DNA of 64,000 nucleotides from Candidatus Latescibacterota bacterium (lineage in GTDB: Bacteria > Latescibacterota > CBDEFO01), in NCBI GenBank assembly GCA_965248755.1, contig OZ252149.1, positions 4,320,001-4,384,000 on the forward strand. Reading direction: 5' to 3'. The notes below the pieces were generated by a model. The model was not told the DNA's origin. It did not search any database and saw nothing but the letters and a program-made list of their open reading frames with translations. Positions 1-64,000 of this stretch are shown here, piece by piece. The translations under genes were made by a program, and so were the position numbers. Positions within the stretch are counted from its first letter, which is position 1; each line of letters starts with the position of its first letter.

Positions 1-2064
1 AAGGAGAATATCGCCCAGGCTCTCAAGAGCAAGCTCCGGATCCCACTCCTCTGTGGTTCTCGTCCAGATGCGCTTAAAGTTAAACTTCTCGGTGGCCCCC
101 AGGAGGTTTTGTGCCTGGTGCGTCTCGCTTTCGAAATCCAGAAAGATGCGCTTGTGTCCTTCGACATCCCAGACCTCGACGACTAATCCCTTTGCGTCCG
201 TCCCCTCCAAGTAATGGTTCAGGCTACCGTCTGCTGTGGTCTTGTTTAGGCTGTACCAGACTGGGAGATTGAAAGCCGAAGGGCCAGATTTATCTATAGC
301 CAAAAGTCCTACATTAGCAGCTTTGGGCATCGGAAGCTCGGCAAAGCCCGGCCCCTGGCCAGATACGTTCCCTGCAAAGACGGGCTCAGGCTTGTGCCCC
401 GTTACTCGTCCTGTCTTCCATTGATTATATGCAGATTTAAGTTTATCTATATATATACGTTCGGATTCGGGCAGAAAATCGGGCAGAAGTTCTATGAACG
501 CATCGTCTATTTCTGCTAATTCTTCAGTTGTTCGCCCCTCTGTCGCGTCTCCCACCAGGTCCTGTCCCAAGCCGTACCACTTATACCCGATAATTTCAGC
601 CACCCACACCTGACGGAAAAAGGTCTTGTATGCAAAAAGATGAATCGGATTACAGTCAACGCCTTTATCGTGGCTCATCAAAAGGTGTCCGTCGTCTCCC
701 ACTTCTAATATCTTCGACGTTCCATATATTAGGCCTATATTTTTGGCCTCCTGGAGGCTCGCCTGTGCTACGTAGCGGAAGTGATTTGGCGGCGTGGTAT
801 GACCTATCTTTCCACCGCTGTCCGCCTTGATATCTGAGATAGTGAAGATGGACCGCGCGTTTGCTCTGACGACCACTCGATCTTCATGGTCAGGAATATC
901 CATGAAGCGGTGCGACAGACGTTCGGCCTCTCCAAAGGCGCGCCCTTCGGCGGTCTCGGGATTAAGGTAAGGCTCAAATTCCCCGTGCATCGTCATATAA
1001 CGGATCAGGTTCCCTGCGTCTTTTTGGAGCCTTCGGGTCTCCGGCCTGTTCTGGGAGAAGATGTCCTCAACGTCTGGCCCCTGGGGGATGCGGCCGTCGT
1101 CGTAGGATTGATACGCGTACGCTACGACCTTTACGGTTCCTTCACTTATGGCTGTACTCTTTGCCTCTTCAAAGCTTACAGGCATAAGCCCCACTCGATA
1201 TCCGCCGTCTTTGCCCCCTGGTCCGAAGTAGAACTCTGCAGTGGACTGTGTGTACTCCCCTATCGCGGGTAGTCCCGATTGAGAGCGGCCGATTAAAATG
1301 GGTGCGAAATCTCCTTCTACCATAGCGGCTGGTTCGTCTTTAAGATCTCCTTCTCCAAAGCGTACCCCAACTGCGTATACCTTGCTCAATCTCCATTCAT
1401 CGGCATCGGCAACAAGCGATTGCAGTTCATTCATCTGGCCCGGTCCAAATTCGTAGGTTCGCACTTGAGATTTAGCGGACCTGAGGTCTTGGATGCTCTC
1501 TACGAGGGCGGAAAAATAGTTTCCCTCGATGCGTCTTCCCGATCCTTTATCCGGGTTGAAAAATAGATTGAAGAGGGCGCGGTTGAAAAACCCCCAGCTT
1601 CCGTTTATGGCCTTTGCCACATAGATCGGTTCTGCGCCTCGCTCGGTGAAGGGGAAGTCCAGGTATCTTATGCCAAGGGCTTGAATCTGATCCTCAGGGT
1701 CCATGTCTATTATGCTCTTACCGTGGTCGGGCTGATAAAGTCCCATTTCATGAGCCTTTTTCAGAGCCTCTGTTGCCGCTATGCGCGCCAGCTCAGCGGC
1801 ACAAGTAGAAGGATTATCGCGGTAAGAGTTTCCGTCGAAGAAGTCCCCGTTATAAGTCGTAATATGCAGATGGAGATCCCCTCCAAAAATGTTGGTCCAC
1901 GCCCCTTTGAGCGTCCCGTTATCCACTTTGTCCCGCAAAAATTGCTCGGCTACCTGGAAGACTTCAACAGGTATATCACCGCCAAGAAGACTGCCCAGAT
2001 CTATGCTGGCAATAATGACATTTGACTGAGTCGAAGTACGGTTTTCCATTCCTTTCAATCCCAT
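1..2064 (-). CDS. Tandem fructose-1,6-bisphosphate aldolase/phosphatase (class V FBPase) family protein, 3'-partial (runs off the left edge)
   Basis: Manual translation from ATG at 2064 is open to base 1 (688 codons); absent from the ORF track. Copy 1 motifs: FTERGAEP, GRSQSGLPAIGE, GLMPVS, YMTMHGEFEP. Copy 2 (from ~850): ISDIKADSGGKIGH, VGDDGHLLMSH, YGLGQDL, FAGNVSGQGPGFAEL, DKSGPSAFNLP, EVWDV. Confidence 0.88.
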   Translation of the reverse strand, partial: MGLKGMENRTSTQSNVIIASIDLGSLLGGDIPVEVFQVAEQFLRDKVDNGTLKGAWTNIFGGDLHLHITTYNGDFFDGNSYRDNPSTCAAELARIAATEALKKAHEMGLYQPDHGKSIIDMDPEDQIQALGIRYLDFPFTERGAEPIYVAKAINGSWGFFNRALFNLFFNPDKGSGRRIEGNYFSALVESIQDLRSAKSQVRTYEFGPGQMNELQSLVADADEWRLSKVYAVGVRFGEGDLKDEPAAMVEGDFAPILIGRSQSGLPAIGEYTQSTAEFYFGPGGKDGGYRVGLMPVSFEEAKSTAISEGTVKVVAYAYQSYDDGRIPQGPDVEDIFSQNRPETRRLQKDAGNLIRYMTMHGEFEPYLNPETAEGRAFGEAERLSHRFMDIPDHEDRVVVRANARSIFTISDIKADSGGKIGHTTPPNHFRYVAQASLQEAKNIGLIYGTSKILEVGDDGHLLMSHDKGVDCNPIHLFAYKTFFRQVWVAEIIGYKWYGLGQDLVGDATEGRTTEELAEIDDAFIELLPDFLPESERIYIDKLKSAYNQWKTGRVTGHKPEPVFAGNVSGQGPGFAELPMPKAANVGLLAIDKSGPSAFNLPVWYSLNKTTADGSLNHYLEGTDAKGLVVEVWDVEGHKRIFLDFESETHQAQNLLGATEKFNFKRIWTRTTEEWDPELALESLGDILL

Positions 2065-2342
2065 GGTTTTTTCTCTCCCTAATCAAGATAATTTGACCAC
2101 ATTCCGACAGGTAATTCTACCTCAATATCGCTCTAGTGTTTGCTCCTTTTCCCAGGATCAGATAAACAAAAACCTGACGTGATAATATAAGACAATTCCA
2201 GTAAAAGGCAAGCAGTTTCTGCTTGGTGCAGGCATATTTAATTCTTTCAAAAGCGCCAGTTGAGTCGGAGCCAAGCGAGGTTTTGAGATCAAGTGTGAGA
2301 ACTGAATGATCCTATTTATTGATCTAAATACACTATTTCGAT

Positions 2343-2390
2343 GTGGCGGCTGCGTTACCCAGCCCTTGGGCGAGGGAATCTGGCACCTAC
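2343..2390 (-). repeat. Degenerate GTAG-type REP-like palindrome
   Basis: Minus strand reads GTAGGTGCCAGATTCCCTCGCCC-AA-GGGCTGGGTAACGCAGCCGCCAC; intergenic, single copy in the window. Confidence 0.35.
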
Positions 2391-2466
2391 ACTATGTTCA
2401 ATCAGTACTCGCTTACCACTGGAAAGAAAATTAAACGATCCTGGCCTGCTGTCCACGTTTCTATCT

Positions 2467-2940
2467 TTACGATGAGGCGGTCTCAGAAGACCAGGAGGCG
2501 GTCTCAGAAGACCAGCTTGGAACCACATCTTCGCCCTCAATCCAGCCTTCTCCTTTTTCCCACACCTCCTTTTTCCATATCGGAACAATCTCTTTCAAGC
2601 GATCTATCGCATATTCACAAGCTTGGAAGGCCTCCCTCCTGTGAGGTGATGCCACAGCGATAGCCACACTAGCCTCTCCTATTTCTAATCTTCCTATGCG
2701 ATGAACGATAGCCAAATCTTTTATTCCCCACTTCTCTTTAATTTCATCCGCTATCTGTTTCATCTTCGTTTCGGCCATCTCTTCGTAAGCCTGATAGTCT
2801 AAGTACCTTACACCCTTTCCAAGAGAATTGTTCCGCACCACGCCTGCAAAGGTAACAACAGCCCCGTCTTCATCTTTCCTAACCATCTTTGCAAGCGCTT
2901 CCACATCTATTTCATCTTTGACTATTTTAAACATAATCAA
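2467..2940 (-). CDS. moaE: Molybdopterin synthase catalytic subunit
   Basis: GAVVTFAGVVR, HRIGRL, SPHRREAF, PIWKKE; adjacent to moaD. Confidence 0.93.
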   Translation of the reverse strand: MIMFKIVKDEIDVEALAKMVRKDEDGAVVTFAGVVRNNSLGKGVRYLDYQAYEEMAETKMKQIADEIKEKWGIKDLAIVHRIGRLEIGEASVAIAVASPHRREAFQACEYAIDRLKEIVPIWKKEVWEKGEGWIEGEDVVPSWSSETASWSSETASS

Positions 2941-2981
2941 CCTCCAACGCAGAAGATATGACAGAGATCACATTTTTACAA

Positions 2982-3227
2982 TTAACCGCCGCTTACCGGA
3001 GGTATAAAGGCTACCTCATCCTTGTCATTTAGCTGTGCTTCAAAGTCGGTGTACTCCTTATTCAGAGCCACAAAGAGATTCCCCTTGAGGTCCGATAGTT
3101 TTGGAAATCGATAGGCGATGTGGTGCCAGAGGTCGCCTACGGTTCCTTTTTCATCTAACTCTATTTCTATCTCATCTGCGCCTACAATATCCCTGCATGA
3201 TGCGAAAAATTTTACGTTGATCTTCAA
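2982..3227 (-). CDS. moaD: Molybdopterin synthase sulfur carrier subunit
   Basis: KINVKFFAS...DEVAFIPPVSGG with C-terminal GG; start reassigned to TTG at 3227. Confidence 0.92.
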   Translation of the reverse strand: MKINVKFFASCRDIVGADEIEIELDEKGTVGDLWHHIAYRFPKLSDLKGNLFVALNKEYTDFEAQLNDKDEVAFIPPVSGG

Positions 3228-3246
3228 TTTGTCGCCCTTTGTACTG

Positions 3247-4323
3247 TCACTGATTTGTCCTTTTTCTCCCGATTTTCTCCCAAAAGGTTCTTCGATACGC
3301 CCCTTTCCGCCAACCCTCATAGCCCACGACGAAAAATATGATCGTGGCCTGAATGACATAGACCATTACCGACGAGACTCCGGCTGCTCTTTGCATGTTC
3401 CCGGCGCCTGCGTTCATAGCTCCGAACAGAAAGGAAGAGAAGATCACGCCTATGGGGTTTAATCTCCCCAAAAGGGCGACAGCAATAGCGGTATATCCGT
3501 AGCCGGGTGAGAACTTTTCGTAGAGGCGATACGTCAATCCAACTAGCTCAACAGCACCTGCTATCCCCGCAAGACCGCCGCTTATCAGCATCGCCAGTAG
3601 GATGTTTTTTTCAACCTTTATCCCTGCGTACCTGGCAGCCTGAGGGTTTAATCCCACGGACCGAATTCTGTAGCCCAAGACTGTCTTGTAGAGCAGAAAA
3701 TAGGCAAAACACGCCAAGACTAAAGCTAAAATCACGCCTGCGTGGAGACGCGTCGGAGGCGCTATTCTTGAGAGTCTTGCTGCCTCATATACAGCGTCGC
3801 TTTGGGGGAATTTGCCCGCCTTTTCCATAAGGGGGCCGTGCACGGCCCAGCTCACTATCTGGATAGCTACAAAATTGAGCATTATGGTGCTGATTACTTC
3901 CTGAACGCCCCTTTTTATCTTCAGTATTGCCGCTATGCCTGCCCATAGACCTCCAGAGATGAACGATACCAAAAGGATCAGGGGAAGGAGGATAAATCCA
4001 GGAGTAGAACTTATCGATGTCCCTATCCAGGCCGCTGAAAGTGCGCCCATATACAATTGGCCCTCAGCCCCGATGTTCCAGACGCCGGACCTGAAAGCCA
4101 AAGCTACCGCAAGCCCTGTAAAAAGCAGGGGACAGGTCTTCAACAAGGTCTCTGAGAGGCTGTATCTGCTCCCGAAGGCTCCATCTAATAGCGCCTCGAA
4201 TGCGGACGTTGGACTCTGTCCCGAAAGATAGATAATGACGCCGTTTATGATCAAAGCCGACACCACAGCGCCAAGTGGAGTCCCCAACGCCCCAACTGTC
4301 CCCCAAAGAGTTCTTCGATCCAT
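3247..4323 (-). CDS. Nucleoside/sugar ABC transporter permease
   Basis: Multiple TM segments, WNIGAEGQ, G-LNP-AARYAGI, GYGYTAIAVALLG; start taken at ATG 4323. Confidence 0.9.
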   Translation of the reverse strand: MDRRTLWGTVGALGTPLGAVVSALIINGVIIYLSGQSPTSAFEALLDGAFGSRYSLSETLLKTCPLLFTGLAVALAFRSGVWNIGAEGQLYMGALSAAWIGTSISSTPGFILLPLILLVSFISGGLWAGIAAILKIKRGVQEVISTIMLNFVAIQIVSWAVHGPLMEKAGKFPQSDAVYEAARLSRIAPPTRLHAGVILALVLACFAYFLLYKTVLGYRIRSVGLNPQAARYAGIKVEKNILLAMLISGGLAGIAGAVELVGLTYRLYEKFSPGYGYTAIAVALLGRLNPIGVIFSSFLFGAMNAGAGNMQRAAGVSSVMVYVIQATIIFFVVGYEGWRKGAYRRTFWEKIGRKRTNQ

Positions 4324-4327
4324 AACT

Positions 4328-5860
4328 TCAAGCCGCCCTTTTTTCACCCATCATCATCAAGCCTATTTCGTCCCTTGGCGTTTTGGGAGACACAATTCCC
4401 ATCAGCTTGCCTTCGAACATAATTCCTACTTTATCGCTTAAGGACAGGAGTTCGTCTAACTCCGTAGAGATCAGGAGCACAGCGCTGCCCCTTTCCCTTG
4501 CCTCCGAAAGTTTGCTATGGACGTATTGCGCCGCCGCTATATCGAGTCCCCTCGTCGGGTTCACGGCTATCAGAATATCTGGCTTTCTTGACAGCTCTCT
4601 GGCGATGACGACCTTTTGTTGATTTCCCCCCGAAAGGGAATCCGCCGAATCGTTTGGCCCTTGGGCCCGAATGTCAAAATCACGGATGGCCTGAAGGGCA
4701 AAATCCCTTATCTTCTGGCTCTTTAAGATGCCCCACTTTGAATATGGAAGATTCCCGTGTGTCCCCAAAATCAGGTTCTCCAAGAGCGAAAATCCCAATA
4801 TAAGGCCCATCTTACGCCTGTCCTGGGGTATATGCGACCCATTGTGTTCAAGCAATTTCTGAACCGACCAGTCCGTCTGTTCTTTTCCCTTAACCAGCAT
4901 CCTGCCTGAAGCTATTTTCCTCAACCCTGACAGGGCATCGGCCGTCTCGGCCTGTCCGTTTCCGTCCACTCCTCCTATGCCAAATATCTCTCCCGATCTG
5001 ATCTGAAGGCTGATTCCGCCGACGACTGGGACGCCGATTTTGTCAAGAACTTTCATATCCGCTACCTCAAGGACGACATCACCTCTCGGCACCTCCTTTT
5101 TTGTTATCTTTCGAGCGGTTTCTCGTCCTACCATCATCCGGGCTAACTTTCTTCTGTCGGTATCTTGAGACTTCATTGTCCCTATTACTTGCCCTCCCCT
5201 TAACACGGTCACCCTATCGCTTATCCTCATAACCTCGCCCAACTTGTGGCTGATGAAGACTATCGAACGCTTGTCCTTTTTGAGCTCCTCCAGTATATCG
5301 AACAGGTCTTCCACTTCTTGAGGAGTCAATACGGCTGTAGGCTCGTCCAGGATCAATATCTTGGCATCTTGATATAAGGCTTTGAGTATTTCCACACGCT
5401 GTTGAGCCCCCACAGAGAGGTCTTTCGCCAGGGCTTTGGGGTCCACCTTCAGTCCGAACCTCCCGGATAGGTCTCCCACGTCCTTTTGGGCCTCAAGTCT
5501 GTCAAGAATTATCCTCTTTAGAACATTCCCCCTACCTTCGTGTTGTACTCCTAATACGACGTTTTCTGCCACAGTGAAGACAGGGACGATCTGAAAGTGC
5601 TGGTGGATCATCCCAATTTTAGAATTTATGGCATCCTTTGGAGACTTGGGATCTATTCTTTTGCCGTTCAGGAGTATCTCTCCTGAATCTGGCCTGTAGA
5701 GGCCGTAGAGGATGTTCATCAGCGTAGTCTTGCCCGCTCCATTCTCACCCAAAAGGGAATGGATTTCGCCCTCCTCAAGTGAAAAATGGACTTCGTTCAG
5801 GGCTATGTTCGAGCCAAATTTCTTATTTATATTTTTAAGTTGCAATAGAGCCAACGTCAA
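4328..5860 (-). CDS. Nucleoside/sugar ABC transporter ATP-binding protein (two ABC domains)
   Basis: GENGAGKTT Walker A, LILDEPTAVL, LSGGNQQK. Confidence 0.93.
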   Translation of the reverse strand: MTLALLQLKNINKKFGSNIALNEVHFSLEEGEIHSLLGENGAGKTTLMNILYGLYRPDSGEILLNGKRIDPKSPKDAINSKIGMIHQHFQIVPVFTVAENVVLGVQHEGRGNVLKRIILDRLEAQKDVGDLSGRFGLKVDPKALAKDLSVGAQQRVEILKALYQDAKILILDEPTAVLTPQEVEDLFDILEELKKDKRSIVFISHKLGEVMRISDRVTVLRGGQVIGTMKSQDTDRRKLARMMVGRETARKITKKEVPRGDVVLEVADMKVLDKIGVPVVGGISLQIRSGEIFGIGGVDGNGQAETADALSGLRKIASGRMLVKGKEQTDWSVQKLLEHNGSHIPQDRRKMGLILGFSLLENLILGTHGNLPYSKWGILKSQKIRDFALQAIRDFDIRAQGPNDSADSLSGGNQQKVVIARELSRKPDILIAVNPTRGLDIAAAQYVHSKLSEARERGSAVLLISTELDELLSLSDKVGIMFEGKLMGIVSPKTPRDEIGLMMMGEKRAA

Positions 5861-6873
5861 AACTTTCCTCTAGGGACCTGAAATTCGCCCGATCTTATCT
5901 TAGCCTCCATCAGGTCTATTCTATCTCTGACGTCTTTGGGTATTCTATCCTCTAACCTGGGATTATAGGCCAAGGAAACTATCCCTTCCTTCATCCCTAA
6001 CCACATAATATCAGGTTTAAACTGTTTATCTTTCACTTTTTTTGCCACTTCTAAAAAGCTACTCGGAATGTCTAAAACAGCGCTTGCTAGGATCACTTCC
6101 GGGGCAATGTGGTTCTGATCTGCGTTTGAGCCAAAGGCATAGACGTTTGCTCTTTCCTTAACGGCCTGAAAGACACCCAGGCCCGCAGCGTCCGCATTGT
6201 GGAGGATGAAATCTGCGCCCTGATCGATAAGAGCCAGTGTCGCCTCCTTGGCCGCGCCTGCGTCCTCCCAGTTGCCTATGTAGGACTTGAGGATTTTAAA
6301 GTCGGGAACTGCATCTTTTGCTCCTCCTTCAAAGGCTATAAACGTGCTCTTGACGGAGGGAATTGCCACTCCGCCGACCACTCCAGCGACCCCTGTTTTG
6401 GACATCAAAGCCGCCATCATTCCCATGAGGTACGTCGCCTCCTCAAGTTCAAAGACCATAGGAGCCACGTTGTCCCTTACAGTACTTCCCGACGTGGTTA
6501 TAAAGACTGTGTTCACAAAATCGGGAGACACCGCCGCGGCGGCGTCCTGAAACTCGAATCCGTGTCCGAAGACTAAATCGAAGCCCCTGCTGGCGTAGTC
6601 TCTGAATCCCTCCTCAAACTCCGCAGGTGTGCCGGTTTGGACCTGACTTATCTGCGCTCCGAGTTCGTCTCTTATCCTCAAGAGTCCCTCGTAAGCTATA
6701 GCGTTCCATCCCGCATCACTGACTGGACCGGGGCTTAAAAGGGCTACCTTGAATTCTTTCTCCTCTGCTTGTTGGTCCTTTTTTGAGCAGCCGATAGCAA
6801 ACAAGAGTGAAAACAGAAGTAATACCGATAAGATAGCTCTGAAAATCGGACCCAAAACGCCTTTGTGTATCAT
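5857..6873 (-). CDS. BMP-family ABC substrate-binding lipoprotein
   Basis: Lipobox FAIGC, DAGWN-AYEGL, GHGFEF, YIGNWED; start taken at ATG 6873. Confidence 0.9.
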   Translation of the reverse strand: MIHKGVLGPIFRAILSVLLLFSLLFAIGCSKKDQQAEEKEFKVALLSPGPVSDAGWNAIAYEGLLRIRDELGAQISQVQTGTPAEFEEGFRDYASRGFDLVFGHGFEFQDAAAAVSPDFVNTVFITTSGSTVRDNVAPMVFELEEATYLMGMMAALMSKTGVAGVVGGVAIPSVKSTFIAFEGGAKDAVPDFKILKSYIGNWEDAGAAKEATLALIDQGADFILHNADAAGLGVFQAVKERANVYAFGSNADQNHIAPEVILASAVLDIPSSFLEVAKKVKDKQFKPDIMWLGMKEGIVSLAYNPRLEDRIPKDVRDRIDLMEAKIRSGEFQVPRGKF

Positions 6874-7139
6874 CGAACCTTCCCTTCTTTGCCTCTCTAA
6901 TGGACATATATAAGAGTGTAACAATTATAATAAATTTATTCTACCGGGTCAAGCCCCTTTTTCTTGGATGAGCACCTGCTCTGAGGGGGGAGGAGTGGTA
7001 CAGCGTACACTCCGCATGCGACCGGAAGAGAAAGTTGGCACCAAACAGCAGAAAGGGCGTCCTACCTAGGCTTTGTGTATAGATACATTATACTGCTCTG
7101 CTCGCTATAACGTTGCTTGCTGAAGCCTTCAATCCATGG

Positions 7140-7464
7140 CAAGTGCCTCCCGCAATGTCCCACAGCACGGTCTCGACCGCACCGATCTCGACGATCGTGC
7201 CTCCGTCGTTCCAAGAGTCTGATGTGGTGCATCTCTTGCCCATTCTGTTGGACCTGGAGAGGATCTTCTCCTGTAGGAATCTGTTCTAGTTCCCCGTCGG
7301 TCTGGACGATTGCGTCCCCTCTAGATTCAATCCGGGGATGACCAGAGACGGAGACTCGGCGTGCACAACCCCCTCGAAGCCCTCGTGCGTGTGCACCTGG
7401 ACCACGGTCTCGATCGCCCGACCGGTCTTGAAAGTAAGATCGTCTCTACTTCCGCGATCTTCAT
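7140..7464 (-). pseudogene. Frameshifted N-terminal remnant of a mandelate racemase/muconate lactonizing (enolase superfamily) gene
   Basis: Fragments in shifting frames: MKIAEVETI, VVQVHTHEGFEG, GEDPLQVQ, GAVETVLWDIAG; interrupted by a palindromic element at 7315-7338. Confidence 0.65.
7315..7338. repeat. CCCCGATTGAATCTA-GGGG palindromic element, copy 1
   Basis: tcccctctagattcaatccgggga, reverse orientation relative to the other copies. Confidence 0.7.
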
Positions 7465-7528
7465 GACTTCGTCCTTCCTGCTATTCTCCGATCATCCGTC
7501 GCTGATACTCTTTCCCGCTTGCACAACG

Positions 7529-8752
7529 CTAATCATCTTTCAAAAATATCACGAACGGAAGCCCCAATAGCATAACCGCTCCCGCAACGTAGAAGATCGT
7601 ATCGAGACCATATGCATCTCCAATGACCCCGAAGATAGGCGGCGAAGCGGCGGCGGAGAGGAAGTTTAGAGTGTAGTATAGAGCATATCCCCGACTCCGA
7701 CGCAGAGGATCAAACGTAGGCGCCAGCCCGATGTATATCACAGAGGACGTCCCGTTGAGCATAAACCCGAATACCGGCAAAAAGAGCACCATAACCCATC
7801 CCGGAGGGACCGAGGGGAGGGCGTAACAGCCGAGTATCATCAGCAACTCTGTGATCAGGATGATCCTTTTTGCTCCCAATTTCCGGATCGGCATGCCGCA
7901 CAGGAGCTTTCCGACCGCTCCGCCGAAAAAGGTCAAAGACATAAGCCACACATAGCCTGTCAGACTTACAGAGTCCCCTTTGATTCCTCTTTCGATCAGT
8001 AGAAATCCCAAAAATGCCACAGCGGCGTTCCGAACTGCAATATCGAGGAATCCGATGATGGAGTAGAGGGTAAACTGGCCCGGCCTTTTGATGCCCCAGT
8101 TGGCAAAAAAAGTTCTTCGATGCGCCTCATTTATTTTATGCTCTCTGTCCTTCAGGGCTTTCTGTCTTCTGGCGCTGATGTCGCTTCGAAAAAAGAAGAG
8201 ATACAAAAGGGACGTTAAAAGTCCGATGATCCCCAGTACAGCAAGGCTCCCTTGCCATCCAATTCTTGGGTCGATGACCAAAACTCCCGCTAAAAGGGGG
8301 AATAGCACCTTTCCAACATCTCCGGAAAAATTCAATGTTCCTATAGCCGGACCAGATTTTTCAGGCGGATAGACATTTGAGATCAGGGCGGTTCCCACAG
8401 GGTGATACGCGCCTCCCCCTATCCCGGATGCAAGTATCAGCATCAGCGTGATAGGGTAGCTGAACGCTAAAAGCAAAAGCATATAGCTCAGGCTGAACCA
8501 AGCAGTTCCTAAGCCCAGCGTTAGTATCTCTCCGATACTTTCGGACAGGAGTCCCGCCGGTATCTGAGCTGCGCTTATCGCTACGTAGCTAGCGGCCTTA
8601 AGGAGGCCGGACTGGGTGTAGTTCAGATCGAGATCGGATGCGATGAAGGGAAGTAGAAGGGCTAAACTTACAACGTAACCGTCGTTAACGATATGAAGGA
8701 GACTGCACCACCAAAGCTGTCTTTTCGGATTATATTGAATAGGTCTTTGCAT
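7529..8752 (-). CDS. MFS transporter
   Basis: About 12 hydrophobic segments; HIVNDGY, GGGAYHPVG. Confidence 0.88.
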   Translation of the reverse strand: MQRPIQYNPKRQLWWCSLLHIVNDGYVVSLALLLPFIASDLDLNYTQSGLLKAASYVAISAAQIPAGLLSESIGEILTLGLGTAWFSLSYMLLLLAFSYPITLMLILASGIGGGAYHPVGTALISNVYPPEKSGPAIGTLNFSGDVGKVLFPLLAGVLVIDPRIGWQGSLAVLGIIGLLTSLLYLFFFRSDISARRQKALKDREHKINEAHRRTFFANWGIKRPGQFTLYSIIGFLDIAVRNAAVAFLGFLLIERGIKGDSVSLTGYVWLMSLTFFGGAVGKLLCGMPIRKLGAKRIILITELLMILGCYALPSVPPGWVMVLFLPVFGFMLNGTSSVIYIGLAPTFDPLRRSRGYALYYTLNFLSAAASPPIFGVIGDAYGLDTIFYVAGAVMLLGLPFVIFLKDD

Positions 8753-8822
8753 TATTGAGAAACCTGCATCGAGTCTGGAAGGGGCCCTATCAAATCACGA
8801 TAGTGTCCAGATTATGAAGCTT

Positions 8823-8847
8823 GTCCCCGATTGATTCTATCGGGGAC
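8823..8847. repeat. CCCCGATTGAATCTA-GGGG palindromic element, copy 2
   Basis: gtccccgattgattctatcggggac, perfect 9-bp stem. Confidence 0.75.
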
Positions 8848-9010
8848 TTGACCTTTCAGTTCCGACAAGATCCCTGTAAGCCTACTCTACTTCTGGAACC
8901 GAAGTCCTTGTCTCCATACGTTGAAGGTCCTTGTCACTTTGATATGGCAGGTAATCTATTACGAAATGCTATAGCTTTCTCTATTTGCAAGCATCTTGGT
9001 TCTGTTTCCC

Positions 9011-10990
9011 TCAGAAGACCCCGAGGGAATTGTTCACCATTCCTGTACAATAATCTATAATAAGCCATGTCCCTGCCACGACCATCTGCCCCAGGATCAG
9101 ACCCAAGAAGAAGGGACGAGTTTTCCTGAATACTGTAGCACCGCCGTATTTGAGTATGACTACTTTGAATAGCCACGCTAAAAAGACGCTGAACCATTTG
9201 TGATTTATTATGGAGATACCGGTTAGTGTGTAGCCGATGGGATGGATAGGCCACCATATAAAGTGATAGCGGATAAAGGTCAGCAGGGCCATAATAAATG
9301 CTCCTATGCCTGTGGCTATCCAGCCTCCGATATTGGGGTTAACGGCTCCCTCCACTCTTTTAGCTATGTAATTGAACGGAGCTTTCGGAGCCCCGCCAAA
9401 AAACCACGAGTAGAGGTTGATTCCGCCTTCTTCGTATGCAAGGGTCATGACCATCCACATAGATCCTGCCAAACTCACAACGATGGATAGCATCATAGCC
9501 CAGAAGAGCGGTCTTCTCTTACCCCGGACCACATTGATCAACTTGAGGCCATTGGCGCACGAAGCCATAACGAACGTCCTCATCTCGCCGTGCCAGATGT
9601 ATGTATACGCCAGAGCCACTAATCCCGTCGGTCCCAAAGCGGAGGTTCCAAGCCCCGATACGACGAAGTCCGAACTGATCATGGGAGGCCACATATCGGG
9701 CATTCCTCCTTCTGCCACTATGCGGGTAAGCGCTATAAAGAGGACAAAGGCCCCGAACAAGAATATCGGGACAATCCAAAGGGGCATTCCCGAGGCCCAC
9801 AGCCACAAGCTCACAAAGAGTAATCCTCCGATCATCCCAAAGAGAGCTGTCCGGTAGGATAGAATCTCATCCGAATCGTCCACATTCGGATCGTTCTTAA
9901 GGGCTTTCCTGAGAACGCCTTTGAGGTGCTCCCGACCTGTCCACATCCCTAACATGACAAAGACTATCATAGCCCCCATGGTCTGATGGAGCATGTAAGG
10001 CGACCAGGAATGAGCATAAACGCTCATCTTTTCGGTGCTGTGGAAGCCAATCATATTGAATATTCCCTGTTCCGCGATGGCTAACAGGGAGAACGACCAA
10101 ATCGCTAGGGCGATGTCGCGGGGTATAAGGTAAACGAATCCGATGACATGAAAGATGGTGAAGAAATTAAATCGAATTGTGTTGCGAAACATCGACATAG
10201 AGGCCTCCAGGTTTACCCTTGGAATGAATGGGTAGTATCCGTGGAGCGCCGTTACGCTGCCTATGATGAAAGGGATGGCAAATCCAAGCCACATAATAGG
10301 ATTTTTAAAGAATGGCGCAAGATAACCGCTTTTGTCATCCCTTATCATCTCCATAGGTGTCTGAATAAGAGGATACGTCAGCCTTTCTCTCTCTACCCAC
10401 TGCCTCCTTAGGATCACCATCATGCATATCATCACAAAATAGAGGGCAATGGCAAACGAAGACCAGTACAAAAGGGGCCTAATCCATATTCCCCAGGGTA
10501 TGGCCTCTCCCCTGGGCAGACCTTCGTAGAAATACTTAATATACTCTGGATCACGGGGGGATATCCAATCGGGTATATATGGGTGAATCAAATTGACCCA
10601 ATCGTTCTCATGGGTGGCAAAGTAAAATACGCCGACGACGACAGGAAGGAGATGTTCGGTGAAGCCTACGGCTACGATAGAGGACGATACGATCATCATA
10701 ATGTAGATCGTGACCAATTCGGTGGCTTCGAACGCCATACCCCGTTTGACTATTTTCAAAAGGGTGTTTACTATACCTACGAAGATAAATAGAAGGAAAA
10801 GAGCTGCGCCGGTACCAAAGGTCCCAGCCATCCAGGAGCCTTTGATAAGAGCGTCGCTGTATGGGGCGGCAATGGATATAAAAAAGGAGAGCAGTGTACC
10901 TACAACAAAAGATCTGAAGGTGAAACGTCGAGGAGGCCTTTCCTGGTCAACGGCATAATCGGGACTGAATTCCTCAGTTGTTGTCGCCAT
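9011..10990 (-). CDS. Large polytopic membrane protein, probably DUF6785/DUF6784 family (putative transporter)
   Basis: ILRRQWVERERLTYPL, RIVAEGG, WWPIHPIGY, KYGG-RPFFLGLILG; many TM segments; family call from memory of motifs. Confidence 0.65.
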   Translation of the reverse strand: MATTTEEFSPDYAVDQERPPRRFTFRSFVVGTLLSFFISIAAPYSDALIKGSWMAGTFGTGAALFLLFIFVGIVNTLLKIVKRGMAFEATELVTIYIMMIVSSSIVAVGFTEHLLPVVVGVFYFATHENDWVNLIHPYIPDWISPRDPEYIKYFYEGLPRGEAIPWGIWIRPLLYWSSFAIALYFVMICMMVILRRQWVERERLTYPLIQTPMEMIRDDKSGYLAPFFKNPIMWLGFAIPFIIGSVTALHGYYPFIPRVNLEASMSMFRNTIRFNFFTIFHVIGFVYLIPRDIALAIWSFSLLAIAEQGIFNMIGFHSTEKMSVYAHSWSPYMLHQTMGAMIVFVMLGMWTGREHLKGVLRKALKNDPNVDDSDEILSYRTALFGMIGGLLFVSLWLWASGMPLWIVPIFLFGAFVLFIALTRIVAEGGMPDMWPPMISSDFVVSGLGTSALGPTGLVALAYTYIWHGEMRTFVMASCANGLKLINVVRGKRRPLFWAMMLSIVVSLAGSMWMVMTLAYEEGGINLYSWFFGGAPKAPFNYIAKRVEGAVNPNIGGWIATGIGAFIMALLTFIRYHFIWWPIHPIGYTLTGISIINHKWFSVFLAWLFKVVILKYGGATVFRKTRPFFLGLILGQMVVAGTWLIIDYCTGMVNNSLGVF

Positions 10991-11158
10991 AAATTGAAAA
11001 GGGTCCTTACACTCTTATGTGGTATGTAGGCCATTATGGAACGGATCAAACAGCGTACTGATATGAAATCATACCGACAGCTCTGGGGGTCCTAAGTCTA
11101 ATAATATTTCACCTGGATGTCAAGTCATTTTGCTCTCCACCTCTGGAAAAGTGGCATA

Positions 11159-11524
11159 TCATACAATTGATAAATCCAAGTCTATGATCTCGGCAATGAG
11201 CCTGACGTCCTCTATCACGTCTCTATGAGATACGGCCGTTGTGACCTCTGGATTCCTGGGGCGTTGGAGGACAGTGTGGTTCTCCTGCCTGACATCGACA
11301 ACCACTATCACGAACTTTACCTCCGTGTGGCACAGACCCCCATTCAATACAGGACTCTCTCTGCTCATGCCTTCTATAGCTCTTGCAAATTGCGCCTTCA
11401 GATCGTCGCAGGTCTTATCGTCGTAGATACCTGATATTGAGAAAGATCCTCTCAGAATGGCACAATCTGTTCTTGGATCAGCATATCTATCATCTTGCTT
11501 CCTGTCCATCTGCGAGGAATGCAA
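11159..11524 (-). pseudogene. Possible degraded C-terminal fragment of a sugar-isomerase-like gene
   Basis: Ends GLCHTEV...AVSHRDVIEDVRLIAEIIDL, loosely like L-fucose/arabinose isomerase-like C-termini; no credible start. Confidence 0.25.
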
Positions 11525-11778
11525 GTCGTTTCAGGAGGAATGCTGATTTTTCTGGATAGAGATACACGATATCTAAAAGTTGTCAATACTTTTTAGGGGT
11601 CTGGCCTCTCCAGACTGTTGTGACAGGCTCTCTCGAAATCGTATTAAGGGCTATGGAAGGTTGATAAAACCACAATAGAAACCCTTCATGCAGGGGGTCT
11701 GAACCAAGAATGCAAGGGAAAACTCCGACCTATCCCCTCAGATCCTAAATAGTGCGGGGAGATTGGCTTGAAAAAGGG

Positions 11779-11807
11779 TTGACATCGACCCCAGTTTTTG
11801 GTATCTT
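11779..11807 (+). promoter_or_regulatory. Sigma70-type promoter of the AKR locus
   Basis: TTGACA-17 nt-TATCTT with TGn extension, about 50 nt upstream of the ATG. Confidence 0.6.
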
Positions 11808-11857
11808 AGCCTTCCGTTGGTTGTCACAGTATAAACCCCAAATAAAAGGGGACTGAT

Positions 11858-13003
11858 ATGAAGTCTATTCGATCTTCTAATCATAGATCGCAGTCAACGA
11901 AGGTCACAGAACTCACCCGCCGTGAATTTATCCACAAGATGAGTGCTGCTGCTTTAGGGGCTGGAGCATTGTTAACCCCTGTTGCTGCCAGTTCCGGCTC
12001 TACGACTGCTTCAGGGGACATGAAATATAGAACAGTGGGTAAGACGGGAATCCGCGTCTCTGAGATAGGCTTTGGATCTCATGTCGCACGGGAAAATATG
12101 AATGATCCCCAGGCCAGAGAAGCTCAGATTAGAAAAGGCTTAGAGCTAGGCATTAACCTCTTTGACATCTACAAGCACGGTTATCATCAGTTTGATCTGA
12201 TGAGCAAGGTGTTGGGCCCGGTGCGACAGGATGTTGTGATATCTCTTGTTACGGTCCAGTCCGACGTCCGAAAGGAGGTAGAATTTGCCCTGACAACCTT
12301 CAACACCGATTACATTGATCTGTATCGCATGAACGCGTCCGGGATTAAGTCCAAGAGCGCAATAGAGACCACTTTAGGGACTCTGCAGCAGGCCAAGGAG
12401 GAGGGTAAGATACGGGCGATCGGGATAGTGAACCACGATCAGGCAAAGTTGGTGGAGATGCTTCATACCTATCCAGAATTGGACTATCTGTTGTTTGCGT
12501 ATAACTTCCGGCATCAGAGACTCTCTCCTGCCACCTCCGTCCAGGCCGCCTCCGGAGGACAGATCAGGTCTGGAGTGTCTGCTGCCTCATCACCGAAAAC
12601 CGCTGGACAAACTGTCGACTGCGCGATCGTGCCTTGCCCGGATCCAGCGTTTCCCGCTTTGGTCAGAGAAACCGGCGTGGGACTCATAGCGATCAAGCCC
12701 TTTGCCGGAGGAGCTTTGCTGAAATTGCAACCCTCCGATTCCCTCTTGGCGGAGCTGAAGGGCGTCGAGGCAAGTCTCCCTCAGGCGGCATTGAGGTTTA
12801 TCTTGGGGGCCAAGGAGATTTCCAGCACGATCCCAGCGATGAATTCTATAGATGAGGTTGTGGAGAACGTAGGAGCGACGCAGTGTGGTGGGCTAGGTGA
12901 GTCGGAGATTCGACTTCTGCAGATCTATGCTCAAGCAGCAGAGGAGAGCCAGGGAGACTACTTGCCGGAGAAGTATAAGTGGCTTGAAGAGTGGACGGCA
13001 TAA
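11858..13003 (+). CDS. Tat-signal aldo/keto reductase-family protein
   Basis: TRREFI twin-arginine motif plus hydrophobic stretch; GKTGIRVSEIGFG, DYIDLY, GKIRAIGI, IAIKPFAGG, IPAMNS-ENV. Confidence 0.85.
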   Translation: MKSIRSSNHRSQSTKVTELTRREFIHKMSAAALGAGALLTPVAASSGSTTASGDMKYRTVGKTGIRVSEIGFGSHVARENMNDPQAREAQIRKGLELGINLFDIYKHGYHQFDLMSKVLGPVRQDVVISLVTVQSDVRKEVEFALTTFNTDYIDLYRMNASGIKSKSAIETTLGTLQQAKEEGKIRAIGIVNHDQAKLVEMLHTYPELDYLLFAYNFRHQRLSPATSVQAASGGQIRSGVSAASSPKTAGQTVDCAIVPCPDPAFPALVRETGVGLIAIKPFAGGALLKLQPSDSLLAELKGVEASLPQAALRFILGAKEISSTIPAMNSIDEVVENVGATQCGGLGESEIRLLQIYAQAAEESQGDYLPEKYKWLEEWTA

Positions 13004-13088
13004 GGTTTCCGCACCTGCAGGATGTTCTCTTTGAGTGCACGAGGAAAGTCCCCTTCAAATGTGTCAGTGGGAATAGGATAAGAATCCC

Positions 13089-13634
13089 TTGTACAAGATT
13101 ATCGCTATATTGCTGATCCTAGGGGGCCTTTTCATCCTTGCGACTATAGGGAGCTTTTCTGACAGGGACATCACTCCGGATGCGGTCACCATGGCCACCA
13201 CGCACAATCTCTGGACAGGCGATGTTGCCTCACTCACCGATGGGCGTACGCCCGACATTGACCCAGGCGCTGCAGCTTTCGAGTGGGACTGGATCGGCTT
13301 GTTGGCTGTATCGTGGCCTGACACTGTACGCCTTGCGACTATCCGTGTCTATATCGGAACGATGGACCAATACAAAGTGTTCGGCTATTTAGGCGGGGGC
13401 TTCACCCAAGAGGGCTTTCGCGTAGATGTCGAGAAGTCGGTCTACGGACACGAGGGGGTTGTGCCCGCTGGAGTCACCGGCTGGTACGAAATCACCTGTT
13501 CACCGGAATTTGCCATCGATAACATCAGCTTCCAGGTTGTCGGCGGCGCTGTCATTTATGAAATAGAGTTCCTCAGACCGGAGAACACTGCCATCTGGCC
13601 TATCAACTTCTGGGGCATCAAGAAATTCTTCTGA
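13089..13634 (+). CDS. Secreted hypothetical protein with C-terminal TA-x-WGIKKFF tail
   Basis: N-terminal hydrophobic signal, beta-rich body, short aromatic/basic tail. Confidence 0.7.
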   Translation: MYKIIAILLILGGLFILATIGSFSDRDITPDAVTMATTHNLWTGDVASLTDGRTPDIDPGAAAFEWDWIGLLAVSWPDTVRLATIRVYIGTMDQYKVFGYLGGGFTQEGFRVDVEKSVYGHEGVVPAGVTGWYEITCSPEFAIDNISFQVVGGAVIYEIEFLRPENTAIWPINFWGIKKFF

Positions 13635-13965
13635 AAGGCAAGTGAAGTTATTGATCACAACTTTATATGAAGAATGAAAAGGATAGCATGCCGTGTAACA
13701 TTGCCTCTATGCCTTTTCCCTGCAACATATTAAGCGACTTAGCGTAACATCGTCATTGCCGCACGCATGTAGACAAGGGCGTGTGCAATTCCTGCATAGA
13801 ACCCTAATCCGAGTTTCCTCACAGCTATCCTCCATAAACAAGTAGGCATCGAACAGCGGACGAGGCAATCCAGGTGGGATCGTTTCGCCCAATTGTGGCT
13901 TGCTGACCGGGAATACGGCCACGGTGACTGGCAATTACGCTTCAGGGAGGATGGGCGGTGCCCCC

Positions 13966-13990
13966 GTCTACTGTCTACTGTCTACTGTCT
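13966..13990. repeat. Heptamer tandem repeat (GTCTACT) x ~3.5 overlapping the 3' end of the RraA-family gene
   Basis: gtctactgtctactgtctactgtct; same unit recurs at 26591-26630, 28564-28618, 32589-32675. Confidence 0.75.
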
Positions 13991-14717
13991 TTAGCCACTC
14001 CTCGTACTCCTTTTTGCCCTCTTCGTTTAGAGGGTAGTATTTTTCCACGTCCCCTGTCTCCTGGAGTTTTATCCTCTCGAAGATCTCACGTGTCTCCCGG
14101 GTGCGGCAGTATTCGATAACGTCAGGTGCAACTTTCGGAGGGATTACGACTACACCGTCGTCATCTCCGACTATAATGTCCCCCGGCATAACCAATACAC
14201 CGCCGCAACCGATCGGTTCGTTGTAGTCCCAGGGATACATCTCAAAGTGACCGGCGTTGTGCGGCGTTGCTCCCCTTAAAAAGAGGGGAAGTCCCAACTT
14301 CTTGGCGTGCGGAGTATCGCGGACGCACCCGTCAACTACCAGTCCTTTTGAGCCTTTTGCATGGATAGAGGTCATCAACATGTCACCCAGACATCCGGTC
14401 TGCATATTGGCGCGGGTGTCCACTACAAGCACATCCCCTTCCTGAACAGCTATTACCGCGGCCCAAAGCGCGGAACTTACCTCCTGTTCCTCCTCGGCGC
14501 GTCCTTTGATAATGTCCTCTCGTTTAGGCAGAAAGCTTAACGTAACGGCCGTGCCGACGGCCCTAAGCCCCGGTGTGAAGGCCACGGGTCCCACCATAAA
14601 GGCCCTGAGAATCCCGCATCTTTCGCGCAGAGCAGAGCTAATGGTCGCAGTACCGAAATCCCAGAATGGCTCGATAAGTTCTCTTGGTGGACGATCGATC
14701 TCTTTGAGTTTTACCAT
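13968..14717 (-). CDS. RraA family / HMG aldolase-like protein
   Basis: VGTAVT, GDVLVVD, GLVVDGCVRD, V-PGDIIVGDDDGVVVIP. Confidence 0.88.
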   Translation of the reverse strand: MVKLKEIDRPPRELIEPFWDFGTATISSALRERCGILRAFMVGPVAFTPGLRAVGTAVTLSFLPKREDIIKGRAEEEQEVSSALWAAVIAVQEGDVLVVDTRANMQTGCLGDMLMTSIHAKGSKGLVVDGCVRDTPHAKKLGLPLFLRGATPHNAGHFEMYPWDYNEPIGCGGVLVMPGDIIVGDDDGVVVIPPKVAPDVIEYCRTRETREIFERIKLQETGDVEKYYPLNEEGKKEYEEWLKTVDSRQ

Positions 14718-14734
14718 ATCGTATCTCCTGACAA

Positions 14735-14785
14735 GTCCCTGATTGAGTCTACCCCCGATTGAATCTATTGGGGGGGATCGGGGAC
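14735..14785. repeat. Nested pair of CCCCGATTGAATCTA-GGGG elements (copies 3 and 4)
   Basis: gtccctgattgagtct-a[cccccgattgaatctattggggggg]atcggggac. Confidence 0.75.
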
Positions 14786-14794
14786 AAGAATAAG

Positions 14795-16276
14795 TTACCC
14801 CAATGTTGAGGGATACGGACCGTATTCGACTACGATTTCCACATCTTCAATTATCACTCCTCCTTTGAACCCATCGGGTCTCCTATCCAGTGACACCTCT
14901 AACAGGTTCTCACCCTTGTGCGGACGTTCCCCTTCCAGGCGGAATTCCAACCACTGGCCGGCGTACGGAACATTACTATCTGTGATCTTATGTGTTCCAC
15001 CGAAGGTGCGCGTGCAAGTCTCTTCGGACAGAGACCTCCCGTTCAGCAGGATCGCAAGGTTGTCCGCCGTCACCAGATTACTGACGTTGATCCTAAGTCG
15101 TACTTCACGCACGCGATCAGAAGAACCTTGTATATCATCTGATACATAGAAGGGGATCTCATAGCTTATGTTCGGGTCAGCAGACGGGATTTCAATCGGA
15201 AGTGCCGCATCGTAGACAAGCCCGAGGTCTACCACATTTTCGCACCGCCTCGCCAAAACGTAGTGCTTTTTCCCTGCTTTTGATAGTTCTGGATCGCCTA
15301 TCTCCGTGAGAATTCTACGCTCTGCATCTCTTAATGGCCACTTCAAAAACCAGGTGTAGAGTCCATCGACGCCGCGATCCCAGAAGTTTCCCGCAGCAGC
15401 ACGCATCATCTCAGGCGTGGCATAGTTTCTCAGATGAGATCCTACGCTCTCGTCTTCTGACCAGGGTTGAAGCACTGGGTAGACAGATACTCTGTCGTTT
15501 TGATGAGCCAATTGAATGAGCCAATCGATGGGCATGTCAGGGTCGAGTATAAAGTAGCCGTACAAAAGCGGCACCACAAAGTCAACGATTCCCTCCTCAA
15601 ACCACGTGCGTACATCTAACCCCGCCTCAAGACACATCTTTTCGGTGGGGAATACTCGAGCGCCGATCTGACCGGGGTTGCCGGGCCTGTTCCGGACCAT
15701 TTGGGAGATCTTACCGACGTACTCTGTCATCAATGGAGTTTGCTTTTCCACTTCGTCGGGCTTGAAGAAGAACGGGGGATAGCCGAAGTCGAGCTCTATC
15801 CCCTCTACAGAATACTCTGTGGCCAGCTCCTCAAGGACTGCAAACTGATGATCGCGCGCCTCTGGATGAGCTAGATTGAGACAGCCCTCCATCGGTCCGG
15901 GCACACCGATCTGATAGCTCGAATCAGTTCCGCTGAAGGATCCCATACGCAGGCTAGCAAAAAAGTCTAAACCTGCCTCGTGCGCCCTGTCGATTAGTAC
16001 AGTCAGTGGGTTGAGACCCCTGTCAATCAGGCTCTGCATATTCTTCCGCGCACGCCAAGCATACGCGAATGGACTTGGATCTCCACCCCATTGTTGTCCG
16101 ATCTTGGAGGGGTAGAAGAGTCCGCCGCTTGAGACGCCGTAGATGAACGTGTCAACGGCGGTGCCGGCGACCTCATCTATCGGCCTCCAGGCATCCTCCA
16201 ACTTCATGGGCGGCTCGAAGGCGTACAGGTAGTAATGTCGCGCATCATTAAAGTAGATCGTTCGACGTCGTCTCAT
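14795..16276 (-). CDS. Putative glycoside hydrolase-like TIM-barrel protein (GHL10-like)
   Basis: IYFNDA, IDRAHEAGLDFFASLRM, LNLAHPEAR, Y-VEGIELDF, GVDGLY. Confidence 0.6.
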   Translation of the reverse strand: MRRRRTIYFNDARHYYLYAFEPPMKLEDAWRPIDEVAGTAVDTFIYGVSSGGLFYPSKIGQQWGGDPSPFAYAWRARKNMQSLIDRGLNPLTVLIDRAHEAGLDFFASLRMGSFSGTDSSYQIGVPGPMEGCLNLAHPEARDHQFAVLEELATEYSVEGIELDFGYPPFFFKPDEVEKQTPLMTEYVGKISQMVRNRPGNPGQIGARVFPTEKMCLEAGLDVRTWFEEGIVDFVVPLLYGYFILDPDMPIDWLIQLAHQNDRVSVYPVLQPWSEDESVGSHLRNYATPEMMRAAAGNFWDRGVDGLYTWFLKWPLRDAERRILTEIGDPELSKAGKKHYVLARRCENVVDLGLVYDAALPIEIPSADPNISYEIPFYVSDDIQGSSDRVREVRLRINVSNLVTADNLAILLNGRSLSEETCTRTFGGTHKITDSNVPYAGQWLEFRLEGERPHKGENLLEVSLDRRPDGFKGGVIIEDVEIVVEYGPYPSTLG

Positions 16277-16298
16277 GGGTAGTCTCCTTACTTAAGTT

Positions 16299-16342
16299 TT
16301 AATCTGTTCATGAGTCTTAATCTGTTCATGAGTCTTAATCTG
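16299..16342. repeat. 18-bp tandem repeat (x2.4) just upstream of the GH-like gene
   Basis: ttaatctgttcatgagtc ttaatctgttcatgagtc ttaatctg. Confidence 0.8.
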
Positions 16343-16457
16343 ATAAGACGGGAGTTATCCGATCATGTAGAACGCCTAACTGACAAACTCCATTATCGTT
16401 TTGGCGGTTTGGAGATGACCAGTCATGCTATAAGAGAAGATCATCTTTCCTCTGCTA

Positions 16458-17228
16458 CTATATAATGCCAGATCCTAAACTGAGTGCAATTACCGAAAGC
16501 ATCACTGCTACAATGACCTGGATCGAACGCATTGTAACCTTTTTGACTAACCGATTTCCAATGTATGCTCCCAAGAATGCAGATAGAATAGCTGCGCTTA
16601 AGAGCGCATTATGGCCTGCGCCTGACAGTGAAAAATGAGAACTATAGATGGAGATTCGGGCGACATCCACCAGACAGGCTATCACAACGCCTGTAGCGAT
16701 GAAACCTTCTTTTGTTAGACCGCACTTGATAAGAAAAGCACTTCGCAGTGCCCCTTGATGTCCTGAAAGGCCTCCGAAAAAACCGCTCAAAATCCCTCCA
16801 ACAGGGAGATAATTCTTCTCAAATGATATATTTTCAAATCTCGGCAGCACTTCCAAGAGCGCAAAGAATATCATCAAAATCGCAACGATAAGTTTCACAG
16901 GCATAATTTGAAGGTGATGGTCTAATAGTTCGTATCTGATCAACGGCTGCAAATCCGAAAGCCACAGTAGACCCCGCGCCCCCAAGAGGGCCGCCAATAT
17001 AGCGGGTAAGCCGAACCGGAATACTGTGGTCTTGTCGGCGTGTTTGCCCAACAGTACAACTTTAAACAGATTGTTGAAGAGGTGCACCACAGCTGTAAAG
17101 GAAACAGCCACATCTATGGGAAAGAATATCGCAAATAGAGGCATCAAAAGGGTGCCCAATCCGAAGCCGGAAAAAAGGGTCAATCCTGAGGCAATGACCG
17201 CACCGACGCAGATTATGAGATATTCCAT
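16458..17228 (-). CDS. TSUP / TauE-SafE family permease
   Basis: LTLFSGFGLGTLLMP, GFFGGLSGHQGALRS. Confidence 0.85.
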   Translation of the reverse strand: MEYLIICVGAVIASGLTLFSGFGLGTLLMPLFAIFFPIDVAVSFTAVVHLFNNLFKVVLLGKHADKTTVFRFGLPAILAALLGARGLLWLSDLQPLIRYELLDHHLQIMPVKLIVAILMIFFALLEVLPRFENISFEKNYLPVGGILSGFFGGLSGHQGALRSAFLIKCGLTKEGFIATGVVIACLVDVARISIYSSHFSLSGAGHNALLSAAILSAFLGAYIGNRLVKKVTMRSIQVIVAVMLSVIALSLGSGII

Positions 17229-18163
17229 AATGATTTGAAGACCTTGTGCGGTCTTAAACCCCGCAGTTCCTTTTTAAGCTGGTTCGGCGTCATTATTCCC
17301 TTTTCTGTAACCACGCCCTTTATATATTCCAAAGGGGTCAAGTCAAAGTAGTAGTTTACGGCCGTGACGTTGTGGATATATTCCGTTAGAATTTCGGCAG
17401 AATCTTGCAACTCTTGAAATTGAAGTGGATAGTCTGCTGGCAGGAGTTTCTCCGAACCGGAGAGCACATAGACGTCAATTGCCAACTCCTTAGCCGCCAA
17501 GGCCAAACACAGAGTGCCGATTTTGTTGACCAGCCCTTTGGGCGACAGGGAATCTGCCCCGATGAGCACTATCTGGGCCTGTGGCAACCAGGAGCAGACC
17601 GCAGCGTCAATTACAAGCTTAACTCTAATACCCTCACCACCTAACTTCGCGGCCAGATTTACGCCCTCGTTGATGGGTCAAGATTCTGTGCAGATAACGT
17701 CGAATCGCACCCCTTTTGCTTTTGCTAAAAGGAGCGACTTAAGGACTGTGGAACTGTACGAATGGGTTATTATGGTTGTATCGTTCTGTATTAGTTGCAG
17801 GGTGACATCAGCGATCGCTCGTCCAGCACTTTTCAACTGATTGGTGAAATCGCGACAGGAAGCGCGCAATACTTGCCTGATTTCCTCTGTCTTGCACACT
17901 TTATCAATGTCGCACAGGGTTCTATTTGCAAGATTGAAAATAGACGCCATAGCAGGTTGTGCCGCTGCCAGGGCTTTTGCCGCAGTCCCTATACTGTCAG
18001 TAAGTTGGCGAGCTGACGGGTTAGCGAAATTTTCAGTCAGGAGGGTCAGCGTCTCGGCAGCTTTTATCGATAGCTCCACAGCTCCGCTAGTGTTATCTGA
18101 TCTTATTTCCTCAATCCCCGATAGAATCAATCTTTGGTCTTCAATCTCTTTGGGCAGTTTCAT
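17213..18163 (-). pseudogene. eIF-2B-like / ribose-1,5-bisphosphate isomerase-family gene with an in-frame TGA at 17678-17680
   Basis: ORFs 17678-18163 and 17213-17587 are one frame: DNTSGA, THSYSSTV, ICTES*PINEG (family motif ESRP), GADS, NKIGT, N-YFDLTP. Confidence 0.85.
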
Positions 18164-18191
18164 CGGCAGGTTCCCTGTGTTCTTGACGGAG

Positions 18192-19346
18192 TCAACGTTC
18201 GACCTTGTAGCTGATACGGTAAATTACGTCCGCTTGATCGTCTGAGACCAAGAGCGCCCCGTCCGGCATAACGAGCGCATCCACAGGGCGTCCCCATGCC
18301 CGGCCGTCTTGCAACCAGCCATCTGCAAAGACTTCGTATTTAACCGCTTGGTTGTCTACAACTTGTACGAGTGTTACGCGATATCCGATCCGAGTGCTGC
18401 GGTTCCAGGAGCCGTGTTCGGCGATAAAGATCTGGTTTCGGTACTTGTCCGGGAACATCGTGCCTGTGTAAAAGCGCATGCCGAGTGAAGCCACATGTGG
18501 CCCGAGTTTCATCGCAGGCGGTATAAATTCCTCGCATTTTCGCTTGTGGCCGAACTCCGGATCGGTAATATATCCTCCGTGACAGTAGGGGAAACCGAAA
18601 TGGAGACCACTCTGCGGCGCACGGTTCAATTCATCCGGAGGAAGATCGTCACCTAACCAGTCGCGCCCGTTATCAGTGAACCAGAGCTCCTGCGTCTGGG
18701 GATGCCAATCGAATCCCACTGAGTTGCGAACGCCGTGGGCGAAGATCTCCAAGCCTGTGCCATCGGGATGCATCCGCATAATGGAGGCGTAGCGGCTATC
18801 CTCGCTCTCACAGACATTGCACGGTGCCCCGACCGGTACGTAGAGCATCCCATCTGGACCGAAGCGGATGAACTTCCAGCCGTGACTCCGATCTCTTGGG
18901 AAAGTGTCGTCCACTACCAGGGGTCTTGGGGGGTCTTTTATATGCGCTTCGATATTACCGTATCGAAGGACGCGGTTTACCTCGGCAACATAGAGTGCAC
19001 CGTTTCGAAACGCCACGCCATTTGGCATATTCAACCCCTGCGCGATTGTGATGACCTCGTCGGCTCTGCTGTCCTTGTTAGTGTCCAGAATGGCGTAGAC
19101 GTTCCCCGCTCCTTGTGTTCCGACGAATAGAACTCCGCTTTGGCTCAGCGACATCGAACGGGCGTTCTCCACGTTGCTCGCATAGATGCTGATCTGGAAC
19201 CCCGGCGGCAGTTTGATTTTACCGAGCGGCAACTCCTGATCGCCGCAAGCGGGCAAGCAGAGGAGTGTGAAAGTCAAAAAGAGCAGACAGAGGACAGCCA
19301 TTGAGCATTTAGGAACGTTATGCTTGGTAAATTTCATCACCTCCAA
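18192..19346 (-). CDS. Glucose/sorbosone dehydrogenase-family beta-propeller lipoprotein
   Basis: Lipobox [41 protein letters not shown]. Confidence 0.88.
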
Positions 19347-21378
19347 CGGTATTTTTGACTTTATCAGAAATTTCTAATGTTCGCCTTCCGGCTTCTACCG
19401 TTTTAATAATTGCATCCACATCGTAGACACACCCTCCCCACGTGCCGCCGCCGATGTTCTGGAGTGCAGCCCACAGGCGCGTGTCGTCAGGAAGCATTTC
19501 GTCGGCGATAAGATCCGGACGCGGCGATCTTTCTGCCAGAATTTGGGTACCCTTTTCGACTCCGAAGGTCTCCCCTCCGTGACCGACCAGATCTACACTC
19601 CCTTTGAGGCGGTTCCGATCGATAACGATCTGGATCAGATCGCCGTCTATCACCTTTCCGATGGGGCCACCTGCCAAAGCTTCCGGGCCGATGTGTCCTA
19701 TGCAGGCGCCGGTTGAAACACCCGAGAATCGGGCATCGGTGATCAGGGCGACATGCTTGCCAAACGGAAGATACTTGAGGGCGATCGTAATCTGAAGTAC
19801 CTCCTCCATACCCGTGCCCATGGGGCCTCTGCAACAGAGTACCATAACATCTTTCGGTTTAATTCGATCTTCGCCCTGACTCTTGATAGCCCTGATCGCG
19901 TCTTTTTCACGGACAAAGACGCGCGCAGGCCCTGTTTTGCGATAGACACCGTCGTCATCGACGACGCTCGGATCGATCGCCGTGCTCTTAATCACTGAGC
20001 CTTCGGGGGCGAGGTTTCCGCGCGGGAAAGACACAGTGCTCGTAAGTCCGCGTTCTTTAGCGATTTCGGGACTCATAATCACGTCGTTCGGATCGACGCC
20101 GTCCTTTTCCAGCAGGAGGTCTCTTAGACGCTGGCGGCGTTCGGACTTTTCCCACCAATCGAGCGTTCGCCCAAGTGGTTCTCCACATGCTGTGACGACA
20201 TCTTCGTTCAAGACGCTTAAGTTTCTTATGTGCAACATCACTTCGGGAACCCCGCCGGCCAAAAAGACCTGGACAGTCGGGTGACCGACGGGACCATTTG
20301 GGAGGACATCTACAAGGCGTGGCACTTTCCGGTTGACCTCGATCCAATCTTGCACGGTGGGGCGCCGTAGTCTTGCAGCGTGAGCGATCGCGGGGATATG
20401 CAAAAGCAAATTGGTGGATCCTCCGAAAGCGGCATGGACGATGATCGCGTTACGGATGGCTTCATCCGTAATGATCTTTTGCATAGTTATCCCCTTGTCC
20501 TCCAGATTCACAAGGGCGCGGGCGGATCGTTTTGCCATATCGAGCCAGATCGGCTGTCCTGAAGGGGAGAGAGCAGCGTGGGGGAGCGTGATCCCCAAAG
20601 CTTCTGCGACGACTTGTGAGGTGGCGGCTGTCCCCAGAAATTGGCATCCTCCACCCGGGCTTGCGCAGGCTTTACAGCCAAGATCGGCGGCGTCCTGCAG
20701 GGATATCTCCCCGTGCGCGAAACGCGCCCCGATCGATTGGATCTTAGCCGTATTCTCGCCTTCTGCCGTAGGCAGCGCCACACCTCCAGGGACTAATATG
20801 CACGGTAAATCGCACATTGCAGAAAGTGCCATCATTGCTGCTGGCAGTCCCTTATCGCAGGTTGCCACTGCCATCACGCCTTTGCGCCTTGGAAGCGACC
20901 GAATAAGGCGGCGGAATATCTGTGCGGCGTCGTTGCGATATGCAAGGCTGTCCATCATTCCGACTGTGCCCATCGTGCGCCCGTCGCACGGATCTGAACA
21001 GTAACCCGCAAATGGAATCGTGCCGAGCGCTTTGAACTCGTGCGCAGCCTCCTGCATTAGTAGCCCCACTTCCCAATGCCCCGTATGATAACCGAGAGCA
21101 ATCGGAGTGCCGTCTGGCGCGCGGATTCCCCCCTGGGTGCTCAAGATTAAGAACTCTTTACGATTAAGCTCATCGGGCGCCCACCCCATTCCTGCGTTGT
21201 GGCTCAAAGCGAAAACATCGCCGCTGGACCAGTTGAGCAGCATGTCCTCCGTAAGAGGCAAACTCCCCTGGGGACCAGGCGAGTTGGTCTCTACATCATA
21301 GATAGCAGAATCTTCAAATCCAAGTATCTCGTCCAGAACTATCGTCCGACTAAGTTCGTTTTTCCTGGTAGATGCCAT
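19318..21378 (-). CDS. YjhG/YagF-family D-xylonate dehydratase (IlvD/Edd family)
   Basis: [52 protein letters not shown]. Confidence 0.9.
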
Positions 21379-21398
21379 GTGGTTTCTCCCAACGAGAT

Positions 21399-22349
21399 TT
21401 ATCTTTTAACAATCTTATAATTCTTGAAACCTCCGATCTGTCTTCCACCCAAAAGTTTTTGCTCGATGTAAGTCAATAGCCTGTATCTAATTTTTTCATG
21501 TTTATACTTTTCCCTATTTGGATTCAGTCTACCTGTATATTGAAGTCTATCCTGCCAATAAAATTCGTCAATGCGATCCTTCATAACTTTAGGATGAGTT
21601 CCAGTAAACTCCTGTAATAAATCTAATGGCCCATAATCAAATGCCCCTTGAGCATTCTTATAAATTTGATTAGCCTTGTGCAGCCCCTTGTGAATTATAT
21701 CTAATGCCCGTCTTTTGGTCTGCATGTATTCCGGCGGTCTTACCCAGCCGTAATGATAAATAGCTGCATCAACCCTGGCAACTTTGAGTTTGTATGTACC
21801 CTGTTTCTGTCTGTAACTTTTCCCATCAAAATCTGAAATCCTTCTGAAAGATTGTGCCGACTGCCACGAATGAATATCATCATTATTTCTAATAATTCTA
21901 ATCTCGTAAGGATACCATCTATGTGAAATATGATAATGGTTGTAGTCCCCCCAGAAATGTTTGTATTTAAAGAGTAGGCCCTCTACTTCTTTATGGTCTA
22001 TTAATGCTGCACATCTCCTTTTTATGATGGGCAAATATTTTTCGTGTACAACTTCATCTGCTTGTAAATAGAAGAGCCATTCACCAGTACATTGGCCTTT
22101 TGCAATATCTGTCTGGTGGGCATTTTCCATTCCGTCAGGATATGCTTCAATATCCCATATTGTATTGATTATTTTAATCTTATCTGAATCTATGCTTTCT
22201 ATTTCTTCTCTCGTATGATCATCTTCATCACAGTTACCTAAAGCGACAATGAACTCATCCACAATCGGCAAAACAGATAGTATAGATTGCTTGACAGGAT
22301 AGTATAATTTGGTGGCATTTTTGATCATAGTAAAGCCGCTAATCTTCAT
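21399..22349 (-). CDS. Glycosyltransferase family 2-like protein (AT-rich gene)
   Basis: [31 protein letters not shown]. Confidence 0.8.
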
Positions 22350-22647
22350 AAGAACCTCTACAAGGTTACCGAGCCGGCAGCCTTACATTGGATAGTTGCG
22401 AACAGAATAGACCAAAGATATACTCAAAACATCAGAATATCAAAGATTACACAACACTCTGATATTATAAGGAAAAATCCCCGTGTGATCAAGATAAAAA
22501 TTTGCTTGACTTTTGATATAAGCTTGCTTAATTTCCGTCGTGATCCTTGTTCTCAATCACAAGGGTATTGACAGGGGTCTATTCTCATGTTTAAAATAAT
22601 ACGTTGACAATTGAACGATATTTTATCATATTTCCTTAACAAAATCT

Positions 22648-23637
22648 ATGAAAGATGTCGCGCTCAAACGATTGGATGAACTCTTAGATAGCTTCTCATC
22701 TCTCAAGATCCTCGTCTTGGGGGATCTTATGCTCGACGAATACCTGTGGGGGAGGGTCGGCCGGATTTCGCCTGAAGCTCCTGTGCCTGTTGTAGAGGTA
22801 GATTCAGAATCCATAAGGCTCGGGGGGGCCTCCAATGTAGTCAACAACGTCAGTTCCCTTGGCGCAATCGCCATTCCTGTGGGAGTCGTAGGAGAGGACA
22901 GCGCGGGGGAACGACTGATAGAGGAGCATGAGAAAGCGGGTTTCACTACTGCTGGGATAATAAAGGATCCATTCAGAAAGACCACGGTCAAGACCCGTGT
23001 AATAGCCCACAGTCAGCACGTTGTCAGGGCCGACATAGAAAGCACTGATCCTGTAGATGGCAAGGTATCAAACAGAATAATTAAATTTATTGAGGAAGCA
23101 ATTGATGATATAGATGCAGTTCTCTTTGAGGACTACAACAAAGGCGTTATCACCAGAGACGTCTTATCTCAAACTATACAGCTTACTAAAAGCAGAGGAA
23201 AACTTACCGCCGCAGATCCCAAATTCGACAATTTCTTCGAATTTAAAGAGGTGACTCTCTTTAAGCCCAATAAAAAGGAGGTTGAAGACGCGCTGGGAAT
23301 CAGGCTCGGTTCAAACGAAGATGCTGTACAGGCCGGACTGGAACTTCAAAGGCGTCTCAAGTGTAAAAACGTTGTGCTGACAAGAGGCGCAGAAGGCATG
23401 TCTATCTTCGAAAAGGACAAAAAGGTATCTCATATTGAAACTCTCGCCAGGGAAGTCTATGACCATTCGGGAGCGGGCGATACGGTGATAAGTGCTCTTA
23501 CAGTAGCTTTAGCCGCCGGATCAGACCTTAAAGAGGCCGCCATTCTGGCAAACCACGCCGCGGGGGTCGTCATCTCTGAAATAGGGATCGTCCCTGCATC
23601 GCGTGAAAATATCAGAAAGTCATTTATGAACAATTAG
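22648..23637 (+). CDS. rfaE1: D-glycero-beta-D-manno-heptose-7-phosphate kinase
   Basis: GDLMLDEY, RISPEAPVPV, KTRVIA, DYNKG, GAGDT. Confidence 0.92.
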   Translation: MKDVALKRLDELLDSFSSLKILVLGDLMLDEYLWGRVGRISPEAPVPVVEVDSESIRLGGASNVVNNVSSLGAIAIPVGVVGEDSAGERLIEEHEKAGFTTAGIIKDPFRKTTVKTRVIAHSQHVVRADIESTDPVDGKVSNRIIKFIEEAIDDIDAVLFEDYNKGVITRDVLSQTIQLTKSRGKLTAADPKFDNFFEFKEVTLFKPNKKEVEDALGIRLGSNEDAVQAGLELQRRLKCKNVVLTRGAEGMSIFEKDKKVSHIETLAREVYDHSGAGDTVISALTVALAAGSDLKEAAILANHAAGVVISEIGIVPASRENIRKSFMNN

Positions 23638-23648
23638 CGGATAGGAAC

Positions 23649-24122
23649 TTGGGAAGAATAGTATCACTTCAGGAGCTGATCGCCATTAGGAAACAGCTCA
23701 AAAAGGAGGGTAAGAAAGTAGTCTTCACCAACGGCTGTTTCGACCTTATACACAGAGGGCACGTTGAGTACCTCAAGCAGTCAAAAGAAAGGTCGGATGT
23801 CCTAATAGTAGGTTTGAACACTGACGATTCCGTCAGGCGACTCAAAGGGAAGGGGAGACCCATCCTTCCCTTGGAGGACAGGGCTTCCGTCCTTGCGGCA
23901 TTGGAGGTTGTAGATTACGTGTCCGTCTTTGGGGAGGACACACCCTTACAGATGATCAAAAAGATACTACCGGATATCCTCGTCAAAGGAGGCGACTACA
24001 CCGCAGATCAAATAGTGGGCAAAGAGGTTGTTGAGGAATCCGGTGGACAGGTGTTGACTGTAGATTTGATAGCGGCTCTATCCACGACGGATATTATCCA
24101 GAAGACTAAGGGCAAGATTTAA
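23649..24122 (+). CDS. rfaE2: D-glycero-beta-D-manno-heptose-1-phosphate adenylyltransferase
   Basis: FTNGCFDLIHRGH, SVRRLKG-GRP, LVKGGDY. Confidence 0.93.
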   Translation: MGRIVSLQELIAIRKQLKKEGKKVVFTNGCFDLIHRGHVEYLKQSKERSDVLIVGLNTDDSVRRLKGKGRPILPLEDRASVLAALEVVDYVSVFGEDTPLQMIKKILPDILVKGGDYTADQIVGKEVVEESGGQVLTVDLIAALSTTDIIQKTKGKI

Positions 24123-24174
24123 AGCCTCACATCATCCTAAATATCTAGCCGTCCCTTAATGGGAGTGTTTAAAG

Positions 24175-26007
24175 ATGGCTAAAAGCAAGATACCCGCACT
24201 TGAAAAGATAATCAAGAAGAACCCCAACTCAATCGTCTTCGCCCGCCTGGCGCAGAGCTACTTGGACAAGGGGGATCCGGATGCGGCTCTTCAAATATGT
24301 CAGGAGGGACTGAGCCTCTACCCTGACTATGCCACTGCTCATATAGTCAGGGGAAGATGCTACATGGCGTCTGGAGACAGAGACAATTCCAGAAGAGCCT
24401 TCAAAAAGGCTTTGCGCTACGATCCCCAGAGTCTGCCTGCCTTGGAAGGACTGGCTGATGTCAACCGAGATGAGGGCTCTGACAGATTAGTGTTGAGCAA
24501 CCTGAAGAGGTCCTTGAACCTGGATCCGCTTGACCCTAACCTCAAAGAAGAGGTAGCAGCTCTCTCGGAGGCCGTTGAAGCACAAGTGTCGACGACTGTG
24601 ACTGAGATTCCTCCTGCTCCCGAAGAAGCTCCTTCTTCCGATCAAGTTGGGGTAGAAGAACCCGTCGGTGCAGCTCCAGAGCCCTCCGGAGAAGCTGTGG
24701 ACGTGGACGATGAGATGAACGCTATACTGTCTGCGGCAGGTATCTCCTTAGACGAAGAGAAGGAGGAAATTCCTGAGGCTGAAACGGCTGTTTTGGAAGA
24801 AGAAACGTCGGAGCAGCTGGCAGATATCCTTGAAACTGCCGGGGAACCTGCGGAAGCCGCGCCTGACACTGCTGAAGAATCAAGGGAAACTCCGGGTGAC
24901 ATATTGATGGAGCTGGAAGAGGTAGAAAGCCAGGTCACTCAAGAGGAGGAACCGATGCCGGGAGTCACTGACACCGTTGAGACTCCGGCTCTGGAGGAAG
25001 AACCACAGGAAGAAGCTCTTGGCGATACGGAGACATCAGTTGAGGAGGCTCCTACTGTTGAAGTAGAGGGGACAGAAGAGGAGGCCCCCTCTGAGACGTC
25101 AGAGATAGAGGATTTCCTTGCTGGGATGGATACAGAGGCGCATGAGACAGAAGTTGAGGCCGCTCCTTCTGTTGAGGCAGAAGAGGGAGTTGCTGCTGAG
25201 ACATCAGACGTGGAGGATTTGCTCGCTGGGACGATTGCGGAGACTCAGGATACAGAAGTTGAAGAGGAGACTCCTTCTGTGGAGGTAGAGGGGACACCGC
25301 AGGAATCCCTCCCTGAGACATCAGAGATAGAGGATTTGCTCGCTGGGATGGATACAGAGTCTCGAGAGACAGAAGTTGAGGCGGTACCTTCTGTTGAGGC
25401 AGAAGAGGGAGTTCCTGCTGAGACATCAGACGTGGAGGATTTGCTCGCTGGGGTAGATACAGAGTCTCAGGAGGAAGAAGTTGAGGAGGCTTCTTCTTCT
25501 GAGGCAGAAGAGCGAGTTCCTGATAAGGCACCAGACGTGGAAGATTTCCTGGCTCAGATACAAGCAGAGTCTCAAGAGACACAAGGTGAGGAGGAGACTC
25601 CTTCTGTTGAGACAGCGGGGACAGAAGAGGAGGCCCCCGCTCAGACATCGGAGATAGAGGACTTTCTGGCTCAGATACAAGCAGAGTCTCAAGAGACAGA
25701 AGGTGAGGAGGAAGCTCCTTCCTCTGAGACTTCAAGCATAGAAACTGAGCCTGCTGAGGATGTAGCTTCGGATGTGACCGAAACAGCGCAAAGGCCTGCT
25801 ATACCAGGGGAGGAAGATAGCGGTGACGACTATGATGAAATAGCCACTGCTACTTTAGCTGATGTATATGCCGATCAGGGTTTCTTCGATGAAGCCATAG
25901 AGATTTACGAAAAGCTCTTGGAAGAAATTCCGGACAATGAGGAGGTAAAGAGCAAAATAGAAGAACTCAAAAAAAAGAAAGCTGATCAGGAAGGACAGGG
26001 AGAATAG
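24175..26007 (+). CDS. TPR protein with a long acidic repetitive linker
   Basis: N-terminal TPRs (FARLAQSY, YPDYATAH), Glu-rich repeats TS(E/D)(I/V)ED(F/L)LA, C-terminal ATATLADVYADQG TPR. Confidence 0.85.
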   Translation: MAKSKIPALEKIIKKNPNSIVFARLAQSYLDKGDPDAALQICQEGLSLYPDYATAHIVRGRCYMASGDRDNSRRAFKKALRYDPQSLPALEGLADVNRDEGSDRLVLSNLKRSLNLDPLDPNLKEEVAALSEAVEAQVSTTVTEIPPAPEEAPSSDQVGVEEPVGAAPEPSGEAVDVDDEMNAILSAAGISLDEEKEEIPEAETAVLEEETSEQLADILETAGEPAEAAPDTAEESRETPGDILMELEEVESQVTQEEEPMPGVTDTVETPALEEEPQEEALGDTETSVEEAPTVEVEGTEEEAPSETSEIEDFLAGMDTEAHETEVEAAPSVEAEEGVAAETSDVEDLLAGTIAETQDTEVEEETPSVEVEGTPQESLPETSEIEDLLAGMDTESRETEVEAVPSVEAEEGVPAETSDVEDLLAGVDTESQEEEVEEASSSEAEERVPDKAPDVEDFLAQIQAESQETQGEEETPSVETAGTEEEAPAQTSEIEDFLAQIQAESQETEGEEEAPSSETSSIETEPAEDVASDVTETAQRPAIPGEEDSGDDYDEIATATLADVYADQGFFDEAIEIYEKLLEEIPDNEEVKSKIEELKKKKADQEGQGE

Positions 26008-26013
26008 GGGGAT

Positions 26014-26571
26014 ATGGCGACAACAGCGGACTTCAGGAACGGAATGGTGATAAATCAGGACAAAGAACTCTATTTGATAAACTACTTTCAGCATGTAAAG
26101 CCCGGGAAAGGCGGAGCGTTCGTCAGGACAAAGCTCAAGAACGTTAAAACTGGAGCCATCAGAGACAAGACCTTTCGCGCTGGGGAGAAAGTTAAAGAGG
26201 TCAGGCTCGAAAAAAGAGAAATGCAGTATCTATACAAAGATGGCCAAACCTACTACTTGATGGACAGCGAGACCTTCGAACAGTATCCTATCTCAGAGAA
26301 TCTGATCGCTGACGCCGCCAGATTCTTGAAGGAAAACGAGAAGGTCTTCGTCCTTATGGATAATGATGTTCCCATCACATTCGAGCTTCCGTTCTTTGTA
26401 GAGATAAAAGTGGTCGATACCGATCCTGGAATAAGAGGAGATACCGCCACAGGTGGGACAAAGCCTGCGACTTTGGAGACGGGAGCTGTAGTGCAGGTGC
26501 CACTTTTCGTAAATATCGGGGACACTGTAAAGATCGATACAAGGACAGGGGAATATATAGAAAGAGTCTGA
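26014..26571 (+). CDS. efp: Elongation factor P
   Basis: HVKPGKGGAFVR, PGIRGDTATGG-KPA-LETG. Confidence 0.97.
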   Translation: MATTADFRNGMVINQDKELYLINYFQHVKPGKGGAFVRTKLKNVKTGAIRDKTFRAGEKVKEVRLEKREMQYLYKDGQTYYLMDSETFEQYPISENLIADAARFLKENEKVFVLMDNDVPITFELPFFVEIKVVDTDPGIRGDTATGGTKPATLETGAVVQVPLFVNIGDTVKIDTRTGEYIERV

Positions 26572-26644
26572 TAAACAGTGAAGGTAGTCGGTAGACAGGG
26601 AACTGCCTCCCGCCTCTGTTTGCTGTCTACTCCAAGGGGGGGCA

Positions 26645-27109
26645 TTGAGCATATCTGGAATCAGGAGGTTTATAGAGAAACTTATAGAAATTATCGAGGA
26701 AAACAACCTCGATGAAATAGAGGTATCTCGATGGTGGGGTCTGACGAAAATCAAAGTTGTAAGGCGTAGTTTTTCTACCTCTGTGCCTGTCCAAAAGAAG
26801 GCCGAGTCCCAGGTTGAAGTACTTGAACCGGTTGAAGAGGTTCCCGAAGAAACTGTCCCCCATGGTCTCTATGAGATCAGGTCACCTATGGTCGGAACTT
26901 TTTATCACTCACCTTCTCCCGGTGCAGAGCCGTACGTCAAAGAGAAAGATATGGTCTCTCCAGGTCAGATAGTCTGTATCATAGAGGCTATGAAGATAAT
27001 GAACCCAATAGAATCCGACGTCAAAGGGGAGATAGTTGAAATCCTCGTTGAGAACGCCCAGCCTGTGGAATTTCACCAAAGACTTTTCCTGATAAGACCT
27101 ACTGCTTGA
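26645..27109 (+). CDS. accB: Biotin carboxyl carrier protein
   Basis: SPMVGTFY, EAMK biotinylation motif. Confidence 0.95.
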   Translation: MSISGIRRFIEKLIEIIEENNLDEIEVSRWWGLTKIKVVRRSFSTSVPVQKKAESQVEVLEPVEEVPEETVPHGLYEIRSPMVGTFYHSPSPGAEPYVKEKDMVSPGQIVCIIEAMKIMNPIESDVKGEIVEILVENAQPVEFHQRLFLIRPTA

Positions 27110-27214
27110 AAAGATCAGAAAGTGGCAGGGACAAAGTCGCGCACGTATTAAGGGCTTTCAACAATTAGGAGCCGTCTTACCCCCACTACCGTAGCAAATA
27201 AAGAGAGCGGAATA

Positions 27215-28570
27215 TTGTTTAGCAAGATTCTGGTAGCAGACAGAGGCGAGATAGCGCTCAGAGTGATAAGGGCCTGCAAGGAGTTAGGAATAGACACAGT
27301 AGCCGTTCACTCAGAAGCTGATGCTAACTCACTGCACGTAAAGTTTGCCGACGAAGACGTATGCATAGGTCCCGCCAAAGGTGAAAAGAGCTACCGGAAT
27401 ATAACTAATATCATAAGCGCAGCGGAGATCACAAATGCAGATGCTATCCATCCGGGATACGGTCCTTTAGCTGAAAATAGCCACTTTGCAGAGGTATGTC
27501 AATCTTGTGGGATAAAGTTCATTGGGCCGACCCCTGAGACGATAAGCAAAATGGGTGATAAGGCACTTGCTAGACGATTCATGAAGAAGATAGAAGTGCC
27601 CGTAATCCCCGGTAGTGAAGGGCCTCTAGAAAATCTGGATATGGCGATACAGGAGGCAAGACAGATCGGATATCCTGTGATGCTCAAAGCCGTGGCGGGG
27701 GGAGGAGGGCGTGGGATGAGATTGGCCAGAGACGAAGAAGAACTCAAGCGCGAATGGCACCTGGTAAAATACGAAGCCCAAGCCGTTTTCTCTAATTCGG
27801 ACATCTATCTGGAAAAATACCTGGAGATGCCCAGGCATATCGAGATTCAGGTTCTCGGCGACGAATATGGTAATATAGTCCGCTTCCCAGAAAGGGAGTG
27901 CTCCATACAAAGGAGACATCAAAAGCTCATAGAGGAATCGCCCTCTGTTGCAGTCAACCCGTCCCTGCGTCAAAAGATAGGTGGTGCTGCTCTATCTGCC
28001 GCCCAAGCTTTGAACTATTGTAGCGCCGGAACGATAGAGTTTCTCCTCGACAGAGAAAGGAAATTCTACTTTATTGAGATGAACACCCGAATACAGGTCG
28101 AACATCCCGTCACCGAGATGGTATGTGGAATCGACATTGTCAAGGAACAGATAAAGATAGCCCAGGGCGAAAGATTAAGTGTGGAGCAAAACGACATTTC
28201 CCTATCTGGATGGGCTATTGAATGTCGCCTGAACGCTGAAGATCCCTTCAGAAACTTCATGCCCACTCCTGGAACTATCCAGAATCTGAATCTGCCCGGC
28301 GGTCCAGGAATAAGGGTGGATACGCACATATATGCTGGATACAAAATTTCTCCATACTACGATTCACTACTTGCCAAAGTGATCGCCCACGGCAAGGATC
28401 GTGACGAAGCCATCTTGAGAATGAAGAGATGCCTCGAAGAGACTGTTATAGACGGAGTTACAACCACAGTCCCCTTCCATCTTAGGGTCTTAAACAACCC
28501 CAACTTTAGAGAGGGGAAGATCTACGTGGAAAGCGCTATCAGCTATTTATCGTTCGACAGCAAACAGTAG
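27215..28570 (+). CDS. accC: Biotin carboxylase
   Basis: [37 protein letters not shown]. Confidence 0.95.
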
Positions 28571-28598
28571 AAAGGGGAAGCGCTTCCCGTTCTACTGT
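28564..28598 (+). terminator. Hairpin at the accC stop built from heptamer arms (possible terminator or stabiliser)
   Basis: acagtagaa-aggggaagcgcttccc-g-ttctactgt; no clear U-tract. Confidence 0.35.
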
Positions 28599-28633
28599 CT
28601 ACCGAGTACTGGCTACTATCTTTTGGGGTACTT

Positions 28634-29020
28634 ATGGCTCAGGTGCCTAAACATCTGCTCTATACCCACGAACACGAATGGATCCTTCAAGAAGGAGACA
28701 TTGGAACCGTAGGCATAACCGACTACGCTCAAAGTGAACTAAGCGACATAGTGTTTGTGGAACTGCCACAGGTCCAAGATAGAATAAAACAGGGAGAATC
28801 CTTCGGAACCATCGAAGCTGTTAAGACAGTCGCAGACCTTTATGCTCCCGCATCAGGAGAGGTCATCCAAGTCAACGAAACTCTGGAGGGAGACGCCGGA
28901 GCGGTGAACACAGATCCTTATGGCTCGGGATGGATGATCAAAATTCGCATAGAGGATCCATCAGAACTTGAAAACGTTATGTCTGCAGATACATATCAAG
29001 ACATGATCGATAGAATGTGA
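28634..29020 (+). CDS. gcvH: Glycine cleavage system H protein
   Basis: HEW, GITDYAQ, EAVK lipoyl-Lys, DPYG-GW. Confidence 0.95.
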   Translation: MAQVPKHLLYTHEHEWILQEGDIGTVGITDYAQSELSDIVFVELPQVQDRIKQGESFGTIEAVKTVADLYAPASGEVIQVNETLEGDAGAVNTDPYGSGWMIKIRIEDPSELENVMSADTYQDMIDRM

Positions 29021-29041
29021 AAGCTGTACAGACTCTACGGT

Positions 29042-30895
29042 TTGAAGATACTCATTTTGATGAAGATATTCCCCCTGATCTTTCTATCCGTCTTTCTCCT
29101 TTCCGTGCAGACAGCTCCCTCTCAAAATCCGCCCGTTAATGGAAGGTCCATTGCCAGACGCGATTCTGTTGTGACCCAAGCTTATAGTTTGAATGAACTC
29201 CTCTCTAAAAGAGATGAACTTATGAGCCGTGATATTCTCACAACCCTCGTCAAGGCTCAAAGGATAGATGCAACGGACCTTGCCGATCTTCTCAAATACA
29301 CACCCGACGTAGATATAGTTGAAAGGGGGACCTGGGGGAGACTGCGCACAGCAGACATAGGGGGGTTAATTGGCGGAGGAGTCAGAGTGTTTACCAACGG
29401 CCGGGAGGAAATTCCAACCGACTATCGCGGTTTTGACCTCAATTTGCTCCCCCTCGGAGGAGTGGAAAGTATTCTCATCGATCCGATATTCGGAACTATT
29501 CGCATCCGGACGATATTGTCTCACAAAGGGCCACCGATCACTCGAGGCTGGGCGCAATTTGGGGGAGATCGAGTCAACACTGCGGGAGTTGAATTCTCCA
29601 AGCTGATGTCTCCAAGTACAGGCGTTTATCTCTTAGGCGACTTTGGAAACAGGGAAAGTGCAATCGATTTTCGAAAGAGGGTCATCACGGGCGGGATATT
29701 CAGAGACTCAAAAAGATGGAGACTTTCATCTTCCATTTCAACCTACAAAGGGGAAGGTGATCCCACTGCTCCCCAAAGTGTATTTCCCGTGGCGGAAAAA
29801 CAGGATGAACGCGTCTCGCTCAGCGTACAGGCCGATGTATCACCTCGGGGGAATGTAATTCTTTCTTCAGGCGCGTTCATAGATCGCCTCGATCGCGAAC
29901 TATCCGGGCTGCTCCTCCCGAGAGAGGACAACGTAGTTAGAGCATCATTCAAGGCCTCACTGATTTGGGAGAAGTATCTGATAGACGTTGAGTTTTTATC
30001 CCGAAGACGATCTATCGAGGATCAAAATGAGGGTCAAAAGACAGATTATGAGGAGAATACTAGTGAAGCTAGGCTCAACGCACTGGTATCCTTCTACAAA
30101 GACATAGATGTCCGATTATCTGGTTCGATAAGGCACCGTACAGCGTTCGACCTCCGAGCCGACGCCGGACTTGGTCTCAACTACCGTCTTCGAGATGGCA
30201 TCAAATTTGCCGTATCCTTTCAAAGACTATCCCGCGAGCCAGAGTTTGACGAACTGAAATGGCAAAGATACGAAATAGCCCTTCCTCCTCAATCTGCAGA
30301 ACTGAATAGGGAAAGCCACATCGTCTCAACCATCAAGACAGCGCTGGATTTCTCTAGTTGGTCTTTATTTCTGGCATTTTCCGACAGACGCTCTGAAAAC
30401 CTCATAGAACTTTCAGATGCTCTACTCCTGTCTAATTTGCCCAGCGCCCGCATATCCAGATTCACTGCACAGCTTTGCATTTATCCCATCCACAACGTCT
30501 TTGCACAGTTAAACTACCTCTTTGTAGATGGCAAGAATCGTCAGACCGAAGGGGACCTTCTCCATCGTCCCCAAAGCCGTATCAAGGCTCTTATAGAGTG
30601 GAAAGATAGAATCTATCGTGAAAAGGTCGGACTCGGATTCCTCTTTGGGATAAGATATAGAGACACAAGCTCGGACTACGATCCTCTCTCGGACTACGAT
30701 CCTCTCATAGTTGGAACTCCCGCAGTTCTGGGAAGGGGCACATTAATGGAAATCAGAGGCACCTTAAGCCTTTTGCGGCTTACAGCTACATTTACGTTAG
30801 ATTATTTGCTTGACGTCAATCAGTTTATCCGGTTTCGCCACTTCCAACAAAAGAGGTCCTTTCGCTGGGGTGTATACTGGGAGCTTCTAAATTAG
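29042..30895 (+). CDS. TonB-dependent receptor-like outer-membrane protein
   Basis: Signal peptide, plug-like DLADLLKYTPDV...DLNLLPLGGVESI, amphipathic strands, C-terminal FRWGVYWELLN. Confidence 0.65.
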   Translation: MKILILMKIFPLIFLSVFLLSVQTAPSQNPPVNGRSIARRDSVVTQAYSLNELLSKRDELMSRDILTTLVKAQRIDATDLADLLKYTPDVDIVERGTWGRLRTADIGGLIGGGVRVFTNGREEIPTDYRGFDLNLLPLGGVESILIDPIFGTIRIRTILSHKGPPITRGWAQFGGDRVNTAGVEFSKLMSPSTGVYLLGDFGNRESAIDFRKRVITGGIFRDSKRWRLSSSISTYKGEGDPTAPQSVFPVAEKQDERVSLSVQADVSPRGNVILSSGAFIDRLDRELSGLLLPREDNVVRASFKASLIWEKYLIDVEFLSRRRSIEDQNEGQKTDYEENTSEARLNALVSFYKDIDVRLSGSIRHRTAFDLRADAGLGLNYRLRDGIKFAVSFQRLSREPEFDELKWQRYEIALPPQSAELNRESHIVSTIKTALDFSSWSLFLAFSDRRSENLIELSDALLLSNLPSARISRFTAQLCIYPIHNVFAQLNYLFVDGKNRQTEGDLLHRPQSRIKALIEWKDRIYREKVGLGFLFGIRYRDTSSDYDPLSDYDPLIVGTPAVLGRGTLMEIRGTLSLLRLTATFTLDYLLDVNQFIRFRHFQQKRSFRWGVYWELLN

Positions 30896-31030
30896 ACTCT
30901 ATTCTAATTCTCAATAACAGGTGACACTTGGAAAAAAAACTTGACTTTGTCATGCAAATATGCTAATTTTATTCACTTAAAGGTAACTTTAAGATTGGCC
31001 TCAAGATTTACACTACAGTAAGGTTTATCT

Positions 31031-31537
31031 ATGTTGCTTAATCGCTACGTTCTCGTTTTGAATCGAAACTATGAGCCGCTGAGTGTGTGCAGCGTGCGCA
31101 GAGCTATACTCCTCATCTTCAGGGGCAAGGCCCATATAGTGGAGGAGCTGGACAGCAAAATCCGAACTGTCCGGGAACATTTCCCTGTCCCAAGCGTGGT
31201 GCGCCTTGAGATATACGTTCGCATTCCTTACAAAAACATTGTCCTCACCAAAAGGAATATTGTCAAAAGGGACAGACACCAGTGTCAATATTGCGGAACC
31301 ACACAAGGTCCTATGACTGTGGATCACGTAATACCGCGCACTCAAGGAGGTAGAAACAGATGGGAAAACCTCGTCTGCGCCTGCATGAGGTGCAATGCTA
31401 AAAAGGGCCGCCAGTCCCCTGAACAGGCGGGTTTAAGCCTTATAAGAGAGCCCAGCTCACCTCATTTCCTTATGTTCATAAAAAACGTTGTTGAAGTCCC
31501 GGATCGAAGATGGAGGCCTTATCTGTTCATGGATTGA
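31031..31537 (+). CDS. HNH endonuclease (McrA-like)
   Basis: VLVLN-YEPL, RD-CQYCG, TVDHVIPR-GG, W-NLVCAC-RCN-KK. Confidence 0.92.
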   Translation: MLLNRYVLVLNRNYEPLSVCSVRRAILLIFRGKAHIVEELDSKIRTVREHFPVPSVVRLEIYVRIPYKNIVLTKRNIVKRDRHQCQYCGTTQGPMTVDHVIPRTQGGRNRWENLVCACMRCNAKKGRQSPEQAGLSLIREPSSPHFLMFIKNVVEVPDRRWRPYLFMD

Positions 31538-31601
31538 TAAGGTGCTCTACAAATATTGGCATGAATCGGCACTGGTTGCTCTATGAAACTCCGGAGAGTA
31601 G

Positions 31602-32585
31602 ATGTCTAAGGGCACGATATTGAGCGGAATGAGACCTACAGGAAGGATCCATCTTGGAAACTACGTAGGAGCCCTCGAAAACTGGGTCAATTTACAGAAA
31701 GATTACAAAAACTACCACATGGTAGCGGACTGGCATGTCCTGACTACTGGGTATGAGGATACGTCAGAGATTGAAAGACAAACCAGGGAGATGGTCATAG
31801 ACTGGATAGCCGCAGGTATTGATCCTGAGAAGAGCCCCATATTTGTCCAGTCTCGGATCAAAGAACACTCAGAACTCCACCTGCTGTTCTCCATGCTCGT
31901 TACGACTGCAAGATTGGAGCGCAACCCCACGATCAAAGAACAGGTCAAGGACCTCAATTTAGAAGACAGGATAAGCTACGGTCTCTTGGGCTATCCGATA
32001 CTCCAAGCCGCTGATATACTTATGTATAAAGCAGATGTCGTTCCTGTGGGAGAGGACCAGGCCCCTCACGTCGAGCTGACAAGGGAGATAGCAAGGCGCT
32101 TTAACTCTCTGTATGGAGAGGTTTTCCCTGAACCGGATTCGCTTTTGACCCCATTTGCAAGGCTCTCTGGAACCGACGGAAAAAGGATGAGCAAATCCGT
32201 CGGCAATACTATATTAATATCCGATTCCTCCGAACAGATAAGCAAGAAAGTCTATTCTACCATAACAGATCCTCAGAAGATATATAAGAATGACCCCGGA
32301 CACCCCGACATCTGCACTGTCTTTACGTATCATAAGAAATTCAACCCGCCCGAGACGGAACAGATAAGAGCCGATTGCACAAGCGGAGCCCTGGGATGCG
32401 TTGACTGCAAGCAGAATCTTTCAAACAAACTTACGATATATTTTGAGCCCATAAGAGAAAAGAGGGCACAGTTAGAGTCCAAATCCGGCTATATTGACGA
32501 CGTCCTTAACTTTGGCGACGAAAGTGCCCGTAAAGTATCTCAGGATACGATGAGACAGGTCCATGAGGCGATGAAGATAGGATAA
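31602..32585 (+). CDS. trpS: Tryptophanyl-tRNA synthetase
   Basis: SGMRPTG-HLGN, YPILQAADIL, VPVGEDQ, RMSKS. Confidence 0.97.
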   Translation: MSKGTILSGMRPTGRIHLGNYVGALENWVNLQKDYKNYHMVADWHVLTTGYEDTSEIERQTREMVIDWIAAGIDPEKSPIFVQSRIKEHSELHLLFSMLVTTARLERNPTIKEQVKDLNLEDRISYGLLGYPILQAADILMYKADVVPVGEDQAPHVELTREIARRFNSLYGEVFPEPDSLLTPFARLSGTDGKRMSKSVGNTILISDSSEQISKKVYSTITDPQKIYKNDPGHPDICTVFTYHKKFNPPETEQIRADCTSGALGCVDCKQNLSNKLTIYFEPIREKRAQLESKSGYIDDVLNFGDESARKVSQDTMRQVHEAMKIG

Positions 32586-32694
32586 AGAACAGTAGACAGT
32601 AGCCCCCGAGTTAGAGTTAAATCGAGGGCAGCCAAGCAATCTCATTTAGACCGTTTTCTTTGTATGCTGTCTACTTTCCAGATAGGATTATGTC

Positions 32695-33459
32695 ATGGCT
32701 TCGGATTCAAGCGCTAATCAGACACAACTGTTCGGCGACTCATACGGCGTAAAATTAGAGGTCTTTGAAGGACCCCTGGATCTGCTTTTATACCTCATCA
32801 AAAGAGAAGAGATCGACATATACGATATCCCCGTTGCTCATATCACCAGACAGTACCTGGAGTACGTCGAACTTATAAAGATGGTTAACATAGAACAGGC
32901 GGGGGATTTCGTCCTTATGGCTGCCACCTTGATGAAGATCAAGTCCCAGATGCTCCTGCCAAGACAACAGGAAGACGAGGAGGAAGAAGAGGACCCCAGA
33001 GAAGAGCTCGTCCGCAGGCTCCTGGATTACCAAAGATACAAAGAGATAGCCGAGTGGATGGACGAAAGGGAAATAGATCAAAAAGATGTCTTCTACCGCA
33101 CGTTCGGACCTGGTATAAAGAGTCAAGAAGAGCCCGAAGAAGGGCCCTTAATAACCGCTACCCTCTTTGATCTCCTCTATGCTTTCAGGGTGGTTCTGGA
33201 GAGCGCTCCAAAAGTTCCTCTTCACAGGGTAAGAGGAAGCGAAGTCCATATAGAAGAGCAGATAGACTTCATTTTGATGATACTGGATAAGAGAAAGAAA
33301 ATCCTCTTTATGGATTTGGTCTCAGGTCAGGGAAGGCTCGCTATGATAGTCACGTTCATAGCTATCCTGGAACTCATCAAGACGCAACGGATAAGTGCAG
33401 TTCAGAATCGGCAATATGAAGATATATGGATACATAAAAAGGAGCAGTCTGATCTCTAA
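32695..33459 (+). CDS. scpA: Segregation/condensation protein A
   Basis: FEGPLDLLL, DIYDIP, IKSQMLLP, TFIAILEL. Confidence 0.95.
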   Translation: MASDSSANQTQLFGDSYGVKLEVFEGPLDLLLYLIKREEIDIYDIPVAHITRQYLEYVELIKMVNIEQAGDFVLMAATLMKIKSQMLLPRQQEDEEEEEDPREELVRRLLDYQRYKEIAEWMDEREIDQKDVFYRTFGPGIKSQEEPEEGPLITATLFDLLYAFRVVLESAPKVPLHRVRGSEVHIEEQIDFILMILDKRKKILFMDLVSGQGRLAMIVTFIAILELIKTQRISAVQNRQYEDIWIHKKEQSDL

Positions 33460-33550
33460 TAATCACGTGAACATGATCGGGACAAAATATAGAGTTCCGA
33501 AATAGTTGACAGCGTACACGAGCAGCGAGGCGCCTGCCTGCTTGCTTAAT

Positions 33551-34165
33551 ATGGACTTCAAAAAGATAAAATCCATAATAGAGTCGGTTGTCTTTTCGTC
33601 AGAAGTCCCGGTCACGCCCGGCAGGTTGTCATCAATTTTGGACGGACTGGACGGAAGGACAATAAGACAGGCTGCAGATGCCCTGAACGGGGAGTACGCA
33701 CAGACCGGTAGAACTTTCACAATCAGGGAAGTGGGAGGAGGCTACCTGATGTCAACGCTGCCTGAGTACGCATCTTGGATCAGAAAATTCCAAAAGGACA
33801 GGATATCGGCTAAGCTTTCGCAAGCTTCACTGGATACATTAGCTATCGTATCCTTCAGACAGCCGATTTCACGTCCACAGATAGAGAGTATAAGAGGAGT
33901 CAACGTAGACGGAGTTATAAAGACTCTCTTAGAGAGGAATCTGATCAGGATAGTCGGACGATCCGATAGGGTCGGCAGACCTCTGCTCTACGGAACTACT
34001 AAGGAGTTTTTGAGATACTTTGGGCTAAAGACCCTTTCTGACCTCCCTAAGCCCAAAGAGCTTGAGGAACTTTTGGGAAAACATGGACAGGAAAACCCAG
34101 GCGACGACCAGGCTGAACAGGTTTCTGGCCAAAGCGGGGATAGCATCCAGGCGCAAGTGCGATGA
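33551..34165 (+). CDS. scpB: Segregation/condensation protein B
   Basis: LS-ASLDTLAI-QPI-R-IESIRGV, GRPLLYGTT-FL-YFGL; start taken at ATG 33551. Confidence 0.95.
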   Translation: MDFKKIKSIIESVVFSSEVPVTPGRLSSILDGLDGRTIRQAADALNGEYAQTGRTFTIREVGGGYLMSTLPEYASWIRKFQKDRISAKLSQASLDTLAIVSFRQPISRPQIESIRGVNVDGVIKTLLERNLIRIVGRSDRVGRPLLYGTTKEFLRYFGLKTLSDLPKPKELEELLGKHGQENPGDDQAEQVSGQSGDSIQAQVR

Positions 34166-34823
34166 GCTCATACGATCCGGAAGAGTTAAGCTCAACGGCA
34201 CAAGAGTCACCAGTCCAGCTGAATATGTAGACCTGTGGAAAGATCGAGTAACCTTTGACGGTAAGGACATAAGCTATAGTGCAGAGCCAATTTACATAGT
34301 GCTGAATAAGGCCCAAGGATATATTACAACTGCGTGGGATACGCACAACAGAAAGACGGTATTTGATCTAATTGATGGCATAGAAGGCAGGATATTCTCC
34401 GTCGGACGCCTCGACCTCGACACAGAGGGAGTTCTACTGCTTACAAATGACGGCCAGCTTGCTTTCAGGCTTATGCACCCAAGATACGAAGTAAGTAAGA
34501 CCTACGAAGCCCTGGTTGAAGGGATACCAGACTCAAAGAGCCTGAAAAGACTATCGTCAGGAGTAGTATTGGACGGAAAAAAGACCTCTCCTGCCGCCGT
34601 CAGGATTAAGAGGAAAGCGGGAGCAGATGCCGTTTTGGAAATTGCGATCCACCAAGGGCAAAAGAGGCAGATAAAGCGGATGTGCCAAAAGATCGGACAT
34701 CCTGTAGTGGAACTGAGAAGGACTAACTTCGGCGGAATATCTGCCGTGGGGCTCGCAAGTGGAAAGTGGCGCCATCTCAAAAGTATTGAAGTGGAAGCGC
34801 TCAAAAGCTCCGTAGGCCTGTAA
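34083..34823 (+). CDS. rluB: rRNA pseudouridine synthase (RluB/RsuA family)
   Basis: S4 domain RLNRFLA-ASRR, VGRLDLDTEG. Confidence 0.88.
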   Translation: MDRKTQATTRLNRFLAKAGIASRRKCDELIRSGRVKLNGTRVTSPAEYVDLWKDRVTFDGKDISYSAEPIYIVLNKAQGYITTAWDTHNRKTVFDLIDGIEGRIFSVGRLDLDTEGVLLLTNDGQLAFRLMHPRYEVSKTYEALVEGIPDSKSLKRLSSGVVLDGKKTSPAAVRIKRKAGADAVLEIAIHQGQKRQIKRMCQKIGHPVVELRRTNFGGISAVGLASGKWRHLKSIEVEALKSSVGL

Positions 34824-35531
34824 TTGGATAGAAAAGCCATTGCAATTGTTATAGATGGTCCTGTCGCCTCTGGAAAGAGTACTACTGCCAGACTCGTCGC
34901 AGAGAGACTCGGCTACCGATGCATCGACAGCGGAGCAATTTACAGAGCCCTTACGCTTAAGGCCCTGCGCCAATGCGTAGATATCCAGGACGAAGCAGCC
35001 ATGGGGCGCTTGGTTTTGAGTACAGAGGTAGATCTGACGCAAAAAGATAGGAAACTGACAGTCCTTTTGGATGGGGAAGACGTGTCCGAACAGATACGCC
35101 TTCCGGAAGTTACAAACAGCGTTGCTCCTGTATCTGAGATGAAGAGCGTAAGAGAGATCATCGTTCAGAGGCAAAGGGAGTTGGGAAAAGATAAAGCGAT
35201 AGTTATGGAAGGCAGGGACACAGGAACAGTTGTCTTCCCCGACGCTGAGCTGAAGATATTCCTGACAGCAGACATAAGAGAGAGGGCCAAGAGGCGACAT
35301 CTTGAACTTAAATCCAAAGGTATACATGTCGCCGTGAATGAGTTAGAAGAGGATATAAGAGAAAGAGATAGAAGAAACGTCCAAAGGAAGTACGGACCTG
35401 AAAGAAGGTCCGAAGACGCCCAATTGTTAGACACTACCGGGCTTACTGTAGATGAACAGGTGGACAGAATAGTTCAGATGGCAGAAGAACTTATACAGAA
35501 TAAAAGCAAAGGAGAGGATACACTCTCTTAG
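34824..35531 (+). CDS. cmk: Cytidylate kinase
   Basis: IDGP-ASGKST, GAIYRA, MEGRD-GTVVFPDA. Confidence 0.95.
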   Translation: MDRKAIAIVIDGPVASGKSTTARLVAERLGYRCIDSGAIYRALTLKALRQCVDIQDEAAMGRLVLSTEVDLTQKDRKLTVLLDGEDVSEQIRLPEVTNSVAPVSEMKSVREIIVQRQRELGKDKAIVMEGRDTGTVVFPDAELKIFLTADIRERAKRRHLELKSKGIHVAVNELEEDIRERDRRNVQRKYGPERRSEDAQLLDTTGLTVDEQVDRIVQMAEELIQNKSKGEDTLS

Positions 35532-35538
35532 CATGTGA

Positions 35539-36186
35539 TTGTTGATTCCCAAAAAAGCTGTGGCATCTAAATTTTACACTATTTCCTGGTGGATAGTACT
35601 AACCCTCTTTAGGATATTTTTGAGACTCAAAGTCGAGGGAAAGGAAAACGTACCGGAAGAAGGAGGTGTGATATTAGCAAGCAATCACGCCTCATATATA
35701 GATCCGCCCGTAGTGGGTGTGAGCACCAAAAGGGAGATGAAGTTCCTCGCCAAAAGAGAGCTTTTCGAACCACCTGTTTTCGGGACTATTATAACTAAGC
35801 TCAATGCTGTTCCGATAAATAGGAGCGGATTCGGCAAGGAACCTTTAGATGTTATGTACAAGGCTTTAGAAGAGGACATGGCCGTTATCGTCTTTCCTGA
35901 AGGTACAAGAAACAAAGGTAGATATTTGGGAAAAGCTAAAGCCGGTCTTGGGATGATAGCCTTACGATCATCCAAGCCCATCGTGCCTGTACATATATCT
36001 GGCACAAGATCTGTATGGCGCTCGTTGATCGGCATCGAAAGAGTCAAAGTCAGCTTCGGTAAACCTATAAACTTGGATGAGATTCCGCTCTCTGGAAACA
36101 GGAAAGATGATTACCGTACTGTTACCCAAGAGGTGATGCGGGAGATCGAAAAGCTGAAAGCATTTCAAGGTAAAGTAAAGCAGTAA
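35539..36186 (+). CDS. plsC: 1-acyl-sn-glycerol-3-phosphate acyltransferase
   Basis: NHASYID, FPEGTR. Confidence 0.9.
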   Translation: MLIPKKAVASKFYTISWWIVLTLFRIFLRLKVEGKENVPEEGGVILASNHASYIDPPVVGVSTKREMKFLAKRELFEPPVFGTIITKLNAVPINRSGFGKEPLDVMYKALEEDMAVIVFPEGTRNKGRYLGKAKAGLGMIALRSSKPIVPVHISGTRSVWRSLIGIERVKVSFGKPINLDEIPLSGNRKDDYRTVTQEVMREIEKLKAFQGKVKQ

Positions 36187-36213
36187 AATCCACGAAAAGG
36201 AGGAGAACAGGCG

Positions 36214-38598
36214 ATGCCTGAAGAGCCAAAATCGGCGCCGGAATCCGGCGAAGAAACCGTAGAGTTATCTACAGAGGAAAACGGAGGTGATGAAAAAGAA
36301 TCTATCGTTCAATCGGAGACGACCTTGGATGCTGACCAGCCCTTACTTTCTCTGGATGAAGGCGAAAAAGAGTACTCCGATGAGGAGTTTGCCAAGATGC
36401 TCGACCTCTATGACAGCACAATGCAGGGCATCAAGGCTGGAGAAGTTGTAAAGGGGAAGATCCTGTCCGTAGGTGAAAACGAGGTGATGGTGGACATAGG
36501 CTTCAAATCTGAAGGAACTATATCTATAGATGAGTTCAAGGACCAAGAATCCATAGAAATCGGCAGCGAAGTTGAGGTCTATCTTGAGGACGTTGAAGAT
36601 AAGGAGGGGCAGGTAGTTCTTTCCAAGCAAAAAGCTGATTTTATGCGCGTCTGGGATATGATCAAAGAGGCGCACGATAGTAATGATACTATCGAAGGCA
36701 CCCTAACAAGACGTATCAAAGGCGGTATCGTTGTAGACCTCTTGGGCGTGGATGCTTTCCTACCCGGCTCACAGATAGACATAAAACAGGTCAGAAACTT
36801 CGACCAGTTCGTGGGCCAGAGCTTCCATCTTAAGATCATCAAGATCAACAAGAACAGGAGGAACATCGTCGTCTCCAGGAGAGCCGTCCTTGAGGAAGAA
36901 AGGGAAAAACTAAGGAGAACTATTATAGAGGATATCCAAGAGGGACAGATAAGAGAAGGGACAGTCAAGAACATCACTGACTTCGGAGTCTTCATAGACC
37001 TTGGGGGAGTGGACGGACTGCTCCATATCACTGACATGTCCTGGGGCAGGGTCAACCATCCATCTGAACTCGTGGCAATCGGAGACGAGATCAGCGTTGT
37101 AATACTCAGCTTCGATGAAGAAAAACAGAGGATATCTCTTGGACTCAAACAGCTTCAACCTCATCCGTGGGACACTATAGAAGAAAGATATCCCGTTAGT
37201 AAAAAGGTGGCAGGAAAAGTGGTCAGCATTACTGACTACGGCGCCTTTATAGAGTTAGAGGAGGGAGTGGAAGGACTTGTGCATATTTCAGAGATGTCCT
37301 GGACGCAGCACATCAGGCATCCTTCAAAAGTAGTCTCTATAGGTGGCGAGGTTGAAGTCGTGGTCCTGCGCGTTGATAAGGATGAGCAAAAGATATCCCT
37401 GGGCATAAAACAGGTCCAGCCTGATCCTTGGCTTACGATCGAGGAGAGCTATCCTTCCGGAACAGTCATCAAAGGCAATGTGCGCAATCTTACCAACTTC
37501 GGTGCCTTTGTAGAGATTGAGGAAGGCATTGATGGGCTCGTTCATGTCTCAGATATGTCCTGGACCAGGAGAGTTCGACATCCGAGTGAGATAATGAAAA
37601 AAGGAGATGACGTGGATGTAGTAATTTTAAGTGTCAATCAAGAAAGACGGAGGATCTCCCTTGGACACAAACAGGTCCTCGAAAACCCATGGCCTCAACT
37701 TGCCGATGAATACGCTCCCGGAACAGAGACCGAAGGTACAGTCTATAAACTCCTCGACAGAGGCATCGTCGTCGAACTTGAGGGAAATGTGGAAGGTTTT
37801 ATACCGACCTCGCAATTGGGCGTACCGAACATTAGGAAGCTCACTGACCACTTCGAGGTAGGAGACAAGATCCCGATGAAGGTCATTGAATTCGATGAAG
37901 CTCAAAAAAAGATCGTCCTGAGCGTCAAAGAATACCTCAGAGACAAAGAACAACAGGAGATCGAAGAGTATAGAGAGAAGTATCAGCCCAAGTCTGTTAC
38001 CATTGAAGAAGTGATAGAAGAAATCCCTGAAGCTTCCAACGCAGAGGACGTAGAGATTGAGACTGCTGCTAAAGATTCGGTTGAGAGAATAGAAGAGGAA
38101 GTTCAGAATGAGGCTCCAGAAGATGAGGGGATGTCCGAAGCAGCACAGGCTGAGGTTGCAGACGAGGCTGATGTGGATGCTGAAGCCTCAGTTGAGGAGG
38201 TAAAGAAGGAAGTTCAGAATGAGGCTCCAGAAGATGAGGGGACGTCCGAAGCAGCAAAGGCTGAGGTTGTAGACGAGGCTGAGGTGGGTGCTGAAGCCTC
38301 AGTTGAGGAGGTAAAGAAGGAAGTTCAGAATGAGGCTCCAGAAGATGAGGGGACGTCCGAGGCAGCACAGGCTGAGGTTGCAGATGAGGCTGAGGTGGAT
38401 GCTGAAGCCTCAGTTGAGGAGGTAAAGAAGGAAGTTCAGAATGAGGCTCCAGAAGATGAGGGGACGTCCGAAGCAGCACAGACTGAGGTTGCAGAGGAGG
38501 CTGAGGTGGATGCTGAAGCCTCAGTTGAGGAGGTAAAGAAGGAAGTTCAGAATGAGGCTCCAGAAGATGAGAAAGACGTCCGAAGCAGCACAGACTGA
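36214..38598 (+). CDS. rpsA: 30S ribosomal protein S1 with acidic tandem-repeat C-terminal extension
   Basis: Six S1 domains (DIGFKSEG, AFLPGSQ, DGLLHITD, EGLVHISE); follows cmk-plsC. Confidence 0.96.
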   Translation: MPEEPKSAPESGEETVELSTEENGGDEKESIVQSETTLDADQPLLSLDEGEKEYSDEEFAKMLDLYDSTMQGIKAGEVVKGKILSVGENEVMVDIGFKSEGTISIDEFKDQESIEIGSEVEVYLEDVEDKEGQVVLSKQKADFMRVWDMIKEAHDSNDTIEGTLTRRIKGGIVVDLLGVDAFLPGSQIDIKQVRNFDQFVGQSFHLKIIKINKNRRNIVVSRRAVLEEEREKLRRTIIEDIQEGQIREGTVKNITDFGVFIDLGGVDGLLHITDMSWGRVNHPSELVAIGDEISVVILSFDEEKQRISLGLKQLQPHPWDTIEERYPVSKKVAGKVVSITDYGAFIELEEGVEGLVHISEMSWTQHIRHPSKVVSIGGEVEVVVLRVDKDEQKISLGIKQVQPDPWLTIEESYPSGTVIKGNVRNLTNFGAFVEIEEGIDGLVHVSDMSWTRRVRHPSEIMKKGDDVDVVILSVNQERRRISLGHKQVLENPWPQLADEYAPGTETEGTVYKLLDRGIVVELEGNVEGFIPTSQLGVPNIRKLTDHFEVGDKIPMKVIEFDEAQKKIVLSVKEYLRDKEQQEIEEYREKYQPKSVTIEEVIEEIPEASNAEDVEIETAAKDSVERIEEEVQNEAPEDEGMSEAAQAEVADEADVDAEASVEEVKKEVQNEAPEDEGTSEAAKAEVVDEAEVGAEASVEEVKKEVQNEAPEDEGTSEAAQAEVADEAEVDAEASVEEVKKEVQNEAPEDEGTSEAAQTEVAEEAEVDAEASVEEVKKEVQNEAPEDEKDVRSSTD

Positions 38599-38612
38599 GG
38601 TTGCAGAGGAGG
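38096..38612 (+). repeat. 111-bp tandem repeat, ~4.6 copies, in the rpsA tail
   Basis: gttcagaatgaggctccagaagatgag begins at 38101, 38212, 38323, 38434, 38545. Confidence 0.95.
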
Positions 38613-38743
38613 GGAAGAGGGCTGTGGAGACGACTTTCAAGAAGGCTGACTAACCGCAAAACAGAAAAGAGTTGGGAATTTGACCCATTAGTTCTTTATT
38701 TTGGGAAATGGTATCTCAATTTAACACTTAGTGAATCGACTGC

Positions 38744-39457
38744 TTAGCGAAAATTCTGTATGGAATCAACGTTCGGATCGGTTGGCAGATCGCGCAAAGG
38801 TCTATTCTCAGAGATAATCAATCCTTTCCCCCTGTAAGCGATATATCTTCCCTTTTCCAAGCGCCTTAAGATTCTCGTTACTGTCTCTCGCGTCGTTCCG
38901 CAAAGGCTCGCAAGCTCTCTGTGAGTAGGCATTTTCTCGATAAAGACCACACCTTTCTCCCCGACCTCAGTTTTGGCACCCAACTCCATCAAGCTCCTTG
39001 AGATTCTCCCCGCGGCATCTAAAAGAGCAAGGGTTTCAATCCGCTCGTCCGCCTTCCGCAACCTCGTAGTCAGTTCCACCAAAAACTTGATTATAATCCC
39101 CGGATTCCTTTGCACCAGATCATAAAGGTCGTCCCTTCTAAGCACGAGAAGTTCCGTATCCTCAGTAATAGCTATCACGTTGGCTGAGCGAGGTTTATTA
39201 TCTAACAGGGCCAATTCTCCGAAGAAGTCTCCTTCGCCGAAGAAATCCAGAAGTACCTCCCTTCCCTGTTTGTCTGTGATGATAACCTTTACCTTGCCCC
39301 TTTTGATGATGAACATCGCATTTCCTACTTGCTTTTCCAGGACTATCGTCTCATTTTTCCGACACTGGCGAGCTACTACTAATGTCAAGAGTCTTTCTAA
39401 CTCATCTTGTGTCAGATCCTGGAAAAGCGGGACCTTTCTTAACAGATCTAATCCCAT
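38744..39457 (-). CDS. Crp/Fnr family transcriptional regulator
   Basis: FFGELALLD-PRSA cNMP-binding motif, ELASLCGTTRETVTR HTH. Confidence 0.92.
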   Translation of the reverse strand: MGLDLLRKVPLFQDLTQDELERLLTLVVARQCRKNETIVLEKQVGNAMFIIKRGKVKVIITDKQGREVLLDFFGEGDFFGELALLDNKPRSANVIAITEDTELLVLRRDDLYDLVQRNPGIIIKFLVELTTRLRKADERIETLALLDAAGRISRSLMELGAKTEVGEKGVVFIEKMPTHRELASLCGTTRETVTRILRRLEKGRYIAYRGKGLIISENRPLRDLPTDPNVDSIQNFR

Positions 39458-39521
39458 CAGGCTGCCCCTTCGTTTTTTATATTCTGCGACGTCAGGACAA
39501 GCGATCTATCCTGCTAGCAAT

Positions 39522-40225
39522 TTAACTCCTGTTATTAGCACAAACACTAAGATTACTCTTGAAAAAGGCCACATCCGAAATACGCCTGTTTAGAAATATC
39601 CCGAGCATCATTCCTGCGGTAGTAAACGGAATAAGGGAGAGATCTTCCTTTAAGGTTTGTGAATTTAGAAATCCCAATTTGATATAGGGCAACATCTTTA
39701 TCAGATTGATTGAAAAATATAGTACCGTCGCTGTCCCAACAAACGCTCTATTTGGCAACCTTTGTGGGAACACGTACATCATGGTAAGAACGCCTCCAAT
39801 GTGAGCTAGAATAGAGAAGAACCCTGTGGCAATTCCCACAACTGTTCCATAGATGTAGCTCGGCTGCCAATGGGCATCTCTGCTTACTAACGTGTTCCTT
39901 GTAACCTGAATCAGCCCAAAGATAAAGGCTATAACACCAATCGATTTTTTAAGATAAAAGTTTGGGACTTCGTTGAGGACCATCCCCGACCAATGTTCCC
40001 GAAATCGCCCCAGGCATGAGGGACTTTATGTTTCCCATTCTCACAATCTCCAGTAGTAGAACAAAGATAGAATATCGGTCAACAAAAGCAGCGGGAGCAT
40101 TATGCCTATCGCCTGCTTGGGTGGCATCACAACAACTAAAAGTGGTGTGGCTAATATTCCCGTCCCCCCACCGAATCCAGCCTTAGTCACACCTATTAGC
40201 AAAGATGCCCCGCATGAGGCGAGAT
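39522..40225 (-). pseudogene. Disrupted TSUP/TauE family permease
   Basis: Upstream part reads LLIGVTKAGFGGG...GIMLPLLLLTDILSLFYYWRL*, then a frameshift into ORF 39522-39983 (AHIGG, NLIKMLPY). Confidence 0.75.
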
Positions 40226-40379
40226 TTTCGTAGCTTATATCTTTTCCTCCCTACCGAAGGATTTTCCGGAGACCATGACGATGGTCCTCTCTATACCCAT
40301 TTTGAAGCTGACGCAGTATGTTCAGAGTATCTGAGCCCTTGTCCTCCTTTTGTCCCTCTTCCGTCCTAAAAGCACATGT

Positions 40380-40640
40380 CCCGCGCTCACCTTGGATGCC
40401 TTAACCTCCTTCAGCTTCATTCGAGGCCGTCTCCAAACTTGCGCTGGCGTACGATGTGAACGGTATCTCCTGATCCACTGGATCAACCCCTAGGTTGGCA
40501 AGAGAGGTACCTCTCTTGCCGCTACGCTCCTTAATCAGTGCCAAGAGGATATGTTCAGTGCCCGATAGCTGTGCCTTAAACGCGGCCTCCGACCGGGCGT
40601 ATTGCATTAAGTTCCTTGCTCCTTCTGCAAAGAATTCCCT
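40380..40640 (-). pseudogene. Clp N-terminal domain remnant
   Basis: GARNLMQYARSEA, GTEHILLALI, IPFT...LETA, then frameshifted AGHVLLG. Confidence 0.6.
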
Positions 40641-40805
40641 CTAGTTAACTGTCGGCACGACGGTTCAAATCTATTCTGTACTCCAGGGTCCCCGCCTCGT
40701 CTCGTAAGTTTTCCGCTGGCACATAGCCGTGTGCGTTCCCCACCAAGTTCTTAGCTTTTCTCAGGTCCCAGGTCTCTTTGCGATTCTTTTTTGAGTAGTA
40801 GGTTC

Positions 40806-41852
40806 CTATCGCATCAGGACCATTTTTCTTGTCTTCGCAAAGTCCCACGAGTCCCACGCTGTGATCCTGTAGTAATAAACCCCGCTTGCGACCTCCTTCT
40901 TGTTGTCGTCCAGTCCATCCCAACCAGTATAATGGCTGCCCGCTTCCATATAGGAATTTACAAGAGTCCTTACCTTTTGCCCACCGGTGTTGTATATAGA
41001 TAAGGTTACCATTCCTGCAGATGGGAGATCATAATAGATAGTAGTCAGTGGATTGAAGGGATTTGGATAGTTTTGAAAGAGCCGGTGAACATCAGGCACA
41101 GCTGAGGCTCTATCACCTATAAGCTCTGTCTTTACGGGAATCAGTCCCTCGTTCAACTGGACTTTGCGCAGCCATATGTAAGCGGGGACAGGTAGTCCTG
41201 GAAGCAGGGATTTTACTTTGATAAAGGCAATTTCTCCCTTTCCCCTATATGGCTCAGACCCTGCAAAGGCTATCTTGAGCGTGCTTTCATCGACTTTGCT
41301 TGCAAACAATCCCACCCGGGTCAAATCCGACGGCAATGCGCCTGATATCTCAAGCTCTGTCGGATCAAAGGATATTTCGACATGTCCGGCTATTACCTTT
41401 TCCATATTGTCGATAAGTACAGGAACTTTGAACTCTCCGCTTTCAAGCTTCTGAGCATTACCCATACGCACTGTCCGAACTATAAATGATGACTGCAATC
41501 GGGGATCGTCCCCGACCGGAAGCGTTCTAATCTTTCCCTCTACAAATTGCAGTATCAGTGCGGCGTCGTACGAAGTTATCTGCTCCTGAACCGAACCGGA
41601 ATTCCCGCTTACATTTGAAACTTTGGGTGTTAATCCGGCGTAGTCCGTGCTGTCCTTTTGTCCCACCGCAAATTGGAGTATCAAGGAGGCATCAAACGCC
41701 GATATTTCCCCATTTCCACTTACGTCAAAGTTCGTCTCTGCGTCAGCATTGTCCAGAAAGGAAAAGGATAAGATGGCGAATAAGAAAACGATTCTTAACG
41801 ACCTTTCACATTTTACCATCGCACAGCCTTTCGCTCTCAAATGCCTCTTCAT
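40806..41852 (-). CDS. Secreted dockerin + cohesin + FlgD-Ig/T9SS-like C-terminal domain protein with no catalytic domain
   Basis: Signal peptide; DVSGNGEISAFDASLILQ and NVSGN...ITSYDAALILQ; VPVLID...ISFDP; FQNYPNPFNP...WDG...ASGVYYY...RKMVLMR. Confidence 0.8.
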   Translation of the reverse strand: MKRHLRAKGCAMVKCERSLRIVFLFAILSFSFLDNADAETNFDVSGNGEISAFDASLILQFAVGQKDSTDYAGLTPKVSNVSGNSGSVQEQITSYDAALILQFVEGKIRTLPVGDDPRLQSSFIVRTVRMGNAQKLESGEFKVPVLIDNMEKVIAGHVEISFDPTELEISGALPSDLTRVGLFASKVDESTLKIAFAGSEPYRGKGEIAFIKVKSLLPGLPVPAYIWLRKVQLNEGLIPVKTELIGDRASAVPDVHRLFQNYPNPFNPLTTIYYDLPSAGMVTLSIYNTGGQKVRTLVNSYMEAGSHYTGWDGLDDNKKEVASGVYYYRITAWDSWDFAKTRKMVLMR

Positions 41853-42441
41853 ACTTCTTGGGTGCAGATATTCAAAGGTTTAGACACATGTCTTCCCAGA
41901 TATAAACTAATCTACAAGTGGTTATATTAAATGTCAAGACAATTCGTGCCTGCCACTTGCACCTGCGATATGTAGAAAGACAAAGTAAGGTGGTGTAATT
42001 TGAAAGAGTAGATTCTCGACAAAGTTTGGAAGGAGTAGCGCGTCGGGAAGGCTCATGCTCACGAGCTTTTGTTCCGCCGTGCAGTCCGCTGATATATCAA
42101 TCCTCACAGTCGAGGTCATAGCCATACGACAAGCCTGCCCCGATGCCTTATGTTCGGACATACAACAGCATTTCTGAGCCCAGCATGGAAAAGGTGAGGA
42201 CCCATTCTTCTACAGTTGAAGATTAGCAGATGCTTCCGAAGTCGACAAGAAGACCACAGCGGACATAAACACTGTTTTCAAGGACAAACCCTTAACATCT
42301 GACACTATATGTGTGATCTTCAACGAACTTACCCCCTGCCTTTTTGAACAATCTCCCTGTAGAATAATACGAGATTTTCCAAAAATATGCAGGAGGAATC
42401 TTGATCTGTGCGCACAAAATAGGATGGTTTAGAAAGTGGGA

Positions 42442-42642
42442 TTAACCCACTGCGTCCACATTCAGCCCCAAGTCAGTAATACGAGCTGTTCTTGGAGGGA
42501 CTTGGCCTTCACTTACAAGTTTAAGGAGCATTTCTCCCTGAGATTGTACGGAGTCCTTGACCATATTGAGCCTGGCGGCCTCGAACTTTAACGCGGTCTT
42601 CAGTGTACTTAGAGTGTTTAACGTGTCTATTACATCATCCAT
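42442..42642 (-). CDS. Small protein, possibly YjfB-like
   Basis: Strong RBS (aggagg); Q-Q-LLKL...LGLNVD pattern. Confidence 0.45.
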   Translation of the reverse strand: MDDVIDTLNTLSTLKTALKFEAARLNMVKDSVQSQGEMLLKLVSEGQVPPRTARITDLGLNVDAVG

Positions 42643-42815
42643 GATCTGTAATCCTCCTATCTTTAAACGGGGCGCTCACGATGAAGAGAATGGTTGTCTC
42701 CGTATTTATTATCGGCGGATCAGAGGCGAACTTTAGATTATCGTCCAAGTCCGACTTCTATTCTTGACTTCATATCCATTTCTGTTTATCTTTCTAGAAA
42801 TTCTATATGGCTATA

Positions 42816-42930
42816 AGATTGCTTCGAGGTTCGGCACCACGCAATGACGTTGCTTGCCTTTGCCTTGGTCATAGCGACACCAGCCCCCGATTGAATCTAG
42901 CGGGGTCAATCGGTGGGAGCGAAGCAATCT
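42816..42930. repeat. Composite palindromic element (AGATTGCTTCG...CGAAGCAATCT) containing a CCCCGATTGAATCTA-GGGG copy at 42884-42905
   Basis: 11-bp inverted termini, internal GCAATGAC/GTCATAGC inversion; directly upstream of the selD RBS. Confidence 0.7.
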
Positions 42931-42967
42931 CATACTTCCTCGAGTTCTTAAATCAGGAGACACTTTT

Positions 42968-44035
42968 GTGTTGTCGAAGCGGAACAATTCCAGAGAAGAT
43001 ATAAAGAGATTGACAGAGACCGTCAAATGCGGTGGTTGAGCGTCTAAACTGAGCCCGGCGGAGCTGGAGCAAGTTATATCGCAACTGCCAACGATGGAGG
43101 ATGCGAATCTTTTGGTGGGGTTTAATACGGCAGATGACGCTGGGGTTTACAGGGTGGGAGACGACTTGGCGTTGATCCAGACAGTGGACTTCTTTACGCC
43201 AATAGTGGACGATCCTTTTCTCTTCGGTCAGATAGCCGCCGCCAACGCCCTCTCTGATGTCTACGCTATGGGAGGAAAACCAATAACAGCTCTGAATGTG
43301 ATCTGCTTCCCCAATACGACCTTCGACCTGGAGGTTCTCTCGGAGATTATGAAAGGCGGCATGTCCAAAGTAAGCGAAGCTGGCGCCGTTATCCTGGGGG
43401 GACACACTGTTCGAGATGAGGAGCTAAAATACGGTCTTTCGGTCACTGGTGTCGTCTCTCCCGATAAGGTAGTTACCAACGCCTCTGCACGACCGGACGA
43501 CAAGCTTATACTCACCAAACCCCTGGGCACAGGTCTCCTTGCTGACGCCCTCAAAGACGGCAAACTGACCCAAGACGATATATCCGAGGCTTGTCAAGTA
43601 ATGGCAACCCTGAACGCCTCTGCGTCCGATAGGATGGTCGAATTCGGAGCCACTTCCTGCACGGACATAACCGGATACGGTCTTTTGGGACACGCAGCGG
43701 AGATGGCGCAGGCAAGCGAAGTCGGAATGATACTCTACGCATCGAATATACCTTATTTTGATAAGGCATTACGGCTTGCCTCTGCTCCTCTTACCGGGGG
43801 CTCCCGTGATAACCAAAATTTCGCATCCAAGGTCGTAGACATAGACGCATCTGTCCCCCCGGCTATTATCAACCTTATGTTCAACGCCCAGACCTCCGGC
43901 GGACTCCTTATCTCCATATCCCCCGAGACAGCAGAAGACCTTGTGTCAGCACTTATAAAGGACAAAGTTCCCTCCGCCTCAATAATTGGTGAGGTAACAG
44001 ATGAAAAAAAGGTACGTATAACTGTCCTTCCCTAA
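42968..44035 (+). CDS. selD: Selenophosphate synthetase with in-frame UGA (selenocysteine) at 43037-43039
   Basis: AGGAG RBS, GTG at 42968; LTETVKCGG-U-ASKLSP continues in frame into DDAGVY, TVDFFTP, ANALSDVYAMGG, GGHT, TDITGYGL, QTSGGLL. Confidence 0.93.
43050..43071 (+). promoter_or_regulatory. Candidate bacterial SECIS hairpin
   Basis: gc-ccgg-cggag-ctgg-agc stem-loop starting about 11-14 nt after the UGA, G-containing loop. Confidence 0.6.
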
Positions 44036-44088
44036 AGTCAAACCGATACGAAAAGCTGTCCACTGCTCAATTTAAAGGGTCACTGCAA

Positions 44089-45009
44089 TTGATGACAATT
44101 GAAGAGATAATAGATCGGCTACCAAAGCTATCTGCTGTAATGAACGAGACATGGCTGCGCCGGAAATGTGATTGGGGTGAGAATGATAACTGGGATAAGA
44201 AAGAGGAGTTTATCAAACGGAATCTACCTTGGTTCGAGCAGATTGAGAGAGACCTAACTATTCTTGAGAAATATGTAGGCATCAAAAAACTAAAATCTTG
44301 CTATAGCAAAAAACTCCATAACCAGTCTGATACCCAGAAGTTTATTTTCGAAATCCACGGAGCTGCCCTGTTGGCGAAAACTGGTAGGTGTTTGGATCTA
44401 CATGTCCCCCGAGGAGATGAAAGTGGAAAGGACTTCGATGTGAAAGCAGAGATCCGAGGATATACTATTAATGCAGAGTCCAAGACTCGGAAAGACGAAT
44501 CTCTATTTAATCTGCCACCAAAGTTAGTCTTTGAGAGTAAGTCTCAGATAGCAGGTTTTGGTGACATCCTGGATATTCCTGAGTCGAAGGGAATTAAGGG
44601 AATTCAGGATAGACTATGTAAGGGTCTGAGCCAGCTTCCTGATCAAGGATACAATGTCATTATCTTCGGAAGTATAGAGGGGGAACATGATGTCTTAGAG
44701 GATGCGCTCTTTGGCTAGGTGTACGGGGCGCCCTGGCCTAACCGGAAGACTGGGAAGTCTACCTTTCCTCGTGACCCGGTAGGTGCATTCGGTGCTGGCT
44801 CGGTAGGATTCCAGTCTCTTAGTGGAGTCCTTTGGGTCGAATCGCGACAAGGGACTGGTGATAACTTCCTCAGGCGTGACTATGAGATCTACCGGAATCG
44901 TAATGCTCACCTACCTCTTCCTGCTGACGTTATTGAAGCCATCACAACTGTGATGAACTGCTCCTCCTTCTCCTGCTTGCTCCGACAGTGGAAACCTAGA
45001 CGTTATTGA
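44089..45009 (+). pseudogene. Hypothetical PD-(D/E)xK-like protein split by an in-frame TAG at 44716-44718
   Basis: Contiguous in-frame ORFs (DALFG*VYGAP); FEIHGAALL and KDFD-x10-AESK pattern. Confidence 0.5.
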
Positions 45010-45035
45010 AGCCATCAGAACTGTGATGAACTGCT
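44926..45035. repeat. 37-bp direct repeat x2 (one mismatch) separated by 36 bp
   Basis: gacgttattgaagccatca(c/g)aactgtgatgaactgct at 44926-44962 and 44999-45035. Confidence 0.9.
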
Positions 45036-45296
45036 GGGCTATCCCTGTGGAAGATCAGGATCTTTAAGTAGGAGATTTGCGCTCTGGAGTAGCCATGTCG
45101 CAAAGAGTTGAACCAGTTGAACCTCGCTAATGAGAGTAGTATTTTGTTGTGAGCTAAGATTTGCACAACTCCTATTGACATCCAATATTCTATAGCTGAC
45201 CTTTCTGGGTGGTTTTATCAACTTCCTATTACCCTTAATACAACTTCAGGAGGTCCTTTTGGAGAAGTGGGGAGGGGCGCAGGATACGAAAAGTTC

Positions 45297-45325
45297 TTGA
45301 CTTCTTAGAGCGACAAGAGTATATT
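45297..45325 (+). promoter_or_regulatory. Sigma70-type promoter of acs
   Basis: TTGACT-17 nt-TATATT. Confidence 0.55.
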
Positions 45326-45393
45326 TTTTCGTCGATTTTTGGTAGTGGTTGACATTAAACACTTACAGGTAAATGAAGAAGAAAGGTGACATT

Positions 45394-47427
45394 ATGAGCG
45401 AGGAGGAATCTTTAGAGGTTAGCGAAGCGGAAATAGCTGTTCACTGGCCGGAGGAGGCATATTTCCACCCGTCAGCGCAATTTATTGCACAGGCGAATAT
45501 GACTGATCCGGGTATTTATGAACGGTTTAGTTTGGAACATTTTCCTGAATGCTTTAAGGAATACGCCGATATGCTTACCTGGTATGAGTATTGGCATACC
45601 ACACTTGATACGAGCGATGCCCCTTGCTGGAAGTGGTTTGTCGGCGGAAGGATAAATGCGAGCTACAACTGCGTTGACAGACACCTGGAGAAGTATAAGA
45701 ATAAAGCCGCAATTATCTATGTACCGGAACCGGAAGAGGAACCTCACGTGGCCCTAACTTATCAGGAACTATATGTAAGGGTTAATGAGCTTGCTGCGCT
45801 TCTTCGAGACTTTACCGGACTTAAGGCTGGAGATCGCGTGACCCTTCATATGCCGATGGTTCCAGAACTCCCGATCACGATGCTGGCTTGTGCTAGACTC
45901 GGCGTAATTCACTCCGAGGTATATGGAGGATTTAGCGGCAGGGCGTGCGGCGAAAGGATTTGGGACTCTGGAAGTCGTGTCTTGATAACCATTGATGGGT
46001 ACTACCGATCCGGTGATCTCATCGATCACAAAGAGAAGTCTGACACTGCCCTTGGGGTAGCCGAAGAAAAGGGCCAAGCCGTCGATAAAGTCCTGGTTTG
46101 GAGACGTCATCCCGGTAAATATGTCTCAAAGACGCCTATGTTAGAAGGTCGCGATTACTTTATGGACGATGTGCTTTCCGAGTATGCCGGTAGGAGAGTC
46201 GATCCAGTTCCTATGCTCGCTGAAGACCCTCTCTTCATAATGTATACTAGTGGGACAACTGGAAGCCCTAAGGGCTGTCAGCACAGTACAGGTGGCTATT
46301 TAGCCTATGTTACAGGTACGTCAAAATATATCCAGGACATTCATCCGAAGGATGTTTACTGGTGCATGGCGGATATAGGGTGGATCACGGGTCATTCATA
46401 TATTGTTTATGGTCCGCTGTCCCTGGCTGCAACGAGCGTTATGTATGAAGGTGTACCTACTTACCCGGATGCCGGGCGCGCCTGGAGAATCGCCGAGCAG
46501 CTTGATGTAAATATATTCCACACTGCTCCGACCACGATACGGATGTTAAGAAAAGCCGGCCCTGATGAACCCAGGAAGTATAATTACCAGTTCAAGCATA
46601 TGACGACAGTAGGAGAACCCATAGAACCAGAGGTGTGGAAGTGGTATTACGAAGTCGTCGGCAAATGCCAAGCGGTCATTGTTGACACATGGTGGCAGAC
46701 GGAAAATGGAGGATTTCTCTGCAGTACCCTACCGGCTCTTAGACCGATGAAGCCCGGAAGCGCAGGCCCCGGTATGCCGGGTATCCATCCGGTAATCTAC
46801 GATGAGGATGGGAATGAAGTTGAACGGGGAACCGGTAAAGCGGGGAATATATGCATCAGGAACCCGTGGCCAGGGGCATTCCAGACGGTATGGGGAGATA
46901 GAGAGCGGTACGTCTTGCAATATTACCAAAAGTATTGCAAAGATAAGGATAGTAATGACTGGCGTGACTGGCCTTATTTTGCAGGTGATGCCGCCGTGCA
47001 CGCTGAGGATGGATACTATCGAATTCTGGGCAGAATTGACGATGTCATCAATGTTGCCGGTCACCGACTCGGCACTAAGGAGTTAGAATCCGCTTGTCTT
47101 GTTGTCGAGGAAGTGGCAGAGGCATCGGTTGTCCCCCTGGCTGATGAGTTGAAGGGTCGGGTACCTGATATCTATGTGTCTCTTAAGTCCGGTTACGAGC
47201 CCGACACAGGAATAGAAGATAAAGTTACAAAATCTATCGAGGCAGCAATTGGTAAAATAGCCAGACCCAAGCACGTTTACATCGTACCCGATATGCCTAA
47301 GACTCGTTCTGGCAAGATTATGCGCCGTGTCCTGGCGTCTATCTCTAATAGGACAGACATTGGTGATGTAACTACATTAGCTAACCCGGAAATTGTCGAA
47401 GAAATTAGAGAAATGGTTCAAGGGTAA
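45394..47427 (+). CDS. acs: Acetyl-CoA synthetase (AMP-forming)
   Basis: YTSGTTGSPKG, ADIGWITGHSY, DTWWQTE, GHRLGT, PKTRSGKIMRR; alternative start 45373. Confidence 0.95.
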   Translation: MSEEESLEVSEAEIAVHWPEEAYFHPSAQFIAQANMTDPGIYERFSLEHFPECFKEYADMLTWYEYWHTTLDTSDAPCWKWFVGGRINASYNCVDRHLEKYKNKAAIIYVPEPEEEPHVALTYQELYVRVNELAALLRDFTGLKAGDRVTLHMPMVPELPITMLACARLGVIHSEVYGGFSGRACGERIWDSGSRVLITIDGYYRSGDLIDHKEKSDTALGVAEEKGQAVDKVLVWRRHPGKYVSKTPMLEGRDYFMDDVLSEYAGRRVDPVPMLAEDPLFIMYTSGTTGSPKGCQHSTGGYLAYVTGTSKYIQDIHPKDVYWCMADIGWITGHSYIVYGPLSLAATSVMYEGVPTYPDAGRAWRIAEQLDVNIFHTAPTTIRMLRKAGPDEPRKYNYQFKHMTTVGEPIEPEVWKWYYEVVGKCQAVIVDTWWQTENGGFLCSTLPALRPMKPGSAGPGMPGIHPVIYDEDGNEVERGTGKAGNICIRNPWPGAFQTVWGDRERYVLQYYQKYCKDKDSNDWRDWPYFAGDAAVHAEDGYYRILGRIDDVINVAGHRLGTKELESACLVVEEVAEASVVPLADELKGRVPDIYVSLKSGYEPDTGIEDKVTKSIEAAIGKIARPKHVYIVPDMPKTRSGKIMRRVLASISNRTDIGDVTTLANPEIVEEIREMVQG

Positions 47428-47517
47428 CTTGTCTGCGAAGAGTCGAGTGGCCAGACAGTTTATGTCATTGCTCATCGAAAGGATAACCTTATCAGGTAAA
47501 TACAAAAGAGAACTCAA

Positions 47518-48930
47518 GTGATCCTTTTGAAAGATCGAATAAGGCACATTCACCTTGTGGGCATCTGCGGCACGGCTATGGGAGCCTTAGCCGGGATGCT
47601 CAAATCAGGTGGATATAGAGTCACCGGCTCAGATAGCGTCGTCTATGAGCCTATGAGCACTTTTTTGAGAGCCCTCGAAATCCAGGTTTTTGAGGGCTTT
47701 TGCTCTTCTAACTTGAATCCACCGCCCGATTTAGTCGTCATAGGCAATGTAGTCTCCAGAGGAAACAGGGAGGTCGAAGAGGTTTTAAACAGAAAGATAA
47801 GATACGCCTCTATGCCCGAGGTCATTAAGGACTTCTTCATCAGGGGTAAGCGATCCTTTGTAGTAACCGGGACACATGGAAAGACCACTACGACCTCCCT
47901 TTTGGCCTGGGTCATCGAAAGTTCAGGAAGAGACTCCAGCTTTATGGTCGGCGGTATCCCCTTAAACTTCAACGCCGGATACAAGTTAGGACAAGGAGAG
48001 GACTTCATCATCGAAGGCGACGAATACGACACAGCCTTCTTCGACAAGGGACCCAAATTTCTCCACTATCTTCCCGATGTAGTCATAATCAACGGCATCG
48101 AATTCGACCACGCCGATATATACAGGGATCTCGATCAGATCAAAACTTCCTTCCGACGTCTGATCAACATAATACCCTCAGATGGTCTCCTTGTAGCATC
48201 TGAGGACGATGGGAACGTCTCCCAACTCATTCCCAATGCCTTTTGCCAAGTTAGGACCTTCGGTTTCTCCAAAAATGCCGATTGGAGAGCTGAAAATATG
48301 GACTTTAAGCCTCGTGGCGTATCGTTCGATGTCAGTGGATACGGCAATTTCTTCATACCTCTTATCGGGGAGCACAACGTAAGAAACACACTTGCTGTCA
48401 TTGCTACAGCCGACTTTATAGGACTTTCCCGGGAGCAGATCAAAAGAGGCCTGAGCACTTTCAAAGGTGTAAAGAGACGCCTTGAGATAAGGGGAATTGT
48501 AGATGGGATAACTGTAATAGACGATTTTGCCCATCATCCCACGTCGGTCAAAGAGACTTTGAAAGGGCTCAGAAAATCCAATCCCAAAGTTAGAATATGG
48601 GCACTTTTCGAGCCTGCAAGTGCCACGAACGCAAGGTGCGTATTGGAAGAACGATATAATGAGGCGTTCGACTGTGCTGATAAGATTGTTCTGGCCAAAG
48701 TCCCAAAGCCAGAAAGGGCCGGAGAAGATGAGAAGATGTCTATACAAAGGGTAACAGAAGCCTTGAAAAAAAACGGCAAAGACGCCCTCTATATACCGGA
48801 AGTAGATGATATAGTAGAACATCTTAAAGAGAAGCTGATGGAAGGAGATATTGTGCTTGTAATGACTAACGGGAGCTTCGGTGGAATACACGACAAGATC
48901 CTTAACGTTCTTAAGAGTGTAAAACAATGA
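47518..48930 (+). CDS. mpl: UDP-MurNAc:L-Ala-gamma-D-Glu-meso-DAP ligase
   Basis: GICGTAMG, GTHGKTTT, EGDEYDTAFFDK, DDFAHHPT, NGSFGGIH. Confidence 0.92.
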   Translation: MILLKDRIRHIHLVGICGTAMGALAGMLKSGGYRVTGSDSVVYEPMSTFLRALEIQVFEGFCSSNLNPPPDLVVIGNVVSRGNREVEEVLNRKIRYASMPEVIKDFFIRGKRSFVVTGTHGKTTTTSLLAWVIESSGRDSSFMVGGIPLNFNAGYKLGQGEDFIIEGDEYDTAFFDKGPKFLHYLPDVVIINGIEFDHADIYRDLDQIKTSFRRLINIIPSDGLLVASEDDGNVSQLIPNAFCQVRTFGFSKNADWRAENMDFKPRGVSFDVSGYGNFFIPLIGEHNVRNTLAVIATADFIGLSREQIKRGLSTFKGVKRRLEIRGIVDGITVIDDFAHHPTSVKETLKGLRKSNPKVRIWALFEPASATNARCVLEERYNEAFDCADKIVLAKVPKPERAGEDEKMSIQRVTEALKKNGKDALYIPEVDDIVEHLKEKLMEGDIVLVMTNGSFGGIHDKILNVLKSVKQ

Positions 48931-49853
48931 TACTCAAGCCGCCGCCGCTAGAACCTGAAGATACGATAGGCATCGTCTCCCCTTCGGGAAGAGTGAAAGG
49001 GAAGGATCTCGAAGGCGGGATAGAGTATCTGCAAAAAAGAGGATATAATGTCAAGGTAGGGAAGAGCGCCTACGGGTGGAAGGGGTACTTGGCCGGAGGC
49101 GATGACCAAAGGGCGCAGGATATAAACGATATGTTCTGCGACCCCGAAATTAAAGCTATATTCGCATCCAGGGGTGGGTACGGATCTACCCGAATATTGG
49201 ACAAGATAGACTACGAGCTTATAAGGAGAAATCCCAAGATATTCGTGGGATTTTCAGATACCACAGCCCTTCAGTTGTCTATACTCAAACAGGCAGGGCT
49301 TGTTACCTTTTCAGGAGTTCTCGCAGCTGTGGATATGAAGGATGCAAAGATGGATCGGCTTACTGAAAAGACGTTGTGGGAACTGCTTACGAAAGGAAGG
49401 ATAGATGATATAGAAGGACTGGAAGTTATAAGAGGGGGATGTGCGAAAGGGAAACTTTTGGGCGGTTGTCTTTCAATTATATGTTCCCTTCTGGGGACCG
49501 CCTACCAGCCCGATTTAATGGGGGCCATCCTCTTTCTTGAAGACGTAGACGAAGCGCCCTACCGCATAGATAGGATGTTAACGCAACTCAGTCTGTCCGG
49601 CCTTCTGCAACAAGTTAGCGGGATCATCTTAGGGCAATTTAAAGACTGCTTCGATAGAGATGAATCCTCCGAGGTTGAAGAACTTTCCTTAAAGGACATG
49701 GTAGATGACCTAATGTGCGACCTGAACATCCCCATCCTATCCGATCTTCCCTACGGGCATTTTGCAAGTAGGGTCGTTCTTCCCATGGGCGTAAATGCTA
49801 GGATAGACGGAAATACAGGTAAGTTGGCAATGACTGAGAAAGCAGTAGATTAG
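48927..49853 (+). CDS. ldcA: LD-carboxypeptidase (S66)
   Basis: RGGYG, GFSDTT, LFLEDV-E-PYRIDRML, YGH. Confidence 0.92.
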   Translation: MILKPPPLEPEDTIGIVSPSGRVKGKDLEGGIEYLQKRGYNVKVGKSAYGWKGYLAGGDDQRAQDINDMFCDPEIKAIFASRGGYGSTRILDKIDYELIRRNPKIFVGFSDTTALQLSILKQAGLVTFSGVLAAVDMKDAKMDRLTEKTLWELLTKGRIDDIEGLEVIRGGCAKGKLLGGCLSIICSLLGTAYQPDLMGAILFLEDVDEAPYRIDRMLTQLSLSGLLQQVSGIILGQFKDCFDRDESSEVEELSLKDMVDDLMCDLNIPILSDLPYGHFASRVVLPMGVNARIDGNTGKLAMTEKAVD

Positions 49854-50016
49854 GCAATTTAAAGGAATCACTGCCGAGTTGTGTGCAGTAATTTCAACTG
49901 AGGCAGAACCAGTTCTTTTAAGAGGACATTTGGTCAGAAATCAGCGAAATATCCTGAATGCAGGTGCTCTGTTGTGCAGATGTTTACATAAAAAATTATA
50001 GGAGCTGATAAAATAC

Positions 50017-50045
50017 TTGACAAAGGCCCCTTGATTAACTATATT
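50017..50045 (+). promoter_or_regulatory. Near-consensus sigma70 promoter with no downstream + strand CDS
   Basis: TTGACA-17 nt-TATATT with an AT-rich upstream region. Confidence 0.65.
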
Positions 50046-50050
50046 CGTAT

Positions 50051-50169
50051 AGAATAACGGTGTGAGACTAACTCCTGCGCCATAGTCCACCTTAGGTGCA
50101 AGTGTCTCATCTCCATTATTCAACAACACTGGTAGCGTGCTGGTTTAGGCTGGCACGCTATTTTATTTG
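50051..50169 (+). ncRNA. Candidate small structured RNA
   Basis: Nested helices gaataa/ttattc, tgagac/gtctca, tgcgcc/ggtgca between a promoter and a terminator. Confidence 0.5.
50133..50169 (+). terminator. Intrinsic terminator
   Basis: tagcgtgctgg...ctggcacgcta followed by ttttattt. Confidence 0.75.
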
Positions 50170-50335
50170 ATTGCAGTTTAAATGGCCGTTCGCGACAACT
50201 CTGAACATCATTTGTAGTGTCTATTCTGTTTCCCTTATCTCTACCCAGGTGTATTCGTCGTACATATATTTCAGTGGTTTTGCCATATCTTCACTTATGT
50301 GAATCTTAGGGGCTTTCTTTGCGGAAAAGCTATTT

Positions 50336-51457
50336 TCAGGGTTCGATCACGACCTTGATCACATCCTCAGTGCCCGTTATCTTTATTCCTTCCTCTAAAT
50401 CGTCCAATTTCATCTGATGCGTCACGAACTCTTCTAAACGGACATCTGTCTTCTGGAGGAAGGACAGGGCCGTCTTAAACTGCATGGGCGGATACGCCCA
50501 TACGCCTAAGATGTCCACGTCTTTATTGCAGACAACGTGAGGTCTTATTTCAACTCCTCCGGGGTCTGTGTAGTGCCCCAACTCTACCAATTTACCCCCT
50601 CTTCTGACCATGTCCAGACCCTCTTTGAAGGCCCCTGGCACACCCGCGCACTCTATCACAACATCTGCCCCTACTCCTTCTGTCAGTTCTTTCACAGCTT
50701 TCGTGCGCTCTTCTTCTGAAAGCTCTGAGGCGTTTATGGTGTAATCTGCGCCCATCTTCTTTGAAGCTTTCAATCTGTCCTCGCTGAAATCCAAAGCGAT
50801 TATGTTTCCGGCCCCTGTGTGCTTCAGGACGGCCACAACCAGAAGCCCTATCGGCCCGACGCCTATAACAGCGGCACTTTTGCCTATGCCGTAACCCTCG
50901 CCTATATACGGAATCCCAACAGGATACGCCCTCTCCACAGCCCTGGTCGCCACGGCCGCAGGTTCGGTCAGTGCGGCGATATGATCGGGCATATCGTCAG
51001 GTATCTTAAATACATTCGATTTCGAATGCAGATACATAAACTCCGAAAATCCTCCACAAAGATGCGGCTCGCTTTCGCAGTTGGAAAAGCCATATATAGT
51101 TCTGTTGGGACATAGAAAGGGCTTGTGCGGTATATTAACACAGAAATAGCACTTTCCGCATCCTGTCGAACTGGGCGTCGTAGTTATGCGGTCGCCCTCT
51201 ACTAACGGACCGCCTACGACAGTCATAAGGTCGTTTGCCTTTTCTCCTATCGTTTCGACTGTCCCTGTAAGCTCGTGTCCAGGAATAACCGGAAAGTTCA
51301 AAGACGAATGTCCCAGATACATGTGCTTATCGCTCCCGCATATTCCGACTCGGTCGATTCTCAAAAGTATGGAATCGGCCTTTATATCCGGCTTTTTGAA
51401 GTCCTGAATTTCAATATTTCCCGGCTCCACCATAACGGCTGCTCTTACGTTCGACAT
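50336..51457 (-). CDS. Zinc-binding (MDR) dehydrogenase
   Basis: GICGSD, PGHE, CGKCYFC...C, GVGPIG. Confidence 0.92.
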   Translation of the reverse strand: MSNVRAAVMVEPGNIEIQDFKKPDIKADSILLRIDRVGICGSDKHMYLGHSSLNFPVIPGHELTGTVETIGEKANDLMTVVGGPLVEGDRITTTPSSTGCGKCYFCVNIPHKPFLCPNRTIYGFSNCESEPHLCGGFSEFMYLHSKSNVFKIPDDMPDHIAALTEPAAVATRAVERAYPVGIPYIGEGYGIGKSAAVIGVGPIGLLVVAVLKHTGAGNIIALDFSEDRLKASKKMGADYTINASELSEEERTKAVKELTEGVGADVVIECAGVPGAFKEGLDMVRRGGKLVELGHYTDPGGVEIRPHVVCNKDVDILGVWAYPPMQFKTALSFLQKTDVRLEEFVTHQMKLDDLEEGIKITGTEDVIKVVIEP

Positions 51458-51470
51458 CTTGCAATCCTTT

Positions 51471-52034
51471 TTAAGGGTTCTGTCTTACTACATTCATTGT
51501 TTCTATCTTATCTATAACTTTGAAACAGTACTCCTTTGATGGACAGAGGAGATTTCGCCAATCGGGGTCATCGTACATTTGCTTCAACCTATCTGCCTTG
51601 AAGAACTCTATCTTTGAAATCTCCTCGTTCTGAATTTCAAATCGGTCTATCTTCCAGTCAAGGTTTAGAAAATAGACTTTTTGGAACTCCCTGTCCAATA
51701 TTCCCTTGGACTCATCGTATTCCTGTACGCTGTGTTTCCACAGAAACGTCAGCTCCTCCAGGTCGGCTTCCACTCCTAACTCCTCCTCTACCTCCCTTAT
51801 AGCCGCCCTTTCGTAGTCCTCGCCCGCTTTCAGGTGTCCCGCTGAGGATACGTCCCACAGATTCGCAAATGTATCTTTATCTGGAGATCTTTTCTGAAGG
51901 AGTATCTCTCCCTTATAGTTCAAGATCCATACATTGGATACTCTATGCCAATTGCCATCATTATGGACGTGACTTTTCAATTTGATTTCAATAAGATTAT
52001 CGTTTTCGTCTACTACGTCTATGTACTCGTCCAT
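51471..52034 (-). CDS. NUDIX hydrolase (IDI-like)
   Basis: WHR, LLQKRS-K, AGH-AGE-AAIREVEEELG; start taken at ATG 52034. Confidence 0.88.
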   Translation of the reverse strand: MDEYIDVVDENDNLIEIKLKSHVHNDGNWHRVSNVWILNYKGEILLQKRSPDKDTFANLWDVSSAGHLKAGEDYERAAIREVEEELGVEADLEELTFLWKHSVQEYDESKGILDREFQKVYFLNLDWKIDRFEIQNEEISKIEFFKADRLKQMYDDPDWRNLLCPSKEYCFKVIDKIETMNVVRQNP

Positions 52035-52244
52035 AATTATCCTTCGTTCATCCGTAAGATAAAAACCTACACCTGCTAAGATAAACTCTATCCAGAGGGG
52101 AGTCAAGGGCTTTTTGCCCGTCCTGTTCAGTCTTAAGGATTAATTATGCTTGACAGTCTTATGCTTGGTTAATTATCTTGGATGGTGAACCTATGTCGAA
52201 TAGAATTTGGCAATGCTGAAAGGTTGAAAGAGAGGAGGAGTGTG

Positions 52245-55200
52245 ATGAGCTTCCGCGACTGGGCCAAAAATGCTTTCTTGCTGATAGCAGTTTTGTCGAT
52301 CGCTATTCCTCACCTCTCCTACAGCCGGACGATCACCGTATCCCCCATCGGGGTAGCCGATTATCCGACCATCGGTCAGGCTATCGCGACAGCTTTGTCG
52401 GGGGATACCATTCGGGTCAGCCCCGCGACGTATCGGGAGTCGGTGGGGTTGAAGTCGGGTGTGGTGGTGTTGGGAAATGGCTACGAGAATACCCGCATTG
52501 AGATAGACATTCTGGCCAATCCTGTGTACGCTGTGAACGTCTCGCATGCCAAGATCTCAGGCTTTACCCTCGCCTACACGGGCACCGAGATACCAGCTAC
52601 GGTCTATGTCCAGTCCTCCCGGGTGACGATCTCCAATTGCCGGATTCTCAACACTACAGTTTCGGGGGTCTACGCTATAGAGGAATCCGAAGTGACTGTA
52701 GAAGGCTGTATTGTGGAACAGAACGAAGGCCACGGCGTTGTCACATCTGGCGGTTCGAAGGGGAGTATTCGGGACAGTCAGATCCAGGACAACCAGGTAG
52801 ATGGGCTTTTTTTCGGCGGAGCGTCGTTTGGAGAGGTAACGGGGAACACTGTGACCGGGAATGGAGCCAACGGGGTTGAGGTGATTGGAGCGGGACCAGT
52901 GACGATGTCCGGCAACGTGACCTCGGGCAACACCTATGCTGGTATCCGAGCAGCAGACACCTCGCAAGTGGACGTTCGGGGGAACACGACAGTGGAGAAT
53001 GGGACGTATGGGATATTGGTTCAGTCAGGGAGCGTGGCCTCCATCGTGGACAATATTGTGGTCTGGAATTCGATTGGTGGTATCTACACGAAGGGCGGAG
53101 AGGCAGGGGATGGGATCATCTCGGAGATCGGTTACAACGATGTCTGGGACAACGGCGTCACGGTTCAAATGACCGGCAACTTATCCAACTACCAGGGTTT
53201 TCAGGCGCCGGCAGAGGACATGTCCGTCAACCCTTTCTTTTTAGACGATGCGGCAGGGGACTATCGCCTGCGGTCCAATTCGACCCTGATCGGTGCGGGA
53301 AGGGACGGAGGGACCGTCGGCGCACTGGGCATTGTGTCCCCTGAAGAGGAAAGTGCCGTCCCTTCACCGGTCTTCATCCGGGCGTTTCCTGACACTGCCT
53401 ACTGGACGCTGCTGCAGGGACAGGCCTGGCTGAGCGTGGATATCTACATCATGGTGGGGAACCTCGTCAGCTTTATACCGGACGAAGTGGAAGTGAGGTT
53501 CTTCGGGGAGGACGGGGGTATCGTCGTGTCAGAACGCATCCCGGCCTCGGACTTCAGAGCGACATCTGCTGTAATCGAGACGGATGTGACGAACCTTTAG
53601 ATGGTGTGGGATGCGACGCTGACAGAGCTGAAATCCGCAACGCCACTGGAGGTTCCCCCAGGAGGACGGGACGTTTTTCTTCCCAAAGAGCACCCCTTTC
53701 CCCAGGCCGATCTCCCCGTGAGAGCTGAGTACGTAGTCCGGGGGCAGGAGGGGGGCAGAACCGTAGAACTGGTGCGCGAAGTCGTCCCTGAAATCTACCG
53801 TCAGCGCACTGACCTTCGCTTCCCCATGCGCGGGGGTGGATGGCAGGTCATCGCTGGTCCCCCTCAGGACAATCACCGGCACCGTGCGACAACTTTCCGG
53901 GGCAGAACCCTGGCGATGCCCGGCCGCTACGCGATGGACATCTGGAGGAGCTACCGGGGGCTTTATCGGACCGATGGACTCACCAAGGAGGACTACTGGG
54001 GGTACGGGGCTCCCATGTATGCACCGGGGGTCGGCCGTGTCGTCTTTGTGAGGAAGGACGCAGATGAGCCGGCCTTCGGAGAGGAGATTCCCGGGGGTGA
54101 GTCCAACACCGTCGTGATCGACCACCAGAACGGCGAGTACAGCTTTATGCTCCATCTTAAGAAGGGCTCGGTAGCGGTAGAGGTCGGACAGTGGGTGGAA
54201 CAAGGCGATCTCATAGGGGCGCTGGGCAATTCGTTCGACAGGTGGAACGTCCCCCACCTCCACTTTGAGGTCAGGGACAGCTACATTTGGCCGGGTGAGG
54301 GCCTTCCGGTGGCCTTCACCGGAGGAAGGATCCTGGGCACGGAGATTCAGGATGGCATGCTATTCAGTGGGGCTTTCTTTGAGGAGGAATCCCTCGGGCC
54401 GGTTCTCCACGTGGCGGCAGACGGGAGTGCGGACTACAGGACCATTAGTGACGCGATGGACGTGGCTGTCATGGGTGATACAGTGCGGGTAGCTCCGGGC
54501 ACATATCGGGAGACTGTATGGTTGAAGTCCGGGGTGGTGGTGCTGGGAAGTGGCTACGAAGGTACCCGCATAGAGATAGACATTCTGGCCAACCCTGTAT
54601 ACGCCGTGAACGTCTCAGATGCCAAGATCTCCGGCTTTACCCTCGCCTACACCGGCACGGAGTCACCGGTCACGGTCTTTGTCGACTCCTCCCAGGTGAC
54701 GGTCGCCAACTGCCGGATTACCAACACCACTGTTTCAGGGGTCTACGCCGTGAATGGATCTAAAGTGACCGTCGAAGGGTGTCTTGTGGAACAGAATAAG
54801 GGTTTTGGTATTGCCATATATGGTGGTTCGGAGGGGTATATCTGGGACAATCAGATCCGGGATAATCGGTTGAATGGGGTTGTCTATGCCGAAGCGTCCT
54901 TTGGGCAGCTGATGGGGAACACTATCACCGGGAATAAGGCCAACGGACTGGTGATCGCTGGTGCCGGAGCGGTGACCGTTACCGGCAACGTGCTTGCGCG
55001 AAACAGCTGGGCGGGCATCATAAGTCTTACGGAGTCCGAATTGGAGGTTCGGGGAAACACGATCGTGGAGAACGGGACGTATGGGATTTTGGTTCTGTCG
55101 AGGAGTGTGGCTTCCATCGTAGACAATATCGCGGCCAGCAATCTGATCGGGATTTCCATACAGGGCGGCGAAGAGGGAGATGGCGTCGTCTCAGAGATCG

Positions 55201-56267
55201 GGTACAATGATGTATGGAATAACCGGGGTGGAAACTACTTAGGGTTTACTTCTACCCCTGAGTTGGATCTCTCCGTAGACCCACGATTCGTCAATGCGGA
55301 GGCCGGCGATTACCACTTATGGCGCGACTCTCCTCTACTTGGAGCCGGACAAGCCGGGGGTACAATCGGAACGTTCGGTATTCTGGAGGCCAGACGTCTG
55401 CCGGGAGACGTGACGGACAATGGTGTGGTAACAGCCTACGATGCTGTCCATATTCTCCAACACACAGTGGGACTGCTGACGTTGACCGGTGAGGATTCTG
55501 TAGTTGCAGATGTGAGTGGCGACACCACCATCTCTGCGTACGATGCTTCACTGGTGCTGCAATATGTAGTCGGACAAATCTCTCGTCTCCCTGTGAGGGG
55601 AGGACAGACAACAAAGGTAGCATATGCCACTCGGACGGTCCGGATGGGTGAGATGAAGGCGTTGTCGAATGGACGGATGTGTCTGCCCATCTTGATAGAC
55701 GAGATGGACGCTGTAGTCGCTGGAGAGATGACGCTGTCCATTGAGGAAAATGGAGGAAATGTGACAGTCAGAAGGACGCACTTGACTCCTGGCTATCTGC
55801 TTGCCAGCAACGTCCAGAACGGTAGTATCAGAGCATCGTTTGCCGGAGCCGAGTTGAGTACCGGCTCAGGGCCGGTGCTGGAGGTGGTGTCGGACGCAGG
55901 ACTCCTTAGTACCCTGAGGCTGGAGCGTGTGTCGCTGAACGAAGGGAGGATACCAGTCCGGATCGAGGGAGTCAAATCTGAGACACCCACAGTGTATCGG
56001 CTCAGTCAAAACTATCCAAATCCGTTCAACCCCCATACGGTGATCTATTACGAGCTTCCTGTTCAAAGCCATGTCGATATATCTGTCTATAATATGATAG
56101 GACAGAAGGTTGCAATACTGTTGGATAAAGGGATAGAAGTAGGTACCTACTCTTTAATCTGGGATGGCAAAGATGACAACGGAGAGGACCTTGCCAGCGG
56201 AGTCTATCTGTATCGGATAGAAGCGGATGGATTTGTGCAGACAAGGAAGCTGGTCTTGATGCGTTAG
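52245..56267 (+). CDS. Large secreted modular protein (beta-helix, M23 peptidase, beta-helix, dockerin, cohesin, FlgD/T9SS-like CTD) interrupted by an in-frame TAG at 53598-53600
   Basis: RBS aggagg and signal peptide at 52245; ORF 53601 starts immediately after the TAG in frame; RYAMD and PHLHF; GDVTDNG-AYDA and DVSGD-ISAYDA; QNYPNPFNP...RKLVLMR. Confidence 0.8.
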
Positions 56268-56300
56268 GCTTATTTCATAGTAGGAGATGAGGAGTGTAAA

Positions 56301-57161
56301 ATGAGCGGCATAGTCTCTACTTTCAAGAGAGGAGAAAACAAAATTGTAGTTTACAATTTGGATTGTATCGAGGGGATGAGAAGCAAGATAGAGAACGGTT
56401 CTGTAGATGTCGTTGTAACTTCCCCTCCGTATAACCTGGGCATCAGATATGAAAAGTACGATGATGCTGTGCCGAGGGAGAAATATCTAAGATGGATCGG
56501 AATCTGGGCTGGCGTCGTAAAGGAAATTCTCAGTGATAAAGGGTCTTTGTTCCTGAATATCGGATCGAAGCCCACCGACCCCTGTGTGCCCTTTGAAGTC
56601 CTATCCCAGATGAGAAAGCACTTTTTCCTGCAAAATGTGGTTCACTGGATAAAATCTATCGCTATACAAAAGGAGGACGTCGGTGACTACCCGGGAATCA
56701 GCAGCAATGTGTCTATCGGACACTATAAGCCTCTAAATAGCAATAGATTCATCAACGACTGCCACGAGTACATCTTTCACCTGACCAAAAATGGCGATGT
56801 AGAATTAGATAGATTATCTATAGGAGTTGAGTACCAGGACAAGTCTAATATCGGGCGGTGGGACTCTGCGAAGGAAGACAGAAGGTGCAGAGGCAACACC
56901 TGGTTTGTGCCCTATAAGACGATAAGGGATAGAGCAAAGCAGAGGCCTCATCCGGCTACGTTCCCCGTAAGGATCCCTAAAATGTGTATTATGTTGCATG
57001 GGGTTGAGCGGACTCGCATTGTGGTCGATCCTTTTGTCGGGATCGGTAATTCTGCCCTTGCGTGCATAGAACTCGGTGTTGACTTTGTGGGATTTGAAAT
57101 CGACCAGGCGTATTATGAAGAAACATGCATGGCGATGGAGAATGTGACAGAGAACGCTTAA
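56301..57161 (+). CDS. Site-specific DNA methyltransferase (N4-C/N6-A, beta class)
   Basis: VTSPPYN, HPATFP, DPFVGIG, GFEID. Confidence 0.9.
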   Translation: MSGIVSTFKRGENKIVVYNLDCIEGMRSKIENGSVDVVVTSPPYNLGIRYEKYDDAVPREKYLRWIGIWAGVVKEILSDKGSLFLNIGSKPTDPCVPFEVLSQMRKHFFLQNVVHWIKSIAIQKEDVGDYPGISSNVSIGHYKPLNSNRFINDCHEYIFHLTKNGDVELDRLSIGVEYQDKSNIGRWDSAKEDRRCRGNTWFVPYKTIRDRAKQRPHPATFPVRIPKMCIMLHGVERTRIVVDPFVGIGNSALACIELGVDFVGFEIDQAYYEETCMAMENVTENA

Positions 57162-57200
57162 TTAAGGCAGTTTTGAACTCAAGGAAAAAGGAGAGGTGCT

Positions 57201-57842
57201 ATGGATAAGATCAAAACTTTGCTATTTACGGGCGGAGAGACCCACGACTTCAAAGGCTGTGGAGGGGCTATTGAGGAAGGACTGATAGGAGCTGGGCATT
57301 TCGACATCACCAAGGTGGAGGATGATATGTCCGCGCTGGAAGCTCCCAATCTGGATCCGTACGACCTCATAGTCTTCTTTTACACTGGGGGGGAAATCTC
57401 CGATGCGCAGAAGAACGGTCTCTTAAACTTCGTAGCCAGTGGGAAAGGATACGCCGGCGTTCACCCGGCGGCTGACTCTTTCCGCGAGTGTCCGGAGTAT
57501 CGGGCTATGCTCGGCGGTCACTTTATCACGCATCCCAAGTTTCGAGGGTATCAGGTGAGCATCGTGGACACGGAGAATCCCATCACAGAGGGGTTGGACG
57601 AGTTCATGGTTGATGATGAGCAGTATATCTTAAGTTATGACTCGAGAGTGAACGTTCTATGCTCCGCACTCTGGGAGGGTAGGACTATGCCCGTCGCCTG
57701 GACCAAGGAGTGGGGGAAAGGCCGCGTATTTTACCTGGCTCTGGGACACAATCCCGATGCGTGCCGACACGAGATGTTCAAGCTTCTGCTCCAGCGCGGG
57801 GCCCTCTGGGCGGGAACTGTACCTTCTAATGACCCAGCGTAG
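57201..57842 (+). CDS. ThuA-like domain protein
   Basis: GG-THDF, GVHPAADS, DEQY, WGKGRVFY-ALGH. Confidence 0.88.
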   Translation: MDKIKTLLFTGGETHDFKGCGGAIEEGLIGAGHFDITKVEDDMSALEAPNLDPYDLIVFFYTGGEISDAQKNGLLNFVASGKGYAGVHPAADSFRECPEYRAMLGGHFITHPKFRGYQVSIVDTENPITEGLDEFMVDDEQYILSYDSRVNVLCSALWEGRTMPVAWTKEWGKGRVFYLALGHNPDACRHEMFKLLLQRGALWAGTVPSNDPA

Positions 57843-57887
57843 AACTGAATCAAAGGGTGATAAGAAGACACAAGGTGGGGGACAGCC

Positions 57888-57956
57888 TTGAAATCCAAAG
57901 CGATGGTGTTAGAGGAGTTCAACCAGCCTCAGTCCTTGAAAATGGTCGAAAATTGA
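57888..57956 (+). pseudogene. Truncated N-terminus of a Zn-dependent dehydrogenase
   Basis: MKSKAMVLEEFNQPQSLKMVEN* behind a G-rich RBS. Confidence 0.45.
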
Positions 57957-57993
57957 GAGACGATTAAGGCTGTCTTTGTGTGAATAATATCAT

Positions 57994-58446
57994 TTAACAA
58001 TTATCCTCATCATCTTTCACTACTGTGCCGCTGAATATCTCCTTTACAAGATGTATCTTTTTCAACTCCTTGGGAGTTATCTTGAAGCTCACAAGGCGCC
58101 TGCATTCGTCCACTGTATAAGTGGGATCTGGCGCCACATCTTTGGTCTGATCCTCCCTTGCCACGATCCATATATGCTGCTTTAGGACCTTTGAGTAGAC
58201 TTTTAATATCAGACCCTTTTCCTCGATCTCTGAAAGATTCACATCAGAAGTCTCCACAATCTCAACCTCCGATGTCTCCTCATTACGCGTATTCAACTTT
58301 CTTTCTAATCTTGTAAGGCAGACGCGCGGGCGTCCCTGACAATTTGGGGGAACCACTTCGTGGCTTGTTGCCACCACCTCACCCACCTCTCCCACTTCAT
58401 GGCTCCTTGGCACATCTCCCCCTGCATTGCCACATGGCTTTGCCAC
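57994..58446 (-). CDS. Hypothetical protein
   Basis: Plausible C-terminal domain (VYSKVL-IWIV...YT-E-L...LKKIHLVKEIFSG); start uncertain. Confidence 0.45.
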   Translation of the reverse strand: MAKPCGNAGGDVPRSHEVGEVGEVVATSHEVVPPNCQGRPRVCLTRLERKLNTRNEETSEVEIVETSDVNLSEIEEKGLILKVYSKVLKQHIWIVAREDQTKDVAPDPTYTVDECRRLVSFKITPKELKKIHLVKEIFSGTVVKDDEDNC

Positions 58447-58793
58447 TACTACCTTTTCACACGTGTCCCGTCAACATGATTCTCAATTCAGGCTAAGGGA
58501 TTTATACAAATGTTAATATACAAAAAAGCAGGATCTAAGTCAACAAAGAGTCGAGCTCATGCAGTTGCCAGTATTCAGATTGTTTAGCTTCGGTCTTAGG
58601 TCATACCAGGTGTTGAAAAGCCCGAAGCAATTTCAAAGGCTTTCCGGTGCTTCTTATGAAAACTGAATTGCCGCTGACAAAGAGTCAATAGGGTTGAATC
58701 GGAAGCTACTTGTTAATAGGGGAAAACCACTTGACTTTCTTGCAAAAAGACCTTTTTATAAAGGAACCGTAATGTTAGTCCTGATGCAGATCT

Positions 58794-59648
58794 TTGCAAT
58801 CGGAACTTATCTTGTTGAAGGGGAAAAAAGAGTTGGACAAGCCAATTACAAGCTTTAGAAATCCGTATATCAAATTCATACGCTCTTTAAAGCTGAAGAA
58901 ATACAGAGATAAAGAGAAAAGATTTTTTATTGAAGGGATCAGGATAGTAGCGGCAGCAGCAAAATTTAACGCCCCTGTGGAATCTTTGATCTTCTGTCCT
59001 GCAAAGCTGGAAAGCCTGAGAGCTATCGCTTTAGTTGAGAGTTTAAGAAAAGAGGGCATAAAGACAGTATCTGTGGAGGAAGATCTCTTCGGGAAGCTCT
59101 CAGAGCGGGAAAACCCACAGGGGATAGGTGCTGTAGTCCGCCAATGGGAAACCCGATTGGATCAGATCGTCGTCAGTGGATGTCCTCTCATTGTAGTGAT
59201 TGATGGCGCTGAAGGGCCTGGGAATTTAGGCACGATAATACGCACGGCTGATGGAGCTGGGGCGTCAGGAGCAATTGCCTCCGGGCAGATGGTAGACCTC
59301 TACAATCCCGCCACTATTCGATCCAGTATGGGCTCTTTTTTCTCCCTTCCGGTCGTAACCTGCAAGGACAGAGCGAAGGCCTTTAAATGGCTCAAAGACA
59401 ACAAAATAGCCATCATCGCTACATCTCCGAACGCGGATGTCTGCTACTTCGACACAGACTATACGAAACCGACAGCAATATTGATGGGAAACGAAGCCAA
59501 AGGACTCGATAAGGAGGCTCTTGAGGGTGCCGATATAGTCGTTAAAATCCCGATGGCAGGGAGCACTGACTCCCTCAATGTCGCCGCTGCCTCCGCTGCA
59601 GTCATTTACGAAGCTGTGAGACAGAGGTTGAAAGGGCGACAGGCCTAA
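58794..59648 (+). CDS. TrmH/SpoU family RNA methyltransferase
   Basis: PGNLGTIIRTA, RSSMG, GNEAKG, IPM-G-SLNVA. Confidence 0.92.
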   Translation: MQSELILLKGKKELDKPITSFRNPYIKFIRSLKLKKYRDKEKRFFIEGIRIVAAAAKFNAPVESLIFCPAKLESLRAIALVESLRKEGIKTVSVEEDLFGKLSERENPQGIGAVVRQWETRLDQIVVSGCPLIVVIDGAEGPGNLGTIIRTADGAGASGAIASGQMVDLYNPATIRSSMGSFFSLPVVTCKDRAKAFKWLKDNKIAIIATSPNADVCYFDTDYTKPTAILMGNEAKGLDKEALEGADIVVKIPMAGSTDSLNVAAASAAVIYEAVRQRLKGRQA

Positions 59649-59671
59649 GCATATTAAAGGGACTTCCAAAC

Positions 59672-60694
59672 ATCCAGAGGATTTTAATCATACAGACGGC
59701 TTTTATAGGTGACGTTATTCTGACAACACCTCTTTTGAGAGCTGTCAAAGACAATTTCCCCAAAGCAAGGATTTCCTTCCTTTTGAATCCTACCACTGCT
59801 GAGATTGTAGAGACCAATCCCAATGTGGATGAACTAATCATATATGACAAAAGGGGCCGAGACAGGGGAATCCGGGGGATGTTCAGGATTATGCGTGTCC
59901 TTAAGAGCAAGAAGTTCGATCTGACTTTTATCCCGCACCGCTCCATAAGGAGCGCTTTCATAGCAAGAAGCGCTAACATACCAAAAAGAATTGGTTTTCA
60001 CAACAGCGCGGGATCGTTTCTTTACTCTGATGTTGTGGGGCACCGAAGTGGAGTCGGAGTCCATGAAATAGAACGCAATCTGGATCTTATCGCTATCTTC
60101 AAGGCAAGTATAGGGAGCACCAGACCTGAAATCTTTCCCGATGATAAAGATAAGAAGAGGGTCTCTGCGTTCTTGAAGGAGAGCCGGAAATCTCCTTCTA
60201 AACCGATTATAGCGGTTGCGCCTGGATCTGTGTGGGCAACCAAAAGGTGGCTATGTGATCGCTTTGCCGAGGTGTCGAATCGTCTTATCAAAGAAGAGGA
60301 TGCCCAGATAGTGTTGATCGGCGGTGCAGAGGACGAAAAGCTCTGCCGGCATATAGCCTCAAATATGGACTTTGCTCCTATAATAGCCGCAGGCAGGCTG
60401 ACACTTCGACAATCTGCTGAACTCTTGAAAAGGTGCCGCCTTCTCCTTTCCAACGACAGTGCCCCTGTTCATCTATCCTCAGCCGTAGGCACTCCAGTAG
60501 TCGCTATATTCGGACCTACAGTCAAAGACTTTGGATTCTACCCTTATGGAGAGAGAAATACAGTCGTTGAGATTGAACTCTACTGCCGCCCCTGCGGATC
60601 TCACGGAGGCAACAAGTGCCCGGAAGGTCACTTCAGGTGTATGAGAGAGATAACTGCAGATAAGGTTTTAGGCAGGATAAGAGACATCAAATAG
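59672..60694 (+). CDS. waaF: LPS heptosyltransferase II (GT9)
   Basis: RILIIQTAFIGDVILTTP lies in frame upstream of the tracked TTG; APGSVWATKRW, NDSAPVH, FGPT, CRPC; start uncertain. Confidence 0.85.
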   Translation: MQRILIIQTAFIGDVILTTPLLRAVKDNFPKARISFLLNPTTAEIVETNPNVDELIIYDKRGRDRGIRGMFRIMRVLKSKKFDLTFIPHRSIRSAFIARSANIPKRIGFHNSAGSFLYSDVVGHRSGVGVHEIERNLDLIAIFKASIGSTRPEIFPDDKDKKRVSAFLKESRKSPSKPIIAVAPGSVWATKRWLCDRFAEVSNRLIKEEDAQIVLIGGAEDEKLCRHIASNMDFAPIIAAGRLTLRQSAELLKRCRLLLSNDSAPVHLSSAVGTPVVAIFGPTVKDFGFYPYGERNTVVEIELYCRPCGSHGGNKCPEGHFRCMREITADKVLGRIRDIK

Positions 60695-60857
60695 GCCACA
60701 AGTTTCCCAGCTACACCGCAGATTCTGAAGGATTTAACTCATCAGTTTTCTCCAGGAAGTTCTCCGCCCGCTTCGCTACTTCGTGGTTTGCTAGCTCCCC
60801 AGCAAGGTGGCCACGCCACCCAGTGGATGGTTTGGTGCCATTTCGTGCCCCTTGCAA

Positions 60858-60904
60858 TCACCCCCTGTATCCCCCCTTGGTAAGGGCGGAATGAAAGGGG
60901 AGTG
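60858..60904. repeat. G/C-run palindrome (TCCCCCCTT-AAGGGCGGA), REP-like
   Basis: ccccctgta-tccccccttggtaagggcgga-atgaaagggg. Confidence 0.5.
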
Positions 60905-60956
60905 GCAGAAACGCACTAAGTACCCACGTCACCTTTTTGCGGCTTTGTCAAAAAGC

Positions 60957-61319
60957 ATGTATCAATCAATCTTGTTATTCTTCCTGACACTTGCTACAGG
61001 ATCGATATTAGATGGCAGCACGGCTCAGGTTGTAAGGAGAGAGCATCTCATGGTTGCCGACTTCTCAAATGTCGGAGAACCCGGTCAGTTCCCATCTGGA
61101 TGGGCTTCCAGGGGAGGAGACGGGATAGAGGTGTATCGCCTTGAATCTGAAGATGGTGATCTCTTTTTAAGAGCCGCATGCAAAGGGAAGTCCGTAACTA
61201 TCGGGCTTAAGTACAGAGTCAACCTGAGGATTCATCATATCTTGCAGTGGAGGTGGAGAGTCCACAAAATCCCTTCGTCCGCCGACGAACGAGAAAGGTG
61301 CTCTTTCAGGAGAGGGTAA
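60957..61319 (+). pseudogene. 5' fragment of a secreted DUF3047-like gene
   Basis: Signal peptide, PSGW, FLRA, ILQWRWRV-P-ADER, then abrupt end. Confidence 0.5.
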
Positions 61320-61762
61320 ACGACAGGTTCTACGGATGGGAAACCACCGCAGGGATCAAATTCCAACTCCTTACGGAAATGAAAGGTGTGAAGCGACGGG
61401 ATCCTTCTGCCGCTATCGGGTTTAGGTACTCCCGTCCGTTAAACTGGACAACGCAGGTCAACGCCCGATTCGAGTTCAGCACGCCTTTTACAGGAGACTT
61501 TGCAGAACTCTACAACACGTCCTTTATCACGGACTTCATCTACGAACTTACAAACAAAATAGATTTCACGCTCCGCTACCTGGTAAGGGCCAATAAATCT
61601 AATAAAGATATAGACACAGACACTGTCAACTCATTAGGGGCCGCGATTACCTTCTTCCTGGAGAACAAGATCAATCTCACTATAAGCGAACAGTTCGACA
61701 AGGAGGACAAAAAAAGGATAGAACAGCAGTTCAATATAACGCTCAATTATAGAGTGTTCTGA
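61295..61762 (+). pseudogene. 3' fragment of an outer-membrane beta-barrel gene
   Basis: Amphipathic strands and C-terminal LNYRVF signal; no start or signal peptide of its own. Confidence 0.55.
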
Positions 61763-62484
61763 GCACAGGCCAAAAACCGATGTCCGCTGCGCATGCAGGA
61801 CTCTCTTGCGGACCTGCCACTGTTGCCCCAAAAAATGTAATACTGCTTTACCCAGTTCTGCTACTCGGAGAAGATCTGACCTTGGAGAATTCCTTGCGGA
61901 TTACGACTTCTGGTAAAGCGACAACTCTTGTAAATGCTGCAAGTTTAGTCCCATCTGGAAGGGGTTTATCACATTCCCAATCTCCCTTCAACATAGATTG
62001 AGAGTGGGATTCTATTTGCAGCTTCTACTTTGTAGCCCCATAGGGCTCATATTCAAGAGGCAAGGGACAAAGGTGAGATTTTGATCAATTTGGAAAGAAT
62101 ATAAAATAAGATATCAGCTGTCAATTAAATTGTGCGGTGGATGGTCGGGTCAACAACAGACGTTAGCCTCAAGAATTGGCCTGATAATTTTCAGCGTCGA
62201 TGCCTTCACTGGAGTGTCGCTCCGCGAACAACCACGGCTTCCACCTGGCTACCTGCGACAGTCAATAGTTTCGCGTTCACTAAAATTATTTCTGATCAAC
62301 TCCATTGTGATCCAATTTGTTGCTGCTCATGACGTTGTACTAAATAATTTAAGACCTTGGACCAGCTCATTACCTTGTCCCGCGAGATCTCGAGGGTGAG
62401 CGGGGATCGTTTCCCAAAGTTAAGTCCCTTACCTCTCAGGCCGGTTAGTGACGTTCTCGCAGTAGATTTCACCAAGTGTAGAGA

Positions 62485-63210
62485 TCATCTGGGAACCCAA
62501 CTGGCGAAGTAGGTCGGCGACCACTTGCGCGTCAGTTGAAAAACGCGCTCCCTTACACAGCCGTGGTCTGGGGAAACCTCGATGTCGATATACGCCTCGG
62601 CCCCCGCTACAGTGGGAAATTCCGCCAGCCAGACGCGGTGCCAGGCAGCTTGGGGGGCCATCAGCTTAAAACACTCCAGCCGCATCAAACTATGCTTGTG
62701 GGTTACAGAGCGCATGCCCTCGATGTAGTCATCTTCCACCCGCTTTTCTCCGGAGCCGTGTGTCGGCTCCCCACGTTCGAAGAGCACTACAACCACACTG
62801 CCAGAGTCCACCCTTAGTTCTGGAACTTGGCGGGGATCAACGTCTTCCGGTACGATCACCGAAGGTGCAGCGTTCGCTACCCAGTCGGTGCAAAACTCCG
62901 GACGACAGTTACGCGCCAGGTAGTATTCGTAGTACCCATAGCGCCCATAGGGCGGCGCCATCTCTGCCTCAATCCATGCCTCGGCGCCCGCTAACGCCGG
63001 AAACTCAATGGTCCAGAAGCGCTCCCAAGTGCTTTGCGGCGCCATCAAACGGAACCCTTCGAGGCGCTGCAGCCCGTATTTGTGCGCAATTCCCAGCATC
63101 AGATCCACGTGCTCCTGCTGATAAGCTTTCTGTTCACGGGGCGACAAGCTGTGCCAGCTCAATAGCCGGCCACCTTTGTAGAGCACGACAATAGATTCGT
63201 CAGCTTCCAT
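62485..63210 (-). CDS. Hypothetical protein with two tandem homologous domains
   Basis: L-RLE-F-LMAPQ-W-R-W-EFP-AGAEA-I occurs twice. Confidence 0.75.
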   Translation of the reverse strand: MEADESIVVLYKGGRLLSWHSLSPREQKAYQQEHVDLMLGIAHKYGLQRLEGFRLMAPQSTWERFWTIEFPALAGAEAWIEAEMAPPYGRYGYYEYYLARNCRPEFCTDWVANAAPSVIVPEDVDPRQVPELRVDSGSVVVVLFERGEPTHGSGEKRVEDDYIEGMRSVTHKHSLMRLECFKLMAPQAAWHRVWLAEFPTVAGAEAYIDIEVSPDHGCVRERVFQLTRKWSPTYFASWVPR

Positions 63211-63558
63211 CTAATTTATCCCACTGTGGTTATTCTGTCGACGGATGATCTTTGAGCAGAAAAATCGGTTATAGAGTCAATTAGGATGAAGTTAATCCCT
63301 ATACACTGTGGATCTGACAGCAAGACACTCTTGCCTGCGGATTCCAGTGACTTTAGCCTGTAATCGAGACGGATTCCGAATGGCTAGTCAGACCATTCGA
63401 ACTGATGAAAGCAGGCGAAAGAGCCAGCCACTATGCAAATCCGTTCTTGGCGGCGAGGTCGAATTTGGAGTTCGTGCCTTCACAGTGGGAATGATCAGGT
63501 ATTTGTTTATCGGTCCGGCAGATGCATTTAGCGTCGGCTGGCGCTGGGGTAGCCACGT

Positions 63559-64000
63559 CTACATGACGATTTCGTGCATATCGCCGATCCACTTGATCCC
63601 GGTGGGTCCGGGTACTTCGCATGCTCCCCCCATGGCAAAAATGCGGTCGCCCACCGTCGCCGCATCCAGCCACGCCTTCCCCTTCGGCAACGGCGCTTCG
63701 CGGATCCAGCTGTCCGCGTCGATGTCGTAGATTTCAGTCGTGTTGGTGTAGTTTTTGATGGGGTCGTTGTCGTCCTCGTTGTTGTGGCCACCGCAGGTGA
63801 AAATCTTGTTGTCGCCCATCAGGGTTATGCCCATGGATTCCCTTCTTGTGAACATCGGGGCCAATTTTTCCCACTTGACCACAGTCGGATCCAGCACGTG
63901 TGCGTCGAGCAGGTAGGACTCCTCCCGGGGTTGACCCGTTCGACAACCACCGAAGACGTAGACCCTGTCATCGACACCGATGGCATTGGGGGCCTGGAGA
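63559..64000 (-). CDS. Kelch-repeat protein, 5'-partial
   Basis: Frame open to the window edge; RVYVFGG, IFTCGG, IYDI-W-APLP, IFAMGG. Confidence 0.85.
   Translation of the reverse strand, partial: LQAPNAIGVDDRVYVFGGCRTGQPREESYLLDAHVLDPTVVKWEKLAPMFTRRESMGITLMGDNKIFTCGGHNNEDDNDPIKNYTNTTEIYDIDADSWIREAPLPKGKAWLDAATVGDRIFAMGGACEVPGPTGIKWIGDMHEIVM

Follow-up and report, generated by a model that had tools for sequence, protein, structure and literature searches.

The FBP aldolase/phosphatase is the textbook case of an enzyme that carries out two reactions in one site, and it is often taken as ancestral to gluconeogenesis. We take its Mg ligands to be D11, H18, D52, D53, Q95, D132, D233 and D234, and Q242 with the residue that follows presumably binds the 6-phosphate of FBP from a partner subunit, as in the UniProt/HAMAP annotation and the 2004 structure. 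Tandem proteins joining a live and a dead copy of one fold are familiar from eukaryotic phosphofructokinase (PFK), hexokinase I and the D1/D2 pair of receptor tyrosine phosphatases. Structures of the single-domain class V enzyme (PF01950) include ST0318 (1UMG/3R1M) and the Thermoproteus neutrophilus enzyme (3T2B-3T2G), and family residue numbers used below are those of 3T2B, read from the alignment.

According to the accessible parts of the respective reports, the single-domain enzyme catalyses its two reactions at a single site by means of three mobile loops (PMC4473056), requires K232 and Y348 for aldolase and phosphatase (PMC5080403) and assembles as a D4 homo-octamer (bioRxiv 10.1101/749317), and one half of the receptor tyrosine phosphatase D1/D2 pair is non-catalytic (PMC7320164). 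A class V family member that keeps family residues and has no FBP activity is also on record: CinF of Coxiella burnetii is described as a one-domain protein of 382 aa whose target is a host protein (PMC8740755). FBPase domains are listed for the giant proteins of Omnitrophota, the Archaeovorins, and the available text mentions neither class nor tandem form nor degeneration (bioRxiv 10.1101/2023.11.21.568195). The original prediction knew of no described example of a tandem such as the one presented here, and no published tandem or degenerate class V enzyme was found in the open-access literature, though the supplements of the bioRxiv preprint may list the domain pair; the accessible portions of PMC12965863 and PMC8256278 hold nothing on class V.

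Here, we report a tandem class V protein from a Latescibacterota bacterium, encoded at the edge of a window of 64,000 nucleotides (the whole stretch of DNA that was analysed; positions 4,320,001 to 4,384,000 of contig OZ252149.1, assembly GCA_965248755.1). Both halves share the fold of the single-domain enzyme, and copy 2 shares its metal ligands and its Schiff-base Lys and Tyr. The tandem protein differs in having two domains per chain, in dividing the conserved residues between them, in an insert of ~54 aa and in the replacement of D297. In contrast to the D4 homo-octamer, as described in the accessible text of bioRxiv 10.1101/749317, it cannot build a ring from identical domains. With a probability of about 0.65 we consider it a sub-functionalised FBP aldolase/phosphatase, a cytoplasmic gluconeogenic enzyme with a putative composite active site that is completed by both halves.

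Results

Gene and frame

The gene occupies a single frame on the minus strand, as do all features given below. It opens with an ATG at window position 2064, 10 bases downstream of a ribosome-binding-like AGGGAG (2075..2080), and leaves the window at its left edge with residues 1-688 inside (1..2064). Extending the contig leftward completed the frame, which ends in the whole genome at G000:C1:4319530 and gives a product of 844 aa; residues 689-844, among them Y703, K706, D707, D708, D735, R737 and Y823, lie beyond the window. The prediction that one frame holds two consecutive class V FBPase-family domains was thus confirmed by two complete class V folds in the 844 aa. The remark that the ORF track had missed the gene was correct, but only because the frame leaves the window, and homologues are called FBP aldolase/phosphatase in public sources.

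The frame is not interrupted by a stop where the copies join, and a contig from a separate study spans the gene from end to end, differing by 73 substitutions and without gaps. Misassembly or chance fusion is ruled out by this contig, by 241 homologues and by multiple carrier loci. Scans around the gene gave 7 promoter candidates against 4.4+/-1.9 by chance and 5 terminator candidates against 3.3+/-1.8, neither above chance. Copy 2 was covered by five contigs (151-187 bases) from three metatranscriptome runs, a weak signal that possibly stems from DNA. By a crude rule the 844-aa protein has no signal peptide.

Domain architecture and fold

The only Pfam family matched by the 844-aa protein was PF01950, with 251.6 bits (gathering score 25). 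Two hits had been expected, and both copies were indeed matched: copy 1 once, to model positions 9-340, and copy 2 twice, to positions 3-102 and 100-329 on either side of a helical insert of ~54 aa. The score for the NCBIfam equivalog NF041126 was 235.7 bits, below its cut-off of 520. The family norm of a single ~370-aa domain per chain does not hold for this protein, with its 844 aa and two domains.

Copy 1 (residues 13-393; 886..2028) has, by Pfam, alignment and structure comparison, a complete class V fold from which the metal and Schiff-base residues are lost and in which the Schiff-base loop is shortened. A short linker (residues 394-405; 850..885), a predicted helix in the AlphaFold model, leads to copy 2, whose catalytic domain is represented in the window by residues 406-688 (1..849; Pfam and structure comparison). 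The helical insert of copy 2 (residues 506-560; 385..549) lies, by Pfam, alignment and model, in the loop that joins GQDL to GN.

In a structure search, the AlphaFold model of the full 844-aa chain (pTM 0.85, mean pLDDT 84.8) clearly matched only seven FBP aldolase/phosphatase entries. Residues 13-390 of the predicted copy 1 superimposed on residues 3-364 of 1UMG with a Z of 32.2 (rmsd 2.9 A, 329 aligned), and a separate model of copy 2 on the same structure with a Z of 36.6 (rmsd 3.0 A, 343 aligned), while the best unrelated structures reached 8.2 and 7.0 in the copy 1 and copy 2 comparisons. The two copies are 16% identical to each other, and the halves are 19-33% identical to single-domain enzymes. 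No solved tandem structure was found by sequence and fold comparison with solved structures. In the ESM Atlas the query led to PF01950 clusters only, and a distant module to no usable match.

The catalytic half

Conservation was followed in 65 modules (56 distant and 9 close), in 120 close homologues (the best 120 of 241) and in 37 further homologues that were not chosen by motif. The distant modules derive from a search with a copy 1 profile against 1.84 billion representatives, which gave 177 matches, the best 150 of them examined. Three truncated proteins and single-domain matches were left out and only proteins >330 aa were taken, and among the matches listed there were 55 proteins, 716-6393 aa long, with 56 modules in the order copy 1 then copy 2.

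Copy 2 has equivalents of all eight Mg ligands listed above (D415, H422, D457, D458, Q501, D591, D707 and D708) and further keeps the Schiff-base K706 as well as Y703, Y497, N566, K592, R737 and Y823. Within the window the alignments place these residues in K413-A-D415-x-GG-x-x-G-H422 (799..828; D11, H18), G456-D457-D458 (691..699; D52, D53), Y497-G-L-G-Q501-D502 (559..576; Y91, Q95), G565-N566-V-S-G-Q-G-P-G (346..372; G104, N105) and D591-K592 (289..294; D132, K133). The Schiff-base loop is intact just beyond the window (EYRGKDDP, residues 702-709), and the Y-x-x-K-D-D that remained to be located in copy 2 is present as Y703-R-G-K706-D707-D708. The motifs originally listed for the two copies were likewise present or absent as described, with the nuance that one Asp of GDD (D63) remains in copy 1.

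Equivalents of D11, H18, D52, D53, Y91, Q95, D132 and K133 occur in 65/65 copy-2 modules, G104 and N105 in 63/65 and the C-terminal Tyr in 64/65. Y703 and K706 are found in 120/120 close homologues (best 120 of 241), and the set equivalent to Y229, K232, D233 and D234 both there (120/120) and in 37/37 further homologues; a count of this set in the 56 distant modules would be circular, because these residues were used for picking those modules. Y823 is also kept in all 120 of the best 120, with the spacing E-x-x-Y rather than E-Y, and the C-terminal Tyr of copy 2 aligns with Y358 in one alignment and not in another. The loops of low confidence in the model of copy 2 lie around GN, the Schiff-base Lys and the C-terminus, in line with the three moving loops in the accessible text on the single-domain enzyme (PMC4473056).

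Two places depart from the single-domain pattern. Asp297 (of FDGPP) is replaced in copy 2 by N757, and it is absent also from 7/32 single-domain enzymes. Its loss pairs with a D or N two residues before R266 in 64/64 sequences and its presence with another residue there in 33/33, so the D/N looks like a compensation for the lost D297; the query keeps R737 and D735, and R266 is kept in 34/65 modules only. The place of R240-x-Q242 is taken by V714-E-P716, and the motif is not in cis with the catalytic residues.

Copy 1 and the division of conserved residues

The residues missing from copy 2 were found in copy 1. By alignment, R260-S-Q262-S263-G264 (1273..1287; R240, Q242, S243 and G244) is the motif that copy 1 probably contributes to the copy 2 active site, and E141-R142 of ERGAEP (1639..1644) is kept by copy 1 but not by copy 2. 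No column of copy 1 other than Q262 is invariant; the Q242 equivalent occurs in 65/65 modules, in 120/120 close homologues (best 120 of 241) and in 37/37 further homologues. Among the 65 modules, R240 is found in the copy 1 half of 56, and G244 and the Arg of ERPSEP in that of 62 each. R240 is present in 32/32 single-domain enzymes and Q242 in 31/32, and copy 2 has a Gln at the place of Q242 in 1/65. In the model this Gln follows the beta-strand 256-260, whose counterpart in copy 2 (710-714) begins right after D708; at the distal end of this strand the Gln would point away from the metal site of its own domain, which agrees with the annotated binding from a partner subunit.

Among 80 positions conserved to at least 90% in 32 single-domain enzymes, 25 are kept in copy 2 only and 5 in copy 1 only (E120, R121, R240, Q242 and A247), with 4 in both, 9 in neither and 37 mixed. 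Purifying selection acts on both halves, slightly less strongly on copy 1 (dN/dS 0.09-0.33 against 0.06-0.14 in copy 2; 14 related and not independent pairs). The proposed fusion of a pseudo-enzyme with an enzyme is upheld in that copy 2 has the catalytic residues and copy 1 lacks the metal and Schiff-base residues. The accompanying view of the dead copy as a scaffold or regulator undersells copy 1, which keeps five family positions that copy 2 has lost, and the complementary 25-versus-5 split is more readily explained by a shared active site than by an inert scaffold.

The copy-1-specific positions, five only, could nonetheless be interface residues without substrate contact. Copy 1 would then be a structural spacer that rebuilds the ring and stabilises copy 2, with R-x-Q and E-R as interface contacts in what is still an FBP aldolase/phosphatase. 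The small share of such positions (5/80), the faster evolution of copy 1 in 14/14 pairs and its mobile loops, shortened or helical in the model, all agree with such a role. However, a lone polar residue that stays invariant across ~25-40% identity would be more typical of ligand contact than of packing, and the family annotation gives this Gln a substrate contact in trans; we regard the spacer as unlikely.

In eukaryotic phosphofructokinase and hexokinase I the duplicated half has taken on an effector role, and the old active site of copy 1 might in the same way have become an effector site that controls copy 2. In place of GDD, copy 1 has D63-L-H65-x-H67 (1864..1878 by alignment), whose D63, H65 and H67 share one face of the former GDD strand and are nearly invariant (119, 117 and 120 of 120 close homologues, the best 120 of 241), and the same holds for the loop FNPDKGSGxRIEG (residues 169-181; 1522..1560; alignments and model, with low model confidence at 176-180). 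Both features belong to the ~840-aa clade, but neither is kept in the 56 distant modules, where a D53 equivalent is seen in copy 1 of 26/56; the only Mg-ligand positions remaining in copy 1 of the query are D63 and, weakly, D22. Moreover, homologues at 60-70% identity share 92 invariant copy 1 columns in any case, and the host genome has no PFK match, so that no futile cycle would need control. An effector site is in our judgement distinctly improbable as the role of copy 1, and it can coexist, in the ~840-aa clade only, with the composite active site.

The tandem protein thus resembles phosphofructokinase, hexokinase I and the phosphatase D1/D2 pair in combining a live and a dead copy, the dead one under selection, but the folds are unrelated and it seems to have no family-wide effector pocket. 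Its family-wide conserved residues in copy 1 are instead those of the annotated partner-subunit contact.

Alternative enzymes in carriers and controls

The host genome (one contig, 98% complete) gave no profile match to FBPase I, FBPase II (GlpX), FBPase III, class II aldolase or PFK. Its two class I aldolase genes are both in pieces and are broken in the same-genus genome too; TIM is intact, and three genes belong to the transaldolase/F6P-aldolase family. The eukaryote-type class I aldolase (PF00274) had no match, and neither had the positive control.

For comparison, 23 of 25 same-phylum genomes, at least 90% complete and without the tandem gene, were searched. PFK was present in 23/23, class II aldolase in 14 and an unbroken PF01791 match in 15, with at least one of these two aldolases in each genome; FBPase I was absent from 23/23, so its absence from the host is uninformative. 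None of 38 carrier genomes had a class V match of single-domain strength, and 9/38 had FBPase I (5) or GlpX (4). In 18 carriers picked for large contigs, many of them kin, class II aldolase was found in 0, an intact class I aldolase over the cut-off in 1 and a PFK-family match in 8. The lack of an alternative enzyme in the host, together with the contrast of controls and carriers, makes the tandem protein the likely triose-to-F6P route of the host, as judged from gene content in the FBPase I, II and III, class II aldolase, PF01791 and PFK-A families; the three transaldolase/F6P-aldolase family genes and the known homologue without FBP activity (PMC8740755) call for some caution.

The suggestion of a changed substrate is not favoured: no further candidate for either step, aldolase or FBPase, was found in the genome, and fusions to TIM and GAPDH occur among distant relatives. 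A change of substrate or the loss of one reaction (sedoheptulose bisphosphate, phosphatase activity only or a non-sugar substrate, for example) is very improbable: the lost D297, the variable R266 of distant modules, the 54-aa insert in a catalytic loop, the other substrates that exported relatives would face and the CinF precedent (accessible text of PMC8740755) speak for it, but the D297 loss with its D/N pairing (the seven single-domain enzymes included) looks like compensation, and R737 and D735 are kept in the query. CinF, a class V homologue, shows that the fold can be repurposed, and it has no known tie to the tandem form.

Distribution and evolution

The search for other tandem homologues gave 241 among 7996 scored candidates, and the best 120, at 61-97% identity, are nearly all of tandem size (820-875 aa). 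A scan of GTDB genomes found 40 loci: 28 in Acidobacteriota (one titled Aminicenantes), 4 in Poribacteria, 3 in Gemmataceae and 5 single ones, namely in Nitrospinota, Latescibacterota (97% identical to the query), Dehalococcoidia, Anaerolineae and one further bacterium. Two carrier loci, L033 and L039, are broken inside copy 2. The stand-alone ~840-aa form was seen in six phyla. In the host phylum the tandem gene occurs beyond the query in the same-genus genome only and the single-domain enzyme in one other genome, while 38/41 had no match. This patchy presence, within the phylum and across phyla, suggests sideways transfer. Beyond lineage synteny no conserved gene neighbourhood was found at 41 loci.

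The tandem protein is real, widespread and conserved. It is class V-like but is not single-domain, lacks R240-x-Q242 in cis and stays below the NCBIfam cut-off.

By the crude rule a signal peptide is present in 44/55 distant proteins and in 0/121 close sequences. A search from one distant protein gave 53 matches, of which 14 carry a fused TIM domain; TIM or GAPDH is a frequent companion, and the seven of these relatives named by organism are all Omnitrophota. The giant Omnitrophota proteins therefore contain the same dead/live module, as 7/7 named matches indicate, whereas the query stands alone with 844 aa, without signal peptide and without further fused domains. Linker motifs known from Omnitrophota were rare, in 1 and 4 of the 55 distant proteins.

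A tree built on 45 of 162 rows recovered one clade per copy (SH-aLRT 100 for copy 1 and 96 for copy 2), and 86 rows gave a similar result. Branching is largely parallel in the two subtrees, and the stand-alone form falls within the members with signal peptide. These trees are compatible with one fusion event for the module, with long branches calling for care, and the join of two clades is compatible with duplication as well as with fusion of two paralogues. A search for stand-alone copy 1 among shorter proteins gave 52 matches; 10 were checked and 10/10 were fragments or frameshifted tandem proteins. Of those checked, only P0139 covers copy 1 in full, and the protein nearest to it, P0176, is a complete tandem.

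Discussion

A division of labour between the halves could have arisen from the symmetry of the ancestral ring. Each subunit of a homo-octamer would be the catalyst of its own site and the donor to that of its partner, and after fusion copy 2 would have retained the role of catalyst and copy 1 that of donor, four chains together supplying the eight domains of the ring and its four live sites. DHAP and glyceraldehyde 3-phosphate would be condensed by copy 2 via K706, and the same half would then take off the 1-phosphate, while Q262 of a copy 1 would hold the 6-phosphate end of the substrate. As for the history of the module, one old fusion may have diversified in exported Omnitrophota proteins, later been trimmed to a stand-alone form, spread by lateral transfer and taken the place of PFK and aldolase in the host genus.

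A more far-reaching version can be put forward tentatively, at slightly less than even odds. The 'dead' half would be obligatory for the live site, the module would have been born in exported mega-proteins of Omnitrophota and retaken into the cytoplasm, and the trimmed 840-aa form would be the sole route from triose to hexose for lineages in at least six phyla, allowing the loss of PFK and of ordinary aldolases.

With its score below the NCBIfam cut-off, the tandem protein can make carrier genomes seem to be without aldolase and FBPase. The separation into a catalytic half and a donor half is a natural marker of residues that act within and between subunits, and both roles can be mutated separately in the tandem, which is not possible in the homo-octamer. 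For the same module in the giant exported Omnitrophota proteins, the stand-alone form also provides a convenient point of access. The tandem protein would be a clear-cut example of a pseudo-enzyme whose likely role is to complete an active site and not to regulate it.

Discussion

The module of a degenerate class V copy followed by a catalytic one is not confined to the 844-aa tandem protein and was also found within proteins of 716–6393 aa, among the matches listed from searches with the copy-1 profile (P0175–P0308) and with one distant module-bearing protein (P0341–P0377). All seven matches with a named organism were from Omnitrophota. Domains fused to the module in these two sets include TIM, GAPDH, transaldolase, phosphoglucomutase and nucleotidyl transferase, as well as PEP carboxykinase, adenylate kinase and CsrA. 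By a crude rule, a signal peptide was predicted for 44 of the 55 module proteins listed in the first set and for 36 of 37 in the second. P0175 (3495 aa) carries two complete modules at residues 1394–3022, giving four class V domains in a single chain. P0277, P0298 and P0313 are single-domain class V enzymes whose motifs are intact and which begin with a predicted signal peptide; the exported tandem form may have arisen from enzymes of this kind.

Upstream of the tandem gene and on the same (−) strand lie MoaE and MoaD/ThiS, followed by the binding protein, ATPase and permease of a BMP-type ABC transporter (window 2467–6924). At the MoaE end SSETAS occurs twice, as a short direct repeat (about 2470–2512). 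To the left of the window, the sequence L001 holds transposase frames at 5386–6518, 9630–10877 and 10939–12089, comprising two near-identical frames, of which one is split and the other whole, together with a transposase of a second type; we take these to represent the IS256 and IS3 families. A plus-strand ExbB/ExbD/TonB-like set (L001 1692–3876), read from sequence only, faces another ExbD-like gene together with a TPR-like protein.

In two other carrier genomes (loci L033 and L039) the tandem gene is disrupted inside copy 2; the genome with L033 also encodes a class I FBPase. The window's own genome contains two fragmented class I (FbaB-type) aldolase genes (G000:C1:182871-183230 and G000:C1:1708789-1709189), both likewise broken in a same-genus genome; a 946-aa transaldolase-family frame adjoins one of the G000 fragments.

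All 97 sequences compared, 32 from single-domain enzymes and 65 from copy-2 modules, show Asp297 (FDGPP) to be mutually exclusive with an Asp/Asn two positions ahead of Arg266, which likely represents a compensating swap within the active site.
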